DNA of 64,000 bases from Bacteroidota bacterium (GTDB lineage Bacteria > Bacteroidota > Ignavibacteria > 0-14-0-80-59-12), in assembly GCA_049973045.1 (NCBI GenBank), contig JBMFJZ010000001.1:120073-184072 (forward strand), read 5' to 3'. The translations under genes and the position numbers were made by a program. Under the pieces are notes generated by a model, which did no database searches, had not been told where the DNA came from, and saw only the letters and a list, made by a program, of their open reading frames with translations. Positions 1 through 64,000 of the stretch are shown here, piece by piece. Numbering within the stretch: the stretch's first letter is position 1; each line of letters begins with the position of its first letter.

Positions 1-112
1 TGTACACAATTTTCCCGCTCAGCTCCCAGTTTGGACTGACGGGGTTCTCGGCTTTCTTACAGGAAGAAATAGAAAGAAAAATAAGTGCGGCTACCAATAT
101 CTCTTTTCTCAT
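1..112 (-). CDS. 5' end (partial) of a second copy of the TolB-like lipoprotein gene
   Basis: ATG at 112..110 reads MRKEILVAALIFLSISSCKKAENPVSPNWELSGKIVY, identical to the start of 642..1697; continues beyond the window. Confidence 0.8.
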   Translation of the reverse strand, partial: MRKEILVAALIFLSISSCKKAENPVSPNWELSGKIVY

Positions 113-168
113 AGCGTGCCTCCAGGATGCATCTTCAGAAATTTACAAAAAAACATTGTGGTCTCAAG
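1..168. repeat. Direct repeat copy 1 (matches 1586..1753); runs off the window's left edge
   Basis: Identical to 1586.. over the first 136 nt; 4 mismatches (137, 157, 161, 163), all in the upstream non-coding part. Confidence 0.95.
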
Positions 169-598
169 TTCGCAAAAATGGCAAATCTGAAACCCCATTC
201 AGTATCAAGAACGCCTGTGATGATGGATTAGAGCCACCGTACTGAGCGGTGAAGGTTAGCGAGGCGGGGTTGACTTTAATAGGTAGTTGGTAATAGTAGC
301 GGGGGTAATAGACACCCGGTCCGGGTGGGCTGTCTGTATCCACGCAATATCTTGTACCTCTGTATGGATAGCACAATAACCCTGCTCGTGTTTTGTCCAC
401 GCACTGCCTCACAGCAATGGTGATTTCGGTCGTACATGCTGAAGGGATGTAGTACGACGTTGTGCTCCCGCACCAGGCGCCATCTATTCCACTTTCGCAA
501 CAAGCAGACGATGGCTTGTTCTGTGCGTGCGCTACGCGCAAGTAGAACGCTCCCCACATGATCAAGGCGACTGCACAAAAAATGTGTGAGAGCCTCAT
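164..598 (-). CDS. Secreted Cys-rich protein ending in the start of a BACON-like domain; probably truncated
   Basis: Signal peptide ending AHA; 7 Cys in mature N-terminal part; VNPASLTFTAQYGGSNPSSQ resembles BACON domain starts; RBS AGGAGG upstream; stop codon lies inside the repeat. Confidence 0.6.
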   Translation of the reverse strand: MRLSHIFCAVALIMWGAFYLRVAHAQNKPSSACCESGIDGAWCGSTTSYYIPSACTTEITIAVRQCVDKTRAGLLCYPYRGTRYCVDTDSPPGPGVYYPRYYYQLPIKVNPASLTFTAQYGGSNPSSQAFLILNGVSDLPFLRT

Positions 599-641
599 TG
601 TGTGATCCTCCTAATGGGTTAAGAATCTTTGGTTATTAGAT

Positions 642-1697
642 TTATCTTATCCATTGACAGTAGTGAAGTTCCTCTATTAGAGCTGATGAGGATGCATCAA
701 CGGCAGCAACTTTTCTAAGATCCGTACCATCCGGCCGTACTACATAGAGGCAATAACCTTCGTCGGGTGGTTTGCGCGAAAAGATGGCAATATATTTCCC
801 GTCCGGCGATGGAGTAGCGGCAAGGTTGCCAGCAAAACTACCCGAGATCAAACGGCCTGAGCCCCCCACATCGGGGGAGATAAGACAAACACCATACTTA
901 TACTTTGTAGTGTCGGAACTGAGAACGCATCGGCAGAGCAAATCACCGTTAGGCATCCAACTGAGAAACCGCTCGCAATTTTCCAATAGACGTGGAATTC
1001 TCTCATCGACGTCAATAACGCAAACGCCATTGACGCCGTATTTTGAGTAAGCAATTTTTCGCCCATCGGGGGACCACAGAAGCATCTGCCAGAAAAGCAA
1101 AGTGTCCAATGTCGTTATACCTGAATCATGGAGGGAGATAGTCCTAAGGCTGAAACTGTTAGACCCAGTGGAGTCCCACTTCCAAAGATAAGCGATTCTT
1201 TCTCCTGAAGGCGACCAACTGGGATTCGCCGCCGTGCTCCAGCGCGCAGAATCAGTAACAGCATGGATGTCGGTACCGTCCTGATTCATCACATAAAGTG
1301 AGAAGAGGATTTTTCTCGGCTCCCAGCCATGAAAAACTACTTTACGTCCATCCGGAGACCAATCCGGAGCGCTCTCGGAAACCCATGTCCGATTGGTAAG
1401 ATTTCTCATTCCACTTCCATCCACATTGATTCTGTAAATATCGAACGACCCAGCAGGTGAGATCTTTGAAAAAGCAACGGTCTTTCCATCCGGGGAGACA
1501 ACCGGCTCACCAGCTTCATCAACGAGAAGTCTTGGCACAGGATTTGAACCACTCAAATCAAGCAGATAAATTGACGTCCCCGTACTGTACACAATTTTCC
1601 CGCTCAGCTCCCAGTTTGGACTGACGGGGTTCTCGGCTTTCTTACAGGAAGAAATAGAAAGAAAAATAAGTGCGGCTACCAATATCTCTTTTCTCAT
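642..1697 (-). CDS. TolB-like (PD40/WD40-like) beta-propeller lipoprotein
   Basis: Lipobox-like ISSC; repeated SPDG/WSPDG blades; GGAGG RBS. Confidence 0.85.
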   Translation of the reverse strand: MRKEILVAALIFLSISSCKKAENPVSPNWELSGKIVYSTGTSIYLLDLSGSNPVPRLLVDEAGEPVVSPDGKTVAFSKISPAGSFDIYRINVDGSGMRNLTNRTWVSESAPDWSPDGRKVVFHGWEPRKILFSLYVMNQDGTDIHAVTDSARWSTAANPSWSPSGERIAYLWKWDSTGSNSFSLRTISLHDSGITTLDTLLFWQMLLWSPDGRKIAYSKYGVNGVCVIDVDERIPRLLENCERFLSWMPNGDLLCRCVLSSDTTKYKYGVCLISPDVGGSGRLISGSFAGNLAATPSPDGKYIAIFSRKPPDEGYCLYVVRPDGTDLRKVAAVDASSSALIEELHYCQWIR

Positions 1698-1753
1698 AGC
1701 GTGCCTCCAGGATGCATCTTCGGAAATTTACAAAAAAACATCGTGATGTCAAG
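1586..1753. repeat. Direct repeat copy 2 (matches 1..168): promoter, RBS and lipoprotein N-terminus
   Basis: Direct sequence comparison, offset 1585. Confidence 0.95.
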
Positions 1754-1808
1754 CATCCAAGCATCACATAAAGCGCATCTCTGTGTTAGCGAACGATCAA
1801 CTGAGCGT

Positions 1809-1837
1809 TTGCTTTTCAAGCAATGCTTTGGTATATT
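1809..1837 (+). promoter_or_regulatory. Putative sigma70 promoter of glmS
   Basis: TTGCTT-17 nt-TATATT, 35 nt before the ATG; same pattern at three tRNA genes. Confidence 0.6.
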
Positions 1838-1872
1838 AATCATAACTTGTTTAATTACAAACAATTATAGCT

Positions 1873-3708
1873 ATGTGCGGTATCATCGGTTATGCCGGAT
1901 ATCGACCCGTCTTTCCGATTCTCCTCGAAGGATTGAAGCGACTAGAGTATCGGGGGTATGACTCCGCAGGAATTGCAACTATCCTTGGTAATCATCTCTT
2001 GATTCACAAGAAAGCTGGCAAGGTGAGCCAATTGGGCTCGACGGCGCCTGCCGATTTTCAAAAAGCAACTATTGGTATTGGTCATACACGATGGGCAACG
2101 CATGGAGAACCCTCCGACTTGAATGCACACCCACATTTTGACTGTTCAAGAGAGATCGCTCTGGTTCACAATGGTATCATCGAGAATCATGCAGCTATTC
2201 GCGAGAAACTGGAATTGGAGGGTCATGGGTTCCGCACGCAAACCGATACAGAGGCGCTTGTTCATCTTATCGAAGAGATGGTTCACCATACCGGCGATCT
2301 TTTTGAAGCAGTGCGCTTGGCACTCCATGAAGTGACGGGGACCTATGGTATTGCAGTCATAAGTTCTCTGGAACCAGAGAAGCTCATTGCTGCTCGCCGA
2401 GGAAGCCCTCTTGTCCTTGGCGTTGGTGATGGGGAATTCTTCATCGCTTCTGACCCCGCTGCGATTATTGCCTATACCCGCCAGGTAATTTACCTGGAGG
2501 ATGGGGAAATTGCCTGCATTACTCCTGATGGATACACAATGCGGACATCAGATGATGAGGAAATTGTCAAGAAAGTTGAAGAGATCTCCCTTGAGCTTGC
2601 GCAAATTGAAAAAGGCGGTTATGAGCATTTCATGTTGAAGGAAATTCATGAACAGCCTGAAACCATCACAAATGCTCTTCGCGGACGTTTGATTGAAGAA
2701 GAAGGAACATCTCGCCTGGGAGGTCTTCGTCATCTGAGAGATCGTATTCTCAATGCAGATCGATTTATCATCACAGCATGCGGTACGTCGTGGCATGCAG
2801 GGTTGGTTGGTGAATACATGCTTGAGCAGTACGCACGCATTCCTGTTGAGGTGGAGTACGCTTCTGAATTTCGTTATCGTGATCCGATTCTTACTCCCAA
2901 TGATGTCGTATGGCTTATCAGTCAAAGCGGAGAGACAGCAGACACTGTTGCAGCATTGCGCGAAGCTCGAGCTCATGGGGCGACGGTCGTCGGGATTGTT
3001 AATGTGGTTGGAAGCACCATTGCTCGTGAGAGCGATGGTGGTGTTTATATCCATGCAGGGCCGGAAATTGGTGTTGCATCTACGAAAGCGTTCACGTCGC
3101 AGTTGGCGGTTCTTGCATTGATCACACTTATGTTGGGTCGTGCACGAGGTATCATTGACCGTGTGCAGGGACAACTCATCATCAGAGAATTACAAGCATT
3201 GCCAAAAAAGGTTGAAAGAATCTTCACACAGGAGCAAATTCTCAGGGAGATCGCGGATGAATTTCAGTCGACAAAGAATTTCCTCTACCTTGGTCGCGGA
3301 TACAATTTTCCCGTCGCACTGGAAGGTGCCTTGAAATTGAAAGAGATTTCCTACATTCACGCTGAAGGATATCCGGCTGCGGAGATGAAGCATGGTCCTA
3401 TAGCGCTTATTGATGAGAATATGCCAGTTGTTTTCATCACTCCGCGTGATGGAACGTATGAGAAAGTGCTCAGCAACATTCAGGAGGTGAAGGCTCGGAA
3501 GGGCAGGATTATCGCTGTTGCTGATGAAGATGATGATCAAATCAGTGGACTTGTAGATTTTGTCATTCGCGTTCCTCATACGTTGGATTTCCTCACACCT
3601 ATCCTCACAATTGTTCCACTTCAGCTCCTCGCATACTACATTGCCATTCGCCGTGGTTGTGACGTTGACCAGCCGCGGAACCTCGCGAAGAGCGTCACTG
3701 TGGAATGA
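1873..3708 (+). CDS. glmS: Glutamine--fructose-6-phosphate aminotransferase
   Basis: MCGIIG, HTRWATHG, SQSGET, C-terminal PRNLAKSVTVE. Confidence 0.99.
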   Translation: MCGIIGYAGYRPVFPILLEGLKRLEYRGYDSAGIATILGNHLLIHKKAGKVSQLGSTAPADFQKATIGIGHTRWATHGEPSDLNAHPHFDCSREIALVHNGIIENHAAIREKLELEGHGFRTQTDTEALVHLIEEMVHHTGDLFEAVRLALHEVTGTYGIAVISSLEPEKLIAARRGSPLVLGVGDGEFFIASDPAAIIAYTRQVIYLEDGEIACITPDGYTMRTSDDEEIVKKVEEISLELAQIEKGGYEHFMLKEIHEQPETITNALRGRLIEEEGTSRLGGLRHLRDRILNADRFIITACGTSWHAGLVGEYMLEQYARIPVEVEYASEFRYRDPILTPNDVVWLISQSGETADTVAALREARAHGATVVGIVNVVGSTIARESDGGVYIHAGPEIGVASTKAFTSQLAVLALITLMLGRARGIIDRVQGQLIIRELQALPKKVERIFTQEQILREIADEFQSTKNFLYLGRGYNFPVALEGALKLKEISYIHAEGYPAAEMKHGPIALIDENMPVVFITPRDGTYEKVLSNIQEVKARKGRIIAVADEDDDQISGLVDFVIRVPHTLDFLTPILTIVPLQLLAYYIAIRRGCDVDQPRNLAKSVTVE

Positions 3709-3748
3709 GAAGGTTTGAGAACATGCCTTGAGCATTTTATGCTCTGTG

Positions 3749-3763
3749 CCCGCCATAGGCGGG
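3749..3763. repeat. REP-like palindrome CCCGCC-ATA-GGCGGG
   Basis: Perfect hairpin; core CCGCC-N3-GGCGG also at 20361 and 52631. Confidence 0.55.
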
Positions 3764-3953
3764 ATGGAGTTGGAAATTGCAAATCGGGGATTTTAAGATG
3801 GAGAGAAGGGCAAGTGATCTTTCTGATCGATTATTAGAGTATCTTGTATCCACGAAGTTGCGGAACGTCATCTAACAAAGCTCCGCTTATCCTTTGGGAA
3901 AATCTACTCGTGGCAGCCTTTCTGAATGCAAGCCAATAAAGTATGGGGGTTCT

Positions 3954-5282
3954 ATGAATCGTCGTAAAGTTCTCATCATGGGGGCAGCTGGTCGGGATTT
4001 CCATAATTTTAATACAGTCTATCGTGATAATGAATTCTATGAGGTTGTTGCTTTCACTGCAACGCAAATACCGAATATTGAAGGGCGAAAATATCCTGCT
4101 GTGCTTGCCGGAGGGCTCTATCCGGAAGGTATACCAATCTATCCTGAATCGGAATTGGTGGACTTGATCAAAAAATTTGGTGTTGACGAGGTTGTATTTT
4201 CGTACTCTGATGTCTCGTTTCAGTACGTCATGGAACGCGCATCGCTGGCGATGGCAGCAGGTGCGGATTTCCGTTTGCTCGGAACAAGGCATACAATGTT
4301 GAAAGCCTCTGTTCCTGTAGTTGCCGTGGTGGCAATCCGGACTGGGTGCGGGAAGAGCCAAACTTCAAGGAAGGTTGCCAGACTTCTACGGGAGCAGGGG
4401 TTGCGTGTTGTGGCAGTCCGTCACCCCATGCCGTACGGTGACCTTGTCAAGCAGCGGATTCAGCGCTTCGGCACGATTGATGACTTGAAGAAGAACCATT
4501 GCACGGTTGAAGAGATGGAAGAGTATGAACCTCACATCATTCATGGCACAATTGTCTATGCAGGGGTTGACTATGAAGCCATTCTCCGAGAAGCTGAAAA
4601 AGAAGCTGACGTCATTGTGTGGGATGGCGGAAACAACGATATGCCGTTTTTCCGTCCAGATCTTATCATTACGGTCACCGATCCTCATCGCCCCGGTCAT
4701 GAACTTACGTATTACCCGGGCGAAACAAATTTGCGGATGGCGAATGTTGTTGTGATCAACAAGGTAGAAACAGCTCAGCCGGAAAACGTGAACATCGTTC
4801 GTGAAAATATCCGCCGGGTGAATCCATCGGCTACTATCGTGGAAGCCGCATCACCGATCAGGATAGACGATGAAAGGGCAATTCGCGGTAAACGTGTTCT
4901 CGTTGTTGAGGATGGTCCAACTCTTACGCACGGTGGGATGTCATACGGTGCTGGAATTCTGGCAGCAAAGAAATACGGCGCTGCAGAGATTGTAGATCCG
5001 CGCCCTTACGCTGTGAAATCAATTGCGGAGACATTTCAAAAATATCCAAACACAGGCTCACTTCTCCCGGCAATGGGATATGGGACTGAACAGGTTCGGG
5101 ATCTTGAGAAAACAATCAACCGCGTTCCATGCGATACGGTGATCATCGGTACGCCTGTCGACCTTCGCCGGGTGATTTCAATTAACAAACCAACTGTGCG
5201 CGTGACGTACGATCTCGAAGAGATTACGAAACCAGATCTTCGAGAGATTCTTAAGAATTTTATAGGTACGTTTCGACACTAA
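3954..5282 (+). CDS. arcE: Arginine synthetase-like P-loop protein (usually annotated predicted GTPase / cyclic 2,3-diphosphoglycerate synthase-like)
   Basis: GAAGRDFHNFN and FTATQIP N-terminus, P-loop GCGKSQT, WDGGNND, EDGPTLTHGGM; followed by OTC and carbamate kinase. ATG 3954 chosen over TTG 3894. Confidence 0.8.
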   Translation: MNRRKVLIMGAAGRDFHNFNTVYRDNEFYEVVAFTATQIPNIEGRKYPAVLAGGLYPEGIPIYPESELVDLIKKFGVDEVVFSYSDVSFQYVMERASLAMAAGADFRLLGTRHTMLKASVPVVAVVAIRTGCGKSQTSRKVARLLREQGLRVVAVRHPMPYGDLVKQRIQRFGTIDDLKKNHCTVEEMEEYEPHIIHGTIVYAGVDYEAILREAEKEADVIVWDGGNNDMPFFRPDLIITVTDPHRPGHELTYYPGETNLRMANVVVINKVETAQPENVNIVRENIRRVNPSATIVEAASPIRIDDERAIRGKRVLVVEDGPTLTHGGMSYGAGILAAKKYGAAEIVDPRPYAVKSIAETFQKYPNTGSLLPAMGYGTEQVRDLEKTINRVPCDTVIIGTPVDLRRVISINKPTVRVTYDLEEITKPDLREILKNFIGTFRH

Positions 5283-5313
5283 GTTGAAACTATCATCTGA
5301 ACAGGAGGATTCT

Positions 5314-6246
5314 GTGCGTACTAAAGATTTCATATCAATTCATGATCTAACCGTTGACGAATTTCGTTATATTTTCGACCTTGCTCGTGACATAAAGAGG
5401 CATCCGGAGGTCTATGCATCGTCCCTCAAAGGGAAAACGCTCGCAATGATCTTTGAGAAGCCCTCGCTTCGGACTCGGGTGACGTTCGAAGTTGGGATCC
5501 AGCAACTTGGTGGATTTGCTGTTTACCTTTCGCCGTCGGATATTTCGCTTGGAAAGCGTGAATCAGTTGCAGATGTGGCTAGGAATCTTTCACGCTGGGT
5601 TGATGCGATTATGATTCGTACATTTGGACATACTATTTGCACTGAGCTTGCGAAGCATGCTTCGGTTCCCGTCATTAATGGCTTGACCGATTTGCTGCAC
5701 CCATGTCAAGCAATGGCTGACTATTTTACGATGATGGAAATCAAAGGTTCGCTCAAAGGACTTTCAGTAGTGTTCATCGGCGATGGAAATAATGTCGCTC
5801 ACTCGTTGATGTTTGGTGCAGCAAAGTCAGGCGCTTTTCTTACCGTTGCAACGCCACGCGGCTATGAGCCAAAGAAAGAGATTGTTGACTTGGCTATGGA
5901 AGATGCAAAGGCGACCGGTGCTCAAATCCACCTTCTCAATGATCCAAGAGAAGCAATTCGTGGTGCCGATGTCGTTTATACTGATGTATGGGCAAGCATG
6001 GGACAGGAGGCAGAAGCCCACACGCGTCGAAGAGTGTTTGCTCCGTATCAGGTGAATGCTGATTTGATGAAGCTTGCAAAGCCTGATGCGATTTTCATGC
6101 ATTGTTTGCCAGCCCACCGTGGAGAGGAGGTTACCGATGAAGTAATTGATTCCCCGCAGTCTGTTGTGTATGATGAAGCAGAAAATCGTCTTCATGTGCA
6201 GAAAGCGATCATGGTTGATCTGATGAAAGAGCATCGAGGACAGTGA
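5314..6246 (+). CDS. arcB: Ornithine carbamoyltransferase
   Basis: FEKPSLRT, HPCQ, DVWASMG, HCLP; GTG start after GGAGG. Confidence 0.92.
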   Translation: MRTKDFISIHDLTVDEFRYIFDLARDIKRHPEVYASSLKGKTLAMIFEKPSLRTRVTFEVGIQQLGGFAVYLSPSDISLGKRESVADVARNLSRWVDAIMIRTFGHTICTELAKHASVPVINGLTDLLHPCQAMADYFTMMEIKGSLKGLSVVFIGDGNNVAHSLMFGAAKSGAFLTVATPRGYEPKKEIVDLAMEDAKATGAQIHLLNDPREAIRGADVVYTDVWASMGQEAEAHTRRRVFAPYQVNADLMKLAKPDAIFMHCLPAHRGEEVTDEVIDSPQSVVYDEAENRLHVQKAIMVDLMKEHRGQ

Positions 6247-7203
6247 ATGCCGAAGTTAGCCCTCATTGCTATCGGTGGCAATTCATTGATTCGCGCGGGA
6301 GAGCGCGGAACAATTGCCGAGCAGCGTGAGAATGCTATTTTGACGGCGCGGTATATTGCAGAGCTGATCCGACATGACTATTTCATTGTTCTTACCCATG
6401 GCAACGGGCCTCAAGTTGGTGCGCAGCTTTTGCGTTCGGAATTGGCTTCTACACAGGTGTACCCTGAGCCACTTGACGTTTGCGTCGCTGATACACAGGG
6501 TTCCATTGGATACGTGTTAGAACACGCGTTGCAACGGGCACTTGATGAAGCGAAGATACGTATTCCTATCGCGACAATTATCACGCAGGTCGTTGTTGAT
6601 GAGCACGACCCCGCTTTTTCTCAGCCGACGAAACCTGTAGGTCCATTTTATTCAGAGGAGGAAGCACGACGTAGGGAACGGGAGTACCAATGGAAGATGG
6701 TTGAAGATGCTGCACGTGGATACCGCCGCGTTGTCCCATCCCCGGAACCATTGGAAATTGTTGAGATCGAGGCAATTCGAAGTCTCGTGCTTGACGGCTA
6801 TATCGTTATTGCCGCGGGTGGTGGGGGCATCCCTGTTGTTCGACGCGATGGATACCTCGTGGGAGTGGAGGCAGTTATTGACAAGGATCGAGCTTCGGCA
6901 TTGCTTGCCCGCATGCTCAGTGTCGATACATTCATCATTTCCACCGACGCCGAGAAAGTGTATCTCAATTATAAAAAGCCTGGACAAACGGCGCTTCACT
7001 ACATTACCGCTTCTGAAGCTCAGCGATATTATGACGAGGGGCATTTTCCGCCGGGAAACATGGGACCGAAGATCGCTTCTGCAATTCGTTTCCTGCAAGA
7101 TGGTGGGAAAGAAGTCATTATCACCTCGCCTGAACATTTGCTTGATGCAGTTCTCGGGAAGACCGGAACACATATTTCTGTTGATCAAGGAGGCAGGCGA
7201 TGA
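6247..7203 (+). CDS. arcC: Carbamate kinase
   Basis: IAIGGNSL, THGNGPQVG, PTKPVG, GGGGIPV, VIDKD, GNMGPK. Confidence 0.97.
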   Translation: MPKLALIAIGGNSLIRAGERGTIAEQRENAILTARYIAELIRHDYFIVLTHGNGPQVGAQLLRSELASTQVYPEPLDVCVADTQGSIGYVLEHALQRALDEAKIRIPIATIITQVVVDEHDPAFSQPTKPVGPFYSEEEARRREREYQWKMVEDAARGYRRVVPSPEPLEIVEIEAIRSLVLDGYIVIAAGGGGIPVVRRDGYLVGVEAVIDKDRASALLARMLSVDTFIISTDAEKVYLNYKKPGQTALHYITASEAQRYYDEGHFPPGNMGPKIASAIRFLQDGGKEVIITSPEHLLDAVLGKTGTHISVDQGGRR

Positions 7204-8126
7204 AACTCCGACACGTCATTGAATCCCAGCAGTTCACGCTGCCGATGCTCATGGAGCTTTTCGCTCTCGCCGGACAAATGGAAAAGATTCTTGCTCGCGG
7301 TGGCACACAGGATTATCAATCAAAGATCATGGCGTCGTTGTTTTATGAGCCTTCAACGAGGACAAGATTTTCCTTCGAGTCGGCAATGCTCCGTCTTGGC
7401 GGACGTGTTCTTTCCACAGAGAATGCAAAAGTATTTTCTTCTGTCACTGCAGGCGAAACGCTGGAGGATACGGTTCGCGTTCTCAATAATTTTGCGGATG
7501 TTATTGTTCTTCGGCATGATGAAGTTGGGGGTGCTAAGCGCGCCGCTGCAGTTTCCTCAGTTCCTATTATCAACGCCGGAGACGGGAAGGGAGGACAGCA
7601 TCCGACCCAAGCGCTACTGGATTTGTACACTATCTACAAGGAGCGAGGTGCTATTGAAGGATTAAAGATCGCCATTGTTGGGGACCTTGCAAATGGTCGT
7701 ACGGCGCGATCACTTTCTTATCTGCTCGGTAAGTTCGATCGAGTTATGATCTACTTTGTTGCTCCAGCCGAGCTGCAAATGCGCTCCGACCTGCTTGATC
7801 ACCTCTCTGAACACAATGTCTGGTTTACATTAGAATCGGATTTGCCAAAGGTTATCTCTGAAGTTGATGTGGTGTATCAAACACGGATTGAGAAGGAACG
7901 GCTTGGGGTGCATGCCAATGACTACGAAGCTATCGCCCGGTCATATTTCCTGGATCGGTCGATGGTTGAGAAAATGAAACCGGATTCCATCATTCTACAC
8001 CCCTTGCCGCGACTTAATGAGATTTCTCCGGAAGTCGATGCCGATCATCGAGCCGCATATTTTCGGCAAGTGCGCAATGGGATTGCCGTGCGGATGGCGA
8101 TCTTAGCTATGGTGTTGGAGAGTTGA
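7200..8126 (+). CDS. pyrB: Aspartate carbamoyltransferase-like protein (plant-type) with non-canonical active-site residues
   Basis: FYEPSTRT, HPTQ, GDLANGRT, HPLPR; but SSVTAGE (no Lys84) and TRIEKER (Glu at Gln231). Confidence 0.75.
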   Translation: MKLRHVIESQQFTLPMLMELFALAGQMEKILARGGTQDYQSKIMASLFYEPSTRTRFSFESAMLRLGGRVLSTENAKVFSSVTAGETLEDTVRVLNNFADVIVLRHDEVGGAKRAAAVSSVPIINAGDGKGGQHPTQALLDLYTIYKERGAIEGLKIAIVGDLANGRTARSLSYLLGKFDRVMIYFVAPAELQMRSDLLDHLSEHNVWFTLESDLPKVISEVDVVYQTRIEKERLGVHANDYEAIARSYFLDRSMVEKMKPDSIILHPLPRLNEISPEVDADHRAAYFRQVRNGIAVRMAILAMVLES

Positions 8127-8179
8127 GTTTTTTGAAGAAAAATTATATCTTAAATAATTCCGATATATAGGAGGGACGC

Positions 8180-9016
8180 GTGGTGGAGAATCACCCAAAA
8201 CTTTGGGCTCTCATTCTGGGAGCTTCCAGTGGATTTGGTGAAGCGACAGCAATTGAGCTGTCGAAGATAGGATACAACGTTTTCGGAGTTCATCTCGATC
8301 GGGCAGCAACAATGTCGAATGTGGACCGAATCATCTCCGAGATCACATCGGTAGGATCGGAGGCCGTATTTTATAACGTGAACGCTGCTGATCCGTCGAA
8401 ACGGGAAGAGGTTCTAGATGACATTGCGAATCGCCTTGGGAAGAACCCCGATGCTCATATAAAGGTGTTCTTACACTCTCTCGCCTTTGGGACATTGAAG
8501 CCATTCATTGCGGATGATCCGAAGGACGCAATCACTCAGGCTCAACTGGAGATGACCCTTGATGTGATGGCGAACAGTCTTGTCTACTGGGTTCAAGGGC
8601 TACTACAGAGGAAATTGATGCGACGGGGCGGACGCATTTTTGCAATGACAAGTACCGGAGGCCATACAGTGATGCCGTTCTATGGTGGGGTTTCTGCGGC
8701 GAAGGCAGCGCTTGAATCCCATATCAGGCAACTTGCAATGGAATTGGGTCCACTTGATATTACTGCAAACGCAATCATGGCGGGGGTGACTGATACGCCA
8801 GCACTCCGGAAGATCCCTGGCGGACTCAGGCTATTGAAGGGGGCGGAGTATAAGAATCCCCATGGGCGACCCACTAAGCCCGAAGATGTTGCAAAAGCTA
8901 TTGCGATCTTAAGTGATGACCGATCGTACTGGATTTCTGGCAATGTGATCAAGGTGGATGGTGGAGAAGATATTGTCGGTTTCGTTGCGCGTGAAGGTCC
9001 TATCCACATCGATTGA
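8180..9016 (+). CDS. SDR oxidoreductase, FabL-like enoyl-ACP reductase
   Basis: GASSGFG, YGGVSAAKAALE, TDTPAL, VDGG. Confidence 0.8.
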   Translation: MVENHPKLWALILGASSGFGEATAIELSKIGYNVFGVHLDRAATMSNVDRIISEITSVGSEAVFYNVNAADPSKREEVLDDIANRLGKNPDAHIKVFLHSLAFGTLKPFIADDPKDAITQAQLEMTLDVMANSLVYWVQGLLQRKLMRRGGRIFAMTSTGGHTVMPFYGGVSAAKAALESHIRQLAMELGPLDITANAIMAGVTDTPALRKIPGGLRLLKGAEYKNPHGRPTKPEDVAKAIAILSDDRSYWISGNVIKVDGGEDIVGFVAREGPIHID

Positions 9017-9078
9017 TCGCTCTTGGTTATGTATTCTCCAAGAACTTCGCTATGTCTTCATAAATGGAACGAAAGGAT

Positions 9079-9969
9079 ATGGGGTACAAGTCAGTTGTCT
9101 GCGTAAAACAGGTGCCGGATACCTCTAATATTTCCGGTGAGGTAATGAAACCTGACGGAACAGTCAACCGTGCAAAATTGCCAGCGATCTTTAATCCTGA
9201 TGATATGGTGGCTTTAGAACTCGCTCTGCAGGTGAGGGATGAGTACGGAGGGAGGGTTTACGTGATCACAATGGGACCTCCACCAGCAGCCGAGGTACTC
9301 AGACAGGCGCTCTACATGGGAGCAGATGAGGTTGTCTTGATCAGCGACCGCCGTTTTGCGGGAGCAGATACTTTAGCGACTTCCTATGCTCTGAGTATGG
9401 CGATTCGGAAGATAGGCAACATTGACCTTGTCTTTTGTGGTCGACAAGCAATTGATGGGGATACGGCGCAGGTGGGTCCACAGCTTGCTGAAAAGTTAGG
9501 GATTCCACAGGTAACGTACGTAGAGAAGATAGAAAAGATCGAGGGTGGTTGGCTTCATGCAAAACGGAGAATCGACGGTGGCTATGAGCGTGTCCGCGCA
9601 ACATTGCCGGTGCTTCTCACAGTGTTTGGTGACGCAGCCATTCCGCGCCCGTTCAATGCAAAACTTATGATGGAAAAGAAACGCGCCCGCTCTCGATTCG
9701 AACTTGAACGTATGAGTGGAAACAACCCTCTCTCATTTTTCTATAATGACCCCGGAGCACTTGAGAAGAAAGGTTTACTCATTTTCACTTGGGGTGTAGA
9801 AGACATAAATGCAGAAGAGGAGAGGTGTGGTCTCAAGGGTTCACCAACTCAGGTGTACAAAGTTGAAAATGTTGTGCTCACCAGCCCAGAGCGAAAGAGG
9901 TACGAGCCAACGAAGGCAGACTTAGAGAAGCTGATCGATGAACTAATGACTGATCACATATTTGGTTAA
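9079..9969 (+). CDS. etfB: Electron transfer flavoprotein beta subunit
   Basis: VCVKQVPDT, NPDD, FAGADTLATS, DGDTAQVGP. Confidence 0.95.
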   Translation: MGYKSVVCVKQVPDTSNISGEVMKPDGTVNRAKLPAIFNPDDMVALELALQVRDEYGGRVYVITMGPPPAAEVLRQALYMGADEVVLISDRRFAGADTLATSYALSMAIRKIGNIDLVFCGRQAIDGDTAQVGPQLAEKLGIPQVTYVEKIEKIEGGWLHAKRRIDGGYERVRATLPVLLTVFGDAAIPRPFNAKLMMEKKRARSRFELERMSGNNPLSFFYNDPGALEKKGLLIFTWGVEDINAEEERCGLKGSPTQVYKVENVVLTSPERKRYEPTKADLEKLIDELMTDHIFG

Positions 9970-9974
9970 AGGCA

Positions 9975-10991
9975 ATGGAAAAAATCTCCGGTATTTGGGT
10001 TTTTGCTGAACAGGAAGAGGGGTCACTCCATGATGTCGGGCTGGAGTTGCTTTCTAAAGGACGTAAGTTAGCGACGACACTTCAAGCACCGTTGGCAGCG
10101 GTCCTTATCGGACATAAAGTTCGGCATCTTGTTCGGACCCTTTACTCCTATGGTGCAGACTATGTATTCCTTGCTGATCATGAGGAGTTGGAGCATTATC
10201 TCACCTTGCCCTATGCGAAGATTCTCACTCGACTTGTGCAATTTCATGAACCTCGTGTGGTACTTTTCGGAGCGACATCGATTGGAAGAGACCTTGCACC
10301 ACGCGTGGCATCAAACACGCGCTCAGGATTAACGGCTGATTGCACGGACCTGCAAATTGCAGATGTGACCCAGCGGGGGAAACTGTATAAGAACTTGCTT
10401 TTGCAAATCAGGCCAGCATTTGGGGGTAACATCATTGCAACGATTATCTCCCCGGAGTCAAGAACCCAAATGGCGACCGTGCGTGAGGGGGTGATGCGCG
10501 TCGAAAAGCCAGATTCTGGTCACCAAGGGAAAACTATTGAAGTGGATGTAAATCTAAGTGAAGAGGAATTCGCTGTCCAGCTCGTGGAGCGGTTTAAGGA
10601 GAAGCCAAAGGTAAACCTCAAGGCTGCCAATATCATTGTGGCTGGCGGTTTCGGTGTTGGCAAAAAGGAAAACTTTCGGCTTATCGAGGAGCTGGCAAAT
10701 GTATTGGGCGGGGCAGTTGGGGCTTCCCGGGCTGCTGTCGATGCAGGGTTTATCAGCCGCGACCACCAGATTGGCCAAACAGGGACCACTGTTCGTCCTA
10801 AGCTTTATATCGCATGTGGAATCTCTGGAGCTATCCAGCACCGCGCAGGGATGAGCGAGTCGAAGAAGATCATCGCGATCAACAAAGATCCGCACGCTCC
10901 GATCTTCGACATTGCTCATTACGGCATCGTGGGGGACCTCGTTGAGGTGATCCCGAAGTTCATTGAGGTCTACAGAGAGAAATCGAGATAG
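9975..10991 (+). CDS. etfA: Electron transfer flavoprotein alpha subunit
   Basis: GLTADCT, RPAFGGN, QIGQTG, GISGAIQH, INKD. Confidence 0.96.
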   Translation: MEKISGIWVFAEQEEGSLHDVGLELLSKGRKLATTLQAPLAAVLIGHKVRHLVRTLYSYGADYVFLADHEELEHYLTLPYAKILTRLVQFHEPRVVLFGATSIGRDLAPRVASNTRSGLTADCTDLQIADVTQRGKLYKNLLLQIRPAFGGNIIATIISPESRTQMATVREGVMRVEKPDSGHQGKTIEVDVNLSEEEFAVQLVERFKEKPKVNLKAANIIVAGGFGVGKKENFRLIEELANVLGGAVGASRAAVDAGFISRDHQIGQTGTTVRPKLYIACGISGAIQHRAGMSESKKIIAINKDPHAPIFDIAHYGIVGDLVEVIPKFIEVYREKSR

Positions 10992-11029
10992 AATCCTGCT
11001 CGAAGTATTCGCACGGTAAAGGAGCGAGT

Positions 11030-12757
11030 ATGTCAAACTTTTTCAAGGACAACGAGGATCTTCTTTTTCAATTTGAGAATCTGCACCTTGAAGATGTGAT
11101 TCGGTCGCGAGAGAATGATTTTGCAGAAGCGAAATCAGCCGAAGGGCGAACTTATGCGCCTCTCGACGTTGAGGATGCAATGGATAATTATCGGCGTGTT
11201 CTAGAACTGGTAGGGGATATCGCAGGGGAATTCGTTGCGCCGCGAGCTCCTGAAGTCGACCGCGAAGGAGCACATTTCGAGAACGGGAGGGTCACGTATG
11301 CGAAAGGGACCGCAGAAGCCCTCGAGCGGCTTTCGCAAGCTGGACTCATGGGGATGACACTCCCAAGAGCATACGGCGGACTCAATTTCCCAACGACAAT
11401 CTACATGATGGCGATCGAGATAATCTCTCGTGCCGATGCTGCTCTAATGAATATCTTTGGGCTGCAAGATATCGCGGAGACTATCCACCGGTTTGCTGAT
11501 GCAGAAATCCAACGCGAATATTTACCGAAGTTCTGCAAGGGAGAGGTCACTGGTGCAATGGCACTGACCGAACCCGATGCGGGCTCCGACTTGCAAGCTG
11601 TCAAGACCCGTGCATATCAAGATGAAGCTGGGAATTGGTACCTGAGCGGTGTGAAGCGATTTATCACCAATGGTTCCGGAGATGTGTTACTTGTGCTTGC
11701 GCGCTCGGAAGAAGGGACTGAAGATGCGCGGGGATTAAGCCTTTTTGTGTGTAACCGTGATGGTGTTCAAGTGCGGCGTATTGAGAACAAGCTCGGCATT
11801 CATGGTTCGCCAACTTGCGAGATTCAATTTAACGATACGCCGTGCAAACTTATCGGGGAGAGAAAGCGTGGCCTTATTACCTATGTCATGTCGTTAATGA
11901 ACGGTGCGCGCTTAGGTGTTGCAGCCCAGGCTCTTGGGATCGCCCAGGCTGCCTATGTCGAGGCGTTCAAGTACGCACACGAGCGTGAGCAATTTGGTAA
12001 GGCAATTTGTCATTTCCCTGCCGTCGCTGAAATGCTGATTAATATGAAGGTGAATATCGAAGCTTCACGTTCCCTGCTGTATGCGACAGCGAAGGCAGTC
12101 GATAGAAGAGATGAACTGGAACGTCAATTAAATCGGGCGAAAGAGCTTGGCCAGCCGTTCAAGGAATTAAATGATAAGCTCAAGCAAGCGACACGTGTCA
12201 CCGCATTCCTCACTCCCTATACGAAGTACATGATCACAGAACTTGCAAATCAGATTTGCTACGATGCGATCCAGGTGCACGGCGGAACTGGATTCATGCA
12301 GGAGTTTAATGTCGAGCGGCATTATCGGGATGTTCGCATCACCACAATTTACGAAGGAACCTCACAGCTTCAGATCGTTGCAGCAACAGGCGGAGCTACA
12401 ACCGGTGTTCTGGATTCTCTTCTTGATGAATACGAACAAGAGGCTTACACCGGCGAGCTCCAGCTGCTCCATCAACAGTTGATTGAAATCAGGCAGCGAT
12501 ACAAAGAGTGTCGGGACTATTTAGCGAGAAAGAACGACCCTGCCTACCAAGAACTACGGTCGCGCAATCTAGTTGAACTGTATGGCTCGCTGTATGTTGG
12601 CTATCTCATCCTTAATGAAGCGAAAGTCTCAGAGAAGAAATTGCTCGTCGCGAAGAAATACATCTCCGAGATCTATGCGAAAGCCCTCATGCACGCGGAA
12701 CATATACTCCACGGGTACGATACAATGCTAATGTACAGATTTGTGACCGCAGTTTAG
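11030..12757 (+). CDS. Acyl-CoA dehydrogenase with C-terminal extension
   Basis: ALTEPDAGSD, KRFITNG, KLGIHGSPT, HGGTGF, IYEGTSQ. Confidence 0.95.
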   Translation: MSNFFKDNEDLLFQFENLHLEDVIRSRENDFAEAKSAEGRTYAPLDVEDAMDNYRRVLELVGDIAGEFVAPRAPEVDREGAHFENGRVTYAKGTAEALERLSQAGLMGMTLPRAYGGLNFPTTIYMMAIEIISRADAALMNIFGLQDIAETIHRFADAEIQREYLPKFCKGEVTGAMALTEPDAGSDLQAVKTRAYQDEAGNWYLSGVKRFITNGSGDVLLVLARSEEGTEDARGLSLFVCNRDGVQVRRIENKLGIHGSPTCEIQFNDTPCKLIGERKRGLITYVMSLMNGARLGVAAQALGIAQAAYVEAFKYAHEREQFGKAICHFPAVAEMLINMKVNIEASRSLLYATAKAVDRRDELERQLNRAKELGQPFKELNDKLKQATRVTAFLTPYTKYMITELANQICYDAIQVHGGTGFMQEFNVERHYRDVRITTIYEGTSQLQIVAATGGATTGVLDSLLDEYEQEAYTGELQLLHQQLIEIRQRYKECRDYLARKNDPAYQELRSRNLVELYGSLYVGYLILNEAKVSEKKLLVAKKYISEIYAKALMHAEHILHGYDTMLMYRFVTAV

Positions 12758-12990
12758 TTTCAGCGCCTGAGCGCGATGAAAGAAATCCATAGATCACAAT
12801 GATCGATGCTTTCTCTTCTCTGTTTGTTGAGTAACCCATTATCTTCTATTGATGCTGCCTACCGCTGAGGGTGTTTCGAACGATCCTTAGGTGGCAAAAG
12901 CAGGTCAAACTGATCATGCCTCCTACGGTCCTGGGTGGAAGATTCTCCGCGCGGGTGTTCATTGAGGAACTTGCAAAGGCAGCTATCAAC

Positions 12991-13019
12991 TTGATTTTGT
13001 TCGCGCTGCTTGATATATT
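12991..13019 (+). promoter_or_regulatory. Putative sigma70 promoter of tRNA-Phe
   Basis: TTGATT-17 nt-TATATT. Confidence 0.6.
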
Positions 13020-13061
13020 TCAAATTGCCTCTGGATTTCTTCAGAAGCATAAGGAACAAGC

Positions 13062-13134
13062 GGACAGGTAGCTCAGTTGGTAGAGCAATGGACTGAAAAT
13101 CCATGTGTCGGCGGTTCGATTCCGCCCCTGTCCA
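13062..13134 (+). tRNA. tRNA-Phe(GAA), CCA not encoded
   Basis: Acceptor GGACAGG/CCTGTCC, anticodon arm ATGGA-CT-GAA-AA-TCCAT, T-loop TTCGATT. Confidence 0.97.
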
Positions 13135-13363
13135 CATCGTTGAGTTTAGCCCGCATACTTCTCCGCATCAGAGCTTTGTCTCTCAGGGGAACCAGTCCCC
13201 ACGAAAGAGAGAGCCTATAAACATGCTCCCCATCCTTTCATCATTAGCCTTGTTTGATGAATAACCACTTGCTGGGCACATCAGTTCACCCCGAAGGTTT
13301 TCGTTTGCGTAGTTCTCAAAAGCAAAAGTAGAGATTGACTAATGATTGAATGCAGAGAGTAAA

Positions 13364-14542
13364 ATGACAAGATCTCTTACTTCCTCTGAAAAACCGCTGC
13401 AAGCTCAGCAGAGTACCGATACCGTTATCCTTGAGCATCAACACTTTCAGCAGCTTCTGGACGTTTTGAGGGGAAAAGGGTATCAGCCTATTGGACCCAC
13501 GATTCGGGATAGTGCTATTGTGTATGATGAGCTAACTTCTGTTGCTGATTTACCGATTGGCTGGACGGATGAGCAGGAAGCAAGCACATATCGTCTGAAA
13601 AAGCGACAAGATAAAGCATTTTTCGGTTATAACGTTGGTCCCCAGTCCTGGAAGCAATTTCTCTTCCCACCAAGAATCCGACTGTTTGCTGCCAAGAAGA
13701 ATGGGAAAGGTTGGGAGATAGAGACCGATCCTTCAAACACTCCAGCAATGCGTTACGCTTTCGTTGGTGTCCGGTCTTGTGAACTTAAGGCTATTGAAAT
13801 CCAGGACAAGGTTTTCAACAACGGGGAATATCTTGATCCGATCTACAAAGTTCGGCGAGAGGGCATCTTCATTGTTGCTGTCAATTGCACTCAGGCAGGG
13901 GGCACGTGTTTTTGTGCCTCTATGGGGACGGGCCCAAAGGTTCGCGGAGCGTTTGACTTAGCGTTGACGGAAGTAATTGATGAAGCGGTTTCTTACTTTG
14001 TTGTTGAGATTGGGAGTGAGCGTGGAGCCGAGGTCATCAGTGAAGTTCCACATCGAAGCGCTGAGAAGCATCATACCGATGCCGCCGATCGAATCGTGGA
14101 GAACACGGCTCAACGTATGGGCAGGACCCTGGACATAAATGATCTCAGGGAGCTTTTGTTATCTCACATCGAGAGTCCTCACTGGGACGATGTGGCACGC
14201 CGCTGTTTAACGTGTACAAACTGTACGTTGGTTTGCCCAACCTGTTTTTGCTCAACCATTGAGGATGTTACGGATTTAAATGGAGAACGTGCTGAGCGCT
14301 GGAGACGATGGGATTCCTGCTTCACAGTGGACTACGCGAGAGTTGCAGGAGGAAATTTTCGACTTTCCCCTCGAGCTCGGTATCGTCACTGGCTAACCCA
14401 TAAACTTGCATCGTGGATTGAGCAGTTTGGCACATGGGGGTGCGTGGGCTGCGGGCGCTGTATAACGTGGTGCCCGGTCGGCATTGATATCACGACTGAA
14501 GTTGACGCAATCCGTAATAGTCAAGCGAAAAACCAAGGATAA
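13364..14542 (+). CDS. hydB: Group 3b [NiFe]-hydrogenase (sulfhydrogenase) beta subunit, 4Fe-4S
   Basis: [16 protein letters not shown] and [16 protein letters not shown]; start uncertain (13346 or 13364). Confidence 0.88.
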
Positions 14543-14555
14543 GAGGAGAGTAAGT

Positions 14556-15038
14556 ATGCAACCTGAAAACCTTGCTGAAGTTTTAAGAAATCATCCGTTC
14601 CTCAGCAGTCTTGCTGAACGACATCTGCAAACGCTTCTTTCCTGTGCCTCGAACGTTGTGTTCCATGAGGGAGAATACCTTTTTCATGAGGGAGAAGAAG
14701 CAACCAAGTTTTACCTGATTCGAACCGGCAAGGTTGCACTGGAGATCCATGCCAGGGAGCGAGGCCCAATTCGAATACAAACAGTTGGACCGAACGAAGT
14801 CCTGGGTTGGTCATGGCTGATCTCGCCGTACCGCTGGCACTTTGATGCTTTTGCTGTTGAAGATGTCCGTGCGTTTGCCCTTGACGGGACGTGCCTTCGC
14901 ACAAAGTGCGAGGTTGATCACGATTTTGGTTATGAGATGCTAAGTCGCTTTGCACAGGTTCTTGAGCAGCGTTTGGTAGCCACCCGCTTACAGCTGTTGG
15001 ATGTCTATGGCTCATCATATGCGGGGGTTCGCACATGA
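14556..15038 (+). CDS. Stand-alone cyclic-nucleotide-binding domain protein (no HTH)
   Basis: LFHEGEEATKFYLIRTGKV, GPNEVLGWS, Crp-like C-helix; GAGGAG RBS before ATG 14556. Confidence 0.88.
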   Translation: MQPENLAEVLRNHPFLSSLAERHLQTLLSCASNVVFHEGEYLFHEGEEATKFYLIRTGKVALEIHARERGPIRIQTVGPNEVLGWSWLISPYRWHFDAFAVEDVRAFALDGTCLRTKCEVDHDFGYEMLSRFAQVLEQRLVATRLQLLDVYGSSYAGVRT

Positions 15039-15898
15039 ATGAGGAACTTGCCCTTTCTTCGAGACGATTAGTTGATCCCCTGTTACCGCATCCTGTGCCA
15101 ATTCGGCGGGTGGTATGGGAAACGGACGATACCTTTACCCTGTTTCTTGAGCCAGGTAGAGCAAGCGGCGCAGACTTTTCTTTCGCCCCTGGGCAGTTTA
15201 ATATGCTATACGTCTTCGGCGTTGGCGAGTCAGCGATTTCTATCAGTTCAGATCCTTATAAGCCAGACATCATTGCCCATACAATCCATCGTGTTGGTGC
15301 TGTAACGAGTGCTCTTTCACGACTGAAACGAGGGAATTTTGTTGGGCTGCGCGGACCTTTTGGAACTAGCTGGCCTGTTGACAAGGCAAAGGGGAGAGAT
15401 ATCTGCATCATCGCAGGAGGAATTGGGTTAGCTCCGCTACGTCCGGTTCTCTACGCTCTTTTTCACAGGAGGAAGGAGTATGGAAGAATTATGTTGCTCT
15501 ACGGTGCTCGGAGTCCACTGGATTTACTATATCGGGTCGAGCTTGAACAGTGGGGCAAACACTATGATGTCGATGTAATTGTGACAGTCGACCGTGCTGA
15601 TTCATCATGGAAAGGACATATTGGGGTTGTCACAGGTTTGTTCAATTATGTTAAACTCGACGCTCCGGCTACTACAGCAATGGTGTGCGGTCCGGAGATC
15701 ATGATGTATTACGCTGTGGAAGAACTTCTTCACCGGGGTGTGTCAGAGGAGCATATTTATCTCTCGATGGAACGTAATATGAAATGCGCTGTAGGTTTTT
15801 GTGGCCATTGTCAATTTGGTCCGAAGTTTATTTGCAAAGATGGTCCGGTGTTTGCTTTGCCGCAAGTACGTTTCTTTCTTGATAAAAAGGAAATCTAA
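15035..15898 (+). CDS. hydG: Group 3b hydrogenase gamma subunit (FAD/NAD(P)-binding, 2Fe-2S)
   Basis: [32 protein letters not shown]...C..GPVF. Confidence 0.9.
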
Positions 15899-16674
15899 TG
15901 ACTGCACGGAAACCCAAGATCGCTGTTTTTAAATTTGCCTCTTGCGATGGCTGTCAGCTTTCGCTCCTTGATGCTGAAGATGAATTGCTGAGCGTTGCCG
16001 AACTGATCGATATAGCCTATTTCCCCGAAGCAAGTCGCCGCATGAAGAATGGTCCGTATGATATCGGGCTTGTCGAAGGGAGCGTTACAACCCCTCATGA
16101 TGTTGAGAGGGTGCGTGAAATAAGAAAAGTCTGCCGCACACTGATCACTATTGGTGCATGTGCAACCGCTGGAGGTATTCAGGCTCTTCGCAACTGGAAG
16201 GACGTTAAAGAATTTATCCGTTTTGTCTATGCTTCGCCTGAATATATTTCCACACTCGATCGGTCAATGCCTATAGGCTCCTATGTTCACGTTGATTTCG
16301 AGCTCCGTGGATGCCCAATCAACAAATACCAGCTTATCGAAGCGATCAACGCATTCCTTTGGAACCGTAAACCCAATATTCCAACCTATAGCGTTTGCGT
16401 TGACTGCAAACTGCGTGGCAATGTATGTGTTATGGTGGCACACGGCACGCCCTGCTTGGGTTCTGTGACACAAGCCGGTTGTGGAGCTATTTGTCCATCT
16501 TACCAGCGCGGGTGTTACGGGTGCTTCGGTCCGATGGAAAGTCCAAATTCACCTTCTTTAAGCCGGCAATTTGCAGAGATTGGTCAGAGCAAACGCGACA
16601 TCATGCTGGCGTTCCGTGGTTTCAATGCGTACGCAGAAGCCTTTCGTAAAGAGAGCGAAGCACATGAAGGATAG
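15898..16674 (+). CDS. hydD: Group 3b hydrogenase small (delta) subunit
   Basis: SCDGCQ, EGS, GACA, GCP, distal Cys cluster. Confidence 0.92.
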
Positions 16675-16752
16675 CTTGCTCCAGCGTTTTAGAAATGAGG
16701 CGAGCTGTCTGTTGCAAGTGCGGTTTAGATAACACAATATGAAAGCGAATTT

Positions 16753-18057
16753 GTGAGTAGTATGAAGATGAATTCGACGACAATCAAAGTAGATTACCTT
16801 GCCCGTGTTGAAGGAGAAGGTTCAGTTTTCATCAGATTGAAGAATGGTGTCGTTGCGGATGTAAAGCTGAAAATTTTTGAACCTCCCAGATTCTTTGAGG
16901 CATTTCTACGCGGTAGAAAATACTCCGAGGTACCCGACATCACTGCACGTATCTGCGGCATTTGCCCGATCGCTTATCAGATGAGTTCAGTCCATGCGAT
17001 AGAAAGTGCCTTTGGTGCTACGGTCGATGGCTCAGTCCGTTTGCTGCGCCGTTTGATTTATTGCGGGGAATGGATCGAAAGTCATATGCTCCATGTGTAC
17101 ATGCTTCATGCACCCGACTTTCTTGGATACGATGACGTGCTCCAGTTGGCTAAGGATTATCCAGATATCGTCCAGCGTGGTTTGAAGCTTAAGAAAGTTG
17201 GGAACGATCTTGTGGCGCTTCTCGGGGGAAGAGAAATCCACCCGGTCAATGTACGTGTTGGTGGATTTTACCGAGTTCCAAGTAAGAAGGAGCTTCAGCC
17301 AATAGCGGAACGATTGAAGTGGGCTCGGGATGCGGCTATTGAGACGGTTCGCTGGGTCGCCACGTTTACATTTCCAGAGCTGGATCGAGACTATGAGTTT
17401 GTGGCTTTGCGTCATCCTGATGAGTACCCGCTCAATGAAGGGCATCTTGTATCAAACAAGGGACTTGATATTCACGTCAGAGAATATGAATTTTCCTTTG
17501 AGGAAGAACACGTCCCATATTCTAATGCACTGCATTCTATTCTGAAGGGGAGGGGGGCGTATTTTGTTGGACCTTTAGCTCGATTTAATTTAAATTTTGA
17601 CAAGCTTTCACCACTTGTACAGGAAATAGCAAATGAAGCCAATGCGCTGCCGGAGATCCGTAATCCATTTAAAAGCATCATCGTCCGTTCTTTAGAAACT
17701 CTCTACGCATGTGATGAAGCTCTGAGAATTATTGAACAGTATGAGCCTCCCGAGAAGCCTTTCGTTGATGTTACCCCACGGAGAAGTTTCGGGTTTGGTT
17801 GCACGGAAGCACCTCGAGGGATTCTTTACCACCGGTATCGATTTGATCCCGAGGGCGGTATTGAAGATGCAAAAATTGTTCCCCCAACATCACAGAACCA
17901 ACGCACAATTGAGAGTGATCTACGGGATCTGGTTTCAACCTACAGCTCTTTGCCAAAATCTGAGCTTACCTGGAAGTGTGAACAGGCGGTCAGGAATTAC
18001 GATCCATGCATTTCTTGCGCCACGCATTTCTTGAACCTCGAAATCGAACGAGACTGA
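16753..18057 (+). CDS. hydA: Group 3b [NiFe]-hydrogenase large (alpha) subunit
   Basis: RVEGEG, L1 RICGIC, EAPRG, L2 DPCISCATH plus cleavable tail. Confidence 0.95.
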
Positions 18058-18065
18058 ACCCCGTA

Positions 18066-18587
18066 ATGGAAATCTCAAAAGAACGCATGGAAAACAACCT
18101 TAGGATCCTCGTCGTTGGCATCGGAAATGAATACCGCGGTGACGATGGCGTTGGACTTTACATAGCTCGAAAACTTAAGGAGAAGAATCTTCCGAACGTC
18201 GAAGTTGTTGAAAGAAGTGGAGAAGCTACTGAATTGATCGATTGCTGGAAAGAATATGATAAGGTCATTCTTGTCGATGCCCTCTGTTGCTCTAATACGT
18301 CGCCGGGAACAATTTACCGGTGGGATGCTCAGACGCAACTGCTTCCCAAACATTTCTCTCCATACTCAACGCATGCATTCGGTGTTGTTGAAGCCATTGA
18401 ACTGGCGAAAGCAATGAACCAGCTCCCTTCTCTGGTGATTTACGGCGTTGTAGGGAAGAATTTTGGAACAGGCATTGAACCCGCCCTCGACAGGCGGGTT
18501 GAGGAAGCTTCACAAGAAGTGGTGGAGCGTATTTTTCTGGAAGTGGAGCGACTGCTGTTGGGCACCTCAAGCTTGAAGAAAGATTAG
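18066..18587 (+). CDS. Hydrogenase maturation protease
   Basis: GIGNEYRGDDGVG, VDA, STH. Confidence 0.93.
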   Translation: MEISKERMENNLRILVVGIGNEYRGDDGVGLYIARKLKEKNLPNVEVVERSGEATELIDCWKEYDKVILVDALCCSNTSPGTIYRWDAQTQLLPKHFSPYSTHAFGVVEAIELAKAMNQLPSLVIYGVVGKNFGTGIEPALDRRVEEASQEVVERIFLEVERLLLGTSSLKKD

Positions 18588-18638
18588 CAAACACCGATAT
18601 TGTATTCATAGAGGAGATATGGGCTTTCACATTGCGGC

Positions 18639-21110
18639 ATGCTAATGAAGCATCTTGAATCCCTTGCAGCGCCGAAACAGGTAGATGAGGCAGCGTTAAC
18701 ACAGCGTTTACGGGTAACGATTCGTGGCGCTGTACAGGGCGTAGGTTTTCGTCCTTTTGTCTATCGGGTTGCGACCGAGTTAGGTCTCTCAGGCTGGGTC
18801 AGTAATTCATCACAGGGTGTCTTTATTGAAGTAGAAGGCAACCAGCGGCAACTGGAGTTATTCCTTCAGCGGATCAGGCAAGAAAAACCACCTCGATCGT
18901 TCATTCAGAGTCTGGAATCCTCTTTTCTTGATCCAATTGGCTATACTGCATTTGAAATTCGTGAGAGTACTGCTACTGGGAAGAAGACAGCGCTTATACT
19001 GCCAGACATTGCCACCTGTTCAGAGTGTCTGCAGGAAATTTTCGATAAAGCAAATCGACGGTATCTTTATCCGTTCACCAATTGCACAAATTGCGGTCCT
19101 CGCTTCAGCATCATTGAGGCATTGCCATATGACCGCCCCAACACGACGATGCGAAACTTCCAGATGTGCGATGAATGCAAAGCTGAATATGAAAATCCTC
19201 TGGATAGGCGTTTTCATGCTCAACCCAATGCTTGTCCCCGGTGCGGTCCTCATCTTGAGCTGTGGAATCACAATGGGCATGCTCTTGCGATGCATCATGA
19301 AGCTTTGCTTGCGGCTGCTGATGCTATCCGAGAAGGGGCGATTGTTGCACTCAAGGGTTTGGGAGGATTTCACCTGATTGTTGATGCTCGTAATGAAGAA
19401 GCGGTAGTTAGACTGCGGCAGCGCAAACACCGTGAGGAAAAGCCCCTTGCTCTAATGCTCCCCTCACTTGATGCGGTGAAAGCCGTTTCTGAAGTTTCTG
19501 ATCTTGAAGAGCAACTTCTGCTGTCCCCGGAATCTCCTATCGTGCTCTTACATCGTAAACCGATGAGTGCGCGGATGCGAAATTCAGATTTCGGCATCGC
19601 ACCTTCTGTTGCTCCTAACAACCCGAACCTTGGAATCATGCTTCCTTATACTCCGCTGCATCATATTTTGATGTCGGAGCTGCGCTTCCCGATTGTGGCA
19701 ACGAGTGGAAATCTTTCTGATGAACCTATTTGCACCGATGAATACGATGCACTTGAACGACTTGGTAAAATTGCAGATTTGTTTCTTGTCCACAATCGAC
19801 CCATTGCTCGTCATGTTGACGATTCTATTGTTCGTGTGGTTATGGGGCGTGAGCTTGTATTGAGGCGCGCTCGCGGTTATGCACCGCTCCCTTTACCTCT
19901 CGGTCGCGTAAACATGAAAGCATATCCAAAGGAAGGATCTGCGCGCTCTTTTCTTGCGGTGGGAGCTCACTTGAAAAATAGCGTTGCAGTTTCCTCAGGT
20001 CATGAAGTTTTCATCAGTCAACACATTGGTGATTTAGAGACAGTTCAAGCGTTCAATGCCTTTAAACGTGTGGTTGAAGACATGGAGCATCTCTATGAAT
20101 TGCAACCGAGCGTGGTAGCATGCGATGCTCATCCTGACTATCTTTCAACTGGATTTGCTGAACAACATGGTTTGCCACTGATTCGCGTTCAGCATCACGA
20201 GGCACATGTTCTCTCCTGCATGGCTGAAAATGAGCTCGATGGAAGAGTCTTGGGAGTCTCCTGGGATGGCACCGGCTACGGGTTGGATGGCACGGTCTGG
20301 GGAGGTGAGTTCTTGCTGACAGAGTGGGATTCCCCTGATGATGAAGGTCGGGATGCTGAACCGCCCGGGGCGGAAGTTGTAAAGGTATTTTCAACATCCT
20401 CACGGGTTGCCCATCTGCGTCCATTCATGCTTCCCGGAGGAGAGAGGGCGATTAAAGAGCCGCGTCGGACTGCTATCGGAGTCCTTTATGAAATTTTCGG
20501 TGATGAACTCTTTGATAGCGAAAGAGTTTCTGACGCTTCCGATCTTGTCGGGATGCTACCGCTCCGGGCTTTTTCAACCCATGAGCTCCACGTTTTGCAA
20601 ACAATGCTGAAGAAGAGACTTAATGCCCCCGTCACCTCAAGTGCTGGGAGGCTCTTCGATGCAGTTGCAGCAATTGTTGGGCTGCGTCAGGAAATAAAGT
20701 ATGAAGGGCAGGCTGCAATGGAATTGGAGTTTGCCCTTGATGGAGTTTCAACGGAAGAAACGTATCAATTCACCACCCGTGGTGGAAATTCCACAATGAT
20801 TGTTGATTGGGAACCTATGATACGTGGGATCATTAATGATCTCCATTGCGCTATACCCGTGGGGCATATCTCAGCAAAGTTCCATAACACTCTAGCTGAG
20901 ATGGTTGTTGACGTTGCTAAGTCTGTGGGGGAAGAACGGGTTGTTCTTACAGGTGGATGTTTTCAAAATCGTTATCTTACTGAGCGCGTAATTCTTAGAT
21001 TACGAGCAGAAGGCTTTAAGCCTTACTGGCACCAGCGGGTTCCACCGAACGACGGTGGCATTGCATTGGGTCAGGCAGTTGCAGCTACTTGTTTTGTAAG
21101 GGAGCACTAA
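18639..21110 (+). CDS. hypF: Carbamoyltransferase HypF
   Basis: VQGVGFRP, CTNCGPR zinc fingers, HHEAH, DGTGYG, PPNDGG. Confidence 0.97.
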   Translation: MLMKHLESLAAPKQVDEAALTQRLRVTIRGAVQGVGFRPFVYRVATELGLSGWVSNSSQGVFIEVEGNQRQLELFLQRIRQEKPPRSFIQSLESSFLDPIGYTAFEIRESTATGKKTALILPDIATCSECLQEIFDKANRRYLYPFTNCTNCGPRFSIIEALPYDRPNTTMRNFQMCDECKAEYENPLDRRFHAQPNACPRCGPHLELWNHNGHALAMHHEALLAAADAIREGAIVALKGLGGFHLIVDARNEEAVVRLRQRKHREEKPLALMLPSLDAVKAVSEVSDLEEQLLLSPESPIVLLHRKPMSARMRNSDFGIAPSVAPNNPNLGIMLPYTPLHHILMSELRFPIVATSGNLSDEPICTDEYDALERLGKIADLFLVHNRPIARHVDDSIVRVVMGRELVLRRARGYAPLPLPLGRVNMKAYPKEGSARSFLAVGAHLKNSVAVSSGHEVFISQHIGDLETVQAFNAFKRVVEDMEHLYELQPSVVACDAHPDYLSTGFAEQHGLPLIRVQHHEAHVLSCMAENELDGRVLGVSWDGTGYGLDGTVWGGEFLLTEWDSPDDEGRDAEPPGAEVVKVFSTSSRVAHLRPFMLPGGERAIKEPRRTAIGVLYEIFGDELFDSERVSDASDLVGMLPLRAFSTHELHVLQTMLKKRLNAPVTSSAGRLFDAVAAIVGLRQEIKYEGQAAMELEFALDGVSTEETYQFTTRGGNSTMIVDWEPMIRGIINDLHCAIPVGHISAKFHNTLAEMVVDVAKSVGEERVVLTGGCFQNRYLTERVILRLRAEGFKPYWHQRVPPNDGGIALGQAVAATCFVREH

Positions 21111-21112
21111 CC

Positions 21113-21352
21113 ATGTGTCTTGCAGTTCCGGGGAAAATCATAAGCATTGGTGAAAGTGGTGATGCCGGCTCGTTGATGCGATTTGGGAAAGTAAGTTTTG
21201 GCGGCATTGTAAAGGACGTCAACCTTGCCTACGTGCCCGAAGCGAAAGTTGGCGACTATGTTATTGTCCACGTGGGATTTGCCATAAGCATTGTGGATGA
21301 AAAGGAGGCTGAACAAGTGTTTGAATACCTGCGCCAGATGGATGCTGAGTAA
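21113..21352 (+). CDS. hypC: Hydrogenase assembly chaperone HypC
   Basis: [18 protein letters not shown]. Confidence 0.97.
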
Positions 21353-21366
21353 TTGTTGCGAGGTTT

Positions 21367-22518
21367 GTGATGAAATTTGTGGACGAGTATCGCGATGCCG
21401 AGACCGCTGAGCAGTATGTTCGTGCCATAGCACGGATTACAACGAAGCCCTGGACAATAATGGAAATCTGCGGAGGACAAACTCATACCATTGTAAAATT
21501 TGGTGTAGATGAGATGTTGCCGAAGGAGATTACGTTGGTGCACGGTCCTGGCTGCCCCGTGTGCGTCACCCCCATCGAACTAATTCAGAAGGCGATTGAA
21601 ATCGCCTCTCGTCCCGACGTCATTTTCTGTTCTTTTGGCGATATGCTGCGAGTTCCGAGCGGTGTAGAAAATTCCAGAAGCACTCCTGCTGATCTCCTGT
21701 CTGTTAAAGCAATGGGAGGCGATGTTCGTATTGTCTATTCCCCGTTGGATGCTCTTAAGATCGCACAAGAACATCCAACCAAACAGGTAGTTTTCTTTGC
21801 CGTGGGTTTTGAAACGACTGCGCCCGCAAATGCTATGGCGGTCTATCAAGCAAGGCAACAGGGAGTCAAGAATTTCTCTCTCCTCGTTGCTCATGTCCTT
21901 GTGCCTCCAGCTATGGAGGCGATTCTTTCTTCACCGGAAAATCAAGTGCAGGGCTTTTTGGCAGCTGGACATGTCTGTACTGTGATGGGGTACACAGCGT
22001 ATGAACCGATTGCTCAGAAGTATCATGTGCCAATTGTTGTCACTGGCTTCGAGCCGTTAGACATTCTGCAAGGGATATACATGTGTGTCAAGCAGTTAGA
22101 GGAAGGACGGGCGGAGGTGGAGAACCAATATTCACGCTCTGTGCGTCGAGAGGGGAATCAAGCTGCGCAGGATATTATGCGTCAGGTGTTCCGCGTCATT
22201 TCCCGGAAGTGGCGAGGAGTGGGGGAAATTCCGCAAAGTGGATTAGGTTTGACTGAAGAGTATGCTGAGTTTGATGCGGAAAGGCGTTTTGGATTGGCAG
22301 GCTACAGTGTAGAGGAGTCTCCGGAGTGTATTGCAGGACTGGTGCTTCAAGGTGTGAAGAAACCTCACGATTGCCTCGCCTTCGGGACCATGTGCACACC
22401 AGAGCACCCGCTTGGAGCACCTATGGTTTCTTCCGAGGGTGCTTGTGCGGCGTACTATCGGTATCGAGGGCTGAGTTCGCAGCAGATCACATCCGCTACA
22501 AAGAGAGCGGATAAGTAG
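21367..22518 (+). CDS. hypD: Hydrogenase maturation protein HypD
   Basis: [26 protein letters not shown]. Confidence 0.97.
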
Positions 22519-22581
22519 ATTTCTGTTGAAGTGAGTTCAACGCGAGAAAAAGAAGGCTGAAGCTTTTCGGGGTTATTTTTT

Positions 22582-23649
22582 ATGGAACAAAGTTCTGAAT
22601 TTACTTTATCGTGCCCGATTCCAATCGAGGAATATCCTCACGTCCTCCTAGCTCACGGCGGGGGAGGGAAGCTTATGCACCAGTTGATCGAGAAGATGTT
22701 TATCCCGACATTCAATAATTTGCTTCTAAAAGCGCAGCACGACGGTGCCGTTTTTGATCTCAATGGGATCAGGCTTGCGTTCACAACAGATTCCTATGTA
22801 GTCAAGCCACTCTTTTTCCCAGGAGGAGACATTGGAACCTTGGCTGTCTATGGAACAGTGAACGATCTGGCTATGTGTGGGGCGCAGCCCTTGTATCTCA
22901 GTGTAGGGTTCGTCCTTGAAGAAGGGCTTTCAATCGAAGCGCTCTGGCGTGTTGTACAATCGATGCAGCATGCAGCAGAAAATGCCCACGTTCAACTTGT
23001 CACTGGCGATACTAAAGTCGTTGACAGAGGGAAGGGGGATGGGATATTTATTACAACAGCAGGCATAGGGATCATTGAGCATGAACTTGTTATTGCACCT
23101 CATTCGGTGCGGGTCGGCGATGTCATTTTGCTGAATGGTGACATAGGTAGACATGGGATCGCAATTATGGCGGAGCGGGAAGGGCTTGCTTTCGAAGGTA
23201 GGGTTGAAAGCGACTGCGCTCCTCTTGCCAGCCTGGTGCTTGAGCTTCTTGATGCCAAGCTTGAAATTCACTGTCTCCGCGACCTAACGCGGGGTGGTTT
23301 AGCGAGCGCTTTGGTGGAAATTGCACAGACTGCTCACGTTCATATTAACATTGATGAGGGTCTGATCCCAGTCTGTGAGGAAGTGCAGGGTGCATGTGAA
23401 ATCCTTGGTTTCGATCCGATCTATGTAGCAAATGAAGGGCGCTTTGTGGCTTTCGTTGCACCACATGACGCTGAACGAGCCCTGGCTATCATGCGAGCCC
23501 ATCCATCAGGAGCGAACGCACAGATCATCGGTAATGTGGAGCCAATTGAAGGACTTCCCTCTACTGGTATTGTAACGATGAGAAGCAAAATCGGTGCAAG
23601 GCGCGTTGTTGACATGTTGAGTGGGGAGCAATTGCCGCGGATTTGTTAG
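22582..23649 (+). CDS. hypE: Hydrogenase maturation protein HypE
   Basis: HGGGG, DSYVV, GDTKVV, RDLTRGG, C-terminal PRIC. Confidence 0.97.
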
Positions 23650-23762
23650 TTTTTGGGGGATGTGAATATTCACGCCATTTCATGAGTTTCCTCATAGATT
23701 GCAATCCATTCTCAAATTTCTTACTTTAATTTTAGCTGTTGTCTCAATAGCCCGGAACTGAA

Positions 23763-23779
23763 TGGCGCTTACAGCGCCA
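23763..23779. repeat. Palindrome TGGCGCT-TAC-AGCGCCA
   Basis: Same 7-bp arms at 52478..52494; degenerate copy at 24715..24731. Confidence 0.55.
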
Positions 23780-23794
23780 GGGGTCGAATAGCTC

Positions 23795-24073
23795 ATGAAT
23801 GAAAAGCTTTACTTTAAAACCAACAACATAGAAATATACAATGACGATTTTATAACCACCCGGTGCATTGAAGAAAATTCAGTAGATTTAATTGTAACTT
23901 CGCCCCCTTATAATGTGGACATAAGATACAATTCTTATGATGATAAAATCCCGTATGACGTTTATCTCGAGTTTACAGAAAGGTGGCTTGAAAAGGCCTA
24001 TAAACTTTTAAAGGACGATGGGCGTTTCTGTTTAAACATTCCGCTGAGAAAGAGCGATGGAGCTAACAACTAG
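23795..24073 (+). pseudogene. Truncated beta-class N4/N6 DNA methyltransferase (N-terminal part only)
   Basis: DLIVTSPPYN and GRFCLNIPL, then the frame ends without the DPFxGSG motif; visibly AT-rich. Confidence 0.85.
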
Positions 24074-24311
24074 AAAAATAAGAAAGGAACTAGAGGAGAT
24101 TTATAAAGAAAGCCGTAGCTGGGACGGGGGAAAGGGACCCTTTACGAGAGCGGCGATAAGACGGAGAGAGTTAATTTTGATGAAGCAGCAAGTTCTCTAC
24201 CGACTGGAAGAGGCGAAGCTTCAGAAAAACAAAGTCTTTGAATCTTTCTGTCTTGATGTGTTGAAGACAATAAACAAGCATTTGAAAGAACTGCGAGATG
24301 AAGTTTCCTGA
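24057..24311 (+). CDS. Small basic hypothetical protein
   Basis: 84-aa ORF in the AT-rich patch, overlapping the MTase fragment; no family recognised. Confidence 0.5.
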   Translation: MELTTRKIRKELEEIYKESRSWDGGKGPFTRAAIRRRELILMKQQVLYRLEEAKLQKNKVFESFCLDVLKTINKHLKELRDEVS

Positions 24312-24384
24312 TCTGTTAAGGCTTTATGAAAGGTTCAAACTGAAATATGGAGCATATACAATAACCGTCTGTGTGACTTCGTAA
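24298..24384 (+). pseudogene. Possible N-terminal remnant of a BsaWI-like restriction endonuclease
   Basis: MKFPDLLRLYERFKLKYGAY then stop; resemblance from memory only. Confidence 0.3.
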
Positions 24385-24396
24385 GAAGGGCAAAAG

Positions 24397-24636
24397 GTGT
24401 TGCTTGATAGAAAAATTGTAAAAGAATTTTTGGAAGAAGCCTTGGAAGGAGTGGAAATACCTAGGGATATTTCTTTTAACAGTTTGGTAGAAGCCTTCTG
24501 CAGATATACCGAGAATGATTGTTACGAGTGGCTGAAAGATAACTACCGAAGTTTCTTTCATTCCCTTCCCGAGGGCAAAACGGACTGGAACTGGATACGG
24601 GAGAGAATTAGAGACTATCTAAGTGAAGAAAAATGA
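24397..24636 (+). CDS. Small acidic hypothetical protein
   Basis: 79-aa ORF with protein-like composition; no family recognised. Confidence 0.5.
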   Translation: MLLDRKIVKEFLEEALEGVEIPRDISFNSLVEAFCRYTENDCYEWLKDNYRSFFHSLPEGKTDWNWIRERIRDYLSEEK

Positions 24637-24878
24637 TAAAAGAAAATGGTAAATTCTGTGACGTAGGTTGTTATATCTGTCACATATATGAAATCGATAG
24701 CTATATGAACGGCGTGGCGCTCTTAGCAACAAAGACCAATCATGAGTAAGTCGAAACCTTCGCCTAATACAACATATATTCTTTTGGTTGTTGCTCCCTT
24801 TGGGCACAGCATCGTATGTGTTGATATCGGTAGCTGAAATATGTGGCGTACACAAGTTGAAGGAGAGAGTGTTTTTAT

Positions 24879-26525
24879 ATGCGAAAAGAGATCATCATTA
24901 ATGCGGCAGCCGACGAGGTCCGCATTGCGATTACGGAGGATGGAAAGCTTGCAGAGTTCTTTGCTGAAACTCCCGAAAAAGACCGAATGGTAGGGGATAT
25001 CTACCTCGGGAAAGTAGCCCGAGTTATGCCCGGTATCAGAGCTGCCTTTATTGATATAGGTCACAAGCAGGATGCCTTTCTTCATTTCTCAGACATTGGA
25101 CGTTCTCTGAGTGAATACTCATCTCTTATTGGAGATGATTCTGACATAGAAACGGAGGAGGAAGCTGAAACTGAGCTTATTGGTGTAGAGGCTCAGGAGG
25201 AGCATGCGGCATCTTTGTACAAACCGCGTGGCTTAGAGCCTTCGTCACTTCGAGTGGGGGAACCTGCTGGTGGCGGGCAGCGCACAGAACTTGAGGCTGT
25301 TCATCTCGAGCCCGGGCAAGATATTATCGTGCAAGTCACAAAGGAACCGGTAGGGAATAAAGGTGTACGGGTCACATCCGAGGTTTCACTTCCGGGGAGG
25401 TTTCTCGTTCTCCTGCCATTTGATGGTAAGATAGGGGTTTCGAAGAAGATCACAAACTACCGCGAAAAGCGTCGCCTACGTCGCATTGTCCGGGGGATTC
25501 TTCCTGAAGGGTTCGGAGCGATTATCCGAACAGTTGCGGAAAAGCAAGATGAAGATGCGCTGAAGACCGACCTCAAACGACTTCTTTCGACATGGAATGA
25601 AATACAACGAACGGTGAAAACCGAAACGCCACCAGCGCTTCTGTACAAAGATTTGAGCACTACATCAAGCGTCATCCGTGACCTATTTAACAGTGAAGTG
25701 GCAAGAGTGGTTGTTGACTCGAGGAAGCTTTACCACGACATCACAGCGTATGTTCGTGGGGCATCACCAGAGATGCTCGATCGTATAGAGCTGTATCGAG
25801 GCAAAGAGCCGATCTTCGATGCCTTCGGGATCGAAAAGGAGCTCCAGACAGCTTTTTCACGGAGAGTCCCTCTTAAAAGTGGAGGATACATCATCATCGA
25901 GCAAACCGAAGCGATGGTGGTGATTGATGTGAACAGTGGGCGGTATGCAGCCCGTCGTGAACAAGAATTGAACTCTTTGCGCACAGATCTCGAAGCTGCG
26001 CGTGAAATTGTCAGGCAATTACGGCTGCGTGATATCGGTGGAATCATTGTCGTTGATTTCATTGATCTGGAAGATGAGCGCAACAGGAAAAAGGTATATG
26101 ATGAACTTCGAAAGGAATTTCGAAGAGATCGTGCAAAAACCACCGTTCTCCCAATGACGGAGTTTGGTCTTGTGCAGATAACGCGCCAGCGCATACGGCA
26201 GGGAGTTATGCGTACGTTCACGGAACCGTGCCCATGCTGCGGAGGCAGCGGTGTTGCTCTCTCGAAGGGGACAGTTGCTAATCAGATTGAGCGATGGATA
26301 AGACGTTTCAAAACTGAACATCGCGAGTTCCGCCTCGTTCTTCGTGTGAATCCTGTAGTTGCTGAATATCTTGGTGAAGGAACCATCAGTCGGCTCACGA
26401 GAATGATGCTTCGATACTTCATCTATATCAAAGTAGAACCTGATCCTTCATTACCTGTGCATGAGTTTCGTTTCTTCTCTCACCGCCAGAAAAAGGACAT
26501 CACCGATGAGTACAAAGGAACATAA
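24879..26525 (+). CDS. rng: Ribonuclease E/G family
   Basis: [38 protein letters not shown] Zn-link. Confidence 0.95.
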
Positions 26526-26539
26526 AGACAGAGGGTTAT

Positions 26540-27184
26540 ATGAAATTCTTTATCGATACAGCTAACATCCATGAGATCAAGGAAGCAGCTGAACTTGGGG
26601 TCCTTGATGGTGTGACGACGAACCCGAGTCTTGTTGCCAAAGAGGGGAGAGATTTCCGCCAGCTCATCGAGGAGATATGTTCCATCGTGGATGGACCTGT
26701 TAGTGCTGAAGTTATATCCACCGATGTAGCGGGAATGGTTCGTGAGGCTCGCGACCTTTCACAGCTCCATAAAAACATCGTTGTGAAGATTCCTCTCATC
26801 AAGGATGGGTTAAAGGCGGTCAAGCAGCTTTCTTCGGAGGGGATTCGAACGAATGTCACGCTTTGCTTCTCAGCGCCTCAGGCAATTCTTGCGGCGAAAG
26901 CGGGGGCAGCATTTATCAGCCCATTTGTGGGTCGCCTTGATGATATCAGTACCAGCGGAATGGAACTCGTGAAGCAGATCGTCACAATCTACAGGAACTA
27001 TCAATTTAAAACCGAAGTGCTTGTTGCAAGTGTGCGACATCCACTTCATGTTGTGGAAGCAGCAATGATGGGCGCTGATATTGTCACAATGCCGTTTAAG
27101 GTCATTGAGCAAATTATCAAACATCCTTTGACCGACATTGGCTTAGAACGGTTTCTTGCTGATTGGAAGAAGATGCAAGCCTGA
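26540..27184 (+). CDS. tal: Transaldolase / fructose-6-phosphate aldolase family
   Basis: [31 protein letters not shown]. Confidence 0.93.
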
Positions 27185-27196
27185 AAGGCTATTGAG

Positions 27197-28312
27197 ATGA
27201 AACGTACACCATTTTATAACATTCATCGCCGGCTTGGAGCAAAGGTCGTAGAATTTGCCGGGTTTGAGATGCCACTCCAGTATTCGAGCATCATTGAAGA
27301 GCATCTTTGCGTGCGGAATCATGTTGGAGTTTTTGATGTTTCTCACATGGGTGAGATTGAGATTAGTGGTTCCGAAGCAGCGGAGTTCCTCCAGCGTATG
27401 ACGGTGAATGACATATCGAAGCTTTTCGATGGGCGCGTGCAGTATTCAGCGATGCTCTACGATGATGGAGGAATTGTTGATGACCTCCTGGTCTACGAGT
27501 TCAGTGATCATTTTATGCTGGTGGTGAACGCTGCCAACAAGGACAAGGATTTTGCCTGGCTTCAATCGCATGCCCAAGGTGATGTTCATGTAAAAGATTC
27601 AAGTGATGAAGTTGCTCTTCTCGCTGTTCAGGGTCCGAAGTCGCTCGCTACCCTCGAACGCATTTCATCAGTTGATCTATCGGCGTTGAAGTATTATCAT
27701 TTTCTAAAAGGAACAATTGCTGGAGTTGAGGCGACCATTTCTCGAACTGGATATACTGGTGAACTTGGTTTTGAAATTTACTTCGAAGCTGATAGCACTG
27801 CAGCAGAGAAGGTCTGGAACGCGGTCATGGACGCCGGATCGGAATTTGTCATTAGTCCGGCTGGCCTTGGCGCTCGAGATACTCTGCGTTTGGAAATGGG
27901 GTATTGCCTCTACGGGAATGATATTGACGCCACCACAAATCCCCTGGAAGCTGGCTTGGACTGGATCACAAAAATGGGAAAGGGGGATTTTGTCGGGCGC
28001 GATGCTCTCGTGCGGATTCAGCAATCCGGCATACGCAGGAAATTAATAGGATTTGTAATTGATGATCCCGAACGGGGAAAAAGGGCTTTCCCACGGCATG
28101 GTTATGATATTGTGATGGCTGAGGCACCACATGAGAAACTTGGTCATGTGACCAGCGGAACATTTTCACCGGTTCTTCAAAGAGGAATCGGCATGGGCTA
28201 TGTCAGAAAGGAGTTTGCGGAACCAGGTACAATTATTGCGGTGGACATTCGTGGCAACCCCGTGAGAGCACGTGTTGTTCATCTCCCATTTGTTGATAGA
28301 AAACCATTTTGA
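27197..28312 (+). CDS. gcvT: Glycine cleavage system T protein
   Basis: FDVSHMG, SRTGYTGELGFE, GLGARDTLRLE. Confidence 0.97.
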   Translation: MKRTPFYNIHRRLGAKVVEFAGFEMPLQYSSIIEEHLCVRNHVGVFDVSHMGEIEISGSEAAEFLQRMTVNDISKLFDGRVQYSAMLYDDGGIVDDLLVYEFSDHFMLVVNAANKDKDFAWLQSHAQGDVHVKDSSDEVALLAVQGPKSLATLERISSVDLSALKYYHFLKGTIAGVEATISRTGYTGELGFEIYFEADSTAAEKVWNAVMDAGSEFVISPAGLGARDTLRLEMGYCLYGNDIDATTNPLEAGLDWITKMGKGDFVGRDALVRIQQSGIRRKLIGFVIDDPERGKRAFPRHGYDIVMAEAPHEKLGHVTSGTFSPVLQRGIGMGYVRKEFAEPGTIIAVDIRGNPVRARVVHLPFVDRKPF

Positions 28313-28320
28313 GTGAATCG

Positions 28321-29073
28321 ATGAAAATTGACGTTTATTTTACGCCGGCGCATGTTGACGAATCACAGATTCGCGACCGGGTTGTTGTGGTCATCGATGT
28401 TCTTCGTGCTGCGACTTCGATTGCCACTGCTCTTTTCAATGGGGCACGAGAAATTATACCGGTTCAGGACGTCGAAACAGCTCTGAAGATCCACAGTAAT
28501 CTCGGCGAAGACGTTGCGCTTCTCTGCGGCGAGAGGAATGGAAAAATAATCGAGGGGTTTGATCTGGGAAACTCTCCGTTGGAATATTCCCGCGAGAAAG
28601 TCGAGGGGAAGGTGTTGATCTTCAGCACGACTAATGGAACAGTTGCGATCACAAAGGCTAAGCAATCAAAAGAATTGGTCGTTGGAAGCTTTGTCAATTT
28701 GAGCGCCGTTGCCAAATATATTTCAGATCGGCCTGAAACAGATGTGGCAATTATCTGCGCCGGCAAATTAAACATGTTCTCTTTGGAAGATGCTGTGTGT
28801 GCTGGTATGATCATAGACCAGTTAGAGGTTCAGATGAGTTTGCCTGTTGCCCTTGCGGACGGCTCACGGGCAGCACAGGTGCTCTATAAGCGGTTTGAGC
28901 GGTCGATCTCAAAACTTCTTCAAACAACCGATCACGGCAAATACCTAAGCGAGATCGGCTTTGAAAAAGACCTTGAAGTCTGTGCGACTGTCGACTCAGT
29001 CCCCGTTCTCCCCGTGCTTGTGGACAACAGAGTTCTTAAAATCTACCAATCGCGGGAGGATACGGAGCGGTAG
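28321..29073 (+). CDS. comB: 2-phosphosulfolactate phosphatase family
   Basis: VIDVLRA, GER, GNSP, TTNGT, LEDAVCAG. Confidence 0.92.
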   Translation: MKIDVYFTPAHVDESQIRDRVVVVIDVLRAATSIATALFNGAREIIPVQDVETALKIHSNLGEDVALLCGERNGKIIEGFDLGNSPLEYSREKVEGKVLIFSTTNGTVAITKAKQSKELVVGSFVNLSAVAKYISDRPETDVAIICAGKLNMFSLEDAVCAGMIIDQLEVQMSLPVALADGSRAAQVLYKRFERSISKLLQTTDHGKYLSEIGFEKDLEVCATVDSVPVLPVLVDNRVLKIYQSREDTER

Positions 29074-29135
29074 AGCAGCTGCGCATTGACTCAGCTCTGA
29101 AAGGTGAGTTGCCAGAGGGGAATGCAAAATAAGAT

Positions 29136-31604
29136 ATGCCAACACGATTGAAAGAGCGAACATCATCAAGAGGAGCTTCTGCAATGCGTGCGCGCCGGAA
29201 GCTCCAGGTCATTGCTATCCTGTTGATTCTCGTCGGGATTCTTCTGGGAATTGCGATTCTATCCTATACCCGGGCTGATGAAATTAATGCTGATACCCGA
29301 CTCATTGACCTGCTGGGTATTTTCACGAACGACCCCCAGATCCGCGCAAAGGCGGAGGCGACACACAACTGGCTTGGACTTGTAGGTGCAGTCGTTTCCA
29401 GTTTTCTGATCAATGGGACTCTTGGATATTTCTCCCTTGTTGTTTCCTTCCTTTTTCTTATCTGGGGGTGGGGTTTGCTCCGCGAAAGGTCGCTTCGCCG
29501 ATCCTTATCGCTGAGTATATACCTTTTCGTGATCGCTTATCTCAGTTCAACGGTCATCGGGATGATTCGTGTGATCACCGCATATCAGTGGTTGTCGCTG
29601 GAATGGGCTGGGGCGATCGGTGAATTCAGCGCCCTTGTCTTTTCGCGGCTTCTTGGTGCAGTTGGCGGTTCAATCGTTCTTGGAACTGCACTTTTCATAG
29701 TTTTCTTTTTAGCATATGACCTCGATATACGTCATACAGCGGAGCGTGTGCGGTATGCTTATGATCGGGTACTGGATCGGATTTTCGCTGCGAGATCGCG
29801 TAGGCGCGGTGCGGAAGCTGGGCGTAAAGCAGAATCAAATGTTGAGGTCATCAAGCGCCCGGAAGAGGGTGAAGAGCACCGTGAACAGATTAAGCCATCC
29901 TTTTCGCACTTAGCCGGCGCTCAATTATCAGAAGCGCTTGAGAGACTTGTGGAGGGTGAAGAGGAGACTGAGGCAATCACTCCAGAGCCTGCACCTTCTC
30001 CTGGGAGAGGAACACAACTGCGTGTCCTCCGACGGCAGGTAGTCTCCTCTGAAGATACCTCGGGGAAAATGCCCCCTGTAATGTCGGAAGTGATGGAAGA
30101 GGAGATCGATTATTCTCCACCAACCATTGATCTGCTTGATCCTTCGACGCAAAGCGAAGCTGTAAATGATGAGGAGCTGAAGGAGAATGCTGAGCTTCTT
30201 CGCGCGAAACTTGCAAATTTCGATGTTGAAATTGAAAGTGTCAGCGTCACCCCTGGTCCTGTTGTGACGTTGTATGAACTTGTCCCGGCTTCAGATGTGA
30301 AGATCAGTAGAATTACGAGCTTAGCGGATGATCTTGCTCTTGCTCTGAAGGCGCGGGGAATACGGATCATCGCACCAATGCCGGGGAAAGGAACGATCGG
30401 TGTCGAGATTCCAAATGCACATCCTGCCGTTGTCAGGTTCCGCAGTGTTGTGAACTCCACAAAGTTTCGGGAATTTCAAGCTCCTCTTCCTCTGGCAATG
30501 GGGAAAACTATTTCCGGAGAGGTCTACGTCGATGATCTCGCAAGAATGCCTCATTTGCTCATTGCTGGCGCAACTGGTTCTGGGAAAAGTGTTGGCATCA
30601 ACACTATTCTCATGAGTTTGGTTTATCGACTTCACCCTGCTGATGTAAAATTTGTAATCATTGATCCGAAGAAGATCGAGCTGTCGCAATATGCGCTTCT
30701 GAGAAATCATTTCCTCGCGCTCTCCCCTGACGTTGATGAAGAAATCATAACAACCCCTCAGAATGCCGTCAGCGCCCTGAAGAGCGTTGAATTGGAGATG
30801 GAACATCGATATAATCGTCTTGCAGCAGCAGGGGTTAGAAGCATCATCGATTACAATGAGCGTGTCCGCAGCGGTCGCCTGCATGACACCGAAGAGATCA
30901 AGCACTGTCGCCTCCCATATCTCATCGTCGTAATTGATGAGTTAGCGGACCTCATGATGACAGCGGCGAAAGAGGTGGAAGAGCCTATTGCCCGGCTTGC
31001 GCAACTTGCCAGAGCCGTTGGCATTCATCTGGTCGTTGCGACGCAGCGTCCCTCGGTGGATGTTCTTACCGGTGTGATTAAGGCGAACTTTTCTGCGCGG
31101 ATTGCTTATCAGGTTGCTTCAAAAACTGATTCGCGCACTATTCTTGACATGAATGGAGCAGAGCAACTTCTCGGCAGCGGAGACATGTTGTATCTTCCAT
31201 CTGGAAGTCCTAAGCCGATACGGATTCAAAACGCATATCTCTCTCCTGAAGAAGTTGAACGCATTACCGAGTACATCGGTCACCAGAAAGGTTTTTCCCA
31301 GCCGTATCAGCTGCCGTCCATAATTGAGCGGAAGAGGAACGGCTTCAGCAGTGGAGGTCGCTCCGGGCGCGATGAACTTTTCGAGGAAGCCGCACGCCTT
31401 GTTGTGAGGCATCAGCAAGGCTCAGTATCTTTGATCCAGCGTCGCTTGAAGGTAGGCTATTCACGAGCAGCGCGATTGATCGACGAACTTGAGGCCCACG
31501 GGATTGTTGGAGCTTTTGATGGCAGCAAGGCTCGGGAGGTTCTCATAGAATCAGAAGAGGAGCTCGAACAACTCCTGCGGGAGTTGGAAAAGGAATGGAA
31601 ATGA
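29136..31604 (+). CDS. ftsK: DNA translocase FtsK
   Basis: N-terminal TM helices, GATGSGKS, IDELADL, ATQRPS, gamma domain GYSRAARL. Confidence 0.97.
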   Translation: MPTRLKERTSSRGASAMRARRKLQVIAILLILVGILLGIAILSYTRADEINADTRLIDLLGIFTNDPQIRAKAEATHNWLGLVGAVVSSFLINGTLGYFSLVVSFLFLIWGWGLLRERSLRRSLSLSIYLFVIAYLSSTVIGMIRVITAYQWLSLEWAGAIGEFSALVFSRLLGAVGGSIVLGTALFIVFFLAYDLDIRHTAERVRYAYDRVLDRIFAARSRRRGAEAGRKAESNVEVIKRPEEGEEHREQIKPSFSHLAGAQLSEALERLVEGEEETEAITPEPAPSPGRGTQLRVLRRQVVSSEDTSGKMPPVMSEVMEEEIDYSPPTIDLLDPSTQSEAVNDEELKENAELLRAKLANFDVEIESVSVTPGPVVTLYELVPASDVKISRITSLADDLALALKARGIRIIAPMPGKGTIGVEIPNAHPAVVRFRSVVNSTKFREFQAPLPLAMGKTISGEVYVDDLARMPHLLIAGATGSGKSVGINTILMSLVYRLHPADVKFVIIDPKKIELSQYALLRNHFLALSPDVDEEIITTPQNAVSALKSVELEMEHRYNRLAAAGVRSIIDYNERVRSGRLHDTEEIKHCRLPYLIVVIDELADLMMTAAKEVEEPIARLAQLARAVGIHLVVATQRPSVDVLTGVIKANFSARIAYQVASKTDSRTILDMNGAEQLLGSGDMLYLPSGSPKPIRIQNAYLSPEEVERITEYIGHQKGFSQPYQLPSIIERKRNGFSSGGRSGRDELFEEAARLVVRHQQGSVSLIQRRLKVGYSRAARLIDELEAHGIVGAFDGSKAREVLIESEEELEQLLRELEKEWK

Positions 31605-32314
31605 AAAGATATTTAATTGACAAATTTATTTTTCGCTTCAGCGCTCTTAACATGAGGCATATGATTCTTACAGTTGCTCTGGGGAGCGCTATCCTCAGCA
31701 GCGCCTTTGTTAATACTCAAGCTGTAAATGATGTTACGGCGGTTGATATACTCAAACATCTTCAAGAGACATATCACTCAGCAAAAGACGCAACAATAGA
31801 GTTTACGCAAACGGTGAAATTTACCCTCACGAACGCAGTTCAAACGTTCCGCGGAACACTCTTCATGAAGAAGCCGAATTATTACCGCTTTGAGAATGAA
31901 GAGCAGACGATTGTGACCAATGGTAAAATCGTGTGGTCCTACTCTGCAGTAAATCATCAAGTTGTTGTTGACACTTATCGTGATGATCCTCAGGCGTTTA
32001 CACCTGATCGATTCCTCTTTGGATTGCCACGAGACTACTATTCTGCGCTCCTTGGCAAAGAAAAGCTTCGAGGAAAGGAGATGTATGTTCTCAGACTCGT
32101 GCCTAAGGAGGAACAAGCCTTTGTGCGGTCGTTGAAGCTCTGGGTTGACCCTGAGCAGTGGGTGGCACGGAAAGTTATTGTGGTCGATGTAAATGAAACG
32201 GAGACAACTTACATTCTCGCTCGGATAAGCTTTAACACTGGTCTTAGCAATTCACTATTTGAGTTTTCTCCACCGAAGGGGACTGAGGTTGTTGACCTTC
32301 GGAAACAAAAATAG
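31595..32314 (+). CDS. lolA: Outer-membrane lipoprotein carrier LolA
   Basis: FTQT, KPNYYRFE, IVTNGKIVW, FEFSPPKG; follows ftsK; start uncertain. Confidence 0.85.
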   Translation: MEMKRYLIDKFIFRFSALNMRHMILTVALGSAILSSAFVNTQAVNDVTAVDILKHLQETYHSAKDATIEFTQTVKFTLTNAVQTFRGTLFMKKPNYYRFENEEQTIVTNGKIVWSYSAVNHQVVVDTYRDDPQAFTPDRFLFGLPRDYYSALLGKEKLRGKEMYVLRLVPKEEQAFVRSLKLWVDPEQWVARKVIVVDVNETETTYILARISFNTGLSNSLFEFSPPKGTEVVDLRKQK

Positions 32315-32338
32315 AATCTGAATTTCTCCGACGAGCTA

Positions 32339-33460
32339 TTGATGAAATTCCTTCGCATGCGTGTTCTTCGGGTTTTCGGTGTTGCACTTCTCACTTTCGG
32401 ATTTCTTTACCTTGCGTTTCGTGGGACTCATATTGACAGGCTGTTTGAAGCTCTCTCTACAGGGAACTACCTTATTGCCTCAATTGTGATTCCAGTTCTT
32501 CTTCTGAGCGATCTTTTTAGAGCATGGCGATGGAAATACTTGCTGGCACCCCTAAAAGGAAACACCAAAGTTCGGAATCTTTTCTCTGCAACGATGATTG
32601 GATACATGATCAACAATTTTGTACCTCGCTTGGGCGAACTTGTGCGTCCTTACGCTCTTGGAAGGCTTGAACATGTCTCAAAAAGCGCTGCCCTAGGGAC
32701 GATTGTCGTCGAACGCGTCATTGACATTATGACGTTTTTGCTATTGCTTGGGGGATTGCTCATTTTCGATGAAAATTCTCTTTCCTCAACGTTTCCTTGG
32801 CTATCGCATACAGGGTTTGTTGTCTTTTTTATTACGCTCTTTCTTTTGCTGGTTCTTTACCTCCTGGTGAAGAAAAAGGAGCCAGTGCTTCAGCTCTATC
32901 GCCGTCTTTTTCGATTTCTCCCTCTGAAGATGTTCGAAAAAGGCGAGACCCTTCTCAGTGCATTTGTCGATGGATTTCGTGTAATCCGCCAGCCACGGTT
33001 TTACATTATGATCGCTATTTTGAGCATCGTAATTTGGGGTCTTTATCTTCTTATGATGTACGTCCCGTTCTATGCTTTCGGATTAGCGCATAGGGGACTT
33101 GGTCTTGGAGCAGCGGCAATATTGCTCGCTGTTTCTTCAATCAGTGTTGCGGTACCAACGCCCGGTGGAACGGGCACGTTTCACTCGCTTATTACTGAAA
33201 CACTGGTCCGTTTATACGGCGTAAACCATGAAGTTGCGTTGAGTTACGCCACGGTCACTCATGGAATGGGATACATTGGAGTGACGGTGGTTGGCATCAT
33301 ATATTTTCTAAGGTATAACATTCATATATCGGAAGCTATGGCAGCGGAAGCTGTTATTGAGGCTGAGGTAAACAAGGAGAGTGCAAAACAGCAGCTGTCC
33401 AATAATGCTCATGATGCCACACCAGAGGAAAGCATCTCAACAGGAGAGGAACACATATGA
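32339..33460 (+). CDS. Lysylphosphatidylglycerol-synthase-TM / flippase-like membrane protein (UPF0104)
   Basis: RAWRW, NNFVPRLGELVR, VERVID, PTPGGTG. Confidence 0.88.
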   Translation: MMKFLRMRVLRVFGVALLTFGFLYLAFRGTHIDRLFEALSTGNYLIASIVIPVLLLSDLFRAWRWKYLLAPLKGNTKVRNLFSATMIGYMINNFVPRLGELVRPYALGRLEHVSKSAALGTIVVERVIDIMTFLLLLGGLLIFDENSLSSTFPWLSHTGFVVFFITLFLLLVLYLLVKKKEPVLQLYRRLFRFLPLKMFEKGETLLSAFVDGFRVIRQPRFYIMIAILSIVIWGLYLLMMYVPFYAFGLAHRGLGLGAAAILLAVSSISVAVPTPGGTGTFHSLITETLVRLYGVNHEVALSYATVTHGMGYIGVTVVGIIYFLRYNIHISEAMAAEAVIEAEVNKESAKQQLSNNAHDATPEESISTGEEHI

Positions 33461-34752
33461 AGCTTGGAGTCATTGGGACAGGATATGTCGGGCTGGTAGT
33501 TGGAGCCTGTTTTGCCGAGAGTGGGAACGACGTTATTTGTGTTGATGTCGATGACAAAAAAGTTCGGCAACTTCGCAGGGGGATTGTTCCAATTTATGAG
33601 CCCGGTCTTGAAGAACTTGTGAGGAAAAATCTAAAAGAAAAACGTCTCACCTTTACGACACGATTGAAGGATGCTGTAGATGAGGCTTCGGTTATCTTCC
33701 TGGCGCTTCCTACGCCTGCTAATGAAGATGGCTCTGCCGATCTTCGATACGTGCTCGATGTTGCAGCGAAGATTGGCAAGCTAATGCGGAAGCCTCGAAT
33801 CATTGTGACGAAAAGCACCGTGCCCGTAGGTACGGCAGAGAAGATTCGCGAGGTCATACGGAGGGAAACAGAGATTGAGTTTGATGTTGTAGCCAATCCG
33901 GAATTTCTGAAGCAAGGGGCTGCTGTAGCTGATTTCATGTCGCCCGACCGTGTCATTGTTGGGACGCGAAACCCTGAGTCAGCTCGCATCATGCACGAAC
34001 TTTACAAGCCATTCATGCGAACCTCCGATCGCTTTATGCTTATGGATGAACGAAGCGCTGAACTTTCGAAATACGCTGCAAATGCCTTGCTTGCGACAAA
34101 GATTTCCTTCATGAACGAAATTGCAAATCTCTGCGAGCGTGTTGGAGCTGATGTTGATCAAGTTCGCCGCGGTCTCGGAGCTGATCCGCGTATCGGTGCC
34201 CAGTTTCTCTTCCCGGGTGTTGGATTTGGTGGTTCGTGCTTTCCAAAGGACATCAAAGCGCTGACTAAGACCTCACATGAAGTTGGATATGAGTTTCGGA
34301 TTCTCAAAGCTGTTGAGCAAGTAAATCAGCAGCAAAAGATTCATCTTGTTGAGAAGGCACAAGCTTATTTCGGCAGCCTTCGAGGAAAGAAATTCGCCGT
34401 GTGGGGGCTTAGCTTCAAACCGCGGACTGACGATCTGCGCGAAGCTCCGTCTCTGGCTATCATCCATGAATTAGTGAAGCGGGGAGCGAAAGTAACCGCG
34501 CATGATCCTGTCGCCATAAAAAACGCAAAGGAACTTCTTGGTCGTACAGTGAAGTTTTTTGAAAACTACTATGATGCCTTAAAAGGAGCTGATGGACTTT
34601 TCCTGGTGACAGAGTGGAATGATTTTCGTCACCCCGATTTTGATCGGATGAAAACCATGATGCGTACACCGGTAATCTTTGATGGAAGAAACATCTATGA
34701 CCCAGAACTTCTCAAGCAGCATGGATTCACTTACTTTGGGATAGGGCGGTAG
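33457..34752 (+). CDS. ugd: UDP-glucose 6-dehydrogenase
   Basis: GTGYVG, KSTVPVG, PEFL, GFGGSCFPKD, DGRN. Confidence 0.95.
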   Translation: MKLGVIGTGYVGLVVGACFAESGNDVICVDVDDKKVRQLRRGIVPIYEPGLEELVRKNLKEKRLTFTTRLKDAVDEASVIFLALPTPANEDGSADLRYVLDVAAKIGKLMRKPRIIVTKSTVPVGTAEKIREVIRRETEIEFDVVANPEFLKQGAAVADFMSPDRVIVGTRNPESARIMHELYKPFMRTSDRFMLMDERSAELSKYAANALLATKISFMNEIANLCERVGADVDQVRRGLGADPRIGAQFLFPGVGFGGSCFPKDIKALTKTSHEVGYEFRILKAVEQVNQQQKIHLVEKAQAYFGSLRGKKFAVWGLSFKPRTDDLREAPSLAIIHELVKRGAKVTAHDPVAIKNAKELLGRTVKFFENYYDALKGADGLFLVTEWNDFRHPDFDRMKTMMRTPVIFDGRNIYDPELLKQHGFTYFGIGR

Positions 34753-34756
34753 AGCA

Positions 34757-36988
34757 ATGAAACAAGTTGTGCGGAGAATGCTGAAGGGCAAGCTTCTCGG
34801 TGGGAAAATGGGGCCAATTTCTGTTGAAGAGGTGCCACCACCGGCTCTGAGCTCAGGCGGGGTCCTTGTGAAGGTTGCCTATTCCCTTATCAGCGCCGGG
34901 ACAGAGAGGACAAGTATTCGTTTCGGGAAGCTGAATCTTCTCCAGAAAGCGCGCTCTCGACCAGAGGATGTTAAGCGGATCCTCCGTGAAGTCCAGCAAT
35001 ATGGCTTTTTGCCAACATACCGTAAAGTGGTTGGGAAATTGAGGATCCCTTCAGCGCTTGGATATTCTCTTTCCGGTGTTGTACTTGCAGTGGATGATTC
35101 AGTGCACGAATTTCAGCCCGGTGACCGGGTTGCGTGTGGTGGAGCCGGATATGCGAATCACGCTGACATCGTGTTTGTCCCTAGAAATCTGTGTGTGAAA
35201 CTCCCCCCGATGGTGCCGTTAGATGATGCTGCATATACCACGGTTGGTGCAATTGCCATGCAGGGGGTCCGAGAGGCTGAAGTTTCCCTTGGTGACGTAG
35301 TCTGTGTGATTGGGTTGGGATTAATTGGGCAAATCACCGTCCAGCTTCTTAAGTCAGCCGGATGTTCGGTGGTAGGAATTGATCTCAGTAAAGAAGCTGT
35401 GGAGCTTGCGAGAACCTATGGAGCTGATCTTGCCTTTCTCCGGTGTCCCGAGCAGAACGATCTTCGCAATGCAATCTTCGCTGCGACACATGGGCGCGGT
35501 GTCGACGCAGTTATCATCACAGCAGCGACACGGTCCAATGATCCGTTTGTTCTGGCGGGAGAGATCGCTCGTGATCGTGCGAAAGTTGTTCTCGTGGGCG
35601 ACGTGAAAATTGATATCCCGCGTGAACCATACTATAGGAAAGAACTTCAGATTCGTCTCTCCCGTTCATATGGTCCCGGTCGGTATGACCCTGTGTACGA
35701 GGAAAGAGGCGCTGATTATCCAGTTGGCTACGTTCGCTGGACGGAGCGACGCAACATGGAGGAGTTCGTTGAACTGCTGGCGGCGCAGAAACTTAACGTC
35801 CGCTCACTGACAACACATGTGTTTCCTGTCGATGAGGCACCAAGAGCGTATGAACTGATCTCCGGAAAATCAAAAACGAGTCGTCGGCGGGTTCAACATT
35901 ATGTGGGGGTTCTCCTCAAGTATGAGCAGCCAGAGGCTACTTTGCCTGCACACAAGCCCCGCCAGAGGAGAGAAGCGCCAATAATTCGGTCACTTGCCCC
36001 AGCCTTTAATATTGGTTTCATTGGTGCGGGGTCCTATGCCCAAAGTATGCTTCTTCCACACATCCGGAGGGTTTCTGATGCAAAGCTTGTTCATGTCGTT
36101 ACAATTCATGGGCTCACAGCCAAGTCGGTGGCGGAGCAGTACGGGTTCGCCAGCTATAGCACCGAGCCTCTTGATGTGCTTGAGAATGAATCTATTGGCA
36201 CCATCTTTATCGCCACACGCCATGGTTCTCATGCGAAATATGTTGTCGAAGCTTTGCGCCGTGGCAAGAACGTTTTTGTTGAAAAACCTCTTGCTCTTAA
36301 CGAGGTTGAATTAAAGGAGATAGAAATAGCATTCAGGGAAGCTCGCAGTGCAAATCCGAATCTGAGGTTAATGGTAGGATTCAATCGAAGGTTTGCACCG
36401 AGTTTCGTCGCACTGAAGGATTTCTTCAGCGGGATTAAGGAACCGCTGTTGATTCAATACCGAGTTAATGCTGGTTTCCTTCCTAAGGATCACTGGATTC
36501 ATGATCCTGTTGATGGAGGGGGGCGCATCATTGGTGAGGTATGCCACTTTGTTGATGTCTTGGAATTTCTTACGGGCAATCATGTTAAAGAGGTTTTTGC
36601 TCGCACTGTTTCATCAACGAATGAGGCAATGGTAGGAGATGATAATCTTGCAGCCATACTTTCAATTGATGATGGAAGCATGGGAGTCATCACATACCTT
36701 GCCAACGGAGACGCCTCTGTTCCGAAAGAGCGAATTGAGGTCTCCTCTGGTATGAGGACAGCAATCCTTGATAATTTCACATCCCTTGTTCTATATGCCG
36801 CTGGCAATCAAAAAAAACAGACATGGGGCACCGTAGAGAAAGGTCAAAGAGAAATGATAACGCAGTTTCTGCATATACTACGCGCTGGAGGAGACGACCT
36901 TATTCCGTTTGATAGTTTAAGAACAACTACCCTGGCAACATTCAAAATTATCCGTTCACTTCGAGTGGGAGAACCCATTGCGATTTAG
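34757..36988 (+). CDS. Bi-domain oxidoreductase (MDR/ADH-like plus Gfo/Idh/MocA)
   Basis: ISAGTE, GLGLIG, SYGPGRYD, then GAGSYA, VEKP, GFNRRF, CHFVD. Confidence 0.88.
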   Translation: MKQVVRRMLKGKLLGGKMGPISVEEVPPPALSSGGVLVKVAYSLISAGTERTSIRFGKLNLLQKARSRPEDVKRILREVQQYGFLPTYRKVVGKLRIPSALGYSLSGVVLAVDDSVHEFQPGDRVACGGAGYANHADIVFVPRNLCVKLPPMVPLDDAAYTTVGAIAMQGVREAEVSLGDVVCVIGLGLIGQITVQLLKSAGCSVVGIDLSKEAVELARTYGADLAFLRCPEQNDLRNAIFAATHGRGVDAVIITAATRSNDPFVLAGEIARDRAKVVLVGDVKIDIPREPYYRKELQIRLSRSYGPGRYDPVYEERGADYPVGYVRWTERRNMEEFVELLAAQKLNVRSLTTHVFPVDEAPRAYELISGKSKTSRRRVQHYVGVLLKYEQPEATLPAHKPRQRREAPIIRSLAPAFNIGFIGAGSYAQSMLLPHIRRVSDAKLVHVVTIHGLTAKSVAEQYGFASYSTEPLDVLENESIGTIFIATRHGSHAKYVVEALRRGKNVFVEKPLALNEVELKEIEIAFREARSANPNLRLMVGFNRRFAPSFVALKDFFSGIKEPLLIQYRVNAGFLPKDHWIHDPVDGGGRIIGEVCHFVDVLEFLTGNHVKEVFARTVSSTNEAMVGDDNLAAILSIDDGSMGVITYLANGDASVPKERIEVSSGMRTAILDNFTSLVLYAAGNQKKQTWGTVEKGQREMITQFLHILRAGGDDLIPFDSLRTTTLATFKIIRSLRVGEPIAI

Positions 36989-37685
36989 CTCTGTTTCAGA
37001 AGCAATTCTTCTTTCTCTGTCATTGATGGCATTCCCACTTCATGCACAGACAGAGAAGGAAAGAGGGCAACATGTCGGTCAGTTGGCAGTGGCAGCTGGG
37101 ATGGGGGTCACTGAAATTATTGCCTATGATGTGGTGGACTATCTGAATCAATTCATCATTCAACGAGAGAATCGCATCGATCAATTTGGGACAGCTTCCG
37201 AGTTTTTTGCTGCTCCTGAATTCAGATTTGGAGATAGCTTCTCTACAAAATTGGAGTACGCATATCTGTTAAAATCGTATCAGATTATCCAGGCTGAGGG
37301 TACCCATGATGTAGCATATGCTGTTCACATGCCAACCTTCGTCTTACATAGGATCATCGATGGTGATGGTTATGCACTGAAATTTGGTGGCGGAGTGGGA
37401 TACTACTTTGGTTCGTTCGATGAGAAACTTTCTGCTTATGGTATGGATCGGACACTTCGAGCTTCAGGTGTTGGGATAAAGCTTGATGTGGAGGGCAATA
37501 CGACATTGGGTGATAACCTCTTTGTATACCTTGGTATTGACGCACGCTGGTCGTTTATCCCAACACTCCGCGATGGGAGCGGAAACAACATTATCATCCG
37601 GGTTCCTAATGAGGCAGCACGTGAGGTCTCTATGAGATTCTTCAGCGCTGGTATTAAACTTGGGATCTTATTTGTATTGCGATGA
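36978..37685 (+). CDS. Putative outer-membrane beta-barrel protein
   Basis: Signal peptide (LHA-Q), amphipathic strands, GGGVGYY, terminal GIKLGILF. Confidence 0.65.
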   Translation: MRFSSVSEAILLSLSLMAFPLHAQTEKERGQHVGQLAVAAGMGVTEIIAYDVVDYLNQFIIQRENRIDQFGTASEFFAAPEFRFGDSFSTKLEYAYLLKSYQIIQAEGTHDVAYAVHMPTFVLHRIIDGDGYALKFGGGVGYYFGSFDEKLSAYGMDRTLRASGVGIKLDVEGNTTLGDNLFVYLGIDARWSFIPTLRDGSGNNIIIRVPNEAAREVSMRFFSAGIKLGILFVLR

Positions 37686-37698
37686 AAAGATCGTGATC

Positions 37699-38508
37699 AT
37701 GCTTAACAGCATTTTATTGGGTATTCTTCAGGGATTGACTGAGTTTCTTCCCATAAGTAGTTCGGGACACTTAGTGCTGGCTGAGCACCTTCTTGGCGTC
37801 CGCTCACGGGGTGATATTGCATTTGAGGTTTTCCTTCATTTAGGAACGTTGTTCAGCATACTGACCCTTTTTTGGAAGGATGTTGTTCGCATGATCGAGT
37901 CTGTTGCCCGTGCTGTCACTGTTCCTGCTGCGATGAAAGAACACTACAAGCATGACGTAGATTTGCGGCTTACCTGGTATGTTGTTCTTGGGACAGTTCC
38001 TGCAGCTCTGGTTGGCGTTCTCTTTGAACACCAAGTGGAGTCACTTTTTTCCGATCCGAAGCTGGTTGCGGATATGCTCATTGTTACGGGGGTTATTCTT
38101 TATTTGACGCGCTTTGCGCATGTTCGGGGGAATGGATCAATGAACGGGTTTCAATCGTTCATCATCGGCATCGGACAAGCGGTCGCTGTGATCCCTGGCA
38201 TTTCCCGTTCTGGAAGCACGATCAGCACAGGCATGTATTTAGGTGTTCAACCGGAGGAAGCAACTCGTTTTTCATTCTTGCTTGCAGTGCCAGTCATCGC
38301 TGGAGCAGCTTTGCTGAAAGCAAAGGAACTTTATGCAGCTCATACCCCGATTGCTGATATAGCCCCTATGGCAGCTGGAGCTGGTTTTGCTTATGTTGTT
38401 GGCATTCTTGCGATAAAATTTCTCCTCGGTGTTGTTCGGCGCGGAAAGTTCGTTTGGTTTGCATACTACTGTATAATAGCAGGTGTTGCAGGCATCGTTT
38501 TTCTGTAA
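37699..38508 (+). CDS. uppP: Undecaprenyl-diphosphate phosphatase
   Basis: QGLTEFLPISSSGH, PGISRSG. Confidence 0.97.
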   Translation: MLNSILLGILQGLTEFLPISSSGHLVLAEHLLGVRSRGDIAFEVFLHLGTLFSILTLFWKDVVRMIESVARAVTVPAAMKEHYKHDVDLRLTWYVVLGTVPAALVGVLFEHQVESLFSDPKLVADMLIVTGVILYLTRFAHVRGNGSMNGFQSFIIGIGQAVAVIPGISRSGSTISTGMYLGVQPEEATRFSFLLAVPVIAGAALLKAKELYAAHTPIADIAPMAAGAGFAYVVGILAIKFLLGVVRRGKFVWFAYYCIIAGVAGIVFL

Positions 38509-38531
38509 AACAACTATCGAAAGGGTCAGAC

Positions 38532-39140
38532 ATGAAACGAAATCTGGGTCTAATTGTTCTTGTAATCGTAGCTCTTGCAACCACAAAGGCTGGAACGTAC
38601 GGTCTCAACGGGAAACAGATATCCGGACCAGCTCCAAAAGAGATTGCTGTTGTTGAAACGAGCATGGGGACGTTTGAGATACTACTGTACAGGGCGGATG
38701 CCCCGAGAACCGTCGAGAACTTTGTAAGGCTTTCGCAGAAAGGTTATTACAATGGAATAATCTTTCATCGTGTTGCAAAAGGATTTGTTATCCAGGCCGG
38801 TGACCCTACTGGGACTGGTTCCGGTGGTCGGAGCATCTGGGGGAAAGAGTTTGAGGACGAGCTTAATCCCAACACGCCAAGCTATAAGGAGGGCTACGTG
38901 AAGGGGGTTGTGGCAATGGCAAACCGTGGTCCGAATACAAACACGAGTCAATTCTTCATTCTTCTCAATGATGCTCCTCGTTTGCCGCATAACTACACAA
39001 TCTTTGGAAAAGTGATAAAGGGAATGGACGTCGTTGAGAAAATCGGCCAGGTTCCAATCACCCCTCAGCTTGGTCCGAACGATGGTAGGCCGTTGAAGAA
39101 TATTGTGATAAAGAAGATAACAATTCGTATCATAAAATAG
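38532..39140 (+). CDS. Cyclophilin-type PPIase with signal peptide
   Basis: FHRVAKGFVIQAGD, MANRGPNTNTSQFFI, YTIFGKV. Confidence 0.95.
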   Translation: MKRNLGLIVLVIVALATTKAGTYGLNGKQISGPAPKEIAVVETSMGTFEILLYRADAPRTVENFVRLSQKGYYNGIIFHRVAKGFVIQAGDPTGTGSGGRSIWGKEFEDELNPNTPSYKEGYVKGVVAMANRGPNTNTSQFFILLNDAPRLPHNYTIFGKVIKGMDVVEKIGQVPITPQLGPNDGRPLKNIVIKKITIRIIK

Positions 39141-39209
39141 CTGCCTATTGGGAATGTTGCACGAACTTCTGCATAATCTTGGCGTCCAGAGATAGGGAAG
39201 TGAAAAATC

Positions 39210-40229
39210 GTGAAGGAACGTATCTCAAATCCGGCAGAGGTTTTTCAGGTTCTCAATACGGAAATTCGAGCTGGAAAAGTGCACCCTGTTTTTCTTCTTT
39301 ACGGTGAAGAAGAATTCTTTGTGCGCAAATCCGTTGACACTATGGTTGCTGTTTTGCTGGATGTTTCAGCTCGAGCATTTAATCTTGATATAGTGGACGG
39401 TCAGGATACTGATGCTGCTACAGTGCTTGCTCTTGTTAACGCCTATCCTCTAATGAGCGAGCGTCGTGTTGTGGTGGTCTACAATATAGATCGCCTTGCC
39501 GATGCTGCACGTCTCGTTAACTACATAGCGCATCCATCTCCAAGTACTGTGTTGATATTAAGTGCCGAGAAACCAGATTTCCGACGCAATCCATTTACAG
39601 CTATGAGGAAAGCTTCATCCCATGTTCGCCTTGTTGAATTCCGGCGGCTCTACGCGAATGAGGTTCCACTGTGGATTGTCGAATACGGAAAACAACTTGG
39701 ACTTTCGCTGACGTCTGGGGCAGCACTCCGATTGCAACAGCTTGTGGGAGATTCTCCTCGTGAATTAGCAAGCGAGATGGAGAAACTTTCCATCTTTCTT
39801 GGTGAAAGGCGCTCGGCGTCCGAGGTTGATATAGATGAGGTAATTGGTTCATCACGTCTCTATAATTCTTTTGAGCTCTCGAGAGCAATTGGAGTAAGGG
39901 ATCGGCGCACAGCTTTTATCATTCTGGAGAGGATGCTGAACAGTGGTGAACCGCCCGTCAAGATTGTTTCGATTTTGGCGAAGTTTTACCTTACACTTTT
40001 GAAGCTCCATGATCTACTCAAGCAAAATTATTCCGACGCTGACATCGCCGATCGAGCACGAATTTATCCAGCAGCTGTGCGAGAATATCGCCGTTACCTG
40101 CAGAGCTTCGATATGGGAGCAATCCAGAAAAGTATCAGGTCTCTTTTTCAAGCTGACTTGGCATTGAAGTCAAGTAGCGCCGATCCACGAGTAGTTATGA
40201 CTGTTCTTGTGCATCAACTCCTTCGGTAG
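39210..40229 (+). CDS. holA: DNA polymerase III delta subunit
   Basis: FLLYGEEEF, PLMSERRVV, EMEKL, ADLALKSS. Confidence 0.9.
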   Translation: MKERISNPAEVFQVLNTEIRAGKVHPVFLLYGEEEFFVRKSVDTMVAVLLDVSARAFNLDIVDGQDTDAATVLALVNAYPLMSERRVVVVYNIDRLADAARLVNYIAHPSPSTVLILSAEKPDFRRNPFTAMRKASSHVRLVEFRRLYANEVPLWIVEYGKQLGLSLTSGAALRLQQLVGDSPRELASEMEKLSIFLGERRSASEVDIDEVIGSSRLYNSFELSRAIGVRDRRTAFIILERMLNSGEPPVKIVSILAKFYLTLLKLHDLLKQNYSDADIADRARIYPAAVREYRRYLQSFDMGAIQKSIRSLFQADLALKSSSADPRVVMTVLVHQLLR

Positions 40230-40274
40230 CTGCTGCGAAAGCAGCAGCGTAAATATGTGCAGAGGCCAAGGGCT

Positions 40275-41372
40275 ATGGGCTTTAATTGCGGCATTATTGG
40301 GTTACCGAACGTTGGTAAATCGACGATTTTTAATGCGCTGACAGCCGCAGGCGCGAACGTGGCTAACTATCCGTTTTGTACGATAGAACCGAATTTTGGA
40401 ATTGTTCCTGTTCCTGATCCTCGACTCGATCGACTGGCAGCAATCTATAAACCTGATACGGTCGTACCAACGACGATAGAATTTGTTGATATTGCCGGAC
40501 TTGTAAAAGGTGCAAGCAAGGGAGAGGGCCTGGGCAATCAATTCTTGAGTCACATCCGCGAGGTCGATGCAGTTGCTCATGTTGTTCGGTGCTTTGAGGA
40601 CGAAAACGTTGTACATCCCACTGGAACAATTGATCCTGTCCGCGATATCGAGATTGTAGAGACCGAGCTCATCATAAAAGATCTTGAAACCGTGGAAAAG
40701 CGCATTGAACAGATGGCGAAGCGAGCAAAGAGCGGTGACAAGAAAGCAAAGGAGGATCATGAACTCTTCGTTCGTATGCGTGATCATCTCTCCTCCGGTC
40801 GGTTGGCGCGTTCAATGAATAGATCCCCTGAAGAAGCTCAGAGGCTGCGTGAGCTTCACCTGCTAACCGACAAACCGGTGATGTATGTTTGCAATGTAGG
40901 TGAAGATGATCTTACCCGCAAACCGGCTTCTGTCGAGTCGGTGGTGCGCTTTGCCGAGAGAGAAGGTGCACGTGTTGTTGTGGTCTCTGCAAAAATTGAA
41001 GCGGAAGTTGCTGAATTACCTCCGCAGGAGCGAAAGCTTTTCCTGGAAACACTCGGCGTCACTGAATCCGGGCTCGAACGGGTCGTGCGTGAGGGTTACG
41101 CTTTGCTCGACTTGATCACATTTTTTACCACTACGGGTAAGAAAGAGATTCACGCATGGACGGTGAAGCGTGGAAGCACAGCAATCCAGGCGGCTGGAGT
41201 TGTACATACAGACTTTGAACGTGGGTTCATCCGCGCGGAGATCATAAAATATGAAGACCTGATACGACTCGGTTCAGAGCAGGCGGTGAAAGACCATGGT
41301 CTTCTCCATATCCAGGGTCACGATTACAAAATGGAAGATGGAGACATCGCTCATTTTCGTTTCAATGTCTGA
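40275..41372 (+). CDS. ychF: Redox-regulated ATPase YchF
   Basis: GLPNVGKST, ANYPFCT, DIAGL, TGS domain, FRFNV end. Confidence 0.97.
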   Translation: MGFNCGIIGLPNVGKSTIFNALTAAGANVANYPFCTIEPNFGIVPVPDPRLDRLAAIYKPDTVVPTTIEFVDIAGLVKGASKGEGLGNQFLSHIREVDAVAHVVRCFEDENVVHPTGTIDPVRDIEIVETELIIKDLETVEKRIEQMAKRAKSGDKKAKEDHELFVRMRDHLSSGRLARSMNRSPEEAQRLRELHLLTDKPVMYVCNVGEDDLTRKPASVESVVRFAEREGARVVVVSAKIEAEVAELPPQERKLFLETLGVTESGLERVVREGYALLDLITFFTTTGKKEIHAWTVKRGSTAIQAAGVVHTDFERGFIRAEIIKYEDLIRLGSEQAVKDHGLLHIQGHDYKMEDGDIAHFRFNV

Positions 41373-41434
41373 AAAGAAATCACGTCTCCGTGTGAACCTT
41401 ACCAAGATGTATTTAAACTGTTAAATAAATCTCC

Positions 41435-42442
41435 ATGCGCACAATCACACTTATTCCCGGTGATGGCATTGGTCCTGAGATTGCTCAGGCAACACTACGT
41501 GTGATCGAAGCCACTGGAGCAAAGATAGAATGGGAAAAGGTGGAAGCAGGAATTGCTGCTGTTGAGAAGTACGGAGATCCACTCCCTCAACATGTGATTG
41601 ATTCCATCCGTCGCAATAAAGTTGCTTTGAAAGGACCGCTGACCACACCGGTTGGCGGCGGATTCCGCAGCGTCAATGTCGCTCTGCGTAAGGAATTCGA
41701 CCTCTATGTGAATCTTCGCCCCGTGCGATCGTTTGAGGGGGTTAATGCACGTTATACAAATGTCGATCTTGTTATTGTCAGGGAAAATACAGAGGAGTTC
41801 TATAGCGGCATTGAGCATTACATCGACGCAGCGAAAAGTGCTGCGGAAACTATTGGAGTTGTTACTCGAGTGGGGTCGGAACGGATCAGCCGCTACGCCT
41901 ATGAATATGCGAAAGCTCATGAGCGCAAGAAGGTTACGATTGTTCACAAGGCGAACATCCTGAAATACACCGGTGGACTTTTTCTCGAAGTTGCCCGTTC
42001 TGTTGCATCTGAATATACTGATATCAAGACGGAAGATAAAATTATTGACAATATGTGCTTGCAGTTGGTTATGGATCCATCACAGTTTGATGTTATCCTT
42101 ACCACTAATCTCTTTGGCGACATACTTTCTGATCTTGCTTCGGGATTGGTTGGAGGACTTGGACTTGCTCCGGGGGCAAACATTGGAAAGGAGGTTGCAA
42201 TATTTGAAGCCGTGCACGGGAGTGCACCCGATATTGCCGGTAAGAATATTGCCAACCCAACTGCTCTAATCCTTGCTTCAGCAATGATGTTAGCACATCT
42301 TGGCGAACAGCAAGCAGCGAACCGAATTCAACGAGCCGTCGCTGAGGTTCTAAAAGAAGGAACACACGTTACGCGTGATTTGAATCCCCGCTACCCGGTC
42401 AGCACTCTGGAAATGGCGGAGGCAATCGTAGAGAAGATGTGA
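41435..42442 (+). CDS. Isocitrate/isopropylmalate dehydrogenase family (NAD-IDH-like)
   Basis: GDGIGPE, KGPLTTP, SVNVALR, RENTE, HKAN, EAVHGSAPDIAG. Confidence 0.9.
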   Translation: MRTITLIPGDGIGPEIAQATLRVIEATGAKIEWEKVEAGIAAVEKYGDPLPQHVIDSIRRNKVALKGPLTTPVGGGFRSVNVALRKEFDLYVNLRPVRSFEGVNARYTNVDLVIVRENTEEFYSGIEHYIDAAKSAAETIGVVTRVGSERISRYAYEYAKAHERKKVTIVHKANILKYTGGLFLEVARSVASEYTDIKTEDKIIDNMCLQLVMDPSQFDVILTTNLFGDILSDLASGLVGGLGLAPGANIGKEVAIFEAVHGSAPDIAGKNIANPTALILASAMMLAHLGEQQAANRIQRAVAEVLKEGTHVTRDLNPRYPVSTLEMAEAIVEKM

Positions 42443-42653
42443 AGCGCATTCTTGCGCTGAAGTCACATGCAAGGCTTTCCCTTCTATGGAAAGCATTTCT
42501 GTGCATCTCCAAATGTGACTGGAATCCTTGGGCGAGTGCCCGGCTTCGTGTTTTTCCTCTTAGCTTGCAAGTTCTCAGCCAGCGGTATAGATTTGAAACA
42601 AAAGCCCAATCTTTGTCTGAGAAAGATAACATTGCAGCAAACAGTCCATTGCC

Positions 42654-43643
42654 ATGCAGCTCGGAACAATCCATATCGATCGTCCTGTTCTCCTTGCTCC
42701 AATGGAGGATGTAACTGACACTGCATTTCGCTTGATCTGCAGGCGGAACGGGGCAGACATCGTGTACACCGAATTCATAAATGCCGAAGGATTAGTGCGG
42801 GATTCTTCGAGCACTTTACGGAAGATCGTGATTTTGGAAGAAGAACGCCCAATTGGTATTCAGCTGTATGGAGCAGAAATTTCGTCAATGGTACGGGCGG
42901 CTCAAATTGCCGAGGAGGCACAGCCCGAACTTATTGATATTAATGCAGGATGTTGGGTAAAGGATGTGGCTCTTCGTGGCGCTGGAGCGGGGCTACTTAG
43001 AGAACCGGAAAAATTGGAAGGGCTTGTGCGGGCTGTCGTTCGAAGCGTGCAACTTCCAGTCACTGTGAAGGCGCGCCTCGGCTGGGATCGTTCATCAATC
43101 AATATAGTTGACGTTGCAAAGCGCGTTGAAAATGCGGGAGCATCAGCACTTACTGTTCACTGCCGTACCCGTGCCCAAGGGCATCGAGGAGAAGCTGACT
43201 ATTCGTGGATACCTGAAGTTAAGCGTGCAGTTCGTATTCCTGTGATTGTAAATGGTGATATTCGGACCCCACAGGATGCAAAAAATGTATTTGACCAAAC
43301 CGGTTGCGATGGGATTATGATTGGACGAGGTGCAATTGGTAATCCATGGATTTTTGATCAGGCGAAGTATTACTTACAGACCAATAAAATCCTCCCTTCT
43401 CCGATGCTTTCGGAGCGTATTGAGTTGCTCATTGAGCATCTTCAATTATCTGTTGCGCTGAATGGGGAACGGCTCGGCGTCATAAAGATGCGGAAACATC
43501 TGAGTGGGTATCTCCACGGACTCCCAAATGTCGCACATTTGCGTGCTCAGTTGATGATGACCTCAGAAGCCCAGCCCTTCGTTGAGAGACTTCATGAATT
43601 TCGTGAGAAGTCTCTCATGGCGACGGACCTGACAGCGCCGTAA
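42654..43643 (+). CDS. dusB: tRNA-dihydrouridine synthase B
   Basis: LAPME, DINAGC, TVKARLG, HCRT, NGDI, MIGRG. Confidence 0.92.
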   Translation: MQLGTIHIDRPVLLAPMEDVTDTAFRLICRRNGADIVYTEFINAEGLVRDSSSTLRKIVILEEERPIGIQLYGAEISSMVRAAQIAEEAQPELIDINAGCWVKDVALRGAGAGLLREPEKLEGLVRAVVRSVQLPVTVKARLGWDRSSINIVDVAKRVENAGASALTVHCRTRAQGHRGEADYSWIPEVKRAVRIPVIVNGDIRTPQDAKNVFDQTGCDGIMIGRGAIGNPWIFDQAKYYLQTNKILPSPMLSERIELLIEHLQLSVALNGERLGVIKMRKHLSGYLHGLPNVAHLRAQLMMTSEAQPFVERLHEFREKSLMATDLTAP

Positions 43644-43646
43644 AGG

Positions 43647-43844
43647 AGGCTCATCCGTGTAACAATACTGGAACGAACCTTTTTGGCTGTAAGCTTGCAC
43701 CGAAGACCGCCACCAGGAGCGGACCTTCCTTTAGTTAATCATCCAGCTAAGCGGAGATAAGCCCATAGCTTACTTGTTTCTCTCATACCCTTTCAGTAAT
43801 TTCGCAGGTAAGAGGTGCCTGTTGCTCGGAAATGGCATGAGCCT
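43647..43844. ncRNA. Candidate ~200-nt structured RNA (6S-like size, unconfirmed)
   Basis: Nested complementary segments fill the dusB-polX gap; see findings. Confidence 0.3.
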
Positions 43845-43864
43845 TTATAGCAGGGAGAGTACTT

Positions 43865-45595
43865 ATGGATAAGAAAGAAGTAGCGCAAGTTCTCGAAGAG
43901 ATTGGAACACTCCTTGAGCTTCACAACGAAAATCCTTTCAAAGTTCGCGCGTACCACAACGCTTCCCGAATCATCGGTGGGCTTACTGAAAGCCTCGATC
44001 ATCTTGTTGAGACGGGCGAACTCCGATCGATAAAAGGAATTGGTGAGGGACTTGCTGAGAAAATCACTGAGCTGGTGAAGACCGGCCATCTTAAGTATTA
44101 TGAAGATTTGAAGAAATCATTGCCACCGGGATTAGTAGAAATGCTTGCAATTCCTGGCCTCGGTCCGAAGCGCATCAAAATCCTTTATGATAAACTCGGG
44201 ATTAGTACAATTGGGGAACTTGAATACGCCTGTCATGAGAATCGCCTTCTTGATCTCGAAGGCTTTGGATTAAAAACTCAGGAGAACATTCTAAAAGGAA
44301 TTGAGCAAGTTCGGCGGCACAGTGAAAAGCACCTTTACCCAACTGCGCTGGAGGCTGCTGAGCGTGTGCATGACAGCTTAGCAACAGTTAAAGGGGTGAT
44401 TCGCTCAAGCATTGCGGGAAGTCTGAGACGGAAAAAAGAGATCATCGGTGATATCGATATTTTGGTCAGTGCTGAGCCGAAGTTTGTTGATAAGATTATG
44501 AGTTCCTTTACTTCCCATGAAGATGTGGATCGAATCATTGCCAAAGGTGAAACAAAATCGAGTGTTCTTCTTAAGAGCGGAATCAATGCAGACCTTCGTG
44601 TAATCTCCGATAAGGAATTCCCATACGCGCTTCACTACTTTACTGGAAGCAAAGACCATAACATTGCGATGCGGACCCTTGCAAAGAAAGCTGATATCAA
44701 GATGAATGAGTATGGACTTTTCAAAGGTCCATCCGAGAAATTTATTGCATGCAGGGATGAGGAGGAAATTTTTGCAACATTTGGAATGTCGTACATACCG
44801 CCGGAACTTCGCGAGGACATGGGAGAGATTGAGGCGGCGAAGGCAGGAAAGCTACCGGTGCTCCTTGAAGAGAGCGATCTCCGTGGAACATTCCACTGTC
44901 ATACGAAGTACAGTGACGGTGTCAATACAATTGAGGAGCTGGTGAAAGCAGCGAAAGAACTTGGATGGGAATACCTTGGCATTGCTGATCATAGCAAGTC
45001 CGCTGCATATGCCAATGGACTTGATGAGGTGAGAGTGAAAACACAGTGGAAAGAGATTGACCAACTTAATGCTAAGCTGAACGGGTTTCGCATTTTCAAA
45101 GGGACAGAAGCAGATATTCTCCCGGATGGGACGCTCGATTTCTCAGACAAAATTCTATCAGGCTTTGATTATGTTGTAGTCTCCGTCCATAGCAAATTCA
45201 AGATGACCGAACAGGAGATGACGAAACGAATCATCAAAGCGTTGAAAAATAAATACACAACCATGATCGGTCATCTCACAGGTCGTCTTCTTCTCTCCCG
45301 CGAAGGGTACCCTGTCGATGTGGAGGCGGTGATCAATGCCGCTGCCGACTACGGGAAGATGATTGAGATCAATGCTCATCCGCTTCGTCTCGATCTGGAT
45401 TGGCGGTGGTGCAAGTACGCAAAGGAGAAGGGTGTACTCATCCCTATTAACCCGGATGCGCATAATGCTGAGGGTTTGCGGGATACGTTCTACGGAGTTG
45501 GCGTGGCGCGGAAAGGCTGGCTTGAGAAGAAAGATGTTGTGAATACGTATAATACTTCTGAAGTGGAGAAACTCTTTGAAAGAACTCGTGCATGA
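43865..45595 (+). CDS. polX: DNA polymerase/3'-5' exonuclease PolX (PolX-PHP)
   Basis: ENPFKVRAY, GSLRR, GDIDIL, FTGSK, PHP HCH/DHS/DAH. Confidence 0.96.
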   Translation: MDKKEVAQVLEEIGTLLELHNENPFKVRAYHNASRIIGGLTESLDHLVETGELRSIKGIGEGLAEKITELVKTGHLKYYEDLKKSLPPGLVEMLAIPGLGPKRIKILYDKLGISTIGELEYACHENRLLDLEGFGLKTQENILKGIEQVRRHSEKHLYPTALEAAERVHDSLATVKGVIRSSIAGSLRRKKEIIGDIDILVSAEPKFVDKIMSSFTSHEDVDRIIAKGETKSSVLLKSGINADLRVISDKEFPYALHYFTGSKDHNIAMRTLAKKADIKMNEYGLFKGPSEKFIACRDEEEIFATFGMSYIPPELREDMGEIEAAKAGKLPVLLEESDLRGTFHCHTKYSDGVNTIEELVKAAKELGWEYLGIADHSKSAAYANGLDEVRVKTQWKEIDQLNAKLNGFRIFKGTEADILPDGTLDFSDKILSGFDYVVVSVHSKFKMTEQEMTKRIIKALKNKYTTMIGHLTGRLLLSREGYPVDVEAVINAAADYGKMIEINAHPLRLDLDWRWCKYAKEKGVLIPINPDAHNAEGLRDTFYGVGVARKGWLEKKDVVNTYNTSEVEKLFERTRA

Positions 45596-45635
45596 GAGCG
45601 GTGAGACTGTAAACCTGCTGTACTGCCCGGGGAAA

Positions 45636-45669
45636 GGGTCGCCATGTGGCTACCATGGCGCTTTGACCC
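45636..45669. terminator. Hairpin between polX and the R-M cassette (terminator or degenerate REP)
   Basis: GGGTCGCCATG-TGGCTAC-CATGGCG(CTTT)GACCC. Confidence 0.4.
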
Positions 45670-45753
45670 AAAAATTTCTTTGTCCCCAAGCGGTAAGGCG
45701 CATATCTGTATCAGACTTGTACGCTGGGATACCAGAAAATTGAGGAAGAAAAA

Positions 45754-46386
45754 ATGTCCAGCCGGCTAATAGAAATATTTGAAGATCAAGAGTTGGTGGA
45801 AAAAATCAAAAGCCGTTTGCCCTACATGTTCCAGCTCGCAGAGATCGAGAGTTCAAGAGCAGGAAAGACAGGGATGGAGGTCGGCTCTGTTCGAGAAAGA
45901 ATAATCGTCGCTCTGCTTATTTATAAATTTGGCGAGGCAAGTGTAGAAACTGAGATTCCCATCACTGAGCCTGAAGTAGACGCGAAATTGTTTGGGGACC
46001 CCTTGTCCATTAAGACAATTACAGGTAAAGACTTCGGCGGAGTAAAACTTATATGGACTGTTGACGCTCAAAAAGCAAGGGAATTTCGTGGAACTTATAC
46101 TCCTCACTATGATATGTTGCTTGTTCAGATCAACTGGGACGACATTGGAGGATTCTATTACATCCCATCAGAGGTTCAGAGAAGACTTTTTACTAAGATA
46201 GGTAGGCGAAACTATATCAAGCTTCCGAAACCTGGCACAAATCCGCGAGGCGTTGAAATTACGAAGGAAGCATTGTCAAATTTGATTCAAGATGCCGAAT
46301 GCAAACATATCATAATAAACTGGCAGAGAACGAAAATAGAGTTTAATCCCTATAAGAGATGGGTTGATCTCTGGAGAGAGAGCTAA
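45754..46386 (+). CDS. Type II restriction endonuclease, ThaI family
   Basis: GMEVGSVRE, EPEVD...SIKT PD-(D/E)xK-like core, GTNPRG; 210 aa; next to an MTase. Confidence 0.75.
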   Translation: MSSRLIEIFEDQELVEKIKSRLPYMFQLAEIESSRAGKTGMEVGSVRERIIVALLIYKFGEASVETEIPITEPEVDAKLFGDPLSIKTITGKDFGGVKLIWTVDAQKAREFRGTYTPHYDMLLVQINWDDIGGFYYIPSEVQRRLFTKIGRRNYIKLPKPGTNPRGVEITKEALSNLIQDAECKHIIINWQRTKIEFNPYKRWVDLWRES

Positions 46387-46685
46387 GATGGAATTTAATC
46401 CGAGGGAAACGGACACCAAAATTCAAGAAATAACCAAGGGATTAGCTAAATGCCGTACTTTTCAGGAAAGCTGAAACAGGGCCTGGGTTTGGAAGCTGTC
46501 TTTGAGAGTCAGAGCCGAGTTGAGGACAGAGTGGCACAAGTTAAAGAAGCGCACGATTCGACCGGTCTGCACATCTGTTTAGTCACGCACATGCCGATAG
46601 CCGAGGCCGGCGAGAAAGGGCCTCGGGAGCTCCGCGTCAAAGCTAAGAACGGATTAGCAGTTCTTTTCCTTCAGAGAGGCTACGA

Positions 46686-47618
46686 ATGAGAAACTATCAA
46701 AGAAGAGCGGGCACCAAAACAAGTGCCTTTGGTTCCCCCGGAAGGATCAATCATGATTCCACCCCCTTCTACACCAGTAGGTTGTACGAGGGGTTACCTA
46801 AGGAAGAGGTAGTCAAGTATGTAGAAAATCCGATTCCATCTGAGTTCTTGGACAAAATATTCTGCAAAACAAGTGAAAGAATGCAGGAATTACCGGATAA
46901 TAGCATTCATTTGATGGTTACTTCTCCGCCATACAATGTCGGGAAGGAATACGACGAGAATCTCACTCTAGATGAGTACAGGGAATTTTTAAGGAGGGTA
47001 TGGAGCGAAGTCAAGAGAGTTCTTGTACCCGGCGGAAGGGCCTGTATCAACATTGCTAATCTTGGAAGAAAGCCATACATCCCTCTCCATGCCTTTATCG
47101 TAGAGGACATGCTCGATTTAGGATTTTTGATGCGAGGCGAAATTATATGGAATAAAGCTTCAAGTGGCAGTCCTTCAACAGCGTGGGGTAGTTGGCTTTC
47201 TGCTAAAAATCCAACATTGAGAGACATCCATGAATATATTTTGGTCTTCTCTAAAGGCATGTTTACACGAGAAAACCCGAAGAGAAAAAGCACCATTTCT
47301 AAGGAAGAATTTCTCGAGTTTACAAAAAGCGTTTGGACATTTGCTGCAGAGCCCGCAACAAAAGTTGGACATCCTGCGCCATTTCCTGTTGAATTGCCGT
47401 ACAGACTTATTCAACTCTACACTTTTGAGGGCGAGGTTGTTTTGGATCCGTTTATAGGTAGTGGACAGGCCGCGATTGCCGCAGTAAAAACGGGCCGCCG
47501 TTATGTAGGATATGAAATAAACAAGGGATATGTGAAGTTGGCCGAAAAGCGAATTAAAGAATTCTCTTTAGAGTTTAATTCTCCCAAGTTGTTTGAATTC
47601 GAAAAGCAAAAAGGATGA
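46686..47618 (+). CDS. Beta-class DNA methyltransferase (probably N4-cytosine)
   Basis: VTSPPYN precedes HPAPFP and VLDPFIGSG. Confidence 0.93.
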   Translation: MRNYQRRAGTKTSAFGSPGRINHDSTPFYTSRLYEGLPKEEVVKYVENPIPSEFLDKIFCKTSERMQELPDNSIHLMVTSPPYNVGKEYDENLTLDEYREFLRRVWSEVKRVLVPGGRACINIANLGRKPYIPLHAFIVEDMLDLGFLMRGEIIWNKASSGSPSTAWGSWLSAKNPTLRDIHEYILVFSKGMFTRENPKRKSTISKEEFLEFTKSVWTFAAEPATKVGHPAPFPVELPYRLIQLYTFEGEVVLDPFIGSGQAAIAAVKTGRRYVGYEINKGYVKLAEKRIKEFSLEFNSPKLFEFEKQKG

Positions 47619-47767
47619 TAGAAATGGCGAGCGAAGCCGCGTAAAGCATACGGAACCACGTACACCCAGCTTACCTTTTAAGCGAGCGAGGTCTACATGA
47701 ATATTCACTGTGCGGCGTGCTTCCAACGGCAGATCGCTCCTGACTTAATAAGAGATGAACCATAGAG

Positions 47768-48445
47768 ATGTCTCCAACTTCTAAAACAAAGAGGAAGCAG
47801 AAGGAAACGAAGGACGACCTCTCAGCCCGAATGGATGAAATTCTGAAGCGCTTGCAAAAGATTTACCCACATCCGAAGATAGCTCTTAATTTTACCAATC
47901 CGTTGGAACTCCTCGTAGCAACTATACTCTCTGCTCAATGCACAGACGAGCGGGTGAATGCTGTTACGCCAGAGCTTTTTAGGAAATATCGTAGCGCGAA
48001 AGACTACGCCACAGCAGATTTAGCAGAACTTGAACAGGAGATTAAATCCACTGGCTTCTACCGCAATAAGGCGAAGTCAATTATTGCAGCATGCAAGGTT
48101 ATCGTCGAAAAGTTTCATGGAGAAATTCCTCAATCACTTGATGAGCTTGTCCAACTTCCGGGCGTTGGTAGAAAGACAGCAAATGTTTTGCTGGGAAATG
48201 CCTACGGAATTGCTTCTGGAATAGTTGTTGATACACATGTTCGAAGGGTCGCGGATCGGTTAGGATTATCATCTGAAACAGACCCAGATAAAATTGAGCA
48301 GGATCTGATGGAGCTTGTGCCGAAGCGGAAGTGGATTGATTTCGGGAATCAGTTGATCTGGCATGGGCGACTAGTCTGTCAAGCGCGCAGCCCTAAGTGC
48401 GGCGAGTGCGTGCTCAATGATCTCTGCCCATCTTCGACCGCCTGA
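47768..48445 (+). CDS. nth: Endonuclease III
   Basis: LSAQCTD, LPGVGRKTAN, VDTHV, C-x6-C-x2-C-x5-C. Confidence 0.97.
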   Translation: MSPTSKTKRKQKETKDDLSARMDEILKRLQKIYPHPKIALNFTNPLELLVATILSAQCTDERVNAVTPELFRKYRSAKDYATADLAELEQEIKSTGFYRNKAKSIIAACKVIVEKFHGEIPQSLDELVQLPGVGRKTANVLLGNAYGIASGIVVDTHVRRVADRLGLSSETDPDKIEQDLMELVPKRKWIDFGNQLIWHGRLVCQARSPKCGECVLNDLCPSSTA

Positions 48446-48513
48446 AAGGCGATAACGGAACTATGGTAATCGACGTGTTGTTTTGATAGGAGCATCAGAC
48501 ATATGGAGGGGTT

Positions 48514-49485
48514 ATGGACAGCCATGACAAGATATCCCGCCGTAAGTTCGTTCGAGCGGTAATTGGGGGCGCCGCCGCTGCCAGCATCGCAGGCAAACTG
48601 GAACCTTTGGAGACAATTACCAAAGCGCTTGTTGAGAAGCCCACTATGCCGAAGCGCCCGCTGGGCAAAACTGGCTACTCCGTGTGCATCTTCAGTCTCG
48701 GTGGACAGGCAACGTTGGAACAGGATGGACGCCGCGATGAAGCTATTGCTATTATCAATCGTGCCATCGATCTTGGAGTAAATTACATTGACACTGCAGC
48801 AGCATATGGCGGGGGAGTCAGCGAGAGCTACATTGGGGAGGTAATGAAGACGCGTCGCAAAGAGGTCTTCCTCGCTTCAAAAACCCATGATCGAAGCTAT
48901 GACGGTTCTATGCGTCTGCTCGAACGCTCGTTGAAGCATCTCCAAACAGACCACCTTGATCTGTGGCAGCTCCATAATGTGCGTACCCGGGATGATCTTG
49001 ATCGAATATTTGCAAAGGATGGAGCAATCCATGCTCTGGAAAAAGCGAGGGAGGAGAAAATAGTTCGGTTCCTCGGTATTACAGGCCATCGTGATCCTTT
49101 CATACTCCGTAAGGGCATCGAGCACTATCCATTCGATACAATACTCATGGCGCTTAACGCTGCCGACAGGCACCATGCATCCTTCATTGAGCACCTTCTC
49201 CCAGTCGCTGTTGAAAAGCATATGGGCATCATTGGGATGAAAATTCCCGCTCGCGGTCGAATCTTTCGCAAAGGGGGTATTACAACAATGGAGCAAGCCA
49301 TGCGGTATGTGTTGACGTTCCCTGTAAGCACAATTATTATCGGAATTTCAACTATCAACGAGCTTGAGGAGAACGTACGAATTGCGCGTGAGTTCAAACC
49401 ATACACTAAGGAGCAGTTGGCAAAAATTGAGCAACTGACCAAACCTTACTACTCAGAAGCAAGCTGGTTTAAAGCCGATTGGTAG
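48514..49485 (+). CDS. Aldo/keto reductase with twin-arginine-like leader
   Basis: SRRKFV leader; DTAAAY, ASK, DLWQLH, GITGH. Confidence 0.88.
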   Translation: MDSHDKISRRKFVRAVIGGAAAASIAGKLEPLETITKALVEKPTMPKRPLGKTGYSVCIFSLGGQATLEQDGRRDEAIAIINRAIDLGVNYIDTAAAYGGGVSESYIGEVMKTRRKEVFLASKTHDRSYDGSMRLLERSLKHLQTDHLDLWQLHNVRTRDDLDRIFAKDGAIHALEKAREEKIVRFLGITGHRDPFILRKGIEHYPFDTILMALNAADRHHASFIEHLLPVAVEKHMGIIGMKIPARGRIFRKGGITTMEQAMRYVLTFPVSTIIIGISTINELEENVRIAREFKPYTKEQLAKIEQLTKPYYSEASWFKADW

Positions 49486-49531
49486 ATGGGAGTTGTGTAT
49501 ATTGCTGAGCTCTAAAGTGACACTCAGAGTT

Positions 49532-50398
49532 TCAGAAGCGCATGTTTAGTGTGAGAGAAATTTCTTTCGATGACGGGTAGAGTGTTAGTGTGACCTTCTG
49601 TTGTTTCTCCGCGAAGTAAATTGCTTCTCCAACAGCAAAGAGATGAGCGACCCCAGCAACCAGAAGGTACGTCGTCTCAGGGGTCCCATGGTGTACGAGG
49701 CTGCCGCTTTGGGACCCCGTTAGGTGCAGCGCAAGGCTTGTTGCCCAGATACCAAAAATTATTCCACCGTGCACATACTCTCCGTTGTACACCTGCCCCA
49801 TGCCGGGAAGAAGAAGGGAAAGAAACCCCGCAGCAAATGGGTCGCTCAGTCTATGTGCCTCCAAAGGTTTGTTGAGTGATGAAGCAAGTTCAGGAGATTT
49901 TTCTTCGGATAAATTCTGCACCGAGGCAAGATCCTGTAGCGCAATGGGGATATTCCCTGTTTGTGTACGAATTACCACGGATCGTTGGTCATATTCAATG
50001 ACGGTTCCTTCGATTGTATCACCGCTTTTCAGAATGAATTGATGCTGCGAGCCGACCTTAAAGAGGGTGTCAGGGAAGGCTCCTTTTTTGAATTTGAAGA
50101 TCGCTGTGGCGCCACTGTTCGGGATGCGCCACTCCGACGTTGAGATATACTTGAATGTTAGATCGATGTGTCGACCTGCGGAATCGGCTGAGATTTTTTC
50201 AACGGCAGTGACTGGAATTGCAAGAGCTTTGGCATCGGGGTATTTACTGGGACGTTCGAGACGGAGAAGCGTATCGATGCGCTCGACCGACTCACCAGTT
50301 AGCAGGTGGCCATTCTTCAGACGGATGGTAACTTGTGCGATCACGTTGCTCTCAAGGAAAGAGAGGAAGAGAACCAATAAGAAAGCGGAGCGTTTCAT
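49532..50398 (-). CDS. Hypothetical exported protein with two small beta domains and a TM2/DUF5683-like C-terminus
   Basis: Signal peptide; LKNG and LKSG repeats; LSLLLPGMGQVYNG; terminal Phe. Confidence 0.65.
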   Translation of the reverse strand: MKRSAFLLVLFLSFLESNVIAQVTIRLKNGHLLTGESVERIDTLLRLERPSKYPDAKALAIPVTAVEKISADSAGRHIDLTFKYISTSEWRIPNSGATAIFKFKKGAFPDTLFKVGSQHQFILKSGDTIEGTVIEYDQRSVVIRTQTGNIPIALQDLASVQNLSEEKSPELASSLNKPLEAHRLSDPFAAGFLSLLLPGMGQVYNGEYVHGGIIFGIWATSLALHLTGSQSGSLVHHGTPETTYLLVAGVAHLFAVGEAIYFAEKQQKVTLTLYPSSKEISLTLNMRF

Positions 50399-50402
50399 AG
50401 CG

Positions 50403-51350
50403 CTATTTTTGTGTGAACGCATCGTAGAGAATGCGTGATGCGCGTGCCACAGCGAGCACTGCTTTGTTGTCTACAGTTTCACTGGTATCTATGGAATTGT
50501 CAGCAAAGATCGCATAGACATATGTCGTTTTTGGGGCATAGACAATCCCGACATCAATTTTCGACTGGCTCACCCAGCCGGTCTTATTTGCGACGGTGAT
50601 TTGTTCTCCCGATTTTAGGGAGTCATACGGCAAATACCTCGGTGCCATTGTGATGTCTTGTTGTTTTTTCAATATATCGATCATTTGCTCGCTGCTTTTT
50701 TCATCTATAAGCTTCTTTGTTGCAAGAAGTTCAAGCAGGTGCATCATGTCGTTGGGTGTTGAGTAACCAACGCCATAACGGATTGATTCTGGCGTTTTCT
50801 TTTTAGTTACCCAGGACATCAATTTATTGAGAATACGTGTATGACGGAGCCCGAACCGATCCATCAGCGAATTCACCGCAGCCAATTTCTCATCATGGTC
50901 ACGGGCAAATGTATCAAGTACGAGATTTGTTGCGGTATTGTCGCTTAGGACGATCATGAGCATTGCTGCATCGATCAGTTTTAGTGCAGCGCCATCCTCA
51001 TAGAATTGTAGGATACCGGAACCGCCATACTTTGTGCTGTCAGTGAGGAAAACTGTATCGGTTGGATGAAGTGTTCCCTCATGGAATTTCTCAAAAAGGG
51101 TAACAAGCACTGGGAGCTTTATCGCGCTTGCCGTTGGGAAGAGGGAATCTGCATTGACAAGGATCGTTTTTCCGGTTGCAAGATCCTTCGCCGCTACTCC
51201 GATGCGCCCGCCAAAAGTAGCAGCCAGTGAAGCGATTTCTTCTTCTGGAGATTTGCCAGAGGATGGGGATTCAGACAGGCTCGGGACTTGTGCGGCGAGT
51301 GCAGCAGCCGTGAGAACGTAGCTGAAAAGTACCGTCAAGAATGCTTTCAT
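50403..51350 (-). CDS. Class A beta-lactamase-like serine hydrolase
   Basis: SAIK, SDN, KTG; signal peptide; no recognisable Glu166 omega-loop motif. Confidence 0.85.
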   Translation of the reverse strand: MKAFLTVLFSYVLTAAALAAQVPSLSESPSSGKSPEEEIASLAATFGGRIGVAAKDLATGKTILVNADSLFPTASAIKLPVLVTLFEKFHEGTLHPTDTVFLTDSTKYGGSGILQFYEDGAALKLIDAAMLMIVLSDNTATNLVLDTFARDHDEKLAAVNSLMDRFGLRHTRILNKLMSWVTKKKTPESIRYGVGYSTPNDMMHLLELLATKKLIDEKSSEQMIDILKKQQDITMAPRYLPYDSLKSGEQITVANKTGWVSQSKIDVGIVYAPKTTYVYAIFADNSIDTSETVDNKAVLAVARASRILYDAFTQK

Positions 51351-51604
51351 GGAAGTTCGTTCCTCCATGCCGGAAGATTGTCGATCAGACTATGAGCTGT
51401 TCGTTCCGCATCGCGGCGCTTGAGATGTTTTTGGAGCATGAGTGCAGAGACAGTTGCTTCGAAGACTTCATTGTACGGTTTATACGAGCCGTCGGGATTA
51501 GTGCAGTATCGGCAGCGAGGGTTTGTCGGATCAGATAAACCGTGATCCTCCGGCGCTCGCATCGGGTAGCCACAGCTTTCACATGTTATTACTGTCGATT
51601 GCAT
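51347..51604 (-). CDS. Zinc-ribbon domain protein
   Basis: CESCGYPM...CRYC...DG, terminal LPAW. Confidence 0.75.
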   Translation of the reverse strand: MQSTVITCESCGYPMRAPEDHGLSDPTNPRCRYCTNPDGSYKPYNEVFEATVSALMLQKHLKRRDAERTAHSLIDNLPAWRNELP

Positions 51605-51647
51605 AGTGTTCCTCAGCATCGTAAAACGTTTCTACTTTCCTTTTCAG

Positions 51648-52391
51648 CTAAGATCGGCTACCGATGAGTTTACGAAACTGTAACGCATTTTCATAGCAAT
51701 AGCTGTTGTTAAAGATAATGTAGCTTTCTCCTATGTGAGCTTGAACGATACTTGCGACTGTCTTTAGTTCATCCGCGGAGAAATTATACTGATACATGCT
51801 TGGTTTCCCAAATCCGTGGAGGCGATAGTAAGCAACCCGAGCAGATCCTGTCCATATTGTTTCATGTCGGAGCGGGTCGACGCAGGAAATCAGGTTAAAC
51901 TTTTCACAGACCTCCTTGATTGCCGCTGGATTATCCCACCAATGTCCTCGTGGTTCCCAAACGAACAAAATGTCCTTCGCTCTATGTTTCTGGAAGAATG
52001 TATTCATTCGATCGATATTTTCTTTTGTGGGCCCGAAACTTGGAGGGGACTGGAAAAGCACGATGCGTGCACGGAGTGCCGAGGCGATGTCGAGTATTCG
52101 GAGCATAGGTTCGTGTGCAGCGTCAGAGAACCGGGCGAGGTGGGTGACCAGACGAGAAGCTTTGACAGTAAATTCGAATTTTTTATCGACAGCATCAGCC
52201 TCGGTGCGCCAGCGTTGCACAGTGGGAAGGCGCGGAATCCGATAGAAAGTAGAATTTAGTTCAACACACGAGAAAAGTTGAGCGTATGCCTGAAGCTTTG
52301 ATCTGTAAGGAGACGCAAGCTGATCTTGGAACTCCTTTTCTCGCAGGTAGCTCCATCCCGCGTTGCCAATATGGACTGAGCTGAGTTTCAC
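51648..52391 (-). CDS. DUF72 family protein
   Basis: GNAGWSY, VELNSTFY, FTVKA, LFQSPPSF, WEPRG, YYRLHG, FNN. Confidence 0.93.
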   Translation of the reverse strand: MKLSSVHIGNAGWSYLREKEFQDQLASPYRSKLQAYAQLFSCVELNSTFYRIPRLPTVQRWRTEADAVDKKFEFTVKASRLVTHLARFSDAAHEPMLRILDIASALRARIVLFQSPPSFGPTKENIDRMNTFFQKHRAKDILFVWEPRGHWWDNPAAIKEVCEKFNLISCVDPLRHETIWTGSARVAYYRLHGFGKPSMYQYNFSADELKTVASIVQAHIGESYIIFNNSYCYENALQFRKLIGSRS

Positions 52392-52447
52392 TCAGTTAGC
52401 GGACATAACGAGAATGACCTGTTTTGAGAAAGCCTGTGCACCCGCGC

Positions 52448-52503
52448 TGGGCGGTGGAGGATTCGAACCTCTGACCTTGGCGCTTCAAGCGCCACGCTCT
52501 GAA
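52448..52503 (-). pseudogene. Partial tRNA-Val copy (3' two-thirds) with a different anticodon arm
   Basis: TTCAGAGCG-[TGGCG CT TGA AG CGCCA]-AGGTCAGAGGTTCGAATCCTCCACCGCCCA; 5' acceptor strand absent. Confidence 0.8.
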
Positions 52504-52552
52504 TCCGTCTCTAAGCATTATTGGCGAAATTCACCTCAAAGCTGTCTCAGAG

Positions 52553-52627
52553 TGGGCGGTAGAGGATTCGAACCTCTGACCTCGTGCTTGTAAGGCACGC
52601 GCTCTGAACCAGCTGAGCTAACCGCCC
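52553..52627 (-). tRNA. tRNA-Val(TAC), CCA not encoded
   Basis: GGGCGGT/ACCGCCC acceptor, CGTGC-CT-TAC-AA-GCACG, TTCGAAT. Confidence 0.97.
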
Positions 52628-52629
52628 TC

Positions 52630-52644
52630 TCCGCCTCTGGCGGA
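52630..52644. repeat. REP-like palindrome TCCGCC-TCT-GGCGGA
   Basis: Same core as 3749 and 20361. Confidence 0.55.
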
Positions 52645-52663
52645 TACATTCCCACATAGAATA

Positions 52664-52692
52664 AATATAAACCGCTCACTTACAGTAAGCAA
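52664..52692 (-). promoter_or_regulatory. Putative sigma70 promoter of tRNA-Val
   Basis: TTGCTT-17 nt-TATATT on the minus strand. Confidence 0.65.
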
Positions 52693-52765
52693 CAATGTGG
52701 AGACTTCTATGGGTCGTTCCAAAATCTAAAATGCCGTCACAGAAGCTAATGAATAAATCTCCACA

Positions 52766-55201
52766 TCATTCGTTGATTAAAGTAAGACCTATGTCATCCA
52801 ATGGAAGGATCGGTAGGGGCTGACCGTTGTGCTTAAGCCAGAATTTGACAAGATCTATGACGTCATACTTAGTGACTGGAACTCTGATGCCCAAAAATCT
52901 TGGCATAAACATCTGTGGATTGAACAGCCCTAACTTTGGATACTCGACCACAGTGGCATCTTCGCTCTTCTTGATACCTGCTTTCTCCATAGCAATTTTT
53001 AGAGCAAGATGAAGACCCCCAAGCTCATCAACTAGTCTGATCTTCTTTCCATAGTATCCTGACCAAACGCGTCCCTGTGCGATTGAGTCGATCTCATCAT
53101 ATTTCATCGTTCGACCGGCTGATACCTTTTCGACAAATTCTTTATAGAGGTCCTTAATAGCAAGTTCAGCGCGTTCGCGTTCGTTCGGGGTAAGATTCCT
53201 GTCCGGCAAAACGATGTTCAAGAAGGGGAGTGTGGCTCCAAATCCTAAATCTGCATGCTCACCGGTTTTCACAAAATCAGTTGACATACCTAATTTCTCT
53301 TTGAAGCCTTTATTGTAAACCCATCCACCAATTACTCCTATTGATCCTGTGATTGTATTCGGGGCGGCGACGATTGTGTCTGCGTACATCGAAAGCCAGT
53401 AGCCACCCGACGCGGCAACAAGCCCTTGGGAGATGATGACCGGCTTTTTACCCTTTGCCTTCTTAAGGGCTTCTGCGATGTAATCTGCTGCCACTGGATC
53501 TCCGCCAGGAGAATCAACGCGAAGAACGATAGCTTTTACACGCTTATCATTGGCAGCAGCTTCAACGTCTTTCACAAGTTTCCGAGCAGTGATCCCCTCA
53601 TCCATCGCACATACCCCGAGAGCATAGATCAGCGCTATTCGAGGTTTTTCCCCCCAATAATTGTCGGGAGGGAGTTTAAATCTCTCTAAACCTTTCTGGC
53701 TGATAAAGCTCTTCGATTTACCTTCGAGTTTCTTAATGATATCTTTGACGACGTCCCAGCGACCGAGGGTGTCAACAAGTCCTTGCGCAAGTGCCTCCCT
53801 GGGAAGAAAAAGTACTTCGTTGTTGACAAGTTGTCCAAACTTTTCAGCACTCAGCTTGCGAGCCTCAGTGACATCAGCTCTCACGAGTCGGTAAAAATCA
53901 TCGATCAATGCCTGTCGCTGCTCGCGATCGGCATCAGACATCCTATCTCGTGAAAGCCCCTCGTAAGCTGATTTGTATTTGAAGAAGCGCCATTCATCGA
54001 ACCCGATGCCAAGTTTTTCTAATGCGCCTTTCAGAAATGTTCTGCCAGCGATAAACCCCTGAAGCATTATTGCCCCTTCCGGATCCATTACGATCTTATC
54101 AGCGACAGAAGCGAAGTGGTAGACATCGATGTCGGGGCGATCTATAAATATCACGACGTGTTTTCCAGTTGCTTTGAGTTCCTTGAGTTTTTCTCTCAAC
54201 TCCCAGAGTTTTTCGCGATCAGCGTTTATCCCAGAGGTGTTAATGGCAATCCCTGCAACTGCCGGGTCAGACTTGGCAGCGTCAACCGCCGTTAAAAGGT
54301 CAGCAAGTGTATTGGACTTATCAAACAGACGATAGCGCTGATACTTAATTGGTCCGTTCAGATTTAACTCGAGGTACCTGCTTCTTGCGAAAAGGGTGGA
54401 TCTCAAGATGTTCCTATCATATGCGCCAACTCGGATGCCGTAAGTATTGTAAGCGTGCTTCTGAGTCCGGTCATAGCGTGCCTGAGTGCCTAACCCCGCG
54501 TGGCCAAGACTGAACTGGAATCCGAGTGTGAATGCCTTCGAATCAAAATATCGTCCGAACAGCCGTATTCCGGGAAGTGGCTCGACAACGATGCCGGCGC
54601 TCCAATTGCCATTTTTCAATGGTTGATCGTTTTGAAGAGCAAAATCGGCAAAGAGGGTGAGGAGTTCCGTGCCCATAGGTCTAGCCGCAGCCACAAATAC
54701 ACCTTCCTTTGCATCGTTTTCAGTTGCGATGGTACCGACGAACTCTGTGGAAATATACCGATTCGGCCTGACCAATGTCCCTACTGAAACAAGATTAGTT
54801 CTTCTAAAGAATGTCCTGTCTCCAGTCGACCATCCGTAGCTCAATCCGCCACTGAATGATCTGTTACCAAAAGCAGCGGATATGCGGTAGTCTGTGACGG
54901 ATGCTCGGGCATCCTTCTGGTGGATCAGACCAAAGCCAAGGTTTGGGACAGCAGTAAATAACCCCCACCGCTTAAAATCGTTCCAACTACCAGTTACATC
55001 CGACCACGTGAACAGAACATCTGGCGCATTCACATACTCAAGCAATGCCGGATTGTCGTATCCGTTAAGCCCGAATCTGAATGCGCCCGGAGATGCAAGG
55101 ACAAAATCATAATATGCATGATAAGGTGGGATTGTAGACTGACTGAAAGCGGAAAGGGCAGTTAGAAGAGTCAGTGCAGCTCCGATAGAAAACAATCTCA
55201 T
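52766..55201 (-). CDS. sppA: Signal peptide peptidase SppA with extra N-terminal beta-rich domain
   Basis: KYKSA, RVDSPGG, AASGGYW, TGSIGV, AQGRVW; about 270 extra N-terminal residues. Confidence 0.9.
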   Translation of the reverse strand: MRLFSIGAALTLLTALSAFSQSTIPPYHAYYDFVLASPGAFRFGLNGYDNPALLEYVNAPDVLFTWSDVTGSWNDFKRWGLFTAVPNLGFGLIHQKDARASVTDYRISAAFGNRSFSGGLSYGWSTGDRTFFRRTNLVSVGTLVRPNRYISTEFVGTIATENDAKEGVFVAAARPMGTELLTLFADFALQNDQPLKNGNWSAGIVVEPLPGIRLFGRYFDSKAFTLGFQFSLGHAGLGTQARYDRTQKHAYNTYGIRVGAYDRNILRSTLFARSRYLELNLNGPIKYQRYRLFDKSNTLADLLTAVDAAKSDPAVAGIAINTSGINADREKLWELREKLKELKATGKHVVIFIDRPDIDVYHFASVADKIVMDPEGAIMLQGFIAGRTFLKGALEKLGIGFDEWRFFKYKSAYEGLSRDRMSDADREQRQALIDDFYRLVRADVTEARKLSAEKFGQLVNNEVLFLPREALAQGLVDTLGRWDVVKDIIKKLEGKSKSFISQKGLERFKLPPDNYWGEKPRIALIYALGVCAMDEGITARKLVKDVEAAANDKRVKAIVLRVDSPGGDPVAADYIAEALKKAKGKKPVIISQGLVAASGGYWLSMYADTIVAAPNTITGSIGVIGGWVYNKGFKEKLGMSTDFVKTGEHADLGFGATLPFLNIVLPDRNLTPNERERAELAIKDLYKEFVEKVSAGRTMKYDEIDSIAQGRVWSGYYGKKIRLVDELGGLHLALKIAMEKAGIKKSEDATVVEYPKLGLFNPQMFMPRFLGIRVPVTKYDVIDLVKFWLKHNGQPLPILPLDDIGLTLINE

Positions 55202-55312
55202 GTTTTTTTCTCCTGTTAACCACGTTGGAGTGACATTTCGGGGCGACAGCTGCTAGATCGGCATCTTAGGCAGCTGTCGTTCTTCTTACGCGAGGATATC
55301 CTGACTTCACAT

Positions 55313-55338
55313 AGGGGCAGGTTCAGCAACCTGCCCCT
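55313..55338. terminator. GC-rich hairpin downstream of the ACT gene (terminator or GTAG-type REP relic)
   Basis: AGGGGCAGGTT-CAGC-AACCTGCCCCT, perfect 11-bp stem. Confidence 0.55.
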
Positions 55339-55355
55339 GATTTCTGAATTAGCAA

Positions 55356-55745
55356 TCAACCGAGAGCTGCGAGAGCCTTCTCTATGTTAGGCACAGCGAG
55401 GACTACCGTTGCTTTTTCAGCTCCCTCAAATGTTGTGGCGTAGGCATACTTAATATTGATCTTTGACTTAGCCAGTTTTTCCGTAATCTCAGCAAGTGCA
55501 CCAGGCTTATTGTCCAGGGTAAGAGCTATGACTTCTTCTTCAGCAAATCGAATCTTTGCTGCTTTCAATGCAGCCTTTGCTCTGTCCGCGTCATCAACGA
55601 GGAGCCTTACTCTCCCTTTGCCTCTGACTTCTGGAGCAAGCCCTGCCTGGATATTAACCCCCTCCTTTGCTAGAACCGAGCAAATTCGTGCTAATGCACC
55701 CGGTTTGTTTTCTGTGGCAATCGTAAGCTGGGTTACCTTCGGCAT
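55356..55745 (-). CDS. Tandem ACT-domain protein
   Basis: Two repeats, ENKPGALA and DNKPGALA, each followed by NI. Confidence 0.92.
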   Translation of the reverse strand: MPKVTQLTIATENKPGALARICSVLAKEGVNIQAGLAPEVRGKGRVRLLVDDADRAKAALKAAKIRFAEEEVIALTLDNKPGALAEITEKLAKSKINIKYAYATTFEGAEKATVVLAVPNIEKALAALG

Positions 55746-55920
55746 GATTAGTCCCTCCCTGACTTTTTTGAAATGGGTTAATTGTTTTTGTCTTCCTCAT
55801 ATCCGGTCATGTTATTTCAACCGTTGAACTAAGCCTGTGAGCATTTTTTCTATACTTTGATGCACTCTCAGGTTCAGTACATACCGAGATTTTCCCATGC
55901 CTTTCAGCAGACTCCTCGAG

Positions 55921-55992
<72 letters not shown>

Positions 55993-56008
55993 AACCTTAA
56001 CCTTCGAA

Positions 56009-56037
56009 AATATATTGTCAATCAGTGACAAATGCAA
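56009..56037 (-). promoter_or_regulatory. Putative sigma70 promoter of tRNA-Gly with palindromic spacer
   Basis: TTGCAT-[TTGTCA CTGAT TGACAA]-TATATT. Confidence 0.65.
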
Positions 56038-56122
56038 GTTGCTAAGGTTGAACTTGTTTCAGATACGCATTAGATTGTTCACAAGCAAACAACTTTCCTG
56101 TTGGAAAGATACGGGATTTTCG

Positions 56123-57670
56123 ATGAGAAACAGATTTTCGAAGATTCTTCCGCCAGGTGATGTACAGAGGCTGGACGACCGGAAGCTCGCAGTTAATTTC
56201 GCAGATATTCTTCCTCCTTTGCTTTTGCTCATTGCGCTTTTTTTGCGAATGCAGGGTCTTGGTCGTCAAAGTTTGTGGAACGACGAGATGTTCACGCTGA
56301 AATTGATTTCTCTCCCGTGGGGTGAGTTTTTGGGTCGTGTGATGAAGCATACAGCACATCCGCCGTTATTTTTTGTTATAGAAAAAGTTGTGACTATGTT
56401 CACAGGAACTTCTGAAGCCGGGCTGCGATTTCTGCCGGCTCTATTCGGCGCCGCAACGGTGCCAATTTTGTATTTCTTTTTAAGGGAAATGTGGTCTAAA
56501 GAAGCTGCAATTATTGCTGGTGCGTTAATGACCCTTTCTCCGTACCATCTTGCATATTCACAAGAGGCACGTCCCTATTCACTCGCTATGTTTTTCGCTA
56601 CGCTTGCTACGTTGATCCTCTTTCGGATTTGCACTCAAGGCCAATCGATAAATGGCAACGCTTCTCCTGCGGAGAAGAAACTATTCCTTGCATTGATGCT
56701 TGTTGATCTCGCTGGACTCTATACGCACTATTGGTACGCCTTCGTAGTGGCGTCTCATTTTGTTGCGGTTCTTCTTATACCTTCGCTCCGAGTGAGGTGG
56801 CGTTGGTTTCTTGCAATTTGGCTAGTTGATGGGATGTTCTTTCTACCCCAACTTTTTTTTGCATTCTCCCATGCTGGAAAAGTTGCAAGTGCCAATTGGT
56901 GGTGGGTTGAAAAGCCCAGCTTGCTCAATCCTTTTAGAACCTTCTTGGCTTTTACAGGAGTTCGCTTTTCTCAGGCTTCAGCGACGTTTGCTATGCCTCT
57001 ATGGGTGACTATAGTTGGAGCGTCAATTGCAGGTTTCGCACTGTTGCTGTTGTTTATTCATGGGCTTTCTTTTCGAAAGGAGATGAATGCAACCTTGGTC
57101 TCCTTGCTTCTTCTACCTCCCACTATTGGATTCTTAATTTCGCTTTATCGCCCGGAGGTCTATGTTTGGTATCGCTATCCGAGTGTGGTTCTCCCTCTGT
57201 TTTTTGCCGCTGTCGGAGTTGGTTATTCTTTTCTTCGGCCATCAATATCCCGGTGGTTTCTTGTGGCGCTCCTTCTCGGTACGCAGGCAATGGGAGTGTT
57301 GAAGTACTCATCGTGGGATAAGGCAAACCCAAAGTACGTTGCTGCATTTGTGACAAGCCTCGACCTTGGAAAGGGAGACGTGCTTATCCGCCCTTGGTAC
57401 TTTGCAGATTTATTAAACTACTATTACCGCAGCGCTGTAACACAATTAGAAGAAGCTGATGGTATCGACAAACTTGAGCCGATGATCCGAAAATCGAAAC
57501 GAGTTGTGCTCATCACGCTTGATATACACAATGATCTTCGTGACTGGATGGCTACACATTATGATCAACTTGAAGAGAAGCATTTCCCCGGTGAAAGCCA
57601 CATGGGGATTCTCGTAGATGTGTACCGAGGAGGAGTTCCTCGTGATATTCCTAACCATGCTGACCGCTGA
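56123..57670 (+). CDS. GT-C membrane glycosyltransferase (PMT/ArnT-like)
   Basis: SLWNDE, HPPL, SQEARPY, THY; many TM helices; ATG 56123 chosen. Confidence 0.88.
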   Translation: MRNRFSKILPPGDVQRLDDRKLAVNFADILPPLLLLIALFLRMQGLGRQSLWNDEMFTLKLISLPWGEFLGRVMKHTAHPPLFFVIEKVVTMFTGTSEAGLRFLPALFGAATVPILYFFLREMWSKEAAIIAGALMTLSPYHLAYSQEARPYSLAMFFATLATLILFRICTQGQSINGNASPAEKKLFLALMLVDLAGLYTHYWYAFVVASHFVAVLLIPSLRVRWRWFLAIWLVDGMFFLPQLFFAFSHAGKVASANWWWVEKPSLLNPFRTFLAFTGVRFSQASATFAMPLWVTIVGASIAGFALLLLFIHGLSFRKEMNATLVSLLLLPPTIGFLISLYRPEVYVWYRYPSVVLPLFFAAVGVGYSFLRPSISRWFLVALLLGTQAMGVLKYSSWDKANPKYVAAFVTSLDLGKGDVLIRPWYFADLLNYYYRSAVTQLEEADGIDKLEPMIRKSKRVVLITLDIHNDLRDWMATHYDQLEEKHFPGESHMGILVDVYRGGVPRDIPNHADR

Positions 57671-59036
57671 GAGAGCGGAGAGCTAACGTTGCCGCCCGTT
57701 TTCCGCTTCGCACTGCTCCCTCAACAGTTGCTGGAAGGCTGGTCGCTGTCCAGTCACCCGCGAGGAAAAGCCCGTGAAGGGGAGTCTCAGGTCCAGGGCG
57801 AAGCGCATTCACCCCTGGTCTAAGTGCAATGGTAGCGTTTCGTTCTTTTATGATAAGGTAGTGCAAGAGAGAAGCGGTGCGACTTTCTGGAAGAACTGCA
57901 TGGAGATCTTGAAGAGCGACGTGGAGAAGATGTTCTTTTGGGAGGTGTATAAACGAGTTCGCTCCGCTCATGACAAGTGTTAGATGCGTAGGTATGTGAG
58001 AATCTTTTATTCGAATCATCCTGGTATTGAAAATCCACTGAAAGCTTCTCCCAATGATCGCTGCAAATGGGAGTTGAGTGACCACCTTGTTAAACCAGAG
58101 ATGCACGTTGATAATTGAAGAATCATGGAGGGCCTCCATTTGCCGGATCAGAAGTGAGATGTTTTTAGAGAGATCAGATGAACGTAGCACCTGTAGCGCT
58201 TGCCGATGAGGTAGCGCGCAGATGATTGCTCGAGCAGTTATGCATTCCCCATCTGCTGTTGTAATCATGAATCTCTCAGGGTGTGAATCTCCTTTTTGGA
58301 CATCACATATGCTATCAATTCTTTCAACGGCACTATGTGTCAAGATTATCCCGCCTTGCTGGCGGATATAATTCTCGGCTGGCAGGCAAAGTAACTGGTT
58401 TAAGCTTGTGAGTGGGAACGCCAGTGATGAATTCTCACGCTTGCCATGGAACATTGCTTTAAGTGCATGTTTGAATATTTCCGCACTTGTGCGCTCCGGT
58501 GAATCGTTCAGAATTGCCAGTGCGATGATGTTCCAGAAACGCTCTTGCCATTCTCTCGGTTGACCCTGGTCTTGGAGCCATTGACTTATACTCTTACTCT
58601 CTTCTCTCTTCCTATCTGTTAAGAGGCGATATATACTGGGGATGATTGTGAGTCGATCTGTGAATTTGCCTATTGGAAAACTTAGTAATCCTACGAGGAG
58701 GTGAAACGGTGAGGGGAGAGGTGGGCAGCACAACTCAAATCCGCCGGAGACGAGTTGCCCATCCAGAAAATGGACGCAGAGAGATTTCTGGACTTGAAGT
58801 AATTGCTCTGATCCGATAATGTGAAGAATCTCGCGGGTGGCTGTGTAACATCCCATGAGAAGGTGTTGCCCATTGTCTACCTCTTCTCCCGTCCTCAGGT
58901 CGAAAAAGGAGCGTGTACGTCCACCGAGGTGCGATCTGGCTTCAAGGATGATAGGTTTGATGCCAGCTCGGATGAGATGGATTGCGGCTGAAATCCCAGC
59001 AGCACCGCCGCCGAGAATAACGACACCGTCATTCAT
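57651..59036 (-). CDS. hpnE: Hydroxysqualene dehydroxylase
   Basis: GGGAAG, GGRTRSF, DNGQHLLMGCY, LAGDWTAT.LPATVEGAVRSG. Confidence 0.93.
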   Translation of the reverse strand: MNDGVVILGGGAAGISAAIHLIRAGIKPIILEARSHLGGRTRSFFDLRTGEEVDNGQHLLMGCYTATREILHIIGSEQLLQVQKSLCVHFLDGQLVSGGFELCCPPLPSPFHLLVGLLSFPIGKFTDRLTIIPSIYRLLTDRKREESKSISQWLQDQGQPREWQERFWNIIALAILNDSPERTSAEIFKHALKAMFHGKRENSSLAFPLTSLNQLLCLPAENYIRQQGGIILTHSAVERIDSICDVQKGDSHPERFMITTADGECITARAIICALPHRQALQVLRSSDLSKNISLLIRQMEALHDSSIINVHLWFNKVVTQLPFAAIIGRSFQWIFNTRMIRIKDSHIPTHLTLVMSGANSFIHLPKEHLLHVALQDLHAVLPESRTASLLHYLIIKERNATIALRPGVNALRPGPETPLHGLFLAGDWTATSLPATVEGAVRSGKRAATLALRSLSGQHG

Positions 59037-59884
59037 TTGCGGGAGGCGAATTTGGAGTTGATCCAGAATCGGAATACAATAGCAGCTTTTCTAAGAGTGG
59101 GGACGGCTATGCGTCGCTCGAAGACGTCGAAATTGCTCTGTTCAATTGCCTCGAGGAGTTGTTCATAAACTGCTCCCATTGCGCGTGCAGCGACCATGTA
59201 AGGCTTATCTTCACTAACAAGCCGGTCTCGGGCTTGTGAAAAGAACCTACGCGCGCGCTCTGCTTGAAAGCGCATAAGGTCGATGAACTCTGGTGTTCTC
59301 TCTCGGCGAAAGAGAGCCTCCTCTGTGTATCCGAATCTCCGAAGGTCTTCCTGGGGAAGATACACCCTTCCACGTTCGGCGTCACGACCTACATCTCGGA
59401 TGATGTTTGTAAGCTGCAGTGCTGTGCCAAGGTTGATCGCATAGTCCTTTGCATGTTCAGTCTTGTAACCAAAAATAGCAATAGAAACAAGTCCTACAGT
59501 TGATGCAACATGGTAGCAGTATTCTTGCAATTCCTCAAAGGTCTCGTACCGCGTTTTGGTAAGATCCATTTCCATACCTACGAGGAGGTCTCGAAAAGGT
59601 TGCAGGGGGACATGGAAGCGCTCGATAACGTGGACAAGTTTATTCAGAATTGGTGAGGAAGATTCTCCACGCAGGGCAGCATCGAATTGCCGCATAAGTT
59701 GGAGGAGCCGTGATCGTTTAAGAAAAGGATCCCCCGGTTCATCTACAGCATCATCAGCCGCACGGAAGAAAGAGTAAACTGCCTTCATTGCTTCGCGCTT
59801 CTCCTTCGGGAGGAGGTATAATGAATAGTAAAAGTTACTTTTCTCCGCAGTTAGACTGATTGCACTGTCCAATGTATCAGCCAT
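59033..59884 (-). CDS. hpnD: Presqualene diphosphate synthase
   Basis: SNFYYS, DDAVD, YCYHVAS, LQLTNIIRDVGRD, GRVYLP. Confidence 0.88.
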   Translation of the reverse strand: MADTLDSAISLTAEKSNFYYSLYLLPKEKREAMKAVYSFFRAADDAVDEPGDPFLKRSRLLQLMRQFDAALRGESSSPILNKLVHVIERFHVPLQPFRDLLVGMEMDLTKTRYETFEELQEYCYHVASTVGLVSIAIFGYKTEHAKDYAINLGTALQLTNIIRDVGRDAERGRVYLPQEDLRRFGYTEEALFRRERTPEFIDLMRFQAERARRFFSQARDRLVSEDKPYMVAARAMGAVYEQLLEAIEQSNFDVFERRIAVPTLRKAAIVFRFWINSKFASRK

Positions 59885-59891
59885 AAGATGC

Positions 59892-60764
59892 TCATGTTGG
59901 TGAGAGCAGGATTTTTGGTAATAGCCGGAGCATGTTGAACTTTCGAAGCCGGGGCCGTCGTTCCAGAACGTTATATTCGGAATTTCTTATAAGAAGAAGG
60001 ATTTTTTCTCCACTGTAAAAAATCGCCCTCACGTGAAAGCGCAACAAGCCCTGAATCTTGTGTAGAAGTGGCTTGCCCATTTCGAAGAGGTGTTCTGTTC
60101 GGTGCACTTCAAGAGCAAGCAGATGCTGGAATCGTTCGTTGAACTTTCGTAATCGCAGTTCCTCAAGCCCATACCCGGTCGCTTCCATATCCTCCGCTGG
60201 TAAGTAGATGCGATTGCGCTGCAGATCAACAAAAACATCTTGCCAGAAATTTGTCAGTTGCAGCGCGGTACATATATTATCCGATAGACCATCAAGTTGA
60301 GAATCCTCGTATCCAAAGATGCGGAGAACTATTCTTCCCACGGGATTTGCAGACAGTCGAGAGTAGAGAAGCAGGTCATCGAAGCACCTGGGCTGTTGGT
60401 GTTCAACATCCATGTGGAAGGCTCTGAGCAAGTCTATGAAAAAGGTGGGAGGGATTTTGAATCTCGTTATTGTATCATATAGCGCAATGAAGATAGTCTC
60501 GGAAGGTGGATTCCCATCATACGTAAATTCAAGTTTAGCTCTCAGCTGCTCAAGTCGATGGTGACGGTCTTCTCTCGAGAGGGATCCTTCATCTGCGATG
60601 TCATCTGCGGTGCGGGCAAAGGCGTAAACAGCGGCAAGGGCATCTCGCTGTTCATTCGGAAGCAGCAACGAGATCACCGGGAAATTTTCGTAGTGTCTGC
60701 GTGCAAGCCACCGGCAATACGCATACGCTCCCGAAGCGGTTGACTGTGAAGCGTGGTGTATCAA
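59892..60764 (-). CDS. hpnC: Hydroxysqualene synthase
   Basis: HYENFPV, ADDIADE, SANPVGR, LQLTNFWQD. Confidence 0.93.
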   Translation of the reverse strand: MIHHASQSTASGAYAYCRWLARRHYENFPVISLLLPNEQRDALAAVYAFARTADDIADEGSLSREDRHHRLEQLRAKLEFTYDGNPPSETIFIALYDTITRFKIPPTFFIDLLRAFHMDVEHQQPRCFDDLLLYSRLSANPVGRIVLRIFGYEDSQLDGLSDNICTALQLTNFWQDVFVDLQRNRIYLPAEDMEATGYGLEELRLRKFNERFQHLLALEVHRTEHLFEMGKPLLHKIQGLLRFHVRAIFYSGEKILLLIRNSEYNVLERRPRLRKFNMLRLLPKILLSPT

Positions 60765-60779
60765 TTGACCACTACTTGA

Positions 60780-61955
60780 TTAAGCGCTCAGTTTCTCGAC
60801 TGCTATTCTTATGCGTTGCAGTGCCTCTTTAATATTTTCAACAGAGTTTGCATATGAAAAGCGAATAAATCCGTCGCCGTAAACACCAAACGCTGTTCCC
60901 GAAAGAGCAGCAACCCCCGCCTCATGGAGCAGATAGTCGGCAAGTTCACGCGATGTTTTTCCGGTTCCAGTGATGTTAGGAAACACATAAAATGCGCCAT
61001 GGGGTTTTAAACATCTAAACCCAGGAATGCTATTCAGGCCATCCACGATAACGTTGCGTCGACGGAGAAATTCTTTGACCATTTCTTCGGCAGCGGTCTG
61101 AGGTCCCTGGAGAGCCTCAACGCCCGCCATTTGTGTGAAGCTCGCTGTACATGAATTGCTATTGATTTGAAGCTGTGCGATCCGTTCCGCTAATTCTACT
61201 GGCATTACACCGTAGCCAAGACGCCAGCCAGTCATTGCATATGTCTTTGAAAAGCCATCTAAAATTATTGTTCGCTCCTGCATGCCCGGGATAGAAGCTA
61301 TGCTCTTGTGAGGGTATCCGTCATAGATAATGCGACGATAGATTTCATCCGAAAGAACAATAAGATCATGCTCCTGCGCTAAGCGTGCGATCTCCTGCAA
61401 GTCTTCTTCTGCAAGGACACCTCCTGTTGGATTATGAGGAGAATTTAAAACTATCATTCTTGTCCGTGCTGTGATGAGGTGCCTCAATTCATCGAGATCG
61501 AAACGGAATTCCATTTCCTCCCGCAGAGGAATAGGCACAGCCTTTGCACCGATAAAATTGATGACTGATTCATAGATTGGGAAACCGGGATTAGGATAGA
61601 TGACCTCGTCTCCTTCGTTGATGCATGCAAGGAGAGAAAAGAACATAATTGGTTTTGCCCCCGGGGTGACAACAACGTTTGATGGCTCTACCGGAATTCC
61701 TCTCGTTCGACTTGTTTCTTCAGCGATTGCCTGTCGAAGTTCGGGGAGTCCGGCTGCAGGACCGTAATGTGTGTAACCATTATGCAGTGCTTTCATTGCA
61801 GCATCTTTAATATTCTGCGGTGTATCGAAGTCAGGCTCACCGATTTCAAGGTGGATTATGTTGCGTCCTTTGGCTTCGAGTGCCTTTGCTTTGACGAGCA
61901 CCTCGAAAGCTGTCTCAGTGCCAAGTCGATTCATGCGATCTGCAAGCTGAATCAT
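60780..61955 (-). CDS. Class I/II PLP aminotransferase (aspartate aminotransferase-like)
   Basis: GEPDF, NSPHNPTG, SDEIY, FSKTYAMTGWRLG. Confidence 0.93.
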   Translation of the reverse strand: MIQLADRMNRLGTETAFEVLVKAKALEAKGRNIIHLEIGEPDFDTPQNIKDAAMKALHNGYTHYGPAAGLPELRQAIAEETSRTRGIPVEPSNVVVTPGAKPIMFFSLLACINEGDEVIYPNPGFPIYESVINFIGAKAVPIPLREEMEFRFDLDELRHLITARTRMIVLNSPHNPTGGVLAEEDLQEIARLAQEHDLIVLSDEIYRRIIYDGYPHKSIASIPGMQERTIILDGFSKTYAMTGWRLGYGVMPVELAERIAQLQINSNSCTASFTQMAGVEALQGPQTAAEEMVKEFLRRRNVIVDGLNSIPGFRCLKPHGAFYVFPNITGTGKTSRELADYLLHEAGVAALSGTAFGVYGDGFIRFSYANSVENIKEALQRIRIAVEKLSA

Positions 61956-62002
61956 AAAGCCTCCGAATAGGATTCAGATTAAATATGGTCGCCCTCCACA
62001 TT

Positions 62003-62992
62003 TTATTTCCCGCCATCACGACGTTTCATCACTTTTTTTACTGCAGCTGCAATTTCTTTATGGGTAAGGCCAAATGCGCGCATGAGTTCTTCTGGTTCCC
62101 CAGATTCACCGAATCGGTCATTCACCGCAACAAATTCGATTGGAACAGGGTAGTTTTGGACAACGACCTCTGCAACGGCGCTTCCCATGCCGGCGAAAAT
62201 CTGGTGTTCTTCCGCAGTAACAATGGCACCTGTCTCTTTTGCCGCTCGGATGATTGTTTCTTTGTCAATTGGCTTAATTGTGTGGAGATTGATGACCCGA
62301 GCGTGGATGCCTTCCTTTTCAAGTTCATGTGCGGCAACGAGTCCCTCCCAGACCATCGATCCGCAGGCGATGATAGCAACATCATCACCTTCATGAAAAA
62401 CCTCCGCACGACCGATCTTGAAAGGGGTCTCTTCAGTAGTGAAAAGCGGGACAGCCTCTCGACCAAATCGCAGGTAGACCGGACCGATGATCTCTTCGGC
62501 AGCAGCGATCGTGGCTTTCTTCATCTCCACTGCGTCGCAAGGAACAATGACTGTCATATTTGGCATGACACGCGTAGTTGCAATTTCTTCAAGTGCTTGA
62601 TGTGTTGCCCCATCAGGACCAACGGAAATGCCGGCATGCCCCCCACCAATTTTCACATTTGCTTCGTTATAACACACAGAGACGCGAATTTGATCGAGAT
62701 TTCGTGCTGAAGCAAATGCACCGTAGGTTGACATGAAAGGGATATAGCCTATGAGGGCAAGTCCAACTGCAACTGTTGTTGCATTTTGTTCCGCAATGCC
62801 AAGGCTGAAGAATCGCTCTGGAAACTTATCGCGGAACATCGAGGTCATCACCGAACCTGTAATGTCCGAGCCGAGTACTACGATACGTGGGTCCATCTCT
62901 CCAAGTGCGACAAGCCCTTCACCAAAACCATATCGAGTTGCTTTCTTCTGCGGTGGTGCTGTGACGTCAAACATATGAAAAACTCCTTTCAT
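62003..62992 (-). CDS. Transketolase C-terminal subunit
   Basis: GIAEQN, GPDGATHQ, GPVYLR, TIKPID, AEEH, FGESG. Confidence 0.95.
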   Translation of the reverse strand: MKGVFHMFDVTAPPQKKATRYGFGEGLVALGEMDPRIVVLGSDITGSVMTSMFRDKFPERFFSLGIAEQNATTVAVGLALIGYIPFMSTYGAFASARNLDQIRVSVCYNEANVKIGGGHAGISVGPDGATHQALEEIATTRVMPNMTVIVPCDAVEMKKATIAAAEEIIGPVYLRFGREAVPLFTTEETPFKIGRAEVFHEGDDVAIIACGSMVWEGLVAAHELEKEGIHARVINLHTIKPIDKETIIRAAKETGAIVTAEEHQIFAGMGSAVAEVVVQNYPVPIEFVAVNDRFGESGEPEELMRAFGLTHKEIAAAVKKVMKRRDGGK

Positions 62993-63822
62993 TGAAGTTC
63001 AGCGAGCGCTCGTTCGCCCTGTTCTTTCGTAGGGGGTTTGCCGTGCCAGGAGCAGTCGTTTTCCATAAAGGAGACCCCTTTCCCCATAATGGTTCGCGCA
63101 ATGATCGCGGTTGGTTTCCCTTTGGTTTCTCGTGCCTCTGCAAATGCGGCAAGGAGCGATTCCATGTCATGACCATTTGCGTTGACAACGTGCCACCGGA
63201 ATGCACGTAGTTTCTCATCAAGTGGATCGATGCCCATTACCTGTTCAGTGACACCATCAATCTGGCAGTAATTTCGATCGACGATCATTGTGAGATTATC
63301 AAGTTTGTAGTGTCCTGCTGCCATGATAGCCTCCCAGATCGAACCCTCCTGAAGCTCACCATCTCCGTTAAAAGAGTAAACGCGCCAATTTGCTTTCGAA
63401 AGGTATTTTCCGCCGAGAGCCATACCAACTGCGATGGAAAGCCCCTGTCCAAGAGATCCACTTGAGGTTTCGATCCCAGGCAAGCCTTTATCTCGACCCG
63501 GATGGCCTTGCAGACGTGAGCCGAGCTTTCTGAGAGTCATAAGTTCCTCTTTCGGGAAGAATCCTGCCTCTGCCAGGGTTGCATAAAGTACAGGGCACAT
63601 ATGCCCCGCCGAAAGAACGAGCCGATCACGATCTTGCCACCAAGGATCATCCGGTCGATAGCGAAGAACGCCGCCGAAATAGAGGACAGTGAAAATATCA
63701 GCGGCGCCGAGAGGTCCACCAGAATGACCCGACTTTGCTTCGACAAGCATGCGAATGATATCTCGTCGGATTTCTTTTGCCATTTCGCGAAGTTGAGTAA
63801 TCGAGAGTTTTCGTGGTTCCAT
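62989..63822 (-). CDS. Transketolase N-terminal (ThDP-binding) subunit
   Basis: SGH.GG, LSAGH, LQGHP, GSLGQG, GDGE, WHG. Confidence 0.95.
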   Translation of the reverse strand: MEPRKLSITQLREMAKEIRRDIIRMLVEAKSGHSGGPLGAADIFTVLYFGGVLRYRPDDPWWQDRDRLVLSAGHMCPVLYATLAEAGFFPKEELMTLRKLGSRLQGHPGRDKGLPGIETSSGSLGQGLSIAVGMALGGKYLSKANWRVYSFNGDGELQEGSIWEAIMAAGHYKLDNLTMIVDRNYCQIDGVTEQVMGIDPLDEKLRAFRWHVVNANGHDMESLLAAFAEARETKGKPTAIIARTIMGKGVSFMENDCSWHGKPPTKEQGERALAELQ

Positions 63823-64000
63823 AGGCGTTATCTTTCATGAGTCAGAATTTGTTCCGGATTAAATAACAATGGTTGAGGATAGTGCTGTGAAGAACTGCGC
63901 TGCCACAATAAAGCAAGTATCTGTGTGATAGCTGCCGTTGGTTCAGTATGTGGATTTATATTAAGACACCGTGACGTCATACATTGGAGAGCACGTTTGT

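Follow-up and report, generated by a model that had tools for sequence, protein, structure and literature searches.

We describe a gene, here called ATCL (for ATCase-like gene), whose product of 308 amino acids, P0001, is by its sequence a protein of the aspartate carbamoyltransferase (ATCase) fold in which the motifs of the carbamoyl phosphate (CP) site are kept and the aspartate site is dismantled. It lies directly behind a carbamate kinase gene in a 64,000-nucleotide stretch of Bacteroidota DNA (the window), and it is not the pyrB gene of its genome, which is found elsewhere. In our opinion P0001 is best explained as a non-aspartate, probably phosphorolytic transcarbamylase that would feed its partner carbamate kinase. 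We put this forward tentatively, as an explanation to which we would give somewhat less than an even chance.

The sequence-only reading of this DNA had proposed an ATCase-like reading frame with a set of plant-type motifs, with Ala84 and Glu231, and with a start overlapping the arcC stop. Translation, direct reading of the codons and the sequence of the junction bear this out (Table 1). LFYEPSTRT, TENAKVFSS, GDLANGRT, DVVYQTRI, HPTQ and HPLP are all present in the translation, a ribosome-binding site lies 7-13 nt upstream of the ATG, and the two altered stretches read tct tct gtc act GCA ggc gaa (SSVTAGE) and aca cgg att GAG aag gaa cgg (TRIEKER), residues 84 and 231 being numbered by alignment of P0001 to E. 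coli K-12 PyrB. Both Pfam domains are found (PF02729 with 142.8 bits, PF00185 with 99.5 bits), and P0001 passes TIGR00670, the NCBIfam ATCase equivalog, with 323 bits against a cut-off of 236.95. Its best solved relative is PDB 6ypo, 'PYRB' (E 9.3e-103), with which its motifs align and which we take to be the Arabidopsis ATCase. Every public source that names these proteins calls them aspartate carbamoyltransferase. An OTC-like role was considered and rejected, given 152.5 bits for NF001986 (cut-off 306), 133.7 bits for TIGR00658 (cut-off 280.85), and HPLP, not HCLP.

Table 1. Features of the operon and of the ATCL gene (window coordinates).
Feature	Position	Strand	Evidence
arcE-like gene, 442 aa from ATG at 3954, putative arginine synthetase	3954..5282	+	
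arcB, ornithine carbamoyltransferase (OTC)	5284..6246	+	NF001986 451 bits, cut-off 306
arcC, carbamate kinase	6247..7203	+	TIGR00746 379 bits, cut-off 358
aaggagg, ribosome-binding site of ATCL, within arcC 3' end	7187..7193	+	read from sequence
ATGA, ATCL start overlapping arcC stop (translational coupling)	7200..7203	+	
ATCL (protein P0001, 308 aa)	7200..8126	+	Pfam OTCace_N + OTCace; TIGR00670
Ala84 codon GCA (Lys84 in ATCases)	7449..7451	+	codon read directly
Glu231 codon GAG (Gln231 of RxQxER in ATCases)	7890..7892	+	codon read directly

Compared with PyrB of the ATC II/plant-type branch, P0001 is alike in fold, in both Pfam domains, and in STRT, Arg105, HPTQ, Arg167, Arg229 and HPLP. However, it is without Lys84, a residue that ATCases supply from the 80s loop of the adjacent chain, and without Gln231, reading RIEKER for RxQxER. 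Its context differs as well, since no pyr genes accompany it, a carbamate kinase precedes it, and the true pyrB lies elsewhere. Its STRT, HPTQ and HPLP satisfy the CP-site motifs S[TR]RT, HP[ST]Q and HP[LG]P that are listed for ATCases by Barba et al. (2013, Table 1, PMC4016543). The RxQxER motif of the 240s loop is, in the passage of PMC4581275 that deals with it, 'found in all known ATCases'.

ATCL is carried by 69 of 251 sampled genomes of the class, and 68 species-level loci were compared. At residue 231 these have Asp in 32, Glu in 28, Asn in 5, Gly in 2 and His in 1, so that an acidic residue stands in 60 of the 68 species and Gln in none. Since among 120 homologues listed Gln231 likewise occurs in 0 and Glu or Asp in all, the substitutions are neither chance nor an assembly error, and the idea that they are family-wide, not specific to this assembly, has held. 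Position 84 is free to vary (E in 24, G and H in 8 each, S in 6, A in 5, T in 4, K in 3, and others including M and Y), and Ala84 itself is not conserved. Measured against 135 canonical relatives, all of which have Lys84 by selection (135/135), the invariant positions relaxed in the clade are Lys84, Asp162 and Arg234, plus Gln231; relatives outside the arc context have Lys84 in 41/41 and Gln231 in 39/41. Because Asp162 and Arg234 are relaxed and the 240s loop differs in length between subclades, the alignment points to no single new conserved acceptor pocket. Thus an altered aspartate site, as first proposed, is confirmed for 84 and 231, but the change is wider than was thought, taking in Asp162, Arg234 and the 240s loop, and its Ala84 component is not fixed. 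The CP-site set of STRT, Ser80, Arg105, His134, Gln137 and HPLP is whole in 63 of the 68 loci; of the other five, two are degenerate and three are truncated or show a single changed residue. Arg167 stands in 68/68 and Arg229 in 66/68.

These proteins form, in two trees, a distinct monophyletic family derived from ATCase. A FastTree analysis of 183 rows groups all 40 ATCL-type rows together (SH-like 98), and in a quick IQ-TREE run under LG+C20 with 71 rows a branch with SH-aLRT 99 has all 26 ATCL-type rows on the same side. In these trees, which were rooted only on the PyrB of this genome and do not include the sequences of Barba et al., the clade falls within the Lys84/Gln231 ATCases (plant-type, CPR and DPANN-like). 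In the carbamate kinase tree the kinases of purine-type clusters are nested inside the ATCL-associated kinase clade, mirroring the ATCL tree, which suggests that kinase and ATCL moved as a unit.

In one subclade, which occurs in purine-type clusters, the half of the CP site that binds phosphate has been lost. This subclade comprises 33 of 99 homologues of the protein from genome G132, and in 33/33 of them Arg54 is replaced by Leu or Val and Ser80 by Phe; His265 and Arg229 are often missing too. Nevertheless, it retains its full length, its carbamate kinase adjacency and the clade-specific M27, R33-G34-G35-T36, D38, K130, R181, D197 and W208 (each in 33/33), and it is under purifying selection (pN 0.14 vs pS 0.78, used here in place of dN/dS, synonymous sites being saturated at pS 0.72-0.78). 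By these marks the subclade shows that an ATCL protein has value even without a phosphate-binding CP site. Hence, the option of a catalytically dead partner, which the sequence-only reading had mentioned, deserves real weight.

P0001 is, by comparison of genes, not the pyrimidine (housekeeping) ATCase of the cell, because a separate pyrB exists in its own genome and in the other carriers tested. In its own genome this is the pyrB of a pyrR-pyrB-pyrC group (G000:C1:104985-105872), with Lys84 and Gln231 and 33% identity to P0001; the second canonical pyrB that had been called for is therefore there. In 8/8 other carrier genomes tested there is a further gene of the ATCase family, either scoring above the family cut-off or truncated at a contig end, which makes 9/9 with its own genome. 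Lys84 was read in five carriers (its own genome and 4/5 of one set) and both residues in its own genome only. The absence of pyrI and pyrC from the window was also stated correctly: tblastn returned no pyrC, pyrR or second pyrB homologue in the window, the PyrI family has no match in the whole genome, and carB is on another contig.

The ATCL gene is linked to carbamate kinase more firmly than to anything else around it. In 67/69 genomes the kinase gene immediately precedes it on the same strand (gaps of 0-350 bp), the same adjacency is seen in 37/38 public loci, and it holds over three operon types. Arginine-type operons account for 62/68 ATCL loci. In purine-type loci the kinase that ATCL follows belongs to a Se-xanthine-dehydrogenase/YgeW/YgeY cluster from which arcE and arcB are absent, so that the constant partner of ATCL is carbamate kinase and not the arcE-arcB-arcC set. 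The proposed co-occurrence with arcE-arcB-arcC is consequently right as regards arc genes in general, but only the kinase is constant. Given the residues lost family-wide, the separate pyrB and the upstream kinase, the broader claim that this is no ordinary ATCase and is coupled to carbamate kinase has stood up. An ornithine-oxo-acid transaminase (TIGR01885, 565 bits) neighbours ATCL in 30 loci. The SDR-EtfB-EtfA-acyl-CoA dehydrogenase genes were rejected as part of the unit, since they stand downstream only in the nearest relatives (e.g. L007, L105) and are absent after ATCL in Kryptonia-type and rocD-type loci, and so was the upstream glmS, which is conserved in some loci only.

In the window itself, the arcE-like product has identical 442-aa proteins on record, relatives named 'cyclic 2,3-diphosphoglycerate synthase' or 'predicted GTPase', and a weak match to cDPG synthetase 9sxb (E 1.3e-4); its putative assignment to ArcE is based on these family names, this weak match and its gene position. 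The arcB gene is the only OTC-like match in a genome that also has carB, argG and argH, and arginine deiminase was not found in this genome. Rfam, at gathering thresholds, gave no riboswitch ahead of the operon in window positions 1-14000; the sole match there is a tRNA at 13062-13134. Promoter and terminator scans of 3600-9100 stayed at shuffle level (7 vs a mean of 7.7, and 5 vs 5.0).

A physical complex of carbamate kinase and ATCL receives weak support from complex prediction. The predicted complex scored 0.52, the best of three controls 0.00, with a partner pLDDT of at least 87 and agreement between runs in at least 95% of contacts. The mark applied to such scores is reached by 58/80 solved complexes and 2/110 mismatched pairs (our own alignments were used, so that the counts hold only roughly). 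Scores of 0.60 or less were given by only 7 of those 80 solved complexes and by both mismatches that passed, and ours falls in a range that, unless there is a good prior, is 'more often wrong than right'.

ATCase-like proteins with another function are not without precedent. The pseudo-ATCases, as described in the parts of Barba et al. (2013, PMC4016543) that concern them, include the ureidoglycine transcarbamylase Rxyl_2847, and that paper demonstrates that an ATCase paralogue adjoining carbamate kinase works catabolically as a ureidoglycine transcarbamylase. The likeness is that of an ATCase-annotated paralogue beside an authentic PyrB, in another gene context, with STRT and HPTQ kept; group 1 of that paper, like ATCL, adjoins carbamate kinase in a catabolic cluster. 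However, the published groups are defined by HPLA with AIA/AIS/SIA (group 1), H[ST]LP with GX[SC] (group 2) and HSLP with VXP (group 3), whereas P0001 has HPLP with R-I-E, keeping Arg229 and HPLP, and fits none of the three. Its motif pair would be a fourth group, in a comparison made by published motifs. The ATCL context, too, is arginine-synthetase-type or YgeW-type, not allantoinase-type as in that account.

Two known pathways supply the contexts. For the ArcE-OTC-carbamate kinase pathway (Michimori et al. 2024, PMC11032458; PMC13260591), the window has the arcE-like gene, arcB and arcC in a row. The main texts of these two papers, as available, describe no ATCase-like gene in the arginine synthetase cluster; 'aspartate carbamoyltransferase' or 'pyrB' occurs 0 times in that of PMC11032458, and in that of the 2026 paper (PMC13260591) only in a gene list of the methods. 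The other is the YgeW/YqeA module of the anaerobic 2,8-dioxopurine (uric acid) pathway, in which, by the sections on it, a transcarbamylase frees CP from a ureido intermediate and carbamate kinase turns it into ATP. ATCL members follow carbamate kinase in YgeW-type clusters at L021, L101 and L137, and the members in such clusters include those with a degenerate CP site. YgeW, unlike ATCL, is a knotted transcarbamylase of another branch, and an ATCase-like gene has 0 mentions in two preprints on the 2,8-dioxopurine pathway.

The explanation that we prefer may be put as follows. ATCL, co-inherited and probably co-translated with a catabolic carbamate kinase, is predicted to bind CP through an unchanged ATCase-type CP site. 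It keeps Arg167 and Arg229, which would hold a carboxylate, and has given up the network of aspartate recognition and domain closure (Lys84, Asp162, Gln231, Arg234), with 231 turned acidic. The substrate would then most likely be a carboxylate-bearing amine or ureido compound, neutral or basic and different from aspartate. Running phosphorolytically, the enzyme would pass CP to the kinase made immediately ahead of it, the two probably forming a physical complex, and the kinase would make ATP. The ureidoglycine transcarbamylase adjoining carbamate kinase (PMC4016543, in the part on that enzyme) is the precedent for this. A fitting substrate for members in purine-type clusters would be 3-amino-2-ureidopropanoate, the basic analogue of carbamoyl-aspartate (bioRxiv 10.1101/2025.04.24.650524). 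Against the phosphorolytic reading, the arginine-type operons show no evident source of a second ureido compound, and the presence of one family in both arginine-type and purine-type clusters is awkward for one fixed substrate. Further, the acceptor side (residue 84, Asp162, Arg234, 240s-loop length) differs between subclades, the degenerate subclade without Arg54 and Ser80 is still under purifying selection, and ATCL is dispensable in close relatives with arcB-arcC.

These objections lead to a close rival, which we consider doubtful but serious: ATCL may be a non-catalytic, CP-binding, trimeric partner or regulator of ATCase fold that docks on carbamate kinase and gates or assists it, as a CP sensor, as a holder protecting labile CP, or as a channel. 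CP bound in ATCase and OTCase sites is protected from thermal breakdown. Such a protein could stop the kinase from draining biosynthetic CP where the operon OTC is the only OTC, as arcB appears to be here beside carB, argG and argH. Adjacency that survives three operon architectures, mirroring trees, a degenerate subclade keeping its kinase, its clade-specific residues and its purifying selection, the drift of acceptor-side residues, and (weakly) the complex prediction all speak for it. On the contrary, pseudoenzymes usually lose their catalytic residues, which are all whole in 63/68 species, and Arg167 and Arg229 would be kept without obvious reason. A stoichiometric CP binder would bring no flux advantage unless hand-over is direct, the kinase alone suffices in close relatives, and the complex score needs a good prior. 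In its fullest form, which we think rather unlikely, ATCL would be a dedicated CP-trapping, CP-sensing or CP-channelling subunit that moves, together with the kinase, from one ATP-yielding ureido pathway to another, unrelated one, one lineage having become a true pseudoenzyme that keeps the carbamoyl-binding half only (Thr55, Arg105, His134, Gln137, Arg167).

The remaining explanations seem to us improbable in increasing degree. ATCL might be a biosynthetic CP sink, carbamoylating a non-aspartate acceptor with CP from arginine or purine breakdown to give a product and not ATP. Carbamoylation is indeed the normal direction of ATCase-family enzymes, the CP site and Arg167/Arg229 are whole, and enzymes carbamoylating diaminopropionate and diaminobutyrate are known from the relevant part of PMC4581275. 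(The diaminopropionate enzyme had been cited as ATCase-derived, which we must correct, as a review, in its pertinent section, groups it by an HDLP motif and not with ATCases.) However, no biosynthetic genes lie alongside, the neighbours (the transaminase, the kinase) are catabolic, and tight coupling to a CP-destroying enzyme speaks against competing with that enzyme. It is much less likely still that ATCL remains an aspartate transcarbamylase, a second PyrB sending catabolic CP to pyrimidines, in which other residues replace Lys84 and Gln231. The TIGR00670 score and the name given by all sources agree with this, and in two other families of the class (L100, L102) a canonical Lys84/Gln231 gene, the sole ATCase, adjoins arc genes, so a link of arc genes to pyrimidine synthesis does exist in this group. 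Nonetheless, an acidic 231 should repel aspartate, the relatives outside the arc context hold to Lys84 and Gln231, and every carrier genome tested has a true pyrB. Substitutions of Lys84 nearly abolish E. coli ATCase activity. As for a decaying, functionless duplicate, loss of ATCL in some close relatives that keep arcB-arcC and a C-terminal remnant in L174 might suggest one, but its chance is negligible, conservation having effectively refuted it: frames are open at 57-82% identity over the 68 loci, conservation is on par with that of arcB and arcC, and 101 columns are invariant among 28 diverse members. Stop codons counted in ATCL matches lie at the 3' end of matches running beyond residue 306.

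Because public sources name ATCL aspartate carbamoyltransferase, about a quarter of the sampled genomes of the class (69/251) seem to have two PyrBs, and reconstructions of their metabolism will be wrong. ATCL is a fourth, unexplained gene in the arginine synthetase pathway, itself a recent discovery, and it is likewise unexplained in some anaerobic purine clusters; both pathways yield one ATP per ureido group. If it is an enzyme, it would extend the transcarbamylase repertoire and show, by an example from nature, with how few changes an ATCase can be redirected. Should it be a partner of the kinase, it would represent something rarely seen in bacteria, the recruitment of a metabolic enzyme as a pseudoenzyme, and a handle on how a catabolic carbamate kinase is kept from draining biosynthetic CP. 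In either case ATCL would be a helper of ATP-yielding breakdown pathways, not a pyrimidine enzyme.

The product of the ATCase-like gene (ATCL; its protein, P0001) carries both transcarbamylase domains (PF02729 and PF00185) and reaches 323 bits against TIGR00670, the NCBIfam equivalog model for ATCase (cut-off 237). Its closest solved structure is PDB 6ypo, 'PYRB' (E 9.3e-103), which we take to be the Arabidopsis enzyme. The sequence-only reading had proposed a new transcarbamylase with an altered aspartate site, and its observations stand: all the motifs it named are found in P0001; position 84 (E. coli PyrB numbering, as below unless stated) is Ala (GCA at 7449-7451, in tct tct gtc act GCA ggc gaa); position 231 is Glu (GAG at 7890-7892, in aca cgg att GAG aag gaa cgg); and the ATG overlaps the arcC stop codon (ATGA), with aaggagg 7-13 nt 5' of it. 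Aligned to E. coli K-12 PyrB, P0001 retains Ser52, Thr53, Arg54, Thr55, Ser80, Arg105, His134, Gln137, Arg167, Arg229, Pro266, Leu267 and Pro268, and departs from it at Lys84 and Gln231.

Genes around ATCL, in window coordinates
Feature	Position	Strand	Remark
glmS	1873-3708		first in gene order
arcE-like gene	3954-5282		after glmS
arcB/OTC	5284-6246		after arcE-like gene
arcC/carbamate kinase	6247-7203		directly before ATCL
ATCL	7200-8126	+	open frame, 308 codons
SDR (FabL-like, below its cut-off), EtfB, EtfA, 575-aa acyl-CoA dehydrogenase	8180-12757	same as ATCL	after ATCL
tRNA gene	13062-13134	+	Rfam RF00005, 76 bits; after acyl-CoA dehydrogenase gene

In the nearest relative (L007/L105) the SDR-EtfB-EtfA-acyl-CoA dehydrogenase block is shared at about 78-81% identity; most other ATCL carriers do not share it. 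The tRNA gene overlaps a mechanical minus-strand ORF at 12859-13137.

ATCL is not the cell's ATCase. The whole source genome (G000) has three TIGR00670 matches: ATCL, arcB (below cut-off) and a gene at G000:C1:104985-105872 (312.6 bits; 394 bits on NF002032). This last gene is flanked by PyrR (242 bits) and dihydroorotase (TIGR00857, 399 bits), and its product shares 33% identity with ATCL and carries Lys84 and Gln231; it is the second, canonical pyrB whose presence the earlier reading had raised as a question. All eight further carrier genomes likewise hold ATCL and a second ATCase-family gene, either over the cut-off or cut by a contig end. In the five of these whose 80s-loop and 240s-loop motifs were read, Lys84 is present in four second copies, the remaining one being too truncated to read, and pyrR and/or pyrC adjoin four. 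G000 also has carB, argG and argH; the genome search gave no match for arginine deiminase or PyrI. Its only OTC-like match is arcB, and the arc-cluster OTC is the only one seen in G002, G003 and G005 as well. Probably one OTC serves both arginine synthesis and breakdown in G000, in which case the co-transcribed carbamate kinase could drain biosynthetic carbamoyl phosphate (CP) unless it is gated.

The changes at 84 and 231 run through the family. Among the 120 homologues listed (67-97% identity; source names Kryptonia, Ignavibacteria and Bacteroidota metagenome genomes), all 120 have Glu or Asp at 231 and one has Lys84. We further compared 80 public loci. The 38 of at least 59% identity all have arc genes, with arcC directly upstream in 37 (the exception is L019), and 37 of the 38 align with neither Lys84 nor Gln231. 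The 41 of at most 57% identity (CPR, DPANN, Leptospiraceae, Nitrososphaerales and others) are without arc genes and have Lys84 in 41 and Gln231 in 39. In a FastTree of 183 rows, the 40 ATCL-type proteins form one group (SH-like 98); in a quick IQ-TREE (LG+C20+F+G4) of 71 rows, namely 26 clade members (6 degenerate) and 45 others picked to span the FastTree, a branch with SH-aLRT 99 separates the clade from the rest. Since both trees are rooted only on the distant PyrB of G000, the exact sister group of the clade is unsure. Three loci titled 'uncultured Hyphomicrobiales' and labelled Alphaproteobacteria (L037-L039) have arcB-arcC-ATCL at about 60% identity, with rocD-arcE also present in L038, and group with the rocD-type loci of the Bacteroidota-like class, which points to either lateral transfer or mislabelled bins.

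When 45 non-redundant clade members are set against 135 relatives selected for Lys84 and Gln231, Gln231 is replaced in the clade, and Lys84, Asp162 and Arg234, conserved to 85% or more in the relatives, fall below 60% in the clade. Positions conserved specifically in the clade include, in P0001 numbering, E8, S9, Q10, T13, P15, M27, R33-G34-G35-T36, D38, R114, K130, R181, Q193, D197 and W208. Across 68 fetched loci, position 231 is D (32), E (28), N (5), G (2) or H (1); position 84 is E (24), G (8), H (8), S (6), A (5), T (4), K (3) or others; position 162 is A (33), D (17), N (17) or E (1); Arg is found at 234 in 50; and rocD-type loci have a 240s loop shorter by about four residues. The CP-site string (STRT, Ser80, Arg105, His134, Gln137, HPLP) is wholly intact in 63 of these loci, differs by one residue or is cut short in 3, and is degenerate in 2, both purine-type; Arg167 is retained in 68/68 and Arg229 in 66/68. 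A review (PMC4581275) counts Ser80 and Lys84, both starred, among the CP-site residues and gives Arg167, Arg229 and Gln231 as the aspartate site. With Lys84, Asp162, Gln231 and Arg234 freed, an acid at 231 and a true PyrB alongside, the clade is very probably no longer selected for aspartate.

The constant neighbour of ATCL is carbamate kinase. Of 251 sampled genomes from the class, an ATCL-type gene (58% identity or more) occurs in 69, an ArcE homologue in 150 and a carbamate kinase in 137. The kinase lies directly upstream on the same strand in 67 of the 69 carriers, with gaps of 0-350 bp; the others are G215 and G234, the latter with ATCL at the end of a contig. A search for ArcE found it in 65 carriers but not in the fragmented genomes G195, G079 and G184, nor in G132 (7 contigs). 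Sorted by context, the 68 loci are arcE-arcB-arcC-ATCL (32), arcB-arcC-ATCL-rocD(-arcE) (30; rocD, ornithine-oxo-acid transaminase, TIGR01885, 565 bits), arcC-ATCL only (2), other (2) and purine-type (2; G132 and G079). The co-occurrence with arcE-arcB-arcC that the sequence-only reading raised for testing holds in most loci, but not in the purine-type ones, which have a carbamate kinase without arcE or arcB. Their order is Se-dependent xanthine dehydrogenase, YgeW, a PLP enzyme, YgeY, carbamate kinase, ATCL and MocA; the public locus L021 has a purine-type context too, with a shorter YgeW-like gene. The PLP enzyme (482 aa; L101 10786-12234(-), L021 3261-4709(+)) gives weak cysteine-synthase-like scores of 109-118 bits, far below cut-offs, and is not obviously a YgeX-type diaminopropionate ammonia-lyase.

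For a carbamate kinase tree of 56 rows, alternate ATCL-linked kinases were taken together with all 21 that are unlinked. The three purine-type kinases group together in it (SH-aLRT 99), within the clade that contains every ATCL-linked kinase. The kinase tree mirrors the ATCL tree, hence the two genes moved together. Eleven kinases inside this clade are without ATCL. Just downstream of one arcC, in L174 (G115:C1:211000-215493), lies a 55-residue remnant of the ATCL C-terminus (about 2967-3131(-), 55% identity), the genome being otherwise without ATCL, and sister species in the genus have no trace of it; this indicates that ATCL was lost recently in that genus while arcB-arcC was kept. Genomes from two further families of the class carry their single ATCase-family gene, with Lys84 and Gln231, in arc context: L102 (G082:C1:166000-177000, genes 2988-6041) has the order arcC-arcB-ATCase-fabD, and L100 (G032:C2:504000-519000, genes 6135-8547) has ATCase directly after arcE, with no carbamate kinase found in G032 with the query used. 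Both ATCases are about 40% identical to P0001. These loci may represent a precursor state of the pairing or, alternatively, a CP-centred biosynthetic operon.

In one subclade, the residues of the CP site that bind the phosphate are replaced. In the G132 protein (L101 7615-8538(-)), STRT has become SGLLT, Ser80 Phe, Arg229 Gly and HPLP DPLS. Among 99 of its database homologues, 33 belong to this subclade by a common set of changes (subclade members: L101 of G132, L137 of G079, P0393-P0414, P0416-P0423, P0434, P0438 and P0439). All 33 have Leu or Val for Arg54, Phe for Ser80, Asp for Glu86 and Glu or Asp at 231, and all retain Thr55, Arg105, HPTQ and Arg167; His265 is lost in 21 and Arg229 in 21. 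Clade-specific residues persist in 32-33 (Gln193 and the positions near the N-terminus being less strict), and 24 are exactly 307 aa long. Between G132 and G079, ATCL has pN 0.14 and pS 0.78 and the neighbour genes pN 0.04-0.10, reported without a dN/dS ratio because synonymous sites are saturated. The IQ-TREE recovers the subclade as monophyletic, with L021, which has an intact site, as its sister. It is under purifying selection and still full-length, and its changes are directional, not random decay. Members of known context lie behind carbamate kinase in Se-xanthine-dehydrogenase/YgeW/YgeY clusters. By our own reading of the residue list in PMC4581275, the residues left are those of the carbamoyl side of CP.

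What, then, does ATCL do? Tentatively, it may be an enzyme with a new specificity: it keeps all of the catalytic and CP residues together with the two carboxylate-binding arginines, the ureidoglycine enzyme is a precedent (PMC4016543), and a suitable compound occurs in the purine pathway. According to a preprint (bioRxiv 10.1101/2025.04.24.650524), this is 3-amino-2-ureidopropanoate, carbamoyl-aspartate with an amine for the beta-carboxylate, which YgeY otherwise hydrolyses without energy gain. Against such an enzyme, arginine operons have no second ureido compound, two pathways are served by a single family, the acceptor side is drifting, members of the degenerate subclade still follow the kinase, and kinase and ATCL are inherited together. 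The same points speak for ATCL being a non-catalytic partner of carbamate kinase, in our view only slightly less likely than the enzyme. Both readings could hold at once, were the enzyme to dock on the kinase as well. A complex prediction for the pair scored 0.52, the best of three controls 0.00, with partner pLDDT of at least 87 and at least 95% of contacts agreeing between runs. Of 80 solved complexes, 58 reach this mark, as do 2 of 110 mismatched pairs; only 7 of those 80 complexes, and both passing mismatches, lie at 0.60 or below. These counts hold only roughly here, as our own alignments were used. The prediction weakly supports a kinase-ATCL complex.

Barba et al. (PMC4016543, Table 1) define three groups of pseudo-ATCases, and the ATCL motifs fit no group among them. 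In the main texts of open papers and preprints, a search for ATCase-like or pseudo-ATCase proteins brought up only this work and one unrelated paper, and nothing on a second pyrB. In main texts likewise, aspartate carbamoyltransferase or pyrB is not mentioned in the 2024 arginine synthetase paper (PMC11032458), appears in the 2026 one (PMC13260591) only in a methods gene list, and ATCase is not mentioned in two anaerobic uric acid preprints. Hence we rate ATCL as a further case of ATCase paralogues retargeted within carbamate-kinase-linked catabolism.
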